NCBI GenBank assembly: GCA_964057225.1
Contig: OZ059896.1
Coordinates: forward strand, 14,260,001-14,324,000
Reading direction: 5' to 3'
Length of the DNA stretch: 64,000 bases
Origin: Auanema rhodensis
Lineage: Eukaryota; Animalia; Nematoda
The notes under the pieces are model-generated. The model was not told the DNA's origin, made no database searches, and saw only the letters and a list, made by a program, of their open reading frames with translations. The position numbers and the translations under genes are program-made. Numbering within the stretch: position 1 is the stretch's first letter; every line of letters begins with the position of its first letter. Positions 1-64,000 of the stretch are shown piece by piece.

Positions 1-3000
1 CCAAAAATTCCATAAGCTGTCACAGCTGCATTTAGCAAAAGAAGTTTGTTTGGAAAATTCGTAAAAATTTTAGAATTAATAGGATTATGTCAGTTGAAAA
101 TAAAAAAATTCAATGGCTACTAGTTAATTATTAATATGAAATGACACAAAAACTAAAATTTTTGATTTTTCTTTTAATTTTCATCTCAATTTTCCTCATA
201 AAAATGTAGTCGTTATATGTATATGCATATCGACAGCTTAGACTTGTGCAAACATTCGTAAATTTAGACAAAAAAATGTTTTAAATCATTGAAATGAAAC
301 GATTAATAGAAATTTGAATACTTTTTTTTCTAAAAATATATTCAGAAATTAAAATATTTTTTGAATAAAACAGCATGTTTATGAATGAATTTTCAATTTT
401 TTAAAAGTAAGCAAAACAGAGAGAAAGAGAGAGAGAGGGAGAGAATATGACTTTTAAAAGAAGTTATGTTCAAGTTAATTGACAACGTTTTACTTTCATT
501 TAGCTAGTAAGCACTTAGTACAGCTTAGAACTGGTATACCCTTCATAACAAATCCAGAAAAAAGCTGAAGAGATTAACTTTGCCTTTGGCAAAAAGGCGA
601 CCAAAAAAACCTTTTTTTCGTTTTCCTACGTTTTGATGGTTCACCAGAATGACTAAGAGTTCATGGCAAGAGTACTGGATACTGGAAACGATTCAGACGA
701 ACGTTGAACTCCGATGTCCGAATAGCAAACAGATTGGAAAGAGTAGCCGTTGATGGTTGTTTCCGACATCATTACAAATCCCAAAATTCAGAAAAAAAAC
801 GAGAAAAAGATAAAAGGAAAAGACTTAAATGAGATTTCAAGAGATAAATAATATATCTATTATAATGAAATATTGTTTTATTTTTTAGTAAACAATCTAT
901 AAAAATAAAAGATTTATGTTGTGGTATGAATCAATGACTTAAACTTAACTATCAGCTGTTCATTTCAAAAAGGTGTCATGAAGTTGAGAAAAGGCCGGAG
1001 TTCATGTGAAAAGTGATAATTCTTTATCACACAGTATTTTACTCAATTTTCAAACCTTAGTCTTGACTTTTCTCAAAATCTTCTGGGAAATTGGAGATTT
1101 GTGAAGACAAAACAGTTGGTTAGATTTCGTCTTAAGCTTTAGAAACTGGACAGATACAATGTTTTCTTGTTTTTCGAATAAAAACATCTATAAAAGCTCA
1201 TAATTCAGATGTTTAAGCTAAAGCTGAAGCTCGGGAAACGTATAACAAAGGCGGAAATCTGATAGAGCCTGTCATCATCAACATCAAATGTAGTTTATGT
1301 GTATTCGGTAGAAGCCAAAGGAGTTTTGCATTCATTTTTCTTTGTTTTACTTTCCGAATTCCAATGTTAAACTTAACAACTTCATGAACTTTGTAGTTCG
1401 TAACTTGACATAACTGAGCTGCAAGTTACAAAATAAAATTTCAGAAAAAACTGTAATAATATCATAATTATCAGAACTATTATTATATATAAAATATATT
1501 AGTTAAATTTAAAAATATATATATATATAAATTACGATTAATGTTGAATAAACATAAAATAGTATAGTGATGCAACCGCTTATAGTGAGAGTATTGCGCA
1601 AAATGCAAAATGCACGACTTTACACGCCAAATTTACGTGAAAACGCAGCCAAATATGAAGATTGCACGTGGAATCTGCAGGCATCGCTTTGGTACATTTA
1701 GAAAACGGCTAAATTGCGGAACAAAATCAGTTTGAACATGATATGTGTGAAAAGGGGGGGGGGTAGAGAAGCAGGAGTGAAGACCGTAGAAATATGAATT
1801 TTTGAGATCTATTTCTTATAATGGCCGAAACCATAAAGTGAAGGAATACGTAGAAACACTACAAGATTTTAAGGCTTATTGCAAAAAAATTGAAAAACAT
1901 TGTAATTTATGGAAAAATTGGACGCGGCAAGGGTGTCAGATTGACTTCTGGATGAGAGAATACACTGAGGAACACTTTGGTGCACAAACAAACATTTTGA
2001 TCTCAGCAAGAGCAAATATGAAATTACACGTTGATTTGCATTTCAATCTTCAGATATTTAGGAATGATCTCTCACATATTTCAGGCTCTTTTCAGGAAGA
2101 GCAGCTGTTATTTTGGCTTATCTTTTGTTCCCTGAGCGGCAAATACCAAAACTGAATGCCCTGAGGGTTACGTCTTTGTGTATATGTGTATATATGTGCA
2201 TAAACTACACAAGTAAGTGAGTACGACGAGTGAAAAAAAGTTAAAATTCTTCAAAGAGAATAGGTAGTGGAGAAGAGAACAGAGGGAAAGAAGAAGAAAG
2301 AGTGATAGAGGGAAAAGAGAGGGAGATAACGAGAGGCAAGATGAGGTTGAAACAAAAAAAAAACAAGTAAGCAGAGATGACAAGTGCTGATTGATGAGCT
2401 CTGTCTAGAAATCCATGTAGAAGATATATAAATTCCTCAGTTATTGTTTAGAAATGAATATAATTATCGTATTTTTATGAATAAAAATGAAATTTTCGTA
2501 ACAATACGAGCAGAACAACAATCTTCATCTAAGAATAGTGTAGGAGACAAGCAAAAAATGATGCTAAACTGAAAATTAGAGATAAATAAGCTAAATTTCT
2601 CTCTTCTTTTCACGTTATGCTTGTTGCGGAAATTATATTTATTCGGATAGAAAGTAAATGAATATCAAGGCTGAAAGAAAAAAAATGGTAACAACTTAAG
2701 CGGAATGTTCGGATTTGAAAGAGAGATAGATAGATGAAAGAAGTAGAGGAGGTTGGTTTTGAAGAGGAAGATACAGAAGGAAAAGGAATGAGAAAACTAA
2801 TTCAGGAAAGGGGAGGGACTAAGATTAAAGAAGTAAGAGAGATTGAGATAAAGTGAGAGAGAGAAAGGAAAGCTCGATTTAAGCATATGCAGGGCAATTC
2901 AATGAAAAACTATCGATAAACTGGTTCAATTACCTTAAAGGTTTCATCCAGGATACAGCAAACGTCACTGAGCAAGTTTCACCTTCTTTGGCAAAATTTA

Positions 3001-3319
3001 AGAAGGAGAAGCTGAAAAAGACGAAAAAGGTCTTGAAGGTTGGCATGTCGAATTCGTCAGAAGGTGAAAGATATTGCAATCATTAAGCTAGAACATCCAG
3101 CTTCATATCAGAATGTTAGAGCTTTTCTGTTGAAAGCGTTTTTGAAAAAAAAACAGCAAAAGCATCTTATAATTAAACTTCAGCTTGCTGTTGAAATCTT
3201 TGTTTGAAAAGCAAGCCCAATCAGACAACGGCGAAACGATGATGTCTAAAAAGGGAGAATTGAAGTATTCCAGAGAATTTTTCCAAAAAAAATACGTTAG
3301 AGGAGTATTTTAGAGAGAA

Positions 3320-3322
<3 letters not shown>

Positions 3323-3365
<43 letters not shown>
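3323..3365. repeat. (GA)n microsatellite within a longer polypurine tract
   Basis: Uninterrupted GA dinucleotide run read directly from the sequence. Confidence 0.95.
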
Positions 3366-3371
<6 letters not shown>

Positions 3372-3669
3372 AGAAGGGGAGAGAGAGAGAAAGATAGAGA
3401 GGGGGGAGGGAATTCATTCATAGGATTAAAGCAGACTAGGATTTTCTGAAAGTTCCAATAAAATATTTTATTATTGAACCTTCAGCTTTTATAGTTTTTG
3501 AGTAGTATATAAGTTACGAAAAATTGGTTGTATTCCCTCTCAACTCTGAACTTGATATTCAGCATTCAAAAATGGAAAAAATGGAACTCATCTATTGCCA
3601 TATGATAGCCTAACTTTGTTTAAATATTAAAGAACAATATCATCGATCTGACAAAATATAAAAAGAACG

Positions 3670-3673
<4 letters not shown>

Positions 3674-3716
<43 letters not shown>
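3674..3716. repeat. (AG)n microsatellite
   Basis: Uninterrupted AG run. Confidence 0.95.
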
Positions 3717-3719
<3 letters not shown>

Positions 3720-6700
3720 GATTAGAGAGAGAGAGAATGAGATTTAAAAAAAAGAACGTATATCAAAAGCTAGTAACATGTGAGAACATAACGTTTAACA
3801 ATCTAAAAAGTTCAAAAAGACATGCTGATGATAACGATGTTTCAAGTCAAAGGCCAATACTGACAATCGTTTTTGTTGTTTTTTTTTTAAATTAAAATAG
3901 CTCATTTGAACATCACATTGCCTTCTTCTTTATGCTATCATGTACCTTTGTAGATTTTTTGCGATCTGTTGTCAGCTTTTTCTAATCACTTTACAAACAA
4001 TGTTCTTCCTCATACTTCACACTAACTGCTCCAGTTCAAAATGTTTCTTCAAAAGTATGTATGTATAATCAGAAACATTTGAAAATAGAAGAAAAAATTA
4101 ATTTTATATGATAATACATACGAAATGATTAGTAGCTTTTTAACGTTTTTTTATTCTTTTTTTAGCTTTCAAATAAATTTTTCACAACATGATTATGTAT
4201 GTGAGAATTACTATTTAACTATGCTGCTTTAAATTATTTAATTATACTTGAAAAATAAGTTTAGCAATAGATTAAAACCTTTGTGACATTTTGAGGATAT
4301 GTCGGAGTAGGCACTTTTCAGAAGTCGAGAACTAATTTTCAACTTCTTACCGCTCTTCTATGCCTAAGGCGATATTTAACAGCATGACCATTCAAAGTTC
4401 TTAAAGCTTCGTTCAAAGTTTTTGCCATAAAGTCTGACAACACAACATACACCATTGTTATGTTTTGAACAGAAATTTATTTGAAAAATTTAAGAAGAAT
4501 GAATCCAAAAGAAAAAAAAGTAAAATTAAAAAAATATGATGCTAATGAAAAAAAGGTAGTTCATTAAGTAACAGAAAAAGAAAAATGAGGAATAAAATGA
4601 AGAAGAAATGAGAGAAATACGAAATTATTCTGCATATAACTACATAATTTAACAATTATAATTTATAAATATGATGAAAAAAACATGTTAGAATGTATAT
4701 ATACATATATGTATATATACGTTTATATGTATATAAAATATTCTGATCAAGATATTATTCAAAAAATAAGTTATTCCTTCTATTAATGAATGTATATAAT
4801 TATTTTTATTTCAATAATCTTCATCTTTTATTTTATTTTTAAATATGAATGTTAACAATTTATTTGATTCATTATATAATTAGTTAAATATAATAAATCA
4901 TATAATTAACAAATTAAAAAACTTCATATGTAATCAAATAATTCAATAAGAATTAAATAACTTATTTAAGAAACATAAAAACTCAACCGTAGATCAGCAC
5001 AAATGATGAATTAAAATGAAAATCATGAGCTTACGTAAGCTTACGTGAACTACCACTGTATGCTAATTAGTTATATAAGTTATAGATATGATATAATATC
5101 ATTGTAAAAGTTCAAAACGTATCTAATTTCTAATGAATTCAGCTTTAAAAATTACTTTTTTTATTTTTTTGAAAGCACGAGTGGAAAGAAAAGAAAAAAC
5201 AATCAATTTTTCCTTTTTCATGCTAATTATATGAGTGGTTTCAATTAAATATTGAAAAGTATTTAAATAAATAAAAGTCTTTTTTTTTTGAAATAACAGA
5301 CATTTCAAAAGTTTGATTTCTATATTTTTCCTGGAAATATGTTACAAACCTGACAGAATATGAAAATTTTGCTGAAATAAGCTTCAATTATTCTGTAAAA
5401 CTTACAGCTTTCTCATTAATTTTGTATAAAAAACATAATATATTTGTTATAGTTGCAAGAAAATTACATATAGTTATGTTTACATTCTTGAATTTATTGA
5501 TTAACTTGATTAATTAATAGAAGAAGACTAATGATAAACAACATGATGACTTTTAACATCTGTCAAACTGAACATATCAAGCTTTAATTTTTTTTTTCAT
5601 CTTGAAATTTGAAAGCTTGAACAAAAACTAAATATTTTTTCCAAATTTATTATTATTGCAGGAAAGAAGAAATTGATAAAGTAGCTTCTGAGGTCAAACC
5701 TTGTAATATAGAAAGATTAACGATTTAAGAGTTGAAACATAGAATCATTTTTCAATAAAAAATGACATTTAAATGATAAAAAATGAATTATAAAAAGATT
5801 TTAAGTATTACAAGACAGAAAAAAACATAAAAAATAAAAAAAAATTTGTGATAAAATGAAAGAGATATAGTTTGAATTAATAAAGGTCGTTATCCAATGT
5901 GGATGAAGAGTAATGTCTCTTCGACTATTTGGAAGCCAACTGTCGTTTATTTGTTGAAGAATGGTGTTGAAAAGACACAGGTCGATGGAAAAATATAATA
6001 GTTTTAGAAACATGAGATTAAAGAAATGTTAAAAAGAAATCGTAAGGATTTTTTGAAAAAAAAAGGAAAAAAATGATTGAGAGAGGAAGAAAGGTTTTGT
6101 GATCAATTGATTGATCTATTGCATTTTAAAATTTAACGCTCATTCGATTCATAGTCTCAAGTTCACAAATATTTATTGGGAATTTAGGTTTTTTTTTGTT
6201 TTTTTGAACCGAAAATCGCAACAATTTCTAGTAAATTCAATCAATATTGTGGTTTTTTTGTAAACAAAGATTATAAATTGCTGAAAGGATATACATGTAT
6301 CTGAGATTGCTCATTAAACTGGGGACACAGAGATTTCATACGATGAACAAGGTTTCTTTTAGGATGAGATGAGATATATAAGGTCTTTTTATCTTATTTG
6401 TTTAGTTCTTCAATTATTTTGAAAAGAAATTGGTCTTAAAAGCTTGTTATGTGTCAGATGGATACACAAGATCAGATAATTGACCAACAAATGGCCAATG
6501 ATCAGGTGCCATATGCTTTTAGTCCAAAAAACCGCAGATATCAGAGCAAGAAATATAAATCTCATGAAGAGCAATTTGAAAAAAATAGATAAATGAACTG
6601 ACTGTAGACCGGATGATAAAGCTTGCCTTCTAGCATGAGCGAGCCATCTAGCACAAGCTTTGAATCTGAACTAGACCTCTCTTTCACATCAGCTTACAAT

Positions 6701-7937
6701 TGAATTTTTTATTCGAACATATGTACATATGAAATTTTTGTATATTTATATAAGGGAACAATGACATCTGGGAACTTTTGCAGGTTTCTATTTCAATTTA
6801 AAAAAAAAGTTATCTAAACTATAACGAAGGAACTATTTTGCAGTTTAAGCCATATGGTATTTGCAGAAAGTTTTGAAAATAAAAAAGAAAAAGACGAAAA
6901 ATGATTAAAATTTGAAAAAAGTGCAAATGAAATCGGAAAACAGAAAAAAATCGAGCGAGAAAAAGAATTTAACAATTATTATCTTAAATGAAAGGAAGAC
7001 TTCTACTCCAGAAGTGCAAACCGCTTTAAATTTTCTAATAAAAAGCTTACCGGCATGAATCTCAGGCTGCTCTCTTGGCACTTGGCTAGTTCAATAGCAA
7101 AATTATTCAAAATAAATAAATTTTCCAATGTTAGATAAGTTAATCACGCAAGCTTAGTTTAGAGACTCAAGTTTCAAATAACTGTTCAAAAGCTTTTTGT
7201 CTAAATTAACCCAATTATATACAACTTCGTCTAGCTAATATTGCTTATTATTTCATTCAAAAATTGAATTAAAACTAAGAAAACAGAAATGAAACGAAAA
7301 TTATAAGAATAAATATTCTATTCGAGTTGATTTCTGTGCCACCAAGTCAAAGCGAATACTAAAATGAATGTGATTGTCTTAGTAAATTATGGCAAAAAAA
7401 AAATTTTTTTTCATTAAATGAAGTAATGTCAAATAGTAGATTTGTGTGTGTTTTGACCTCAACCTTTATTTATTTATAAATGCATACATAATTTTTCATT
7501 TTTTACATAAAACTTTACTTTATTTCTTTTATGATTTTTCTCACTTCATATGCAATATTTTATAACTTATTTGCCTATTTTGTATTAAGGCAGGGAAATA
7601 CATAGAAAGATAGAGAACTTTTTGGTATTCGAGAAGGAGAAGAAGATAGATTATCAAATCTACTAATCTATTCTATATATTATCCTGTGTTAAAGCTTTT
7701 AGCAATCAATTCAATGAATTCATAATCCAAAACATGATCCAGCCTACTAGAGTTATCCATCTAATCAAAATCATTTGTGCCTTGTGTTATATCTAAAAGC
7801 ACAATTAGCTACTAAAGTTTGACTATGGGTTTCTGTTTGGTAATATTTATGCTAATTTGGGCTATTAAAAGCAATATAATACGTACATTTATTAATTTTT
7901 TCTTTTTGCTTTATAGAGTAAGGAAGAAAAAATTCGT

Positions 7938-10188
7938 ATGTACATGCAGAAGTTACCACCAAGCTATAGGCATGCTAAACAAGGTGAACTAAAACCTGTC
8001 AAAGCGGAACACACGAACTACGACTATGCTGAGGTAAGAGGATATTTCGTTTTCTTTTTCCTTGTGTTATATTTCATGTTTTTCTATTATATTAGGTTAA
8101 TTATCCAGCGGAAGACTTGGCTGTAATAAGCTTATCACATACCGTGGGCTTTAGTCCTGATTATATTGCTCTAATTGATTTAGATGAAAATAGTTCAACA
8201 TATTCTCAGGTTTTTTTAAGTTTTCACTATATATTACATATTTTTTATATTCAGATAATTTGTAAAGTTCGTCTTGGTAATGGTGAAGAGCCTGGACGAA
8301 TGAATTGGATAAGTTCTGCAAGTCATTTAAACGATATAATTACTGTAAGTATCTCCTGAAACCCAACCTTATGATTCAGTTTTGCTAATTTAAAACTCTC
8401 TTTAGGCTGATCGAACACATCTTGTGGTGCCATGTATGAATACAAATAGAATATATATAATTGCAAGAGAAGGACGTCAACTACGAATCGCTAAAGTATG
8501 TTTCGAAATTCAGAATCAGTTATAGAATAATATATTTCAGGTTATACACTCAAATGAACTTCACTGTAGGGATATATCGTGTCCATATGCTGTACATTCA
8601 CTTCCGATTAAAGGAGCTCCAGCACATGTTTCAACTATGGGTGATCGAGATGGTCATGCTAAAGGTACATGCATGTTATAACTTCTAAATTCATAATCTA
8701 TATTTAGGAGATTTCTTACTGATTGATAAGAATACGTTTGAGCTTCGAACAAGAAAGAAAGCTGATGTTTTTAGTGGATATGGCGGTGATTTTTCTCTTC
8801 AAACTCGGCATAATGTGGTGATTAGTTGTGAATGGGGTCATCCAAGATTATTCCGAAATGGATTAACAGTTGAAGATTTAGAAAATGGTTTTATTCAATT
8901 TTTAAAATATAAGTTTTGAAATAATTCAGTTTCAACATCATTTGGTAACTGTTTACATGTTTGGCAAATATCTCCGGGTGTATTGAAACAAACTATAGAA
9001 CTAGATGCTAATTTTGGTCAATTAACCACTTGTGTTCGGTAATTTTTTAGTCGTTTTCTCTCTATCAATAAAACCTTACAAACTTTCTCAGTTTCCTGCA
9101 TAATGCTGATTGTAATCATGCGTTTGTATGTTCCGCATTAGGAGGTGGTATCTATCATTTGTATATGGAATCAGTAGCTGGACGTTGGACAGCAGATCAT
9201 GTATTAACAATTCCACCTTATAAGGTTAGTAGAAGAATCTAACTAACAAACCTTATACAGAACATTAAGGTGACTAACTGGATTAGCAACGAAATTCCTG
9301 CTCTTCTAACTGATATGGTTATATCATTAGATGATCATTGGTTGTATGTAGCTGGATGGCTACATGGTGTTATTTGGAGATTTGATATTTCTGATCCTTT
9401 TCGAATATCTATGTCTTCAAAGGTACTTTTCGTTAAGTCTGACGAAGGCAAAGCAAAAACATCGAAATATTTCCATAAATGTGCATGAAATCATGTTTCA
9501 TAATGAAAATTCTGGAAAAATAAAAAAAGGTGCAAAAAGCAGAAAGTGCCAACCGATCGTCTAAAAATACAAAATAAAATAAATCGATTCACGTGAAACT
9601 TCACTTGATTTATTGTGCATATAAATTAGCATAATAAGATGAAAATCATAGAATGCTAACTTTGTTTAAATCGGAAGTTATATCTCTTTCAGATTAGTCT
9701 AGGTGGGATATTAGCAGCCTTTCCCGATATTGTACTTCAATCTGAAGCCGGTTGTGAGCCTACCGTAAGTTTACTCTTATTGTTATGATAACATATATTG
9801 TTTTTGAGAACTCCGATGTTTCTCAAACCAGCTTTCGAGGTGGACCAGGAACATTACAATTAAGTTTAGATGGAAAACGGCTTTTTGTTTGTAATTCATT
9901 TTATAAGCCATGGGATGCACAATTTTATCCTGATTTAGTAAGGTGAGGCTATTAAGATTATATTAAGCTCGTATCATTGATTTAAGCACTGGAAGTCAAA
10001 TAATACGAATTGATGTTTTACATAACGATATGGTAGTAAATGAACGTTTCAATGTGGATTTATCTGTAAGTCGTTGAGCAAAGTCCATTCTAAGTTTACA
10101 AGCTTTGCAGAAAATGCCTGAAGGAGCATATGCTGCCCGCGAAATACATTTCATTTCTGGTGATTGTACAGCCGACAGTTTCCAATAA
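7938..10188 (+). CDS. Selenium-binding protein (SELENBP1/SBP56 family), divergent paralogue; multi-exon; start uncertain
   Basis: Spliced translation gives family motifs [95 protein letters not shown] and the C-terminal GDCTADSFQ*. The reading frame is already open at the acceptor at ~7917, so upstream exons may exist. Confidence 0.92.
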
Positions 10189-10349
10189 ATAGTAAAATTT
10201 ACTAACTAAAACGATAAGATATTTATATTAGAATGTTTCACAGTTATTATTCTCATATGTTTGTATTATGACCGCAAAAACGCGTAAAAAACCCGAAAAA
10301 AACAGAAATTAGTGAAAACTTAAGGCGAATTGTTGTAGGGACTGAGCAA

Positions 10350-13300
10350 TTACATTCTTATGAAATTCCTAGATTTTGAAACAATAAAACGACCCAGCAT
10401 TCCGCATAATGGTTGGAATTTGAAGTCACCGGTTTCGAGAACTAAAAAGTAGAGGCATTAAGTGCGCTTAACATTAACTACAAACCATCGAGTAAAAGAT
10501 CTAGATTAGCTCTAAACTCCTTGTAATGGGACTCTAAGCTGACACTATCTCCAAGATTGAAAGCATTAGCAAAAAGAATGCAACTTTCACACATCTGGAA
10601 AGAACCAATGTTTACTTTTGTGATCTAAACAGTCTATGTGCACCTTAGTAACAAAGCTAAAAGCCTTGTTAGTGAAAACAATATGGAAAATTGTATTTGT
10701 TCGTACTTCTCTAATAAATCGTCTAAATAGGAAATTGAAATTCTTTCAAAAATCAAAATATTACCTATGAGAATCGATCATAGATGTTACAGTATCAGCA
10801 TTATCTAGCTCTTCCTTAAAGTAAAATAAAATTAGAAATGTAAATTCATTATCAAACAAACATTGAAAGTTTCCCACAAAGGAGAAACTGTTTGATAAGT
10901 ATGTGATATGAGGTTACTTAAAACTCGGTCCATAACATGCTTATAATAAAATGCTCGTCGATCTTCTCCTGGTAACAGGTAGTGATTCCGAGTTGAGAGC
11001 TAAACGTAGCCAATAATATTAAATTTAACCTCGAAACATTTACATGTGTTATGGCATCAAAGCCTCCAAAGATCTTTTGAAGCCCTTCACCAATGATTTC
11101 ATATCCATGTTGATGTTTCTCGGTTATAACAACAGAAACTATTTTTGACAAAGTTACTGCAAGTCGTCCACCGTTAGGTCCTCCAGCACTGATTGCAGAT
11201 TGATATTCTGGAGGTAAATCAGGACAAAAATATTGCTTTGAGCTGAAGGATTTCCTAAACCGACCAATGATGCATATAGGAAGGACTGTGTTTACCTTTC
11301 TGATACTTGACAACGATGGAGAAAAAGCTTATACATGATATTGGCAGCTATTTTCACTTCGCTTCGCATATATGAGATCAACATAGATTGAGAATTTTTC
11401 CTGAAACAACGAAAATAATAAAAAATTTCAGTTTTCTTTAGTTCAGTTTCAGTTTTCACCGTTGCAAACAAAAGCTGTTTTACTGACAAACCTGGTAAAA
11501 ACGTTGAATATATAAGTTAAATCTAGAATATGTTCTCCATGCTCTTGCATGAATTCTTTAATAGCTTTACCAACAAAAGTATTTGGGTCTCGAACCTGAA
11601 ACATAAAGTAAAGAAGAAAAGCATGCAAAATTCAAAGAATTGATACGTTTTTCTGAAGTTCATGTAATTCAGGATTCTGTAAATTATTGTCATGGGCAAT
11701 TTCTCTAATAATTGCTCCATACCATAAGATATTTGAACACATGTTCCCAGAAACTAATGATGTTGGTTTAATGTATAAACTTTCACCACTTGATACACTA
11801 ACGCTGTCTATGAATAATAAAAATTTATGGATCGAATTGTTTCAAAAACACTAACCTACTTCAGATGCATTTTCAATTACTCCATCTTCAAAAACGGCTA
11901 TTCCTCTCTCAGAAAAAAGATAAAGAGTTCTGTGTGAAATAAGATAGTTAGAGATAATGTATATACGAACTAACTTGACAATATGTATATTTACTTGTTT
12001 CAAAACTCTAGAAGCTATATCCTTAATGAAATCTAATGAAGTTGCCAAATTGTATTGAAGGAAAGTTGAGATTTCAGTAGCCTATTCGAACATATGTATA
12101 GATTTTTCATAAACTATTTCACTACTTACAACTAGATTACCATCTAACAATCTCTCACATACTTCAATAAATCCTAAAAAATTACTAGGATAGTAAGTCA
12201 TACGGGTGAGTTTTTCATAGAAATCTCCCATTTCAACTATTTCGTTCTCAAGAAAGGAGCTAGAAAACATTATAAGCATCTTATAAGTTTATTTAGAACC
12301 TGAATATACTAATCTCTTCAATCACAGCTCGTTTTAAAACATCTTTACACCCAACACATGATAAGCTGGTTAACTTTTTATTGGCAGCCATCAATCTGAA
12401 GTTAATCTACATGAAGTTACATGAAATATTCACAAACCTATTGCCTAATTCCAGATGCATCGTCAAAATACTTCGGGTTAGTTTGATACCAAAGCCACAT
12501 TCATCTCGAACTTCAACATACTCAGGTAAAACCAGAGAAGAAACCTGGAAAAACATTAAATAAAATCCAGAAAGTAGAAATGAACATACTCCATCTCTTA
12601 AATTGAATAGTTCCGAACTAATTCCAGAATATAAAAACATGAGGCTTTTCAATACTTCTTCTTTGGTGAAAGATAACATTTCTATATTAATTTCTAGAGT
12701 TTTATGAATCAAAAGAAATTTATACCTATATTAACCTTGGAATTATTTAAAATATTTTGATCTAAAGCTCTTAATGAATCATCGAATATCAATTTTCGGA
12801 AATGATCAGAGAGGCGTCCATTCTCTTCCCATGGATTACTACTCGGGAGTGGTTCTGAAAGCTTATCAGTTTCTATAGTTGACAGAGAGAATATTCTGAC
12901 CAGGCTCAAGTTCTTCAATTTGCCAAAGTAATTTGTTTAATACTGGAGATATATCAAAAGGTAAAGCATGAAGCCTGTCAGAAGTTAAAAAGGGAAGTTT
13001 ATATACAGATTGAAGTTCATCGTCTTCAGAAGGGAATGGCATTCTAACCTAGCAAAATAACATTTTTAAAACGTTATAATGAAGTTTTGAAAATACCAAG
13101 CTTTGTTTGACTGCATATGCACAAGAAGAGTTATACATGTGTTCATCACTGAGTAGTCTAACAGCTATTAACACAAAGTAAGTTATAGACTCATCAAGTT
13201 CTACTATTTTTTCTGCAAATATCATGGAAGTTCAAAATTGAATTTATAAATAGTACCTATGTACTTCTTAAGAACACTGAGAAGAGCAGGTTGATGAGAA

Positions 13301-13531
13301 AAAAGACGTTCTATTCGGAGTAAAAACTCATCTTTTAGCTCAGATAAAGAAACCTAAAGTTCGATATAGTAGAAATAATGCTTTCATCTACAAAGTTACT
13401 CCTTCTCCTTTGCGTCGAAGAGGCTTTGTTTTCAATACATTCAGCATCAAGCCCGTAAGAGTGATAGTAGATATTCCTCCCGGAGGAGGGCATTTCCTTC
13501 CATAAATCAAGGTACTAACATCACTCAACAT
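10350..13531 (-). CDS. Divergent gamma-tubulin complex protein (Spc97/Spc98, GCP family; GCP5/6-like)
   Basis: Phase-consistent multi-exon model. GRIP1-like start KEEVLKSLMFLYSGISSELF...LTMHLELGNRL. GRIP2-like C-terminus KIVSVVITEKHQHGYEII...YYKHVMDRVLSNLISHTYQTVSPLWETFNEELDNADTVTSMIDSHRRFIREV...HYKEFRANLDLLLDVL. Confidence 0.72.
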
Positions 13532-13771
13532 CTGCTACCTGTAAATCCAAGTTAAGATTGTAAACACTTGGTAATGTTATGAAGAAAATATGCCAAACAA
13601 GATGATTATGTTATGTGAATAAAAAAACACAGGTCGACCAAAAATTAAAAATTTATAACAATCTATGTATTTCAACATATATTAACAAGTCAACTATTGA
13701 ATTCATATAAAGAAATCAAAATATATCTAATATTATAACTTTAAAAAAATTCCTAGTACTTGCAATCATAT

Positions 13772-16700
13772 TCATTTGCCGGTAACACGAGAAACAATCA
13801 TTGCCTGATCTTGCTCACTAACTGTATTGTATCCTGCCACCTGAATATATATGGGAATTTATTATTATCATCTTATTTTAAATTTAACCAACCTGAACAG
13901 CCAACGAACCTAAACCAGATGAAGCTGTACGAACAACTGTAGATAATCCTTGCATTTCCGCTAGAGGAACTGTTGCAACTAAAAGCGATTGACTTCCTAA
14001 ATTGCGAGTTGAACAGCGAACAGAAAACAGAATTAGGAAAAAACCTGTAACTCCTTCACATTTTTCAATTTGAGCTCGTCGTCTTGATAAATCCTGCAGA
14101 AGATTTTGCATTCCTTCTCCACCTTCTAAACTGATTTCAACACGAATTATAGGCTCCACTAAATAGGCTCCGGCCAATGAAAGGGCTTCAGTGACGCATT
14201 TATGAGCACAGGCCGAAACTAAAAATATTTTGCATATAACGTACAATTCCATATAACTTACTGATAGCTGGATTCACTTTACCACCGCTGGCATTCAATT
14301 CTTTCAAAGTAATAGAAACATCTTGTACGGAAAAGCCTAATATAGGACCATTGTGAAGAGCATTTGAACATCCTTCTCGAATTGCTTTCATCCATTCTGG
14401 ACGAGGATGTCTTGTTCCAGTTGGCAAGTCAAGGTTAATCTGAATAGCACAAAATAAGAAAAAGAATACGGATGAGTCTTTAACATGTTTAAAAGCCCCC
14501 TGATTAAGAGCAGGCTTTACGAGCAAAGTCATAGAAGCAGAGTGATTTCTCTCCTTTTCGCCTTGAACATCTTCAACTGTGGCAGTATGTTCAAATACCT
14601 CACTAATAGATTCCCTGTATGCAATCTGCATTGAACTATGAAATTTAGATTGATGTGAACATTCTGTTACCTGAAGTGGACCTAGGAATACCTCTAATCC
14701 GTAGAACCTTTTGAATTTGTCTTTAATCACTTCTAAATGAAGTTCACCCATTGTTTCTATCACGGTTTGTCCTGTATCAGATTCACGTCGAACTTTCAAA
14801 GAGGGGTCCTGGGAAAAACTTGAAAATAAAAATTTGATAAGAGCAAACCTCAATGCTCAATTCGACTAAAGCTTTTTCGAATTCATGAATAGATGCGGTA
14901 GTAGGAGGTTCAACACAGCAGAAATAGACAGGTTCCGGGAAATCAATACCTAAAAATTAAAAATTAACAGATAATTTAGATAGAGAGTACCAGCAAAAAC
15001 GGCTTGAGATCCTTCCCTACATACGGCGTAACGTTTATCCACTGATGACGTGCTGATGCTTTCTAGAGCTCGTTTCGAGAGTGTTTCACTTAAAAAATTA
15101 ATTATATATTTCTTAAGAATGTAACAAAAAGAGAAGTATTTTGCTTAAATTAGAAAGCATTTTCTATTTGAGTGTGACGAGTCAAAAATTATTTCTTTTC
15201 GAACAAAAAACTAAAGCGGTTGTATTCTTTTCAATGGAAATTATTCTAATTAGCCACAAACAACCTAGCTACTGCAATTTACTTTTGACTTGTATATAAT
15301 ACATCTCTTCGGTGTAATCTTACTTAGCCAACAACGTATCTCCAGTTTTGGTGTGCTTGAGACCGGATGTAACAACAATATCTCCAGCTCGAATAGAATC
15401 TTTCTGAATCAGTTCATCACTCTGCGATTCAAAAATCTGAAAAAAGCATATTTAATTGAAAGTAAATCAAGAACAATACCCGAAGAGGTCCTTCAGAGAT
15501 TTCTCTATTGGAATTAAAAACTGAAGTATTATTTTTCAATTCACCAGTATATACACGGAGGTAGCTAAGTTGTCCTTTTCTTTTATCATGTAAAATCTAA
15601 AATCATCAAATTTTTTGAAAATCTAATAATTATACCCAACCTTGAATACTAAAGCAGAAAAATCTTCATTGAAAACCTTTTGTAGTTCTTCCACTTGTTG
15701 TTCAGGAGATGGAAGAAAGTCAATAATCTTAGATTCAAAAACAAACACAGTTAGTATTAAATGGATAACATACACTATCTAATAATGGCATAACACTATG
15801 TGGACTTCTCAGAGCTGAACCACCGCCAACAACGACTCCTTTTCTTTGTTGAGTAATTCTTCGTAGAGCTGAAACATAGAACGTTATAAAGGAATGAGAA
15901 ACAATTTCAACCTTCTATAACGTCATCCTTTGAAACAGCATCAATTTCGCCTCCTTGCACATCTAAAAATTGAGACATGAAGTTCGCATCTAAGTCTGCT
16001 ATTCCATAAAACAAATTCTCTTTGGCTGTACAGAGCCTTTCCCAATGTTCTGTTCCTGACTAGAAGCAATTTTATTCAAAAATAATTTTTTTCAATGTAT
16101 TACTGCTATGTTTTCCCATTTTGAAGTTTTGTCAAGAGTTAGAATCCGACCAGTCAAGACATCTATAATCGTACTTACAGGACCCGTAGTTTCTAACGGC
16201 TCTAGAGTGACCAATCCTGTGAGCAAAAACTTAAACTTTCAGGAAGAAAAAATAGGAAAATACCCTTCATCCCTAATCGTTGCTCGATAGAGTCAACAGC
16301 AGTTAGAAAATTGCAATTTTTTTTATCTACTTTGTTAATATAAAATACAGAAGGAAGATTGAATTTAGAAGCTTGCTTCCACACAGTTAGAGTTTGAGCC
16401 TAAAACATCGAATGTTAAGCTTTTGAGGGTTCTTTGGAACCTGCACACCAGCATTTGAATCTAATATGGTTACTACTCCATCCAATACTCGAAGACATCT
16501 CTCAACTTCCACTATAGAAACGATAGTATTTAAAATATGTCAGTTATTAACCTGTGAAATCAACATGACCAGGTGTATCAATGAGATTGATTTTATGACT
16601 ATTCCAATTGAAAGCGACTGAAGCCGATTGAACAGTAATTCCTAAGTTTTCACGTTTACTATAATCCCGACTAACTAACTTGCCTCTTTCTCTTTCAATA

Positions 16701-16967
16701 TCGAGGTAATCTGTTACTGTATTTCCGGAGTCTACATCTCCCATGGATCTTAAGGTACCGGCAAGATATAATAATCTCTCTGTTACCGTTGTTTTTCCGG
16801 CATCGATATGTGCAATAATTCCAATATTCCTAGTTCTACTCAATTCAACTGATTTACTATTTTTCTAAAGTCAAACAGATAGCAATAACACTTGAAAATC
16901 GACATACCAAATTTTTAGCGGTCGAATACGACCTAATAGCACGAGGCCATGTTTTTCCAAAAGCCAT
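13772..16967 (-). CDS. GFM2: Mitochondrial ribosome-releasing factor 2 (EF-G2mt)
   Basis: G-domain motifs [52 protein letters not shown] and YINKVDK; domain III EDPSLKV...MGELHLEV; domain [20 protein letters not shown]. Basic N-terminal presequence. Confidence 0.93.
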
Positions 16968-17228
16968 ATAGATAAATACCTTGCAGATTTCAATTTACAC
17001 TAATTTATTAATTTTAATTCCAATAGCTTGTAGCGAATAGTATAGTATATGAATTAATTTGTAAGTCCTTGGCGCCAAAGATTTGTTGGATTACGGTAGA
17101 GGACTGGGTCGAAGTCGCGAGTCATTACGTACCCGCTCTATCTAACTATTGTAAGCATTCGTTTTGTCTTATATTAATCTAGTAAATTCGGCGTTTTCTA
17201 ACCTTGTTATTATTTTAGAAACATCAAT
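16968..17228. promoter_or_regulatory. Bidirectional promoter GFM2 / rpt-3 with palindromic E2F-like site TTGGCGCCAA (17069-17078)
   Basis: Head-to-head start codons 260 bp apart and a GC-richer core with a perfect palindrome. Function is inferred. Confidence 0.55.
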
Positions 17229-18851
<1,623 letters not shown>

Positions 18852-19039
18852 ATACCGGTTGTCATAATCTATTTATTTTCATAAATCAACTTTTCTCTTG
18901 TCAATAAATGTAAAATTATAGTTTCACTTGACGTTTAAGACGTATATAACAATCAGATCGTTTGATTAAACGTATTATGCAAATTTTAAAAAATTATACC
19001 CGTACTTTACATACCATATTATATTATACAAATAGTTCA

Positions 19040-21089
19040 TCATTTACCTACGAATTGAACTGTATACTTATTGTTTTTTTCTTTCTTCAAATTATTTTGA
19101 ATTAATTGAGGGACGAAACACTTATCATATATTTTACGAATATGAAGCCAGTTTTCATCCCTGAGATCGATTGGTTGAGCGTGCTCGGTTAAACTGTGTT
19201 TTACCTGAAAATAATTAATGAAGTTTTTGTAAAGTGCATTTAACTGACTCTTATATGATCCTTGACACTATTCACAGCATAATTACTACTATATGAACAG
19301 AAGGGGCATAAAAACATAGGAAGTCGAACGTGATGCTATAAATTTTTAAAGTGAAACGGAATACAACCGATGAGCGATTGAAGAACAAATAACATGAAAT
19401 GGCATTTGGTTCACGTGAAACACATGGCTAGCAAGTACTTCACGTGTTAATTTTAAATTGAAACATCATTACCTGTAACACGTGGCGTTCCATATGTCTA
19501 ACGTTTACCATTTTACATAAATTACAAGTATTTTGAGTTTTTGGTCTACCAATGTCTTCAGATTTAGGACAGTCTGGCTGATCAGAAACTTCAGGCTCCA
19601 ACAAATCTTCTGGCATTTGTTGGGGATCAAATGTGCTACCTGAATATATTTAAATAATTTCTATTTCAAATAAACAGATAAAGATTACTTTCACGACGGT
19701 TAGAGAGAATAGAGATCGTCGATGGATCCAAAGGAGTTATGGAGGGCATTCCTCTACCCTCACTAACCCAATCAACTAAATCCCAAACTAAGTTAGTAAC
19801 TTCTGGTTCAATACACCGCAAAAGGCGTCGGTCTCCAAAGCATCTGTAGAAATAATTGATATATGATGAGATCATATCGAAAAGTTATGATACTCACAAA
19901 TATAACCACATATCAATATCTCTCGAGTAATCATCTTTTAGTGATATTGATTTCAACTAAAAAATAGAGTGAAACAAAAATATTTTTTAAAAATCTCACA
20001 GATACTCCATGTTTTCTCTTGATATGAATTTCAACATTTGCTTTGTGATACAAATTACTGAACTCGCATAAAGGACATTTGAATAGGGGCTGCCTTAGAT
20101 GAGCACTAAACAGAAAAAAACAATTCTCACAAAAATAAAAACGTCTTCTTACACATAAATATGTTGTTTTTTTTTCTGAGTAAGCACTGGTACACAGCAT
20201 AAACGACACACAGTTCTACAAGATGGAACGAAGTTGTTCGTCTCGGTTGCGACACACCCTGCGTTCTGATTTTGTTGAGCCACGAACTAAAATATGAACT
20301 TAAACGTGGCAATTAGAACATGTTGAAGATACTTCTTGTGATTTTGAAGCATATTCTTCGTCGATAGAAATTATAAAATGCTTTTGATCCTGTTCAGACC
20401 GCGAAGCTGAATACGAGAGCCTAACCAAGGTGTCTTAATACTTCCTTACCTGGCCAATTCAAAGACGAGGAGGATGATTTATCAGTTGGTATATATCTAA
20501 AAAGAGGATCTTATAAAGATCTCATTTTGAAAATTACTTATGAGATGTATTAATATTATTTTGAGAACAATATGACGACATCTCTTCAACGCTTGCAAAT
20601 CGAAGAACATTTGTTGACCCTACTTTCTTTTTACGAATATGATATTCAGCATCAACTACTGATTTTGATCTAGCATCTTCATATTTGTAAGTTGGATTAG
20701 TCTATGAGATATTCATTATTGTAAAGTATCATTCTATAACCCGAACCTTATTTGTTGTATTGTCTTCAGAAGTAGAAGTTTCTGGAATGACTTCTTCTTG
20801 ACCTGACCAGGGTGGAGCCTGTGAGAAAGATATTCTAACATTTGTACAACAATACTGTTATACCTCGTCCTCATAAGCTTCAACTTCCAGCAGTGGTGGA
20901 GGTGTACATGGCAAAGAAGGACGCTTTTCAGTGTCCACAATATCGCGTTCATAATATATATTCACTCGAACTTGTGAGGTCAGACTGCGCAAAAAAAAGT
21001 GAAATAGCTTTAAACTTTGAAAGAACTTACTTCTTATCGCCTTTCTTCAGGGTTATCACTCTCGACCTCCAAGGTGATTTCGATGCCAT
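19040..21089 (-). CDS. C2H2 zinc-finger protein with two tandem finger pairs
   Basis: Spliced translation gives CRLCCVPVLTQKKKQHIYVAHLRQPLFKCPLCEFSNLYHKANVEIHIKRKH and CNLCKMVNVRHMERHVLQHHVRLPMFLCPFCSYSSNYAVNSVKDHIRVKH, each followed by a ...CF motif. Confidence 0.85.
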
Positions 21090-21199
21090 ACTGATATATA
21101 TTCAATTATTTCATATCATATTTGTATTTTGATTAAAAATACTTATTTGATTAAACACAAATATGTTACAATTTACAAATAAACATTAAGCTTTATTTA

Positions 21200-22240
21200 T
21201 TAATTACATAGATATGGCAATAAGACCAGCAGAAAACAATTCAATAAATATATCGTGCACGATCCAAGGGAGTCATGTTGGGTATGACTGTACCGAGATC
21301 ACAGTCAACATTAGCCAAAACAAACCCTTTCTTATAACAAGTGCGTTTGGAAGATAAAATCAATGGGCTAGCTCATTTGTGACAATCTTAGTATCTGATT
21401 TGAACATAAAGAATGCATCAATGAAGAACGATCAAGCACTTTCTTACTTGGCTCCGATCTTGTGAGGTAGGCTAATGCTGGAGGTAAATTCGGTGAGAAT
21501 CATTTTATTGAATTTATACAGCTGTCGAGTTCAATGAACTTTACTCGTAAAATATCAATTACTTTTACAGTCCTTCAAAGTTTGAGAAAGTTCGACGTGA
21601 TTCCTACATACCAAAGCGCTTTGAGCTCTTAAAAGTTCAAGTTAGTTTAGCAGATAATTTGGAAAGGAAAACACTTTTCAATGCACAAATCAAGACGTAG
21701 TTGAATATTTTCCATTCAATGCTCCCTTTTCTTTTCCGGCAAAACTTGAATTTTTTGCTTGTTTCTTTGTTGCGGATTCTTGCTAAAATTTAGAATAATT
21801 AACTTCACAAGATATTTGAATAATACATTTAATATAATCATTAGATTTACTTCTGTACATACCTAGATGTTTTCTTAAATATACGATTTCTTTTGATAGT
21901 CTCTATTAATCATATTTACACGAGTTAAGGTTCCCTTTAATTGTATAATTGTAAAAAGGTTTATGTTGAAGCTGGACTTATTTTCTTGTAGAAGCCTTAT
22001 GGACAATACGATGAGTATTATCATGTAACTGAAAGCAGTAAGGTTTTTGTTCGTTTCATCAATAACACAACATACAGGCTTAACATACTACAAATTCTAA
22101 GAGCTGATTTCATTCCTTTAGTTCATGTCAAGAGTTGAGTAAATCAAAGTATTGTGCACCTAGGGAACCATAGCGAACTTTTAATTCCTGCCAAAAACAT
22201 CATATTAGATTGGAAATCCATTGTAGCTTTTACAAACCAT
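21200..22240 (-). CDS. Unresolved orphan gene (probable type II membrane protein) or pseudogene
   Basis: The first four exons join in phase through 44-50 nt GT-AG introns to give MELKVRYGSLGMKSALRICSMLSLYMIILIVLSIRLLQENK. The 3' structure is ambiguous. A minus-strand AATAAA lies at ~21193-21198. Confidence 0.35.
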
Positions 22241-22416
22241 TGTAGATACTAAAATTTGAAAATTGAAACAAATACTTTAGTTGGTTGCGAGCAGTACTAT
22301 GGAACGTATCAAACGTTTTTCATATATTTCTTATGTTTCCTATGAAGTCTTTATGAAACGTGAATAAATAATAAACTACAAATCATAAGAACGAATTCTA
22401 ACTCTTTCGACATAAA

Positions 22417-23904
22417 TTACAAAGTATTGACAAATTTACGATAAACTTCTATTGTTTTGGCGATATCTCCTTCAGATACGTTTAGGTTTGGAATGATTCT
22501 TACACGATGATCATCAAAAGCCATAACCAGAATTTCATTTGAACGGAAGAAGTTTTGAACCTTCAAAGTTATAAAAAAATAACTTCCTTTTTTTTTATCT
22601 TACCTGGGTTGGATTCGTTTTATTTTTGCATTGAAGTACACACATATTTGTTGCTTTTTCGAGGTCAACAAACAAACTCTGAAACAAGAATGATTAGTAA
22701 ATACAGTCTACCTGATAAACACTTACGTCTCGTAGGTGTTCTGGGGTAGACTTGTTTATTCCTTCGGCAAGAAGTCTGGCAAGTTTGTGATCTCTTTCGA
22801 TTGTTTGTTTGGCATTATCGAGAGCAAAAGATGCTGCAGAAGCCAAAATACCGGCTTGTCGCCAACCGCCACCAAGAGCCTGATAAGAGCATGTAGTTTT
22901 TTAAAATTTCTTTCATAATATAAACTTTTCGAATACGTCGAGCCCTCTGAATGAAATCTTCGCTTCCAACTAAAATGGAGCCAACAGGAGCTCCTAACCC
23001 TTTCGAGAAACACATCATAACACTATCAGCATTAGAAGCTATTTCAGAGACCTGAAATATGATTTACATACGAAAATTTTTTTTGGGTAGTAGATACCGG
23101 GATGAACGTACCTCAACTCCCATAGCTATTGCTGCATTATATATACGGGCGCCATCAATATGAATAGCAAGTTTGTGAGAGTTGGCTAGTGCACGAACGT
23201 TACTGGAATTTAAACCTTCTTATTCTCAGTCATTTTCAACGTACCGTAAATATTCTAAAGATAATGGCTTGCCACCTGAATAATTATGAGTTGTTTCTAG
23301 ACAGATAAGTCGTGTACGAGGCATATGAGGATCATTGACCCGAATAGATTCTTCAATTTCTTTCAAACACATCATACCATTCCCATCTACATTTAAAGTA
23401 GTAGCGGAAATGCCTGAACAAAGGCTCTAGAATAGGATAAGAAGAACATCATCATACTGGCAAGTTGTGCATAGTTTCCTTGTTCCCATCTATGAATGTG
23501 ATTCGTGCGCCCTACAATAATCTCATCACCTCTCTGGCAATGAGCCATCACAGCAATCAAATTTCCCATAGTGCCACTAGGTACAAACAAAGCCGCAGGT
23601 TTTCCAAATAACTTTGCACATCTTAAAACTCACGTAATTGTTATATTTATATTGATTAAGTGGTAGTTAAAACCTGCTCTCCAAAGCATTAACAGTTGAA
23701 TCTTCACCGTACACGTCATCTCCTAAGGGTGCAGTCATCATAGCTTCTTTCATGGCTAAAGTTGGCTGAGTAACCTAAACAACAAAATATATAAATTTTC
23801 TAGAATTATTCTAAAAACACTGAAATACTTACAGTATCGGATCTCATATCAATACAATTGACGACATTAGCTTCAGTACTAGTATAATTTCCTTCACGAA
23901 CCAT
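22417..23904 (-). CDS. Low-specificity L-threonine aldolase (PLP-dependent; C. elegans R102.4-like)
   Basis: [54 protein letters not shown] (PLP lysine), GGGWRQAG. Confidence 0.96.
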
Positions 23905-24289
23905 CTTGCTATTGAATCTACTACCTGAATGTAGAAAACGCAAGTTGAAACGAAATAAAAAAAAAGAAACCCAATATTAGCAATCGATTAGACGACAGTC
24001 TCAACAGTGGACGTGTAGCCGACATTTCGTCCAAGATAAGAAACAATTATCAACTTATGCAATGAATATAACTATAATGTTTCGAGCAATTTAAAAAAAT
24101 AAAACAGAAGATTAAAACAAATATTTATGAAGACCAAAATATTGTTCTTTTTAATAAAAAAGTAGAAATATGTATTGTACAAGCTTATATTCTATGAAAA
24201 CAGTATTATAAAACAATTAGTAACAAAATAACAGATAATAAACATGTACAAAGTATATACACTTGAGGTTACATTAATAAACTGACAAC

Positions 24290-25955
24290 TTATATTATCA
24301 TATCATCTATCCGATTTAAGCTTCTTAATATATCACTTACACTTTGTAAGGATTGAGGTGTAACCTTAACAGTTCTAAGAAAATATTTTCAATAATCAAT
24401 CGAACTACTCATCTACCTCTTGCAAAGCGTTAACAACAGCACTTAAGTTCGAAATCAGAGCGTCTTTTTTGTTCATTTCATCCAAAAGCAGTTCTTTCTC
24501 CTGTTCCAATTGCTGATTCTTAAATCAATAATATAATCAAAGATTAGGAAAATATTCATACATTATCAGCATAGTTCATTTCCATCACTCCTATACACTC
24601 CCTCAAAGCTTTCACCTCGTTTTTCAAATTTTGAATCTCATTCCTACAATATTAAAAATATTAATCAATTAAACAATAAATCAAGCCATACGGTTCAGTT
24701 CCCATAGATTTTAAGGAATCTTCTGAAAACATAACATTTATCTTGATAAAAGAAAAATAAACAATACGTTTACTTTGGAGCATAATAAAATTTTGCTCGA
24801 GGTTAAAAAGATCTTGTTTACTAATTCTGAGAGCAGCTTCCAATTCTTCGTTTTGCAATCTACATTTCCAACAATATTGAAGAAAAATATTAGAATATTA
24901 ACAAACTTTTTCAATCCAATCTCTGATAACTGCTCAATGTTCATTTTTTTAAGCATTTTCATCTGAACGAAAAAATAAAGACATTCGATTTACCTCACAT
25001 TACCTCTTCATTCATTTTATCCACAAGGCTTGTAGATTTAGCTGTAAGTTAAAAAATCATTTCATGTTTCGAATTAAGTACCCAACCTAAATTTTCTCGG
25101 AGATTTTCGATTTCCAAGTTAAGATTTTCATTTCCGTGTTTCAATGTATCATTCTCAACATTCAGAGTTGCCCACTAAAATATCGAAAATAAAGTGTTTG
25201 CTTATTAACCGCCTACCTTATCTGACAGAATTGTTAGTTTTTCCTCATCTCGTTGTTGAGCATTTGCCAACTTGAAAAAATATTCCTTAGTTTCTAAGTC
25301 TAAAAAATTGGAATACCTGTTCTTCCAAATCAATGAGACGTTTATTAAGTTCTTCAATTTTTTCGTTTTTCTCCTCATTCAAAACTTCAAGCTTAAATGT
25401 ATAAGGTAAAGCAAATTTCAAAGTTGAAGAATTAGAGGAATAAGGTGAGTTTGTGAGTTGACATGAGTGGTAAAAATAGGAAAAACTAGAATTTAAAATT
25501 CAACGATTTAAAAAAAAACGAACATCGTCCTTTTGAGCAATTATTTTTTCAATATGTTCGTAGACAACAGTATGAACCTGCTCATACTTAACTACAGGCG
25601 ATTCCTGAGAGTATGAAAATTAAAAAAATTATTCAATGCAAGACAATACCGGATCATCGGTCATAGACTTTGTAATTGTATTAACAGGTGGGAAAGAAAA
25701 ATCGGTAACACTGAATATTCATAGGCATTAGCTATTTAGTCCGAACGCAGCTTACTTTCGAGTTGGCAAAGAAAGAGATGGCGTGAATGAGCTTGAGTCA
25801 AATGATTCATTAGAAGAAGAATTAACATTTTTTTCCACAACTTCATAATCCAAAGTATCAGTATCTGTGCTTATGCAAGAATTATTTTCATTTTGACTAA
25901 TCGAAACAGATGCTGACTGCGGTGGTTCAGACCCAAAAAAATTAAAACTGAACAT
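24290..25955 (-). CDS. Coiled-coil protein with N-terminal LIR motif; probable ALLO-1 (allophagy receptor) orthologue
   Basis: Multi-exon gene with an acidic/Ser-rich N-terminus containing DTDTLD-YEVV, followed by a long heptad-rich region (LEVLNEEKNEKIEELNKRLIDLEEQLANAQQRDEEKL...). It lies directly upstream of threonine aldolase, as allo-1 (R102.5) lies next to R102.4 in C. elegans by my recollection. The CDS is well supported; the identity is inferred. Confidence 0.75.
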
Positions 25956-26388
25956 TCTGAAAAAGAAAGCAATGAAACGACAAATAATTTGATCAATTTT
26001 TTTAAAGAGTATGTGTAAGGAAGAAGTTAGCAATTAGACTGATTCATAGTGATAGCGCACAAGTCAGGTGATCGTTGTAAAATGTCAGCGCTAATAACAG
26101 TTATTATAAAAATTAATGAAATGCAGTATGTTTTCGTTTTTGCGTCTAACTACCGCCTACCTTGTCTCTAAATAAACAATTCTAGACGATGTCACACTCT
26201 ATTTTCTCAATATACAGTATAAATTTTACACAAGGAAAAACAACAACATGAGAATATTATTCGTGCTCACGAAAATGTTTCTTTACGCGAAAATGCACTT
26301 TTACGAAATTAAGTTTCAAAAACTATAAATAATAAAAACTTTTGTTTCAGCATTAGCTTTTCAACCTAACGTATTCTAATTACAGGAT
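25956..26388. promoter_or_regulatory. Bidirectional promoter region (ALLO-1-like cluster / GPKOW)
   Basis: Head-to-head start codons ~430 bp apart. Confidence 0.5.
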
Positions 26389-28306
26389 ATGGTTGACCAG
26401 GATGTTGTAGAAGGAACATCAAATGTGCAGATTGCTCAACCTACTAAAATTTCATTCGGTCTAGCCAAAAAGAAAGAAGTTAAACTAGTTACAGCCCCAA
26501 AAGAAATAACTGCGGGTACATTTTCTGATTTTTATGTGATTCTTTTTTTTTTAATATAGTGCACATTGATAGTGATGAAGAAAAACAAGTAGAAGAGGGA
26601 GAAAGACAGGCAAAACGAAGAAAGCTTACGCATTTTGAAGATGGTGGTTATCCGTATGTTGCTTTAATAATTTAAAACGAAATTATTTATTTTTATAGAA
26701 AAGAATCAGATGAAAAAAAAAATAAAGCTGTGATTCCCATGGTTATTGAGCATGATTGGAGAGTTCAGAAGTTGCTTGATCTGCAAAAAGAAGGAAAATT
26801 GACTGATGAAGACAGAGCAAAGCTTGCATTACTAACTGAAGCAAACCCGTTCAAAGTATCAGAGGTTTATCAATTTTGAGAGTGATATTGATGACTACTT
26901 TATTTTAGGAGAACAATGATCCTATGTCCATAGCTGTAGATGATTCTGAAAAAAATATTGAAGATGCTGACTACACTGCAGTACGTTAATGACAATAAAC
27001 AGATGAAAAAAATTTTTTTCTGTAGGTGCCCATAGAAGATTTTGGATTAGCCATTCTTCGTGGATGTGGTTGGAGAGATGGAGAAGGTATAGGAAAAAAT
27101 CCACAGGTGATTCCTGCTTTAGTATTTCGAATAAATTCCAGATGTTTTAGGTTGTAACAGTACGCCTCCCTGCACAAAGACCGAAAGGTTTAGGGTTAGG
27201 AGCAACCCCCGCTCAGCCAAAAAAACCGTCCTCTAAGGGGGGTAATGATAAAAATGATGAAATAAGCAAGGAATTAACAAAAGACTCTCTTGTAAAAATA
27301 GTAAGTGGAAGACATAATGGCAGTTACGGTAAAGTAAGTTTATTTAGTCAACTAAGCTTTGTCTAAATGACAATATTAGGTTGAATCTCGTGATGATGAT
27401 AACAATAGCCTGTATATTAGGATGGCTATAGGAGGACAATCAGTTAAAGTTGGTTTTCTTTTTTTAATATTTTCAAGAGAAATTTGTTTAGGTATCTTTG
27501 TTTGTGATAGAAGCAGTTTCGAAAAAAGATTACGAAAAAAATAGTAAATGCTTAAGTAAGTCTTTTTTCTAATAATTTTAATTAATAATATGTTTGTAGA
27601 CAAGAAAGATTATGATATAGAAAAAGCTAAAATTGACAAGAAAAGGGAGGAAATGGCGTCTAAAAGTAGCGAACGCTCCCGTGATGGCGAACGGGGTAGG
27701 GATCGAAATCACGATCGTGATTTGAATCGAGATCGTGATCTGGATCGTGGAAGTTCAAGCTCAAAAAAGAGTTCGAAGTATTCAGAGGTAAACATGGAGG
27801 TGTTTCTTGCTTTCTATATTCATGTTGTTTGAAGGATAATGATGTTTGGGTTCGACCTGATTTAGTTGTACGATTTGTGGATAAAAGTTACAAAAATGGG
27901 AAATTGTTTGGTTCCAAAATGAGAGTTGTGGATGTTGCTTCACGAAAGGAGATTTCACTTGAAGATGATGCTGGTCATATTTATTATAGTAAACTATATT
28001 GTTTAATATGCTCATAATGCTCATTGGTTGTAGATTTACGCCAATCTTGGATGGAAACTGTGATACCTCGCAACGAGGGTGAACGGGTTATGGTTGTTCG
28101 AGGGAAATATTCCGGATCCATAGCAATTATGGAAGAGAAAGATAAACGTAATTGTCTGATTGTTGCCCGGATACTCCGGACAAATAAGGTTAGTTTGTTA
28201 ACGGACTAGTGAACATCAAAGTTTTGACCAATTTCAGGTTGTTGAACTAGACTTTGACAATGTCAGCCTATTTAATCCAAAAAATGAGGAAATCTATGAG
28301 GATTGA
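26389..28306 (+). CDS. GPKOW: G-patch and KOW-motif splicing factor (Spp2/MOS2 family)
   Basis: DYTAVPIEDFGLAILRGCGWRDGEGIGKN...RPKGLGLGA (G-patch); WVRPDLVVRFVDKSYKNGKLFGSKMRVVDV and QSWMETVIPRNEGERVMVVRGKYSG (KOW); RD-repeat linker. Confidence 0.95.
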
Positions 28307-28615
28307 TGATTTCAATAAACCATTCAAATTTTTTCTTTTTTCTTCTAATTATATAAACACGAAGCATGAAAACATCTTCAGGTTATATGAAACCAACCAG
28401 TTTAGATGCTCAAAATAGCTTGAACAAACATTTATTAAATTGAAAATAAGGTCAAGCGAACCACGAAGTACGTGCCTATCTGTTATATAAACCAGAATCT
28501 ACGAATAAGGTCATTACTAGTCCGCTTGTCAGTTAAAAGGTCCAGACGAAGTAATTTTATTCATTCTCCAGAATCTCTTGTTGTCATAATTTTTTTTACA
28601 TTCCAGAAACTCGCG

Positions 28616-29872
28616 ATGATATTTCTTTTGATTCTCCTATTCACAACATCTTGCTCATCTAAGATGATGCACTTATCAATTAGAGAAAATGTTACTCAAA
28701 CATGTCCCCACAGTAAACTTACATAGTTTTTTTGAAATTAATTTAAAAATTTGTGTCGTTTAAGTGAAAAGTGATGTGATAGATCGTTCGTCCGTTAAAA
28801 TGTCTTTCGAGCTTATATCTGGTGATAATGATGCAGATCAGGTATTCATGTAACATACTCCCATTCCTATTCAACGGTTAAGGCTACCATAACTGATGTT
28901 TACGGTGAAAGTAAGACCATATCTTTCCCAGCTTGTTATCGGGCTAGACTCAGTTTTCGCATGAAACATATAATCAAAAATCCGTTTGTTAACCACTTTT
29001 TAGCGTTTTATTCTGCTGGCCTTCAGATATGTTGAAGCATTTCTGCAACTTGGCCAGAACATTCCATGCCAAGCTGGTGGTAGGAAGCTAACAGGAACTG
29101 ACACTATCTGTGCCAATATAACTCGTACGAGCTGGTGTCCAAAGAGTAACAATCAACAGTTAAGATCTATGCTGACAGATAAGCAGACCTGGTAATTCGG
29201 CTTCAACCATCTGTTTGAATTTTTTTTTCTGACTTTGCAGCACTTTCTGCCATATGTGTGAGAGTATTGACTGGGAGAGCCGTGAAGCACAAACTGCTAG
29301 AAGATATTTCATTAATGAAGGTGAACAAGATAAATGTGACGTTGAGCAAGATGTTCAAACATTAACTTTCAAGGTAAAAATCAAAGTCGTAACTTGCAAA
29401 TCGGCTCAATTTATAGATTTGTACACCCTCTAGAGAGGAATTGAACGAGCGAGATGATAAAGAAAGAGAAGAAATGGAAAAGTATTGGCACTACTTGAAG
29501 CAGGTGAGAATTTACTTTTAAAAACCATAACGTGAAACCGCTTATGATCAACCACTCGAAGTGTCAATTGATTCTTTCTTTGATCATCGTCCTTCCAGGG
29601 AGTTCTTACTGCTGTTGTTCATGTATTGGATCGTGAGGAGGTTCAAGGTTCTAAGAGAGCTCAATGTCAGCAACTTTGTGAAACTTATGAAAATAGAAAA
29701 GGAGTCAGCTTCAGCTATAAGGTTTTCCATCACTTCTTACGAGTCCCATATCGCAGTCATAAAATTACAGAGAAGTCTATTGAAATCCATCGAGAGTATG
29801 TGCACCCCTCAAGATGTCTATGCTGCCTGCGTCTATCATACCGTCAAATTTGACATCAATGGAGATTTTTAA
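28616..29872 (+). CDS. Secreted cysteine-rich protein of unknown function (~300 aa)
   Basis: Signal peptide MIFLLILLFTTSCSS. Phase-consistent exons contain ISFPACYR, QNIPC, WCPKS, TCTFCHMC, KICTPS and end in ACVYHTVKFDINGDF*. Confidence 0.82.
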
Positions 29873-30001
29873 ACTATTCCTCTTCATACTAATTAATAGC
29901 CAAAGATGTAAATTTAAGATATTTCAATAAATTTTATATATAAAAACCAACAGTAAACAGAAAGAGCTAACTAATTCTAAAACAAATAAAACTAATTATA
30001 A

Positions 30002-31769
30002 TTAGTCAGATGTAGTTTTGAAGTTGTTTGAATTGAAGTACACAAACAAGGCTGCAGCTGATAATCTTGACGTTAGCTCTTCTTCTTCAACTCCATGACA
30101 AAATTCGACCTGCAGAGTAAAGATTTTTCATTTGTGAATAGCGCTTAAAACATACGGATCCCCAAGTTTCAGCTTGAATTCTTTGTTCAAGAGTCGCTAA
30201 TTGAACGGATTCTGGGCTAGTCAGATTAAAAGATAGAACGTTATATGGCAGTATAACACTCTTAATTGATTCAACAGCATACTGCAATCCGTTCAAAGCC
30301 CAAAAATTGTGAGACAAAATCCATTTTTCAACTTTGCGTCTATCTTCATCATTGATAGGAGAACCTAAATTTACAAATATTGAAACGTTTTATCAAAAAT
30401 CACATACTGAACATAGTTTCGACGGGGGCGATTTTAGTACCGATTCCTCTATTTGCATGTTCGATAACTGGTTTCCAATATTTCTCTTGAGCACTAAAAA
30501 GTATAATTTATGTGAGTTAAGGTTTTAAAGGCAATTTACTTGTGCAACTTAGATTGTTCAGGATTCCAGTATAATACAGTATCACCGTCCAAGTACTCCA
30601 AGATTTTTTTTGTAATACATTCCCTTAAACATAACAGTTCAGTGAAAAAACATAAGAAGTGAGTCACTTAGTCAATGAAAGAGGATTATCCTGGGCAGTA
30701 AAAGAAAGCCCTGTTAATCTCATATGGCCTATCTCGAGTTCTTCTCCTTGTGCAGCCCATTCTTCAGCAACAGCTAAAGCTAATGGCTCAGATTCAATCT
30801 AAAAAAGAAAGAAAATCATAATATTCATTCCTCCTCCAATAAAATCAAATATTTGTCAAATGTCTTCCGTAATCATATCACTTCAGCTACATCAGTATTG
30901 ACATTTTGGAAATTTCCTTATATGCTTGCTCTATAGATGACGCATTAAAACAGTCACTCCATGCTTATCAGGTCTCGCTAACAAAACCTATTGATTTTTC
31001 GCATTGTCACTAACTCAATCAGTTACACTGTTACATACATGTTACAATAATTATTAATTCAGAGTTTAAAGTTAATTCATATGTTTTGTTGTGAGGACAA
31101 TGACTTTGCATAATATTCTCTTACATCTTATTGGTGTGGGTTTGTTCTTTACGGTATTTTATGCGACTATCATCATTTCATCATGTTTGAAACTTTAGTT
31201 ATTGCTTTTATTGTTTTGCGTCTGCCGAATTGCTGATTCTTCTTTGGTTACCCAATCTAGAATATCTTCAAGGCACACGAGTTCGGCAAGTTTGAGTAAT
31301 ATGGTGGAAGCTTCCAGTTCAACTGATGTGCCAATGCATCTCCTTGGTAAATCATTGGTAAGTTCAAATATTTCTTGAAGATTATAAATTGGCTTTACTT
31401 CAGGAAGAAGAACGTCGACGTTTTATATACTGAATTTTCATTTAAATACTTAATGATGTTTATAGAAAATAATAAACGGGTTCCAATTAAACGTTTTGAA
31501 GTGTATTATAAATTTGAAACATTACTAACCGCTACTGGTTTTCCATTCTGGGTTTTCAAGATACGTCCATCTAAAGTAATTCTGAAAATGGAACAATCTT
31601 GTACCTTATCCTCCACAATCCCAACTTCCTAAAAAAATAAATATTTAATAACGTATATGAATCAGATAAATGAAACCTTATAGAATCTTCTTCTCTTCAC
31701 TATAGCAGAAGCAGGGCTTGCTGATGAGAAATTACGTAAAGAAGAAGCGAAACGTGATATAGCTTTCAT
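30002..31769 (-). CDS. ATPAF2: ATP synthase mitochondrial F1 assembly factor 2 (ATP12)
   Basis: KRRRFYKEV, ITLDGRILKTQNG, LALAVAEEW, MRLTGLSFTAQD, YLDGDTVLY, LATLEQRIQAETWGSVEFCH. One ~730-nt intron at ~30799-31529. Confidence 0.95.
31100..31433 (+). CDS. Nested antisense gene: 80-aa single-pass membrane microprotein (3 exons)
   Basis: Exons 31100-31153, 31199-31357 and 31404-31433 are joined by 45- and 46-nt GT-AG introns, all phase 0. AATAAA at 31471. Confidence 0.75.
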
Positions 31770-32001
31770 TGCACAACCTGAGTTACTTATAATATTTACA
31801 TTATTCATTTCGAAAGAGATAGTTAAATGAAATAACAAATTGAAAAAGGAAAATTCAAATTATCATAGAAATCTTTATAATCTCTCTTCAAGTTAGCTTC
31901 ATAAAAGTTAATGCGATATGTATAGATAAAAAATACAAAACATAGAAAAATATTCGTAAATATTCAAGTATGGCAAAGTGTCAGCAAAAAGGTAATTGTC
32001 T

Positions 32002-33004
32002 CTATTTGGATATAACCTCCTGTTCAATACTATCAATAGAATTCTCATCGATCACAATAAATCTTTGGCGTTGCTTACTGAACATGTACATCTCTCCTTC
32101 ATAAACGTCGAACCACATGGCATGAAGATGAACTTCATTACGCTCCAAGAATTCCTAAAACATAATATCAAATAATTCCTGATAAAAATGGGGAATAACC
32201 TTCAAAAATCCATGAGAACTAATGTGTTCAAGTTGTTGCAATGTGTTTATCTGTGACAATTTATCCTCTACGCCCCATTGATTTTCAGGATCAATTTCTG
32301 CGGTAAAACTTAAAACAACAATTAATAAGTCAATATTCTTTAATAATAAAAATAGGTATTAACCTGTAGAAAGCATTATTAGCTATGAATTTTACGGGTC
32401 CAGGTTGAGCTAATCTTTCTTCCAACTTCTTGATGGACTGATAACCATGTCGTCTAAGCCAATGATCCATTGGTGATTCAGGATCAAATGAATTAGGACA
32501 ACAATGCAAATTATATAAAGTGTTAATAGCCTGAAACCTTGACATAAATACAAAAAAATGTTCAAATTCAGGTTACCTTGCAATCAGAATGTCCACAAAC
32601 AATAACATGATTGATTTTTCCTCTTTTTACAGCTAACTCTAGAGCAGCTGGTTCAGTAGTTACAGAAACTTCGAAACCAGCAGAACCTGGATCGAAATAT
32701 GACAATGATAAAAAAAAGAGGAATACCGTAATTATTAGAATGTGGAATCATGTTTCCAGAATTACGAACAACAAACATGTCTCCCACTTGTGATTGAGTA
32801 AAGCGAGCTGGTAAAATACGGGAATCCATACAGGTGAAAAACACAGCCGTTGGATTTGGGTTATCTCTTATTTTTTCAAACTGTTTAACCTAAACCGAGC
32901 TCATATAAATTTTTTTGTGATAGAAGACTGAATCATACTAAATCTTTTCTAACAGTTTGACGAAATCGGATAACACCATCGAGAATTTTCTTCAACCCAG
33001 TCAT
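32002..33004 (-). CDS. bca-2: Beta carbonic anhydrase
   Basis: Zinc motifs FTCMDSR and VCGHSDCKA; GDMFVVRNSGN; TEPAALELAV. The sequence and neighbours fit bca-2 rather than bca-1. Confidence 0.95.
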
Positions 33005-33390
33005 TTCTACAAAAAAAAATAATAATTTTGATTTAGCGGAAACAATAAAGATAATTATAAGTGAAAACAAATAAGAAATCTGATAACATAAATTAATAAA
33101 CATTCATTTCGTTCCAACACCAAGGATCAGTATAAAATGAACGGATGAATCGCAGTCTTGACGCAAATAGTTTGAACTTTGAAAAAAAAGGTGAACTATT
33201 GAGTGCTGAATGTAATTCTGCATATCTAGAAATCAAAAAAATCAAAGAAAGTGCACACTGGGCAAAGAATATGTTTAGAATTTTAAAATATTTATTCAAA
33301 ATATTTGTAAAGCATACAGCTTTAATATGGTCAAAATACAATCATATATCTATCTAAATCTGTAACTATTATTTGCGAATAAATAAAAAA

Positions 33391-33947
33391 TTAATCCTTT
33401 TTATCAGTTTTACTCTTATAACCAGGGCTAATTTCAAGATCTTTATATTGAGGAAAAGAGCTAGAAGTATCTCCGAAATTTTTCCCCTGACTATGGACAT
33501 TAGGAGCATTTTTTTCCGTCATGTGGTTACTAGTTAATTGAGCCTAAATTGCTAGCTTGACTATATATATATAAGAGCGTTTCAATTCACTTGTTGTCTA
33601 GCAGCATTAATAGCTAACTCTTGCTCGGATGGTGGGAATCTTCTGGTACCACGAAGCCAAGCCTCCCATTCGATGCTAGGCTTACTATCAGTTTTGCTAT
33701 CAACTGGATCATAACCTCTAAACATATGAATGAAGTAGATAGATAACGACATCTAACCTGGACACATTTTGCCGAGAATTAGAAATTTCATAGTATTTGT
33801 GTCCATGATTATCTTCTCCGACGTATCTCTAAAAATCCGAAATGTTGAGAAAGAAGGAGGAACTTAGCATACTTTTTTGGACCAATCATTACGTAAGTAT
33901 TTTCCAATGTTTGTTATCACCCTTGCCCAAGCACCTGGTCTACTCAT
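33391..33947 (-). CDS. NDUFAF2: Complex I assembly factor NDUFAF2/mimitin (NDUFA12 family)
   Basis: YVGEDNHGHKYYE and PSIEWEAWLRGTRRFPPSEQE motifs; 4 exons. Confidence 0.9.
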
Positions 33948-34386
33948 TTTTCTATATAAACAGGAGTTTCATTCTTAATATATAAGCATTTTAACTAATA
34001 ATATTTAAAATATATAGACAATTTGAATGACAGCTGATTTAAAAAAAATAAACTTGTACTCCGTTTACAAATATCCGCGCACCAACACCTTGGGCGTGCC
34101 AGCATTTACTATTTGAATATATTTTCGAATTCTGTGTTGTCTATTGCTAAATATAAATAAGATTTTTGTGCTTTGTTTTACTGAATATTCATGAAATTCC
34201 ATTGAATAATAGCTTCTATTTCTTTATTTTTCAAATTTCATATTCAAATCATTCTCATAACCTCAATTACGACCTTGTTATAAGTATGTGTCAGCATATT
34301 TCAAATTTTTCTTGGTCTCAATTACTTCCACATCTCTCAACTAACTATTTGAATCTTTGCCAGGTTATTTTCCTATTTTTTTAGTA
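33948..34386. promoter_or_regulatory. Bidirectional promoter region between the mitochondrial and splicing-factor clusters
   Basis: Head-to-head starts ~440 bp apart with a short GC-rich core at ~34074-34103. Confidence 0.5.
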
Positions 34387-35385
34387 ATGTCTTTTGGGGA
34401 AGGCCTTTCCGGAGCAGAATATCTTGCTTCCATTTATGGAACGGAGAAAGATAAAGTTAATTGCTCCTTCTTTTTCAAAGTAAGTTTGTGGTTACAAAAT
34501 GGATATAATATTTTTTGGTAGACGGGAGCTTGTCGTCACGGGGAGAAATGTTCTAGAACCCATCACATTCCAACTTTCTCTCCTACCGTTTTATTAAAAA
34601 ATTTTTACCATAATCCTGTGGTCGACGTCCGGCAAGCAGATGCCTTTGACAGTAAGTATTTTTGCTTCAATTTTATTTTAAAATAAGTCATTCAGAGGTT
34701 GGCCAGCGAAATGCTGAGGAACAAAAATATTTCGATGAATTTTATGAAGAAGTATTCAGTGAAATGGAAAGACGAGTATAATTATATGTTCACTTAATGT
34801 TAAATTCTTTAATTTTCTCTTAGTATGGTGAAGTTGAAGAGATCAATGTTTGTGAAAATATTGGTGAACACATGGTCGGCAACGTATATGTAAAGTTTAG
34901 ACGGGAAGAAGATGCTGAACGTGCTATGAAAGAACTTAACGATCGCTGGTAAGATTTCCACTTTTTATTCTTCTATGTTGTTTTTAGGTTTAACGGTGCA
35001 CCTATCTACGCAGAATTATGTCCTGTAACAGATTTTCGTGAATCACGTTGTAGGCAGCACGAAGTTATTACATGCTCCAAAGGAGGTTTTTGTAATTTCA
35101 TGCATCTCAAAGCAATCAGTCCTGAATTGGGAGAGAAATTATATGGTCGTAGAGGAAGACGGTTAGTTTGGTTCGGGATATTTTTTATTTAAATCCATTT
35201 TCAGAGCTGATTCCGCCGGTCATTATCCGTCCATGAGAAGAGGTGGAGGAGGTGGAGGAGGAGGAGGCGGCGGAGGTGGAGGTGGAGATCGAGACCGTCG
35301 TCGTGGTGGTGATAGAGGTGGAGGAGGTGGAGGAGGCGGTCGTTACGACAGACGTAGAAGCCGATCTCGTGACCGTCGTTATTAA
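34387..35385 (+). CDS. uaf-2: U2AF small subunit (U2AF35)
   Basis: [34 protein letters not shown] (ZnF1), UHM domain, CRQHE...GGFCNFMH (ZnF2), Gly-rich/RS tail. Confidence 0.98.
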
Positions 35386-35525
35386 TTGATATGATCAATG
35401 ATTTTGTCCGTATTAATTTTGAACAATGCTATTTAATCTCATCGTATTTATATATTCTTTGTGGTTCACTCCGCTTGTTGTATATTGTTTCTTAACCTCA
35501 TCCTTGTTTCAGTATATTTACAGAG

Positions 35526-36818
35526 ATGCAATCAAATTTTCCACACAACAGGAAACGCACACTATATGTTGGTGGTTTTGGTGAGGAAGTGACCGAAAAG
35601 GTACGTGGTCAGTATCCTCATCATTATATTGCAATTTTTCATCAAGGTCTTAATGGCTGCGTTTATACCGTTTGGAGAAGTTGTTGCTATTTCCATTCCC
35701 ATGGATTACGAATCGGGTAAACACAGAGGTTTTGGGTATGTTAACTTAACAATTTTCTAGTGTTTCTTTTTTGTATAGGTTTGTAGAATTTGAACTGGCT
35801 GAAGATGCTGCGGCTGCTATTGATAATATGAATGATAGTGAACTGTATGGAAGAACTGTTAGGTATTTATGATTTGAATTTGGTTTTGTTAGTATGTATT
35901 ATAGATGTAACTTCGCAAGACCACCTAAAGCAACAGAAAGATCTTCGCGTCCAGTATGGGCTGACGATGAATGGTTGAAAACGTATGGAAAAGGAAGCGG
36001 AATGGCTGATGATGGCGCTATGGATGATGATAATTCTGCCGACGTCTCTTCTAAATTGCCCAGAGTTTACTTAGGAGTGAAGATAGGAATAAGGTAATAA
36101 CTATTCTACATATAGAATTCAAGATGATGCTTATAGATATATTGGAAGAATTGTTATAGAATTACGATCAGATGTTTGTCCCAAAACGGCCGAAAATTTC
36201 CGTTGCTTATGTACAGGAGAGAAAGGTTTTGGATTTGAAGGTATAACATTATTTTCCTAACTGCATTAAAAAGTTCTCTCCCAGGATCTACATTCCACAG
36301 AATTATCCCAAAATTCATGATTCAAGGAGGTGATTTTACTAAAGGTGATGGAACAGGAGGAAAATCTATCTATGGTCCCAAATTTGAAGACGAGAACTTT
36401 ACAGTAATTTCTAATGATACAGTTTCGTGTTATGTGCTTCTTTCTAGCTGAAACATGTTATGCCCGGAACAGTTTCTATGGCTAACTGTGGACCCAATAC
36501 TAACGGATCTCAATTCTTTATTTGTACAGAAAAAACCGAATGGCTTGATAACAAACATGTAGTTTTTGGTCATGTTGTTGAAGGTATGCACATTGTAAGA
36601 CAAGTCGAACAACAGGTAATTCTTTGCCTTCCGATCTTTATTAATTTGAATGATAGGGTACCCCAAGTGGTAAACCTCAAATGGTTATAAAAGTCGTCGA
36701 TTGCGGTGAAATTCTAACAGAGCGACGAGCTGCTCCCCCTAAAGCTTCAGAAGAAACGGAAGGATCCAAAGAAGATGTGATATCTTCGGCACCCATTATT
36801 GTTGAATCAACAGCTTAA
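35526..36818 (+). CDS. cyn-13: RRM-cyclophilin (cyclophilin E/PPIE)
   Basis: N-terminal RRM (TLYVGG, HRGFGFVEF) plus cyclophilin domain ([40 protein letters not shown]). Confidence 0.97.
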
Positions 36819-36958
36819 TTATTCAGATCGTTTTATTGTTTCAATATATGGATCTCTATTCGTGTTATATATATATATTCTTTGGTTTAGACCAATAATA
36901 TCTCATCTACTTTGAAAAAATATATACTTGTATACTGTATCCGTAAGCTTGACTTTAG

Positions 36959-39732
36959 ATGAGCAGCAAAACTGGCGGTAACACCGAGCCGATGCCATTT
37001 GTACGTAAATGGGGAAGTGGAGCTACAATGCCCTCAGATGAAGTAGCAGGCCCACCACCACCACCTAATTGTATATTAATTCTTTTGAAAACATAGCATG
37101 TAAATTTATTGCAGATGCTCCTGAGAAGTACGAAGAGCGTCGCGAGAGAAGCAAATCTAAGTCAAGAACTCCATCACGTTCTCGTTCACGTTCACGCGAA
37201 AAGGAACGTGATCGTGATAGAGATCGGGATCGTGACCGTGACAGGGATCGTGACCGCAAGCGTGATAGGGACCGTGATAGAAGACGCCGCTCTCGATCTA
37301 GATCCAGAGATCGTAAAAGGCGCTCCCGTTCCAGAGACCGTAGTAGAAGATCACGCTCAAGATCCCGTGATAGAAAAAGGTTTGATCCAGTTGAGAGCTC
37401 TGCTATGCGAATTTTTTTCAGAGATCGTTCACCTGACCCCCTACCTGCTACGGTGGCACCAAAGGAGCCAATTATTAACCCATTGATTCGTGAAGATATT
37501 GGTATTAATTTTTAACTCAATTTTTTGAATTCTCACTTCTTCCTTTTGCAGCTAAAGAAATGTCGGGAGAGAAGCCTGTTGATGCTGCTGCTATGGAAAG
37601 AAAACGCGAACGCAAAAGTCGATGGTCACAGAACAAGAGTTTTGTGCCAGGAATGCCAACTATTCTCCCTTCCAATCTTACTGATGAACAGAGGAGTGCA
37701 TATTTACGTGAGTGTCTGTTTATTTATTTTGAAAAAGTGATTTCATCCTTATAAGCAGGTGAGTAAGGTAAGTTTTTTTCTTTTTCTCTGTTTGTTATCA
37801 CTTCGTTTACTTTTTTATGTTTTACATTTCTAATTATGAACACGGCTTTGCCGTGCTTTTCAGTTCAACTGGAAATTGAAGATGCTACAAGAAAACTCCG
37901 TCTTGGTGATTTTTCGGGACCTACGGATCCTGCGGAGAGGCTAGTTAATATCACTTTTCAGATTGACACTGCGGTTTCTTTTTATTTTATATGATTAGAT
38001 AGGGTGTTTTTGTGAATAATTTAGATTTTAGTGCTGCGCATTATATAAATTTCAAATTACTTAACCATAATCGTTGTTTAGCCTTTAGAAACAGATCCTA
38101 TGATTAGTTGGAACAAAAATATGTGGAATGCTGAATGCTTCTATTATATTTATATATATATTTTTTTATTTCAGCTAATAGCATTTTTAGTTTTAATTTA
38201 TTAGCTTCAGATTAAAATACTGATTGCGGATTAAATTTAGTTTAGCAGTATAAATTAAAAATCAAAAAAAAAAGTGTTCAGATTTTTTATTACTTATCGA
38301 TTTCAGAAGTCCATCTCCGGAACCAATCTATGACAGTAATGGTAAAAGATTGAATACTCGAGAAGTTCGTAAGAGACAGGAATTGGAACAGCTCCGTCAC
38401 GAGAAAATTCAAGCTTTATTGAAAATTAATCCTAGTTTCAAGCCTCCTACTGACTACAGGTTTACATTTTATTTTTTTTATTTTAATTTGTATATGTTTT
38501 CAGAGCACCAAATATTAGACTTCACGATAAAGTTTGGATTCCTCAAGAACATCATCCGGAGATTAATTTCGTGGGTTTACTTATTGGTCCCCGTGGTAAC
38601 ACTCTTAAAAGTCTTGAAATGGAAACTGGTGCTAAGATTATTATTAGGTTTAGTAATATATAATTATTGTGTTACCTTTTACATTTTGTAGAGGAAAAGG
38701 GTCTGTCAAAGAAGGTAAACTTGGAAGTAGAATGGGGCCTTTACCCGGTGAAAACGAACCACTGCATGCCTACGTGACTGCCACTGATCAAGCTACAATT
38801 AAGAGAGCATGTGAAAAGGTAATTCTAGTTTTTTTCCACAGTTTTTAAAGAGATTTTCTCAGATTCGACAAATTATTGCGGAAGCTACAAACATTCCTGA
38901 TGGACAAAACGAATTAAGAAAACTTCAACTTCGAGAATTGGCATTGTTGAATGGAACTCTTAGACCTGAAGATCTCGCTGCCAGTACCCGGTGTTCGAAT
39001 TGTGGTTCTGATGAACATAAGACATGGGAATGTCCTGATGCACCTAATATCACAGCCAAAATTATTTGCGCTAATTGCGGAGGTATCATTTAAACGTATT
39101 TCTCATAATTTACGTCTGATTTATAGCTGCTGGCCATCTTACTCGTGATTGTAAAACACCCAGACCTGACGGAGAAATGGGAGCTGCTATCATGGATGAC
39201 GAATATTCAGCTTTAATGGAAGAACTTGGCGAAAAACCAAAGGGAGCCAATGGCGCATTTGGACTTGGAAGAGTTAGTCCAGATTTACCTATTTTATTTT
39301 GTATTTTTCTCTTAGGGAGCCTTCCCTCCTGCAAGAGGTGGATTTGGTGGAGCTGGCAGAGGATTTGATGGTATGCCCCCACCATTCCCTGGATTCATGC
39401 CACCACCGGAGTTCCAACCTGGATATTTCCCTACTCCTACTCCACCAATGCGTGGACGAGGAACTAGTACAGCTGCTTCCAGCGCTCCCGCTGGTCCAAC
39501 AAGTGCAGCCGCAGCCGCCGCAGCTTACAGTAGAGGGTAAGTAGAAGTTTCTTTTGTACGAAACATTAACATGAATTCTTCCAGATGGTATCCCGGATCT
39601 TCTCCACTACCAGTACCTCCTCCACCGCTTCCAGGAGTTGGAGTTGTACCACCTCCTCCACCACCACCACCACCACAGCCTGATTTGTCTAAATTGTTAG
39701 CTCCTGCTCCTCCTCCCCCTCCTCCACAGTGA
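36959..39732 (+). CDS. sfa-1: Splicing factor 1 / branch-point binding protein
   Basis: N-terminal RD/RS domain, [27 protein letters not shown]2 ([27 protein letters not shown]), two zinc knuckles and a Pro-rich tail. Confidence 0.98.
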
Positions 39733-40599
39733 TTCCATTATTATCTCATCTATAAAGTTATAACTTTGAATCCAATTTTTCGTTCTATGTGAACGCGTTT
39801 GTTGTATTTGTTGCTCTTATTTAATCATTTATAATAAATGTTTCCGCATTATCTCTTTTTGCACTTATTCTTAATCTTTCATCAAGAAATTACAAACAAG
39901 AAAATCGGCACAAGTGAAACACATGACAGCAATGACTGTTACTTCTTGTTTAAAGAAGCGTTGAACAGAGACCAAAATAATATTATAGTTACATTTTTTT
40001 CCAATTTAATATAATACATGTATTAGTACAATAAATTATAGGACATATAGTGTATAGTATGTATTATTTCAATTCAAAAATCAAGGTACTACATAAGCCT
40101 ATAAGATATTGTCTTATTCTCTCTATAACTATATTTTCAACTCATTTCAATTATTAATTATATCATTTACAAATTAATAAGCCATCAATTCTTTCTAAGT
40201 TTCAATGACCTGGATTAGGCAATTATAGCATTCATTGTTTCTTCGAATAATAGGAATTATTCTGATAATTGGTTTGTAACAGGTGTGACTTGTACTCAGA
40301 ATTCCGAAATTAATCATTTCGGATCAAATAAGATTTCTGGTTCATAAAAATACAATTTGTTCTAGCTTAATGTAGCTTAATGTCTACTTGTAATTTTATA
40401 ATTTTAAACATTTTTTGTACCTAAATCAGAAACTATTTTCAATCTTGTCATTCATATAATAAAGGTAATATTTCTTTTCTTCAAATTTAGCTCTAATATT
40501 AATATTAGTAGTAGTAAGTAGTAGTAGTAATAGTACTCGCAATAGTATTAGTAAGTGATTGATATTAAGTTCTCTATCTCTCTACTCCCCACCCTCTCT

Positions 40600-40602
<3 letters not shown>

Positions 40603-40650
<48 letters not shown>
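40603..40650. repeat. (TC)n microsatellite
   Basis: Uninterrupted TC run. Confidence 0.95.
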
Positions 40651-40655
<5 letters not shown>

Positions 40656-41729
40656 CTAACCTTTTTCCTCTCTTTGTCTCTTTTCTGCCTTGTTAACTAT
40701 ATTATTCAAATTATGTTATGAGTCGACAATTCAATTACTTTCTATCTTTTTATCTTTTAAACTTTAAACTTTGAGATAACAGATATTGAACATATCATAA
40801 GTTTAGTTTAATTGTATTTTTAATGTGGAAAATGAATTTAAAATTTTATTTACAATATAATTATTAAGATCACATGTAACTTTCAAATATACTTAGAATA
40901 AATTCATTTCATAGTAATTTAAATATTAATTTGAATTGATCATTACTTGTAATTCAAATATTGTATATTGCATTTCAATGACCATCTTTTTGCACACAAA
41001 TCTCTACCAATATACCAAATGTTTCCGTAAAATGGAAGTGGAAAAACATGATGTTAAAACTACTAGAGATTACTTGAACAATGAGGTGCACAAGTAGCAG
41101 CTTTCAGTGTTGTATATGATCACCGTTGTATATACAGATATTCATGTGCAAATCAAGCATAGCTGAGTTATTTCCCAAAAAAATGATTGTGTTTTTCATA
41201 ATGAATTTCCATCTGTTGTTTGCAGCTTGTATTTTTGATCTTAGCTGAAAGTTATTGATGTTACGACATAGAAGAGAAGAAGTTAAACATCAGTTTACAA
41301 TATTCATCTGTCCAATTTTTGATTCAATGATTGAGCATGAGATATTAGGTAGGTTTAGAGAACATGACGAATAAGCTCTCAAAGTAACGAAAACTATATT
41401 TAGTATTTTATAACAATTGAAATTGAAATTGTTTAGAATTCATATAAGTGATTAGATAAATTGATAGATTATACATATATCTAAACATTTTGAAACTTCA
41501 AATAAATATTTCATTGAGAAGTTCAATTTATCAGAGTTTGTACATTGCATGTATGTTGTTTCTTTTAATGAAAATGTTAATTGTGTACGTTATTTGTTTA
41601 TTATAGATTTCTAGAGTTTGATATTTGAACTTTTGTACTTATAATGATAATCTGTGGATATTTGATCACATAAAACAAGTAATTAATTGCTTTATTTTCA
41701 GAAAAACAGGAAGAAACAAGATTAACGGC

Positions 41730-42287
41730 TTAGCATTTTTCCTTTTCTCCGTGTACCTTGATGTCAAGAGTGACATAGGTCATAGAGTAAGTAGATCCAA
41801 TTTTATCCTTGGGAACAACATATTCTCCGATGCGGACGCATCCCTGGAAAGATTTAGTTGAGAACTCGGCTTTCAATGGACTGAATCAAAAGCCTTGGAG
41901 AAAGGTAACTTACAGGCTTGGAAACAGCGCAGGTATGTTCGAATCTGACGAATGGCTCAATGCTTCCAACCTGAAAAGTACTTAGTGAGCATAGAATAAG
42001 TTGACTTTACTCTACCTCGTCTTCCTCTCCATAAACCTTGAAGTTTCCTTCGGAATCAGTGACAACTTCTCCGAGAAGATCGTTGGGGTCAACTGAAACA
42101 AACAATTAGTGTGACATAAACATAGAAGCTTGTTCATACGGGTATCCTTGTCCCAGAGTTGAACCTTAACGTTGGCAAGACGCTTCTTGTTACAAACAGC
42201 AACTCCTTCAATAGTTACATTCTGCATTTTAGCAGAAACAGAGAGAAGACAGAAAAGTCCAAAAGTTAAAAGGATGAGGCAACGCAT
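41730..42287 (-). CDS. Transthyretin-like (TTR-52/DUF290 family) secreted protein, ttr-16/17/18 group
   Basis: Signal peptide, [56 protein letters not shown]. Confidence 0.93.
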
Positions 42288-43864
42288 CTTCTGTAAAACT
42301 GAGTATAGTAAGTGAAATCGTTTCCATTAATGGTACAAGAATGATATGTAATCAGCCGAGAAAAGTTTTTGGATTAGCTATTGATGACGCTGGATGTGAC
42401 TGAGAAGAGATAAAGAACATGGCACATAATCTTCTTGTCGCCTGAAATCTTTTATACAGATGGTTAACAGCTGTCAAAGGGGCGGACACTTTGGACGAAG
42501 AAAAGAAATTGTCCGAAATACCAACAGATGATACGGTTTTCAAAAGAAAAATTTGTACATTGTGCTCATAAAAACCGGAAAATGTAAAACAAAATCCAAA
42601 AACAATGCACATGATCAGTTTTATTTCTCATTGTGTTTTGGCAAAACCTAAGCGACATCCTGTTCATTTTGTTCATGAATCACAATTTGAAAAGATTGTG
42701 AAGGTTTTTTGGTTGAAGAAAGGAAATATGTAAAAATTCAAAGTTTTCAGTTACACAAAAAGAAATTTAAAATGGCAAATGTCATCAAGATTATCTGTTT
42801 GAATTTTCTTTTCCACGTGTTTGAGGAAGCCGCCAAGTTTTAAGGATGAAAAAGCTTGAATATGATGGATGAGATGAAAGCAATCACAATCTTCTGTGAT
42901 AAAACTGTCTGTGCTCTCATCTCATAAGCGGATCGGAATTTAGGGAAGATGTTTTGGTTTAAAGGAAACTTTCTTAAACGACATAAGGTTGGAATGTCCG
43001 ACAAGACACAAAGTTACAAATCGAAATTGAGGATGACGATGATGATGATACAACTTGACTTTCTTGTTTACATTCTAAAAGATTTCCTATCGTTCTCTCT
43101 CATTGAATTTGATAATTAATCAACTCTCTTAATCTAATTTTAACTATCTTAACAGTTGTTCGAAAGATTTTCTTTACTAAGCTTAAGCATAATATAAGTT
43201 CCTTTTATTATTTTCCGTCATCTATGTCTCTGAATCTTTTTCAGAATATTGTTTCATGTAACCATGCTTCTACAAATCTTGTCGTGACTATAAGTCAACC
43301 GTCAGCTACTGCAAAATCTGTTTTTCTGTTATTTTCTGAAGATAGAGGGAACGGAAATCAAAAATCATGACCATTTTCCCCAAAGCTACTGGCAATTCGT
43401 CACTCAAATTCAAATAAAAAATCTCAATAATATTTTCTTCCTGTAGAAACCTTTGTCTGGTTACAAGGGATAGAGGAACAAAAGACAAAAGCAAGACAGT
43501 TGGTTTCTAAATATTTTGATTAAAAACAGTTTCAAAGGAAAATGCATTCCAAACTGTCAACTATAACCTTTCAAATAACTGTTTTTGGGAATGTTTAATC
43601 ACAGTTTAAAGATAATACATAGAACAGGAATAGTTTAGTAGAAACTCAAGCAAAACCAATTATGCTGAGAAGGATAGAAAAGGTAATTCCAAACTTGGAA
43701 CGGTTTATAAATCTTTATTTATATGTTTCTAGGTACTCTAGACCGCATGTACATATTCATGTTTCTAATCTTATTCAAGATGACAATTCAGGTGCAACAT
43801 GGCATGCATGTACTTGTTTAATGAAAAGAAAACTTAATTTTCATGAAACAATTTGGAAAAAAAG

Positions 43865-45535
43865 CTAAAAGGTTGATTGAACTATTGTTCTTTTAGAAGG
43901 TGATATAGAATTGAGGGAGCTATGATTTCTCAAACCAATTACTCGTTTAGCTGCCAGACGGAATTTTTCTGATCTCCAAAGACACACATAGAACGTCTGG
44001 GAGTAGCAAATGAGAGCAAAAAAAACCTAAAATTACAAATATATATTTAACTATATATATATATATATATTGAAAATATTTGAATGTTTTTGATAAGCTT
44101 ACCATATCTGATTTCAAATTATTCTTTATGAATTCAGGTAGATCAAAAAGATTTATAAGATCAACTCCTAATAGACAGCTGTACCATGAAAAAATGTAAA
44201 CAAGAACAGATACACTTAATCTTCTTTGGACTGATTTAATTTGTTTACTATTCTCAGTTGTTTCTGAAAGAATAGGAATATGCCATTGAAAATTAAAATA
44301 TTTATTTGTATTAATTACCTCGACATTTCATCAAACCCATTGTTACAACATATAAAATAATGACTAATGTATTCATTATTACATTTCCCAAACTGAATAC
44401 TCGACCCCATGATGGTATTAAAACTAAATAAGAAGCATAAGTTGTAAATGAAATAGAATAAACTGCACCTAATGGTGGGTTACAAATCTCAATAATTTGA
44501 TCATCAGCTTCAACTAAAGCCACCACAGAGAATATCATACCAACCAAATTGGCAGGTAAACAAATTAAAAAAATGTAATTCCTGGTGTTGCATTTCTGAT
44601 ACCTAAAACAATATTATAATATTAACTATTAAATTCGTTTCATCATAAACATGGAAATATATCAAAGTTTCCACCTGATGTCACCATGACGATATAGTAA
44701 ACTCAGGGAAAAGTTTGAAAAAAAAGCAAAAGAAAACTGTTGTACAACAGATGCTTTCAAAGGGAAAAGAAAAAGATTTAAAAAAAAAAGTTTTCGAAGT
44801 AACATGTTAATCTGATTGTTATTCTGATCTTCGTCTATCTATCTATCAACATGTATATACTATATACATACATATGTATAAAATGACCTTATGTTAGTGT
44901 ATCTAATAATAAAAAAGTTTTCAATAATCTATATTATATTTGTTATTTTGAGATTAGGATTGTTTTGTTTATAAATTAAAAATAATTTGAAAGAAAATAA
45001 ATTAAAATAATTACCAGAATGGTCGACAGATAGCTAATAATAGATCGAGTACTAATACAAGAGCCATTACAGACTGTTGATTTATAAAAAACATATAAGG
45101 GAATATGAGATAAGCACATGTTCGCCTAATTACAGGAATTTGTGATGCCAGAAAGAAAACATTAACAAGTTCTGATAAGCAACACATAATATGACTACAT
45201 GCTGTTACAAGTAGTAATAGTCCTTAAAATAGAAAATAAAAAATAATATTCTAATTAATAGAAAAATAAAAACAAAAAAAAATAAAAATGAAAACAACAA
45301 TAACGGCTAGAAAAATACATATACATATGTCCATAAAACTTATTTAATATAATATGTGTATAAAAGCTTAACTATGTGATATAAGCTTACCAGATTTAGT
45401 TTGAACATCGGGTGAACGAACTGTAATGTATATAAGAGCTACATTACCAGCATTTCCAATAATATTAAAGAAGCAAATACCCCATATAATTAAATGCCTA
45501 TTTAATTCTACAAATAGTTCAGGTTCGTCAAACAT
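43865..45535 (-). CDS. Serpentine chemoreceptor, class SX (srsx) GPCR
   Basis: IIGNAGNVALIYITVRSPDVQTKSGLLL, LDLLLAICRPFWY, IEICNPPLG, FALICYSQTFYVCLWRSEKFR; multiple hydrophobic segments. Confidence 0.88.
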
Positions 45536-47707
45536 CTGAAATCATAAAAGTTGAGATATATGGATGAAATAGGTTAAATTATAACAAATACAACCGCATT
45601 AAGCCAGACAAATAATTAAAATGATATGATAATTGAGGAGTACATCTAGCTTATTGTACTAGTATTCTAATGAGATGTCATTTAATTTAGTTCAGCAATG
45701 CCATAATATCAAATTAATATGAAATATCTAAAGATATTTATAATGAATGTAATTTGAATATATATATATATATCTAATATGATAACTTATATAAGATTTC
45801 ATTTAACAAAAAAATTCAATTTAAAATAATAAGAATTATGTATATAAGCATCAACAATGAGAGTTATTACTATCTATCTATATGTAGTATGAAGGACAGA
45901 TATATCAGTGAATTCAACGGCATAGTTAGTTAAAGCTTATTGTAAACCATATACAGCTGATTTATCTATGATATCAAAGAAAAGTCTATTGTGATTAATT
46001 GAAAATGATTATGATAATAAGAAAAATAAATTTTATCAGCTGAATCTAAGTATAAAAGAGATAAGTACAGTAATTTCAGAAAAAGAAAGATAGATAGAGA
46101 TGAAATGAATATATTTGAAATAACTAATATATATATATATATATATGTTTTATAATAAAGATCACTTGAATTCTTCATGATAAAACTTTATTTGTGAAGG
46201 TACATGTATGTGAATATTTATATACTGAGGTACGGAAAGGGAGGGAAGGAGGGAGGGAAGAAAGGAGGGAGGGAAAGAGAAAAGAGGATTGGGGAGGGGC
46301 TGTGGTTTCATGTCTAGGTATATACATATCTACGTACATGTATGTACATATTATAAAAAGCTATTGATTAAAGTGATAGTGAATAACATATTTGTTAAAG
46401 CCAATTAAGCTTGTTACTTACTTACTTTATGTTGCTAATTAGCGTATCCATACCTACTTGCTTCATCTCAACTGAGAAATAAATTTCGATGAATATAGCC
46501 AAGAATGAGTATTTCTCTCCCACTCATGAGCTGTTTCAGAACTTACTCTCCATCTCCAACCTTCTCAAAAACTATCCATGTCATAAAGCGTGATTATGTG
46601 AGTTTTCATCATTGAATTTGAATGACTAAGCAATCATTTTCAAATAATGCAATTGGTTAGTTCTGATGGTGATTATTGAGAGTTTAGTTGTTTTAGTATA
46701 TGATACAACTAAAACCAAAAATAAGATCTTCTTATAAGCATTTTCATCAACTTTAATTGAATTTTGACTTATTTATTAATCTATTATCTAATGCGACTAT
46801 TTATGTACGTATATTATGATTAAATTCATTATAATTCCTTAAATAAAACATATGATTGAAAATAAGTTTGTATGCATTGGAACATCTTTCAGCATACCCT
46901 CATGAAATTGGAGTACAACTTAGTTTTACGGAACAATTTGTGACAAAAACTTGTTTTTCTCTGTTTCAACAAGAATGAATGTTGATGATTCTTCATATCA
47001 AAACATTCAAAATATGATGAAATCGTAAGGAATTATCAATCCGGATACACAACACAAACTCATTCATTAACTTCGGACAATTGCGTGGTAGATTAGGTTA
47101 AGCTAAGAGCGAATGATGTTGTTGAGTAGTTCTTGATACATCTTCCTTCCCTTGCTTATCACTTTTCATCCTATCCCCCTGTTCTCATGTAGGCTTCATA
47201 ACGGCTGTTCTAGAGAGCAAATTCGTCGTTGGCGGCACCTGATCATCTGAATGAAATGCTTTGTAACTTTTACTCGGCAATAATCAAATGTTTTTCAGAT
47301 TATCAACAATCATGCACACTTACCTCATTTTCTTCTCCTACGCATTATTTCATAATCTAAATTATATCATATAGTAAATAATAACAATTTACTTCGCAAA
47401 TACAACATTTTTGTTGTTTCTATTGAGAACGTCAAATTAGGATTTCTTTCTTCGAAAATCTTTGATTTATTGTAAAAACTGATATTCTTCAAAATTCAAA
47501 ATGATTGAATTGAATTTCATTTGATAAATTGCAAATATTTATTTATTATTTGCTTCAATCTGTTATTGTAACATCATGATCATGATCATAATCATGTAAA
47601 CAATAATATTTCTATATTTAAAAAAAAAAAATTTTATTTGGTTTGTATATACAGGGATGGAAAAACATATAATGAATGTATATATAAGTACATGAAAGAG
47701 TAAATGA

Positions 47708-48325
47708 TTAACAATTTTCTTTTTCTCCATGAACAATAATATCAAGAGTTACATAGGTCATCTCGTATACACTTCCAATCTTATCCTTTGGAACGGTGTA
47801 GTCAGAAATGCGAGTGCAGCCCTAAAATACAAAATTGTTCAAATAAAACTAGAGTTTGAAAAAAAATTTCCGCTCCCTCTTTGTCTCTTAATCTCTCTGT
47901 AGTTTTTTTAATTTCTCTCTCTCTCTCTCTGTAAGTTGTTGGTGTATCATTCATACCTTCTTAGCATTACAATTATGATGAATACGGATGAATGGTTCAA
48001 TACTTCCAACCTGAAACGTTGAAGCATTAAAACATCATTATATACTATATGTGACCTCATTTTCTTCACCATAAAGTTCGAACATTCCTTCCTTATCGGT
48101 ATGAATATCAGCCAAAAGGTCGTTAGGATCAACTGAAACATAACTCGTTAATAGTAGAATTGAAGACGTTAACTGACGAGTGTCACGATCGTAAAGCTGT
48201 ACATGAGCATTCGAGAATCGTCTCTTGTTACATACAGCAATTCCCCTCACAGTAATATTCTGAAGAATAGCTGAGACGGAGAGGATACAGCTAAGGACGA
48301 GAACCAACACAATAAGGCAACGCAT
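47708..48325 (-). CDS. Transthyretin-like secreted protein (paralogue of 41730-42287)
   Basis: [56 protein letters not shown]; same intron positions as the paralogue. Confidence 0.93.
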
Positions 48326-50486
48326 ATTTCTGAAATAGGAAAATGCTTAAATGCTTGAGACAATTTTCTAGCAACAGTATAAAGATCAAAGAATAAACAT
48401 TGAGAGCTGAGGACAATCATATGGCAAGTGTATCAAATGGGCACGTTGTACACGAAGATATTTATAAGTTCAAGAGGAAAGAATAGCCGGAGGCGTATTT
48501 AAATAGCCCAGAGGCATACCCAAGACAACTGTTCGACACTAATCATGCTGGTGATTAAGAAGGAAAAGTTCTTCTTCGCATCACAAACTATAAGATAAAA
48601 CTTGGAATTGAGATGGAAGAAGCACACTAAACACCTCATGGGATGCATACAAAGAAGAGATAGATAGTTAATTGAGGTATTAGAGACTAAGACTCGAAGA
48701 TTCATTGAAATAGTTCAATCACGTGTTGTGAGCTTTGATGACTGAAGAGCTAAAAGTGGGAGGAAAAGATTCACAGATTTGTCAAAAAGTCATGACAGCA
48801 GCATCCTAAGAATTTTAAACTTTACGCTTTTTCCGTTCAAATGTGAGGTAAACTTCTGAACTGTCGTTTCATTTCAGCTAGCCGTTTTTCTGTTTTATCA
48901 ATCGAAGTGCACTCTGGTAAATGAAATAATATCAGATACATACATACACATACATAATTACAGTGATTTATATTCAAATTATATATAATCTTTAAGTATT
49001 AATTATAATAAATATTTATATAATTCACATAAATATGATATAATACAAAAAATAAAGAAGAATGTACATATAGAATATATAATATGAATTTGTATTTTAA
49101 CCGTTCTGTATATCACCACATGTTGATATATACATATATATATTAAACATAAGAAAGAAGAGGTGGGGAAGTACAAACAATATTTTTAACATATTATTAT
49201 ATATTTTTATAATTCACGAAGATATGTTACATTATTAGCAAATGATAATATTGGTTTTGATCCATATGTTGTGACAATAGTTTTGTACATTAATCGACAG
49301 ATGAGAAAAACTATATAAATTGATGAACATATAGCTAAGACTTTGTACCATGCATCAGAAGATTCTATAAATGATATATATGTATATATCTACATAACTA
49401 TATATAAATATTATATTTAACTATATATATTTGAAATATTAACCAAGTAAATGTAATATATCAGCATGTTTCATCATATATTCTAATGGTATTTTACTAT
49501 CAACGCATACATCTTCTGTAAATATATTATAAAAATGTACTCATTTAGTTTGTCACAGAAAGCATTGAAAACAATTTTTACAAAACAAATTGATTAATAA
49601 AAAAATTATTTATTTATTATTATTTTAAATACTACAATAATTTTTATAAACGAACCGTTTGTTGTAGCCATTATATGATTAAATGAGCTCTGATCTCTGA
49701 GCTCATTAGCATATCGTTCACGTTTCAGCTTTTTCATTTCTTATAATTTTCCAAGCAAATCGGTCGAGTTTTCAAACAAAAATTCCAAGATTAATTTTAT
49801 TTAAAGCTAACTATATACACTAAACACATTCACATATACGAAGCTGTTTTCTCATCCATAAAAATAGTTTGGAAGAACATTGAGTTTGCGTTAAGCTGGT
49901 CACTTAGCTCCGCCCATCGTAGCGAGAGTGACTGTATGCGTAGGAGACGCTAAAGATGCAGAGAGAAGACGTCGTAACGTAGAGTGTATGTGTGGTCCTA
50001 TATGGACAAAAGCAATAAGAAAGCTCAGAATAGACAGTGACGACAACCACTGCGAGAAGCAGAGGAATAAGAAGGACACATTGAAGACGACGGACCCCAA
50101 CGTGGACAAGCAGAAGACCGACGACCATAACAAGGTGCTGATTGTTCTTCTTCATCATCTATTCATTCTGTTTCACTTTATGGTCCGAACTAAGTGATAG
50201 ATTTGGATTTTCATTTCCTCGACAGCAATTATTCAAATTTTCTATCATTATTCACAGATTGAATCTGTTAACTAACTGCTATTTCCATCATATTCAACGT
50301 CTACAACTACTTCATTAGAGCTGTATTAAAATAATCAATTACATCATATTCTTATAACTATTATCAATTCTTCTATTACTTATATATAATATTATTCATT
50401 TGTTTATATATAATTGATAAAACTTAAAACTTTTTTGTGTTGTCACGTTGTTTGTCTAAGCAAAAAGGCATCATCTGGCCCATATT

Positions 50487-53400
50487 ATGTTGTTGTTGGC
50501 ACTAAGTCAAGGACAACTAATTAGCATATTTCTCTTAATTACCACATTTGGCTTCATAGGTATGTTTGAATTTCAAATTTTATTTTAAATGTCTTGTCCT
50601 TGAAAATCTGGATGACAAGTGTCAGATTATATGTTTTTTGCTTTACGCCTCATTAAACTATCCAAAAAATGTTCAGTTTTTGATTGGTTTATACTATATA
50701 TTTTATTTTATTTTTATTTTTTCAGATTGTGCTTCAAGTTTGCTAGTAGAACCATCTTTTCTTCTTATCAATGAAGATTGGGAAGTAGGAACTGAACTTC
50801 CAATAACTATTTGTCCACAGAAAGCTCGTATTCTATCTGGAAATTATAGAAACTATTTTTCTATCAGAAAACTGAATGAATCCTGCTCTACTTTAATATT
50901 AAATAATCAATTGGATGCAGATGTAAGTATATTTTATTTGATCCCAATAACCATCTGCTTATGTTTATTCTCATGTAACTACTTGTACTCATTACCATAC
51001 CTATAGTTAGGAGGTTAGCTGCTACAGGTTAAATACAAAAATATTACTCTATGAAGAGTTAATTAAAAGGATGAACAAGAATTATGTTCATTATATGTTT
51101 TGCAATCCTCTGTAGTCTCATTATTCTTGAAACTATTCTAACATAGATATTTCAATACAGATGTATGAAACATTAATATATGAATAGAATATACATATAT
51201 AAGCATATATAACATATTTAAATAAGAAATTTAGTACATCTCCTCTTTATCTTTCTGTTTCTCTCTATCTCTCCCTCTCTCTCTCCCGTGTATTCAGATT
51301 TGGCCGTTAGTTGTCCTTCATTCCAATTTTTGTTTTCTAAAAGGATTTGAACGACGTGCATCACTGAATCTTCTTTCTTTTTCTTTTCTTTGCCCAAACA
51401 AGGCGACGAACATACCAAAAGCTACTAATCCTCCAATCTTTTTTCTATTTAGTTACTTTTGACTTCTCTCTTTTCGTTAACAATATAATAGGATGGTCCG
51501 ATCTTTTAGACCTATTTTCCCTTTTTCAATAGCATTTTTCGGATTATCGGAACAGCATGTTTTAGTGCTTACAGACGACTTATAACGAACACTTCGGCTT
51601 TTTACACTTTTTTCCCTCCCTGTCGTACAAAAAGTGAAAAAAAACGGAAGCCTAAGCTGTTAGGTGGTAGCTAATGAAAATATATCTGAAGAGGGAATGA
51701 CATAACAAGTCGAATGCAGGACACAATCGTTCATGTTTTGTTTTTTTGGTTAAGAAAATCCATTAACTTTTCCTACCGAACGTTTGTCCTTTTGCTTCTA
51801 TTACTCGAAATTGTCGTTTGGCTGAAGAGTTTAGTGTTCTATATTTGAATCTATCACTAAGTTCTATCCAAGTTTTATCATTAAGATGTGGTATTTCTCA
51901 TGTGAAAAAGGCGATAAAAGCCTTGATGAAAAGATTTACGATAGACATCTGTATGTTAAGTTGCTAATGTGAGAATTCATATGGGACGAAGAAAAATAGG
52001 AAAAAAACGATAATGAATTCGAAATGATTTCGTGACAACACCCAGACAATGATTAAAAAAATCAATGAAATAGTAAGCTGAAATGAGAGATTTCATGAGA
52101 TGACGACGAATAGAGAGACTATATTCTTGAGATGAAGAGAATGGTACAGAAGACAGTTGATTCTGATGACCAACCACTTATTTCAGCCGGTCCTTTTATG
52201 GCTTGATGATGACACATTTCGTTTGTTAGGCAATAGCCCCTTTTTTCCCTTTCAAAACTTCTTTTCAAGACAACATACTTATGTAATCGGAATATCAATG
52301 AAGTTTTTGTTGTAACTTCTAGTTTATGTGAAGCTTCTACATAATCAAAGCTTTTGCTGTGGTATGTGAAGAACTGACACATATCTTCCGGTTTGTGTTA
52401 TGGTCTTCCTCGAAATAACAGTTTAGATTTAGAATATAACAGAAAGATTAATTACGAAACGACACGAATGAGTGAATGAATAAGAGATTGTTATTAAGAT
52501 GGAGAAGTACCAGAGACTGTCCTAAAGCATTAGATAGCTATGACCACATGTGGCAATTGCTCAATTAATTTCCAATTGCTTCCAAACGGATTAATCCTCA
52601 GTCATCTAATCTAAGCAGACCAGGGAGATTGTTGCTATTACCTTTATTCCTGTTGCAGCATTCTCCCTCCGATTTCTCTCAACCTCTCTCATAGCCTTTT
52701 CTCTTCTCCTGTTCTGAGTCTTCCTCTTATTACCTGCTGACAGCTTGTGATCTAACGTGCTGTAAGCAAATGAAGCCCATTTTGCATAATAATCTCCGGC
52801 AATTTGAATTCTAAGCAGTTTATTAAAGCTAACTATTTGTGGCTTAGTATATGGGAATGCCCTATGTTAAGGATATACAAGGTCAGAGCACATATTGACT
52901 TTACCGTATATAAGCTAACGAACGTACAGGATTTGCTACTGTGTATGTGTGTTGTGTATATATGTGTGATGAAGCAATAACACGCTTGACCTGACAGATG
53001 TAACAGTCCGTCGACTAAGCACTAATAGTTAAAAACGGATTTTGTTTTGAAAAAGTTGAGTGATGGATGATTTACTCGTTTACTATTCAGAATATTGTAT
53101 ATACTATATGGTATAATTATACCGAATAGAGCAATCCATCTAGTGCAATCAAAGCACTACAACGACCTGAATTCATAATCAGCCATCCAAATTGACATCC
53201 GCCGTTCGGCGTCGATCAAGACTATAGTCCATACGAAGAAGCCTGTCCATAAAAGAGTTGATGATGTAGCTTTTAAAGCATAAGGTTGTTTCTTAGCCAT
53301 TCAACATAAGAGGGAATGAAGCAGATGCGAATATCATTCAACTTGAAACTCCATTTTGAGTTGAAGAGTGCCAATAAGGAAGTAAGAGATGACTTGTCTC

Positions 53401-56400
53401 TTCTAGCTCAAAATCCATCAACATTTTTACTAAAAATGATGCTGTTGATATGCTATGAGAGGAATAATGCAATATATTAGATGATAGAAGAAGAAGAAGA
53501 AGACTGAGTCCATAAGACCGACACGACTCCATCTCTACTGCTATGCTTCATCCGTTGATCACTTTTCCAAATAAATAAATGTGGAATGTGGTTAGTTGGT
53601 TAGGGCAAAGGAAACAGATAGGAACCGTGAGATAGAGAAAGAAAGATAGAGAGTGAGAATGAGGGAATATTGTTGGGGGGAAGAATAACCTGCATTTTCA
53701 TCATCTCCCGTCCATGTTGAACCTGTCATCGCCGTTATTTATGTGAATAAGAAAAAAGAATTATATTTAACATGTTACATATTTAAATTTTGTTTTAATA
53801 GCATTAATATATATATATATATATATATATATTGAAACTAGATGATGACTATAGATTAGAGTCTTACAAGTGGTCATAACATCAGCAAATCCTGTTCACA
53901 TTCGTCAATTCTTTTTCACATAATGTCACAATGTTTCCAAAAGATAAAAACGAAATTAAAATAGAGAGAGAGCGCGAAACAGAAAGAGAGGGAGACAAGT
54001 CCAGGACACTTCTTGGAAATCAGATGAAAATATGCGGCTTTGAGGTGTCGACTATGATTTTTATTTCAGAAGCAAACTGAAAATGGATATGGCCAATCGT
54101 TCTCATTGGTTTTGTCCGGTCCAAGAAATTCTCGAGCTACTGTAGATATACAAGTCGTAGATGTTAATGATAATGCTCCAGAATTTGTGAATACACCCTC
54201 AACAGTGACCATTCCGGAGGTTTCCATTCTCATATGAATCATCTATATATGGTATGGATTTCAGAATTTGGAAGAGGGATCTGTAATTGCCAAGATCCGA
54301 ACACGAGATGTTGACACTGGAGTCGGAGGATTAGCTCGATATTCCATAAACGTATTGAAAACTTTTATACAATATATTATAACTTGAATTTTAGAATGAT
54401 CAATTCTATTTGGACAAGAGAAAATGTGGAAATGGAGAATGTTGGACAACTCTCAAATTGAAAAAAGGCTTAGATTATGAGAAGTAAACTTTAAAAATGA
54501 GGGTTCAATGAAAGCAACTTCAATTTCCAGATTATCATCTCATCATGTAACTATTGTGGCAGAAGATGGTGACCCACATATGAAAACAACGAATAAAGCT
54601 GAACATGAGTTAACTATTCATGTTTCGGATGTTCAAGAGTAAGTTGCAACATTACATATGTATATAACACTTTAATATCATTTTCTATTCCTCCGAACCC
54701 AATTAAGCTTCAACAAAGCTTTTTTGTATTAAATCGAGTTCAACCGGTTTTGATGAGAAATTAATTTTTCTTATGCAACAACTACTTATTAGCATTTTGT
54801 TTGCCATTAAACTATTTTTTTGAATAAAACCAAACAAATTTTTTCATATTTTGTCTTTCAAACTATTTTTTTATTTTCTTAAGTTCACCACCAAAATGGA
54901 TAACCGATTTTACAAAGCCGATTGTTGTTGATCAGTCCATGAAAGTCGGGGATGAGATTACAAAACTGAAGGCAATTGATGGAGATGAGCATGTGGATAA
55001 GAAAAATAACATAAGGTTTTAACGATGAAAATTTAATTTTTACATCAAAATACAAATTATTTTTAGATATTCGGTTGAAACAAATGCTTATATTACGGTG
55101 GATGCTACAACTGGATCTGTTGTACTTAAGAAAATTCCTCAATCAAACTCTGATATCAGAGTAGCTGTAACAGTAAGTCAAAAACAAATGCTCTTCTAAG
55201 TTTCTTCTTTCAAGGCTAAGGAAGATGATTCTGAAGGAATGACTGTTAAAGCTGACTTGAGAATCAAAACTGTAACAGCTATTGCAGAAACTGAAGAAGA
55301 AAATGTAACTTTCGATTTTTTTTTGAAGTTTCATACTGTTTTCGCATTTCTAGGGACCAATTGATTTTTGCTCATCTGAGTTGAGTACAGCCAAAGTAAC
55401 CGAAGGATCTAAATACTTTGAAGAACCTTTCTATGTTACATTCACACAGCCAGTGGTTAGATTCTATTCAAATACTTTCAAAAATTAGTTTTTCATGTGT
55501 TTAGACTTCTGGAATTCTATCGATTGATGGCTATAACAACATCTTCAGCATTGCTCCAAACCAAACAAATCCTAAATCTGTTGAGATTGTCATAACAAAT
55601 CCTGAACTAATTGATTATGAAGTTGATCAAAACTTCATTTTTTACGTAAACTATTCAAAATACAGAGGTACATCTCTAGTTTTCTGGTTATAGATCAAAT
55701 CACCCTTTGGAAGATGTAAGATATCTGTAGATGTTTTGGATATTAATGATAATAGTCCCAAATTTACTGATGATACCTTCTTGTTTTACGTCACTGAAAA
55801 CGAAGAACCTACGGTTTTGGGACAAGTTGAGGTAAAAAACGATTAATGTGTTCGAAAATGGAAAATTTAATTCAAATATTGTAGGCGAAAGATGCAGATT
55901 CGGATAAATATCTACCTATAACCTATTCTATCTTGGGTAATAACTCAGATTTGTTTGCTATAAACGAAAAGGGACAACTACGATCACTTGTTCCTATTGA
56001 TAGAGAGAAGAATGAGAAATTTGAATTCACTGTTAGAGCAACTGATGCTGGAGGTTTGAATTTTGAATTGTTTGAACTGCATGCAAATAATAAGCTAATT
56101 TGAAGGAAAAGCAACAGATTGTCCAGTGAAGATTGTTGTTCGGGATGTAAATGATAATGCTCCATCATTTGCAAAAGAAAGCTATAGAATTGAAGTTGAT
56201 GAGGAGAAGAGCATGAAAACGAAAATTATGGTTAGCAATTTATGACGTCATCGTCTCATATATCTTTAATTCTTGTAGGCTTCTGATGCAGATCTTGGTG
56301 AAAATGGGGAAATCGTGTATTCAATTGATAATTTACCTGAAGGAATACCAATTGATTTCTCATCAGGAATCCTTTTTGTTGGGAAAATTGATCGGTTTGA

Positions 56401-59400
56401 TTCTTCTGTTTACGTAATTCTGAAGATTTTTGAACTATTCAGGGATACTATGGATTCAGATGAAATTAATATTACAATTAGAGCAACTGACAAGGGATCC
56501 CCACCATTATCATCAACAGCTAATTTGACACTTTTTGTAAATGTAATGCAAGCCTATTCAACATTATTATAAACTTTTTAAAAAATCTTTAGGATTTAAA
56601 CGACAACTATCCTGTTTTTACAAATTCACGTTATTCTATTGTTCTTGATGCAAATATCAGCCCAGGAGGAGTATGTTTTGCCTTTATTTCTCGTTTTGTT
56701 TCACAGAAAACTTAAATTTTAGGTAATTGGTGGTGTAAAAGCTGAAGATGGGGATGCTACTTCTCCAAATAATTATATAAACTATAAGACGTCAGATTCC
56801 AATTTCAAGGTTACCAGTAACGGTGAAATTGTTTATACTGGAGAAGGTTTACTACGAAAGGTTTTTTGGATTTCTTGTAAACTTAAAAACAAATTATAAA
56901 TTGTGTACAGGACTCATCCATGGAATTCATGGTGATAGCTGAAGACGGAGGTACTCCATCCAAAAATGCAACAAGTAAAGTCATTATAAATGAACATAAA
57001 GCTGCAATGCAAAGTGAATTAACAACAGAATTAATGGGAAATGAAAGTGTTAAAAGGTTTTTCAAAGATTTCATTGCTTTTTTCTCTAATATCTACTATC
57101 TTTAGAACTGAAATAAAATGGGCAAATTCTCACATGTCAGGCTACACATATGAGATAATTCGGGCAACAGCTGATGGTTTCAAAGTGAGTTTCATAATGG
57201 AAAATCAAAATTTTCAATAAAACAAAAAATATAAAACTTAATTCATGCTTTTGGATCATATTTTGAAAATGCAAAAACGTTTGCTCCATGGCAGGATCGA
57301 ACTGCCGACCTTGGCATATCTCATGACTATAAGTACCACGCGCTAACCAACTGCGCCAATGGAGCTCCGGTCATACTTTGTTAAAAATGCAATACGTGTT
57401 CGAGTCATGCAGAGGCAAAATGAAATAATATGAAAAACATGTCAACAGTTTCATTGTTTTTGTTCTAGGACGATGAAGTAAAAAAATGGTTGGAAATCGA
57501 CAAAAGTTCTGGAATTATACACACGATAACGCCATTGACGCCTGATGTTGTAAAGCAAATACGTTTGTATATCAGCATGACTAAGGGAAAACGAGAAGTT
57601 CCGGGTTAGTTTTATCTAATATTCATAAAATTGAAAAACCTTGTTCTTATGTGAGAAAACAGAAACAAATTAAAAACAAAAACAAAGAAATTTTTACAAA
57701 CTTTCAGTTGAATTGATCATTAACATCGTTGACAATGATGCTCCACCATCTTTCAAAAAAGATATTTATCGAGGAAAAATCGCAGAGAATACAAGTATAG
57801 ATTCTCCAGTTCTTCAAGTGAAAGCCAGTGGTGATAGTGACAACCAGTATCAGTACGTTTTTATAATTTACGAATGATGAAACAAAAAACTTTCATTTTT
57901 GTTTTCATGCCTGAATGCTTGTGCTAGTGCTGCTTTCCCAAGTCCGAATAGCTTGTCCATTTGCTTTACTTGCTTCAGATATACTTTGACAATCCAGCAT
58001 GGACCCCAAGGATATCTCATAATTGATAAAAATGGATGGATTATCACCAAACGTCAAATGGATTTCGAACGTTTTGAACGAATCAGTGGAATTGTTACAG
58101 TTGTAGATGAACTTGGAAATTCTGCAAGCACTAACTTTTCTTTGCAAATTACTGACATTAACGATAACAGGTGCTTTTAGCCTTTACTCACACTACTCTT
58201 CTAACAATGCTTGTTATGTCTACTTTCTTCTATTCAAATTATAATTTTTTTCTCAATAAATACAATTTATAGACCAATTTTCAAAAATGGATCAGTCTTT
58301 ACTGTAAATTTGCCGGAAACTTTCAAAGTTGGCGCTGTCATTCCATTGCCATATCCATTAGCTACTGATGCTGATAGTGGAGCAAATGGCAAACTTAAGT
58401 TCTCATTATTAGGTGGTGATGGTCATTTTGAGATAAACTCAACGTATGTTATAAGATCATGACTAAGGGATTCAGAAAATATCTTTTTAGAACATCAGAG
58501 ATTAAGCTGGTGAGTGAGTTGGACTATGAAAACCAAAGAGCTCACTCCCTCACACTTCGCTGTATTGATAATCCGCAGGGTCAACCATCTAATGAAGTTT
58601 TTGCCTCTGTATGCTTTGTGTCTAAAGAAGTATCTTATCTAAATTCTAAATTTAAGGTTACTGTTGTAATTGATGATGTTAATGATAACAAGCCTGTTCT
58701 TCATAACTCTGATCTTTTGCATTTATCAGTATCAGAAGATGCTTTTCCATCCACTATAATAACTGTTTTATCAGCTACAGACGCTGATGAAGGTAAACAA
58801 TCAAATTAAAAAAACTTTTAACAAGACCTAATATTGAAGGGGGTCGACAACGAGTTACTCTTGATGCCAATCATACTCTTTTCCGCGTTGATGATGAAAA
58901 TCGGTTGATTGTGGCTACTGAATTGAAAGGATTTGCTGGAGAACGAGTTAGTTCAGCATAATCATACTCTGCATCATCATAGTTTCTCACTCAATCGTTA
59001 TTTTCAGATATGTTCTTCAATTATCGCTAAAGATTCTGGATCTCCACCTCAAACCATGATGTATCCATATTGCGTCACAGTTTACCCAGCCATTAATAAT
59101 CATCACAATCCTTTAATAGGTGAGGTTTTTCAGATAATCATATCTCATTTGTTTTTCAGTTTTTCCAAAACCCAATTCAATTCACTATTTCGATGAGAAT
59201 GTTAAATATGAAGAGTTATTGAAGATGAAACTTCTAGATGAAGGTGATCTTCATAACATCTCATATCGTTTTGATACTTCATTCAAAAAGGTTGGTTGTG
59301 TTGTTCAATATTAAACTTGAAGTTATTATTATTGTTTTTTAGGATTGGGAACATTTCAACCTCAATAGTTCAGGATCTCTGTTATCCAAAGAAACTTTCG

Positions 59401-61175
59401 ATTTTGAAAAGAAGAATGTTTACGAGCTGAAAGTTTTAGCCTGTCGTTCGGCTAACTGTTCATCCGTTCATATATTTATTTCTGTTAACGATAGGAATGA
59501 TAACTGCCCCATATTCCCAAAACAGGTAAATCAGTCAAACTTAGAAGGTTGCAGCTGATCAAATCGTTTCAGGATGTACGTCTTAGTTTGGTTGAAAACG
59601 ATAAATCACCTTTACCTCGTCAAGTTGGTCGTATTCCTGCAGCATTAGATGCAGATTTTCACTCAGATAACACAAAGGTTTGTATTTAGGATTGTTTTTG
59701 TGCAAATCAAACGACTTTTTCCTTAATAAAGTAAGTCATTTTAGGTTTGCTATACTACGGAATCACCCCTGTTCTTCTTTGCTGATCCGACTTTACCAAT
59801 CTTATATACAAACGTAAGCTTTGATAGAGAACAGCATAAACAACATCAAATTACTGTAAGTGTTCATGTTTACCAACGAAAATGTAAAAATGGTTTGTTT
59901 AGATTGTTTCCTTTGATTGCTTATTGTCTTGTCGGGATCCTCATAAGCCCATGAACAGCACTATTACGGGAATTATTGAAGTTTTGGATAAAAACGACAA
60001 CATTCCACGATTTAGCGAAAGAACTTATACAGCTACTGTAATTCAAGTAAGACACATAGAGAAAATCTTATACTAAAACACATTTTTTGTTATTTTAGGG
60101 ACAGGTATCTGCAGGAAGCCATCTACTTACATTGTCTGCTACTGATCTGGATGTTGAACCTGATGGCTTGCGCTATTCCATACAAGGTCCTGTTCGTACA
60201 GGCATGGAATCCTATCTTCATCATGACTCTCCAATAGCTGTTGATTCAAGTACTGGAGAAGTATCAGCCAATGATATTCTAAGAGAACCCTTGTATACCT
60301 TCACGGCAGCTGTAATTGATGGTGCTGGTCATGAAGATACTGCTATTGTAACTGTAAGAAATATCAAACAGATACATACACTCCTTTGAATTTCAGGTTT
60401 ATGTTGTCACGTACGAGCAACAAGCTGAACTTCTTTTTGATGCTCCATTTGATCTGATTATCCATAATGAGAAAAATATTATTAAGTATGAACTCCAAAT
60501 TCTTTCTAAATTTAATTAACATATTCAGGCTATTATCAGAAGTTACAGCTTTAACAGCTGTAGTTGATCGTTGTCGCCAAAATTCGAATTTCACTCTTGT
60601 TCTAGCTCATTTCTTGCAAAAAGATGGAACATTCGCGAATGTAGACAACATTATCAAGTGAGAAAATTAGAAAAAATATCTTAATATCCTACGCCTTCAG
60701 TATTATAACAACTTCCAACTCGTCTGCTAAACGCGAACTTCGAAATTCATATGGTCTTCGAGAAGCTGTCGCATCTCCACAAACCTTTATTCCCTTAAAC
60801 ACAACTACAATTTCTGTGAGTTTCACAACTCTCTCCTATCATAATTTCAAAAACTTTTTTTCAGATTGGTGTAGCTGCTACATTATGCATGCTTCTCCTT
60901 CTCTGTATTTGTTGTTGGTGTCGATCTCGCAATGACTACTCGAATAAACTTCATCAAATTTCGGTACACGCAGCTGCAGTTCATCATCATCAAGCGACAC
61001 TGGGTCGAGGGAATCCGTAAGTCCAAGAGTAATCAATGCTTGAAACTGTGTAATACTTTATAGAAAGCGACCTCCTACCTACTACATTGACGGTGTTGTT
61101 CCGATTATAGCCGCCAATGGTACTACAGGTAGAATGGTTCCTCCTCCGCCTCCTTTGCAATCAACAGAATTATAA
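50487..61175 (+). CDS. Non-classical cadherin (PCDH15/CDH23/Cad99C-like): many EC repeats, TM segment, short tail ending STEL
   Basis: Signal peptide exon at 50487 and repeated DVNDNAP/DINDNSP, LDYE/IDRE and AxDxD motifs. TM segment IGVAATLCMLLLLCICCWC; C-terminus PPPPPLQSTEL*. Second intron is 3.1 kb (50923-54069). Confidence 0.93.
53807..53831. repeat. (TA)n microsatellite
   Basis: TA run inside the large cadherin intron. Confidence 0.85.
57282..57365 (-). tRNA. tRNA-Ile(UAU) with 10-nt intron (57318-57327)
   Basis: GCTCCAT/ATGGAGC acceptor stem, A box TGGCGCAGTTGG, anticodon arm GGTACTTATA-[GTCATGAGAT]-ATGCC, B box GTTCGATCC and a downstream T5 terminator. Lies antisense in a cadherin intron. 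Confidence 0.96.
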
Positions 61176-61595
61176 GAAATTGATATTTTGTTCTCAAAAT
61201 CGGTGCTTCATAAAGAATGGTTTATCATCGTTAATTGGAAAAATTTATATTATTATTGATATTCAATATAGTTAGTTATGTACGTTCTTCGTTATTATGT
61301 GCTTGTGCTCAGAAATTCTAGTCTTTCAATTTTGTTTCTGCTCACCTTATTTTCATTCCCTCAAATGTTTCAAACTCAAATACAGGTTTTTATAATGTTT
61401 AAAAAGTTCATTTATGTAGAATAAATGTTATTTTGTATGAAAAGTTATATTTCAATTTGTCTGATAAACGAACCGAAAAGTATCAATAACATTAGATCAG
61501 ATATTTACAATGATTTTTCAATCACAGAACAACATACCGCATTATACAAATAAAGGAAATTCATAATTGGCATTTGAATTCTTTCCATATAATTA

Positions 61596-63977
61596 TTAAT
61601 CAAAAAGAAACTTTGGCCTTCTAGAAGAAGCTTTATTTCTTCTTGGAGAATCTTTTGTAGGCCATTCCGTACGCACTTGTACAGATAACGACGCGATTTT
61701 TCTCATAAAATGACGCGTAATTGGATATTTCTCCAATCTTATTGGTTCCAATTGATTTAAGGCTAAGAATAAATCATTATCACACTGAAATATGTTGATT
61801 TTATAACATAAGAAGCCTAAAAGTTTCAAACCTTTGTTGGCTCTTCCAATATAAAGATAGGGGGTGGGGAAGAGGGGGGAGTTATAAAGCGATCTTCCTC
61901 GCTTAAACGGAAATTCCTAAAAAAGATAAAGTCAATAAGTTATCTACATTATGTCAGATCGAACCGAGTTTGCAGGGGTAAAGGGGAATTTAGTGTTAAC
62001 TTAGCGAAATCATCTGATACCCCATCCAAGGAATCATTAAAATATTCAAGGGCATCTTCAAAATAACTATCAGAATCATCATCTTCGTCTTCATCTGTAA
62101 ATTCATTATATTCAATGTATTCTTTGCAAACAATGCGTACCGCTCACAGATCCAAATGATAATCTACGGTTAACGCTTTCTTCTTTGTGTTCAGTGGACT
62201 CCGAGGCGGTCAATCGTTTTCCTCGGAAAAAATCTTCGATTTCATCCAAACTCTAAGAAAAATATAAAATTGATGAATAAATACCATAAGTTATACCGAA
62301 TTATCTTCCAAATTCAAAAGGCGATTACCAACGAAAAACCAAGATTCATTCCAGGGCACATTAGACTCCTTTGCTAGTTGTCGTCCTATTCTCTCATGTC
62401 CCTAAAGAATATTTTGAATGTCGCTGTGCTATTTTCTAATGTAAATGGTAACTTTAGATTTATTTTTTTCACAAGCGAAAAAGAGAAACGATTGTATATA
62501 GAAAGCAAAATATACTTTTTCTCCATCACTAAGTTTAATTTCTTTAATTTCTTTCTTGGGTGCTGTCCATTTTTTATAAAACATATCAGCATCAGACTGG
62601 GAGATAAATGGTCCTGCACATGCTGCTAAGTTGAACTTATTCTTGTCTGGAGACGAATTAATACCAGACCTATAAAAAGTTATTAACAACACGAAGAGAA
62701 TACGTAATTACCGTGAATCACAGATCGTTAGTTTCGGAAATTCATCAACTGGGAAAATTTTGGCAGATGTAGCGTCTAGGGCATTTCTGTATAAAGCTAC
62801 AAACCAGCCTTTTAAGAGTAATTCAATCTCTTTCTGAAAATTCTCTATATGCAACTTTAAAATGAAATTAAAGCAACCTTTACAATAGCAACATCCTCAT
62901 TTTTATATCGTTCGCATATCACATCGGCTGGCAACTTACTTTGGCTGAAAAATATAAATTAAAATATAATTTTTTTTTATTAATTCACATACTTGTTTTT
63001 TAAAACTTTTTCTATTAAATGCTGTGATAACAAAACTCTTACAACATCTCGATGACCAAATTTAGCGGCCATGTGAAGTGGTGTCTCACAGCTTCCCTAT
63101 AATGAAGTAAAAACATAATAACGGAACTTATAGATTACTACACACCTTATCGGGAGTATTAAGATATGAACGTAAAATATTTTCTCTTCTGAATAAAACG
63201 TCATCCTTAGATGTACCATAGCACTTTAAATAATAATCCACATCTGTAAACCAAACAAATATCAAATACAATACAAGAGAAATAAATTTCAAACCATTCA
63301 AACGTTTAAATAGTTCAGTTATTATTTTAATTTTTCCAGATTTTGCGGCAATATGTAAAATATTGAAACGGAATCCTTCCTTAAATTTAAAAATTATACC
63401 AAGAACACAATTATGGACAAATTTAAAAGTACCATTATTATAGTAGCCGTGTCACCACTAGTATTTATAAGATATCGCGGATTGGAATCAATTAGAGCAC
63501 TAAATTACCGATTCAAAGATAACAAGAAAAACGAAGGGTACTAACCAAAACTGTTCTACCTCATTTTTCTCAACATGCTTCTTCATAACAGTTTTCTTAT
63601 ATGGATCTACGGAAGGAAATAAATTACCAGGTTCGGAAGCAGAAACTGTTTCTTCCCTGAACATCGATTGTTACAAAAGTTTACATTTAAATTTAGCCCA
63701 CCTAACTACCATCGGTGAAACACACGCATCACCAGAAGCTAAAAAATTAAGAGCGTCCTGAGAAGATGAAAATCTCTTAAATCGAGCACCTGAAACATAA
63801 AAACTGTGAAAGAAATTCACTAATCTCCAAACCATTGCTTTTAGCTTCTGGTGAAGTTACAAATTTTGTAGCTTCTTTTACACTTAAGAAAACTTCTTTG
63901 GGAGAATTCGGAAAGTTGTTTTCGTAATATACAGCAAATACAGGACTTCGACAGTCGTTATCGGGAGTTTTTGTCAT
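61596..63977 (-). CDS. lem-4: ANKLE2/LEM-4 (ankyrin-repeat nuclear-envelope reassembly factor); may extend beyond the window end
   Basis: [92 protein letters not shown]. Confidence 0.93.
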
Positions 63978-64000
63978 GCTGAAACCAGTATTCTGTTACA

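Follow-up and report, generated by a model that had tools for sequence, protein, structure and literature searches.

In C. elegans, the dosage of SF1, the branch-site-binding protein encoded by sfa-1, matters for longevity. It also affects the choice of 3′ splice sites in this nematode (PMC2762039). An sfa-1 exon coupled to nonsense-mediated decay (NMD) was first reported in 2026 (Nat Commun, PMC13247117), and the available part of that report describes it as a non-triplet cassette of 73 nt whose skipping feeds the decay pathway. The event, designated IV_-_17108034_17108479_17108552_17108782, lies between introns of roughly 229 and 445 nt, with dPSI values of −0.37 (p 1e-43) in smg-1 and −0.36 (p 1e-67) in smg-2; for RT-PCR, primers were placed in exon 4 (PGMPTIL) and exon 6 (KRQELEQ) (PMC13247117).

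The sfa-1 locus and its frame-critical exon

The window, by which we mean the whole 64-kb stretch of DNA analyzed here, holds an sfa-1 ortholog that shares the uaf-2 / cyn-13 / sfa-1 operon. Nine of its 11 introns are 42–50 nt long, as against 156 nt for intron 4 and 367 nt for intron 5, and the first-pass annotation was right to call the former about three times the local norm. The elements discussed below are as follows.

37552..37707, + strand: exon 4 of the SF1/sfa-1 ortholog (RNA-contig junctions 37501/37552 and 37707/37864; translation)
37708..37863, + strand: intron 4, 156 nt, GT-AG, reading GTGAGT...CTTTTCAG (junction 37707/37864 in four of four runs)
37756..37764, + strand: donor-like motif 1, CAG|GTGAGT, a 9/9 match to the U1-complementary consensus with G allowed at +3
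37765..37773, + strand: donor-like motif 2, AAG|GTAAGT, an 8/9 match forming a tandem pair with motif 1
37774..37829, + strand: stretch rich in T and pyrimidines, reaching from the donor pair to the branch-site motif (read from the sequence)
37830..37834, + strand: CTAAT, resembling the branch-site consensus and possibly bound by SF1 or a different STAR/KH protein, 34 nt ahead of the intron 3′ end
37841..37855, + strand: hairpin CACGGC-UUU-GCCGUG, MFE −9.1 kcal/mol, ending 8 nt before the intron 3′ end
37856..37863, + strand: intron 4 acceptor CTTTTCAG, joined to exon 5 (junction in all runs)
37864..37939, + strand: exon 5, 76 nt, non-triplet (junctions; frame arithmetic)
37940..38306, + strand: intron 5, 367 nt, GC-AG, donor AG|GCTAGT (425-nt unspliced contig 37910-38334 in runs X1-X4)
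38307..38459, + strand: exon 6, encoding the SPSP motif and the start of the KH-QUA2 region (junctions; translation)

Exon 4, which stops in phase 1 (..TTA C), encodes the ULM motif SRWS together with the beginning of the helix-hairpin domain of SF1 and is 64–81% identical to nematode SF1 fragments; the homology searches used exon 4 alone as query, and exons were joined for frame arithmetic only. Its nearest relatives are strongylids (81% and 76%), and the SF1 N-terminus is Caenorhabditis-like. In the main mRNA, as represented by RNA contigs from four runs of one study, intron 4 is excised in one step. Rfam returned no match with E < 0.1 across 36800-40000 that would betray a hidden RNA gene, the 64-kb window holds no second copy of any 16-mer of intron 4, and a scan of JGI metagenomes for further orthologs yielded three loci, none of them close.

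Exon 5 lies between the only two long introns of sfa-1. The primer positions and event coordinates identify it as the ortholog of the C. elegans cassette, and its counterpart in Caenorhabditis nigoni is 73 nt long. By frame arithmetic, its skipping would shift the frame and meet a stop after 15 codons of exon 6. The skipping joint itself (37707/38307) occurs in none of the contigs of the four runs, which come from one study in which NMD was presumably active. Intron 5 is read as GC..AG because the joint at 37937/38305 can shift by 2; most of the nematodes sampled have a weak exon 5 donor, and nearly all have a long intron 5.

Conserved elements inside intron 4

To our knowledge, a branch-site consensus is normally missing from nematode introns. 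Of the 11 sfa-1 introns, intron 4 alone has a CTAAY no more than 100 nt from its 3′ end; the same CTAAT lies at −32 in C. nigoni and at −42 in a spirurid-like worm (L001). Downstream of it in the window stands the hairpin; when the 36 nt that precede the acceptor are shuffled, 0.7% of the shuffles fold at least as stably (P = 0.007). At the same position, C. nigoni has UGGGCC-UUU-GGCCCA, again six base pairs around a UUU loop (P = 0.007 against shuffles). All six pairs form in both stems although four of the six are altered on both sides, and slid controls reach 25–40% paired against 100% for the true register. In L001, CTAAT-GA is followed by the stem ACGGGG-8 nt-CCCCGU, which makes it the third lineage to keep a stem directly ahead of the acceptor through compensatory changes. 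Covariation was counted on ungapped 15-nt stems, between the window and C. nigoni only, because MAFFT misplaces the hairpins, and it draws on few sequences since each element occurs in only three lineages. Hairpin and CTAAT are absent from C. auriculariae (L014), L006 and L010, all with a long intron 4, and the intron is too short for both in five species where it measures 41–74 nt. Homology of the window intron with that of L001 at the level of sequence was considered and rejected, as 29 of 500 shuffles score as high in local alignment. The fold of intron 4 as a whole reaches only z = −2.25.

The second conserved element is the donor pair, made up of CAG (37756-58), GTGAGT (37759-64), AAG (37765-67) and GTAAGT (37768-73). 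The 9-mer MAGGTRAGT occurs three times on the + strand of the window, and two of the three lie in intron 4, 9 nt apart. In shuffles of the intron, the probability of at least one AGGTRAGT is 0.003 and that of at least two is 5e-6; for tandem sites matching at 7/9 or better, P is 0.0055 in the window intron, 0.02 in Teladorsagia circumcincta and 0.07 in Cylicostephanus goldi. Both motifs are better donor matches than any other site in the gene, exceeding even the authentic AC|GTGAGT. The intron size and all the motifs described in the first-pass annotation are thus present and above chance. Since the two 9-mers are identical at seven of nine positions, a 9-nt duplication could have made the pair. 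Comparable tandem pairs are found in intron 4 of the two strongylids, T. circumcincta (L015) and C. goldi (L013), where a block GGTAAGT..CAGGTAYGT is identical at 16 of 21 positions between introns that otherwise cannot be aligned; no other stretch of the intron is as well conserved. L015, L001 and L016 likewise have T-rich tracts downstream of their donor-like motifs. Matching the consensus at 9/9 and 8/9 and conserved in strongylids, these unused splice-site motifs appear to be under selection in intron 4. The pair is known from three lineages only. Neither sampled Caenorhabditis species has a strong internal donor in intron 4, so the pair is not needed for the NMD event, which is documented in that genus.

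The first-pass annotation had put the same letters to a different use. It took AG|GT at 37758/37759 as a recursive splice site through which intron 4 is removed in two steps, and the donor at 37768 as the end of a 9-nt microexon, GTGAGTAAG, whose TAA stop would close a feedback loop on SF1. An AG|GT accompanied by two perfect donors is indeed there; the first intron segment, at 51 nt, has the normal length of an sfa-1 intron; L001, L013, L015, L016 and L010 also have CAG|GT in a long intron 4; and frame arithmetic bears out that the insert, joined to an exon 4 ending in TTA C, reads C|GT GAG TAA, a premature stop. Among the assembled contigs of the four runs, which lose rare and transient forms, there is no 37707/37759 intermediate, no joint at 37758/37864 or 37767/37864, and no 9-nt insert. 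The internal acceptor, TAAGCAG, ranks below every other in the gene, its context CCTTATAAGCAG offering one pyrimidine of four at −7..−4 where the 11 real acceptors have two to four. In C. goldi and T. circumcincta, moreover, the conserved block has no upstream pyrimidine tract, and one site even lacks the AG (TTG|GTAAGT). This favors reading the AG as donor positions −2/−1, and the conserved element as a U1-type donor motif rather than an AG|GT ratchet. Conservation, in short, extends to the donor pair and, through compensatory changes, to the hairpin, but does not cover the AG|GT together with an acceptor context. Known recursive sites sit in very long introns, and a full-text literature search found no report of recursive splicing in C. 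elegans or other nematodes.

Retention and probable unproductive splicing

Intron 4 is not always removed. A 216-nt contig (37678-37893) carries the whole unspliced intron in runs X1 and X2, at a depth of 14.4 against 32.6 for the junction contig in X1 and of 9.0 against 24.6 in X2, or about 31% and 27% of the retained plus spliced forms, a substantial share in both. Among the assembled contigs of X3 and X4 no such contig occurs, a two-of-four pattern to which different handling of bubbles by the assembler at different depths may contribute. Intron 5, with its GC-AG borders, is unspliced at 6–29% in all four runs, and the ratio of intron 4 to intron 5 retention varies among the runs, between about 1.6 and about 0. 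Contamination by genomic DNA was considered as a source and is unlikely, because the short sfa-1 introns have no retention contigs and RNA-contig depth in the intergenic bin downstream of the gene is 0.

By frame arithmetic, retention of intron 4, use of either internal donor, inclusion of the 9-nt insert and skipping of exon 5 would each lead to an early stop codon. Intron 4 probably belongs to a dosage-control device of the SF1 gene that works by unproductive splicing, because it adjoins the NMD-coupled exon, is retained in two of four runs, and contains a hairpin and a donor pair with counterparts in other nematodes. On balance, we are inclined to regard its extra length as a cis-regulatory module, placed upstream of the frame-critical exon 5, that sets the amount of productive sfa-1 mRNA. 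This much of the earlier idea of a switch on SF1 level stands; its recursive mechanism finds no support. In such a module, the CTAAT-hairpin-UUUUCAG unit would control recognition of the exon 5 acceptor by SF1/U2AF, the folded stem shortening the distance from branch site to AG from some 30 to some 15 nt. The tandem donor motifs may bind U1 snRNP as decoys, which would either stall the excision of intron 4, yielding the retention seen, or occasionally serve as poison donors. What speaks against a regulatory module is that neither exon 5 skipping nor internal donor use is seen in the contigs of this one study, with NMD presumably active, that hairpin and CTAAT are missing in three species with a long intron, and that the donor pair is missing in both Caenorhabditis species.

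If there is a sensor, SFA-1 itself is the most likely one, since the gene encodes a branch-site-binding protein and nematode introns normally do without a branch-site consensus. Feedback on SF1 level is plausible. The fuller version, in which SFA-1/SF1 senses its own level via the consensus branch site beside the conserved hairpin while a tandem U1 decoy of the lineage allied to strongylids adds a detained-intron layer, is put forward tentatively, as possible rather than probable. It would amount to a direct and ancient (Rhabditina–Spirurina) autoregulatory circuit of the branch-point-binding protein; our literature search turned up no paper in which SF1 autoregulates by way of its own branch site.

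Of the competing accounts, the one that fares best makes the internal motifs real poison 5′ splice sites. Joined to the acceptor ending at 37863, they would extend exon 4 by 51 or 60 nt and so bring in the in-frame TAA at 37751-53, and the resulting mRNAs would be removed by NMD and therefore be invisible in wild-type contigs. Their standing as the best donor matches in sfa-1, the stop in both extensions and the conservation of the pair in two strongylids all suit this account, as does the frequency of NMD-coupled alternative 5′ sites among C. elegans splicing-factor genes in the available part of the report (PMC13247117). Yet no such junction appears in the contigs of the four runs, a strong internal donor is missing from both Caenorhabditis species, and among the supplement entries searched the cassette is the only event listed for C. 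elegans sfa-1 (PMC13247117). We consider it unlikely that the motifs act chiefly in this way.

Somewhat less likely again is that factors other than SFA-1 read the module, be it an ASD-2-type STAR protein at CTAAT or U2AF tuning the acceptor, with the hairpin setting the spacing and nothing else. Other STAR proteins, those of the ASD-2/GLD-1 class, bind CTAAY motifs too, uaf-2 sits in the same operon as sfa-1, and yeast hairpins that cut the branch-to-AG distance are known. The hexamer CTAACC, moreover, is a conserved intronic splicing regulator near alternative exons in C. elegans (PMC1500816). Against this, the occurrence of a consensus branch site within the gene of the very protein that binds branch sites is suggestive, the roles of all these factors being putative.

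That the intron has no regulatory role at all strikes us as improbable. It would then simply be a longer intron with a neutral 9-nt duplication, a chance or tolerated hairpin and retention of the kind any pre-mRNA shows, as the near-identity of the 9-mers, the insignificant L001 alignment, the modest whole-intron fold and the several nematodes without a long intron 4 would allow. Such neutrality sits badly with a branch-site-hairpin layout kept at the same position by compensatory changes, with a donor pair kept in strongylids, with a retention ratio that shifts between runs, and with a documented NMD switch in the neighboring exon. Recursive splicing with a stop microexon is unsupported, and very improbable on the joints, acceptor and strongylid block described above.

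Comparison with known systems

A branch-site consensus, a covarying hairpin and putative decoy donors within 110 nt offer a testable handle on the balance of a core spliceosome-assembly factor. If the preferred reading of a regulatory module holds, intron 4 would be a rare nematode intron that depends on a recognizable branch site. More generally, finding AG|GT inside a short intron does not by itself imply recursive splicing. Ratchet points of Drosophila and vertebrates likewise have an acceptor-like AG abutting a consensus donor, here CAG|GTGAGT, but their introns span tens of kilobases rather than 156 nt; the site in sfa-1, unlike them, has no strong pyrimidine tract and no intermediate junction seen, and its relatives keep the donor half only.

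Stem-loops are known in yeast that shorten the effective distance from the branch site to the 3′ splice site, and the present hairpin resembles them in that a stable stem separates a consensus branch site from the AG. The present case differs in belonging to a nematode, a group whose introns normally lack that consensus, and in lying ahead of a regulated exon of the very gene for SF1. Decoy-exon retention in SF3B1 intron 4 and OGT (PMC6097662, PMC12017769) again involves a splicing-factor gene with a partly retained intron, and has in common with sfa-1 the conserved, unused consensus splice-site motifs within that intron. There, the introns are kilobases long and full cryptic exons act as decoys, whereas the putative decoy of sfa-1 measures 0–9 nt in an intron of 156 nt, has a poor acceptor half, and would be a candidate site for U1 or U2AF.

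The C. elegans sfa-1 cassette differs from the present exon in its surroundings: the GC donor after exon 5 and the tandem donors before it are features of this locus and of neither sampled Caenorhabditis species. The two records also differ in kind, the available part of the C. elegans report presenting the event without cis-elements (PMC13247117) and the contigs here presenting the elements without skipping. Gene, exon and operon are nevertheless the same, and in both worms the exon is non-triplet, is flanked by long introns and, when skipped, leads to a premature stop.

The sfa-1 gene and its RNA evidence

The nematode SF1/sfa-1 gene runs from 36959 to ~39733 on the + strand, only ~140 nt separating its ATG from the end of an upstream cyclophilin gene, and the order uaf-2, RRM-cyclophilin, sfa-1 is that of the C. 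elegans operon (PMC2762039). Four public runs of one study (X1–X4, labelled 'RNA?') supplied the spliced contigs that set its exon–intron structure; ~70% of sampled words were found in them, matching the exonic fraction of the region, and each of the 11 introns is precisely skipped. Besides intron 4, nine of the ten introns measure 42–50 nt; the tenth is intron 5, whose joint can be shifted by two positions, making it a GC-AG intron. Such GC donors are reportedly enriched in alternatively spliced genes (PMC2490688).

Features of the sfa-1 region
34357 to ~35.4 kb (from ~34.4 kb), same strand as sfa-1: U2AF35/uaf-2-like gene, AEYLASIYGTEKDKVNCSFFFK; Gly/RS tail at 35233-35385
~35.5-36.8 kb, end 36818, same strand as sfa-1: RRM-cyclophilin, cyn-13-like, 5′ neighbour of sfa-1
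37708-37863, +: intron 4, 156 nt, GTGAGT...CTTTTCAG
37756-37764, +: internal donor-like motif CAG/GTGAGT, read from sequence
37765-37773, +: internal donor-like motif AAG/GTAAGT, read from sequence
37830-37834, +: CTAAT, read from sequence
37841-37855, +: perfect hairpin CACGGC-TTT-GCCGTG, read from sequence
37940-38306, +: intron 5, 367 nt, longest in the gene; GC-AG, donor AG/GCTAGT

The intron 4 features listed by the first-pass annotation all proved to lie where it had placed them, and its reading of a 9-nt insert as C/GT GAG TAA agrees with the phase 1 end of exon 4. Two side observations concern the remainder of the locus. Intron 2 (37380-37421) is 42 nt long, a multiple of three without an in-frame stop, so that its retention would keep the reading frame; the contigs show no such retention. 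Beyond the 3′ end of sfa-1 lies a (CT)n microsatellite of ~60 nt (40585-40650), preceded by (AGT)n-like repeats (40505-40545).

The 37707/37864 junction is present in all four runs, demonstrating one-step removal of intron 4. In X1 and X2, a 216-nt unitig (37678-37893) additionally carries the entire intron flanked by 30 nt each of exons 4 and 5. Its depths are 14.4 and 9.0, those of the spliced junction unitig 32.6 and 24.6, which puts retention at ~30%; in X3 and X4, intron 4 has no depth beyond the spliced contig's share. Unspliced copies of intron 5 occur in all four runs (depths 5–16; contigs spanning 37910-38334). Contaminating DNA was ruled out as their source, since neither the short introns nor the bin downstream of sfa-1 shows extra depth; the unspliced contigs are thus RNA. 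The ratio of intron 4 to intron 5 retention shifts from ~1.6 (X1, X2) to ~0 (X3, X4), which suggests that intron 4 retention depends on the sample, with the reservation that these are assembled contigs of one study and that assemblers handle minor paths differently by depth.

Exon 5 and the C. elegans NMD cassette

Among the NMD-sensitive cassette exons validated by RT-PCR in a 2026 study of C. elegans non-triplet alternative splicing is one of sfa-1 (PMC13247117). Its event, IV_-_17108034_17108479_17108552_17108782, concerns a 73-nt cassette between introns of ~229 and ~445 nt; smg-1 and smg-2 give dPSI values of -0.37 (p 1e-43) and -0.36 (p 1e-67), respectively. By the negative sign, it is the skipped form on which NMD acts, and the cassette is what that paper terms an 'essential exon'. 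Because its RT-PCR primers encode PGMPTIL and KRQELEQ, which reside in window exons 4 and 6, window exon 5 (37864-37939, 76 nt) is orthologous to this cassette, and intron 4 is the upstream flank of the documented unproductive-splicing switch. In the window and C. elegans alike, the two introns flanking the exon are the only long ones of the gene. C. nigoni exon 5 is likewise 73 nt. By frame arithmetic, exon 5 skipping in the window leads to a stop 15 codons into exon 6, and every alternative splicing outcome at intron 4/exon 5 leads to a premature stop.

Conserved elements of intron 4

Orthologous loci were found with exon 4 alone as query (word search and representative search), the encoding contigs then being fetched and their taxa taken from source names. 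The intron 4 position (phase 1, after ..YL) is common to every nematode locus fetched through exon 4 (L001-L009, L013-L016); L011, a metagenome contig of uncertain origin, lacks an intron there. Intron length ranges from 41–74 nt in five species (L003, L005, L007-L009), through 247 nt in Caenorhabditis nigoni (L016) and ~260 nt in L006 and L010, to 490 nt in C. auriculariae (L014) and 497 nt in L001/L002, which are spirurid-like by their exons' match to proteins of the Gongylonema/Syphacia type. It exceeds 240 nt in the strongylid Teladorsagia circumcincta (L015) and 460 nt in the strongylid Cylicostephanus goldi (L013), where the contigs end within the intron. Across the loci compared for exon 5 and intron 5 (L001, L003, L005-L010, L014, L016), the exon 5 donor is mostly weak (GTTCAT, GTTCGC, GTTATT, GTTTGC, GTTTGA; GC in the window), being strong in C. 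nigoni and L010; the C. nigoni acceptor is weak (ACATTACAG). Intron 5 is long (~190–800 nt) in nearly all species, even with a short intron 4.

Three lineages share the layout of the intron 4 3′ end:

3′ ends of intron 4
C. nigoni: TTTACTAATTTC-UGGGCC-UUU-GGCCCA-ACATTACAG
Window: TTTCTAATTATGAA-CACGGC-UUU-GCCGUG-CTTTTCAG
L001: GAACTAATGA-ACGGGG-(8 nt)-CCCCGU-AACCACCTATTTCAG

CTAAT lies at -32 in C. nigoni and -34 in the window, and the 6-bp stem and UUU loop occupy -24..-10 and -23..-9, respectively. Each of these two hairpins is beaten by only 0.7% of shuffles, made for the window from the 36 nt that precede the acceptor. Covariation, which the first-pass annotation had put forward as a check, is seen between these two: in the ungapped 15-nt alignment of the two, 12 of 12 cells pair and four of the six stem pairs are changed on both sides, while slid controls give just 25–40% pairing. 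Among window sfa-1 introns, only intron 4 has CTAAY near its 3′ end; the CTAAT-hairpin unit is absent from intron 4 of C. auriculariae, L006 and L010. Separately, the 46-nt intron 4 of L007 (375-420) contains ACTAAC, a perfect branch site of the yeast type, 22 nt upstream of the AG and has no hairpin. A hexamer, TGAACA/TGAACG, also recurs (window 37837-37842, L001 3639-3644, L013 ~995, L015 ~1421), immediately following CTAAT in both L001 and the window and being among the few blocks common to the C. goldi and T. circumcincta introns.

The tandem motifs are distributed differently. Of the three copies of the consensus 9-mer MAGGTRAGT on the + strand of the 64-kb window, two fall in intron 4. 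When this intron is shuffled, one AGGTRAGT arises with P = 0.003 and two with P = 5e-6; as the units are 7/9 identical, they may have arisen by a 9-nt duplication. Scanning intron 4 of every locus for U1-complementary CAG/GTRAGT (at least 7/9 positions) gave sites 52 and 61 nt into the window intron (P = 0.0055 for this many), 95 and 109 nt in T. circumcincta (P = 0.02), 103 and 117 nt in C. goldi (P = 0.07), and none in either Caenorhabditis species. The exon 4 sequences of T. circumcincta and C. goldi are closest to the window's (76% and 81%), and their introns share a GGTAAGT-N7-CAGGTAYGT block (16/21 identical), the rest being unalignable. Neither has a pyrimidine tract upstream of these motifs, one strongylid site is TTG/GTAAGT, lacking the AG, and the window's internal acceptor, TAAGCAG, is the poorest in sfa-1. 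The simplest reading is that the AG is part of the donor consensus (-2, -1) and that selection keeps two U1-type sites; of the composite acceptor–donor originally proposed, only the donor half is kept in strongylids.

Readings of intron 4 and known systems

On balance, though by no means securely, intron 4 is best read as a control module for unproductive splicing of sfa-1. The CTAAT-hairpin-UUUUCAG unit would set recognition of the exon 5 acceptor: folding of the hairpin would shorten the distance from branch adenosine to AG from ~30 to ~15 nt and place a branch-site consensus beside the U2AF site. SFA-1 itself is the likeliest candidate reader of this consensus in its own pre-mRNA. The tandem donor motifs, in a proposal modelled on decoy-exon models (PMC6097662), may recruit U1 non-productively and so stall intron 4, whose retention is seen.

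Alternatively, the internal motifs might be used at a low level as poison donors, their products being removed by NMD, a variant we regard as unlikely. STAR proteins other than SF1 bind CTAAY. The module could be read by factors other than SFA-1, and in C. elegans the hexamer CTAACC is an established, conserved regulator within introns (PMC1500816); such cross-regulation is unlikely. Even in a small sample of three lineages, chance hardly explains why one layout recurs, with differing stem sequences, in Rhabditina and in a spirurid-like worm, and it is improbable that the intron 4 elements have no function. Recursive splicing with a 9-nt microexon, the original proposal, is very improbable: X1–X4 contigs contain no 37707/37759, 37758/37864 or 37767/37864 joint and no insertion, which weakens this model without refuting it, since contigs lose rare or transient forms.

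AS-NMD of sfa-1 has already been published for C. elegans (PMC13247117), and introns that are structured or bear decoys are familiar from splicing-factor genes. A literature search found no paper on an sfa-1 covarying hairpin and branch-site consensus or tandem donor decoy. What seems new with respect to these systems is the pairing of a covarying hairpin with an adjacent branch-site consensus in the SF1 gene, together with a lineage-specific tandem donor decoy.
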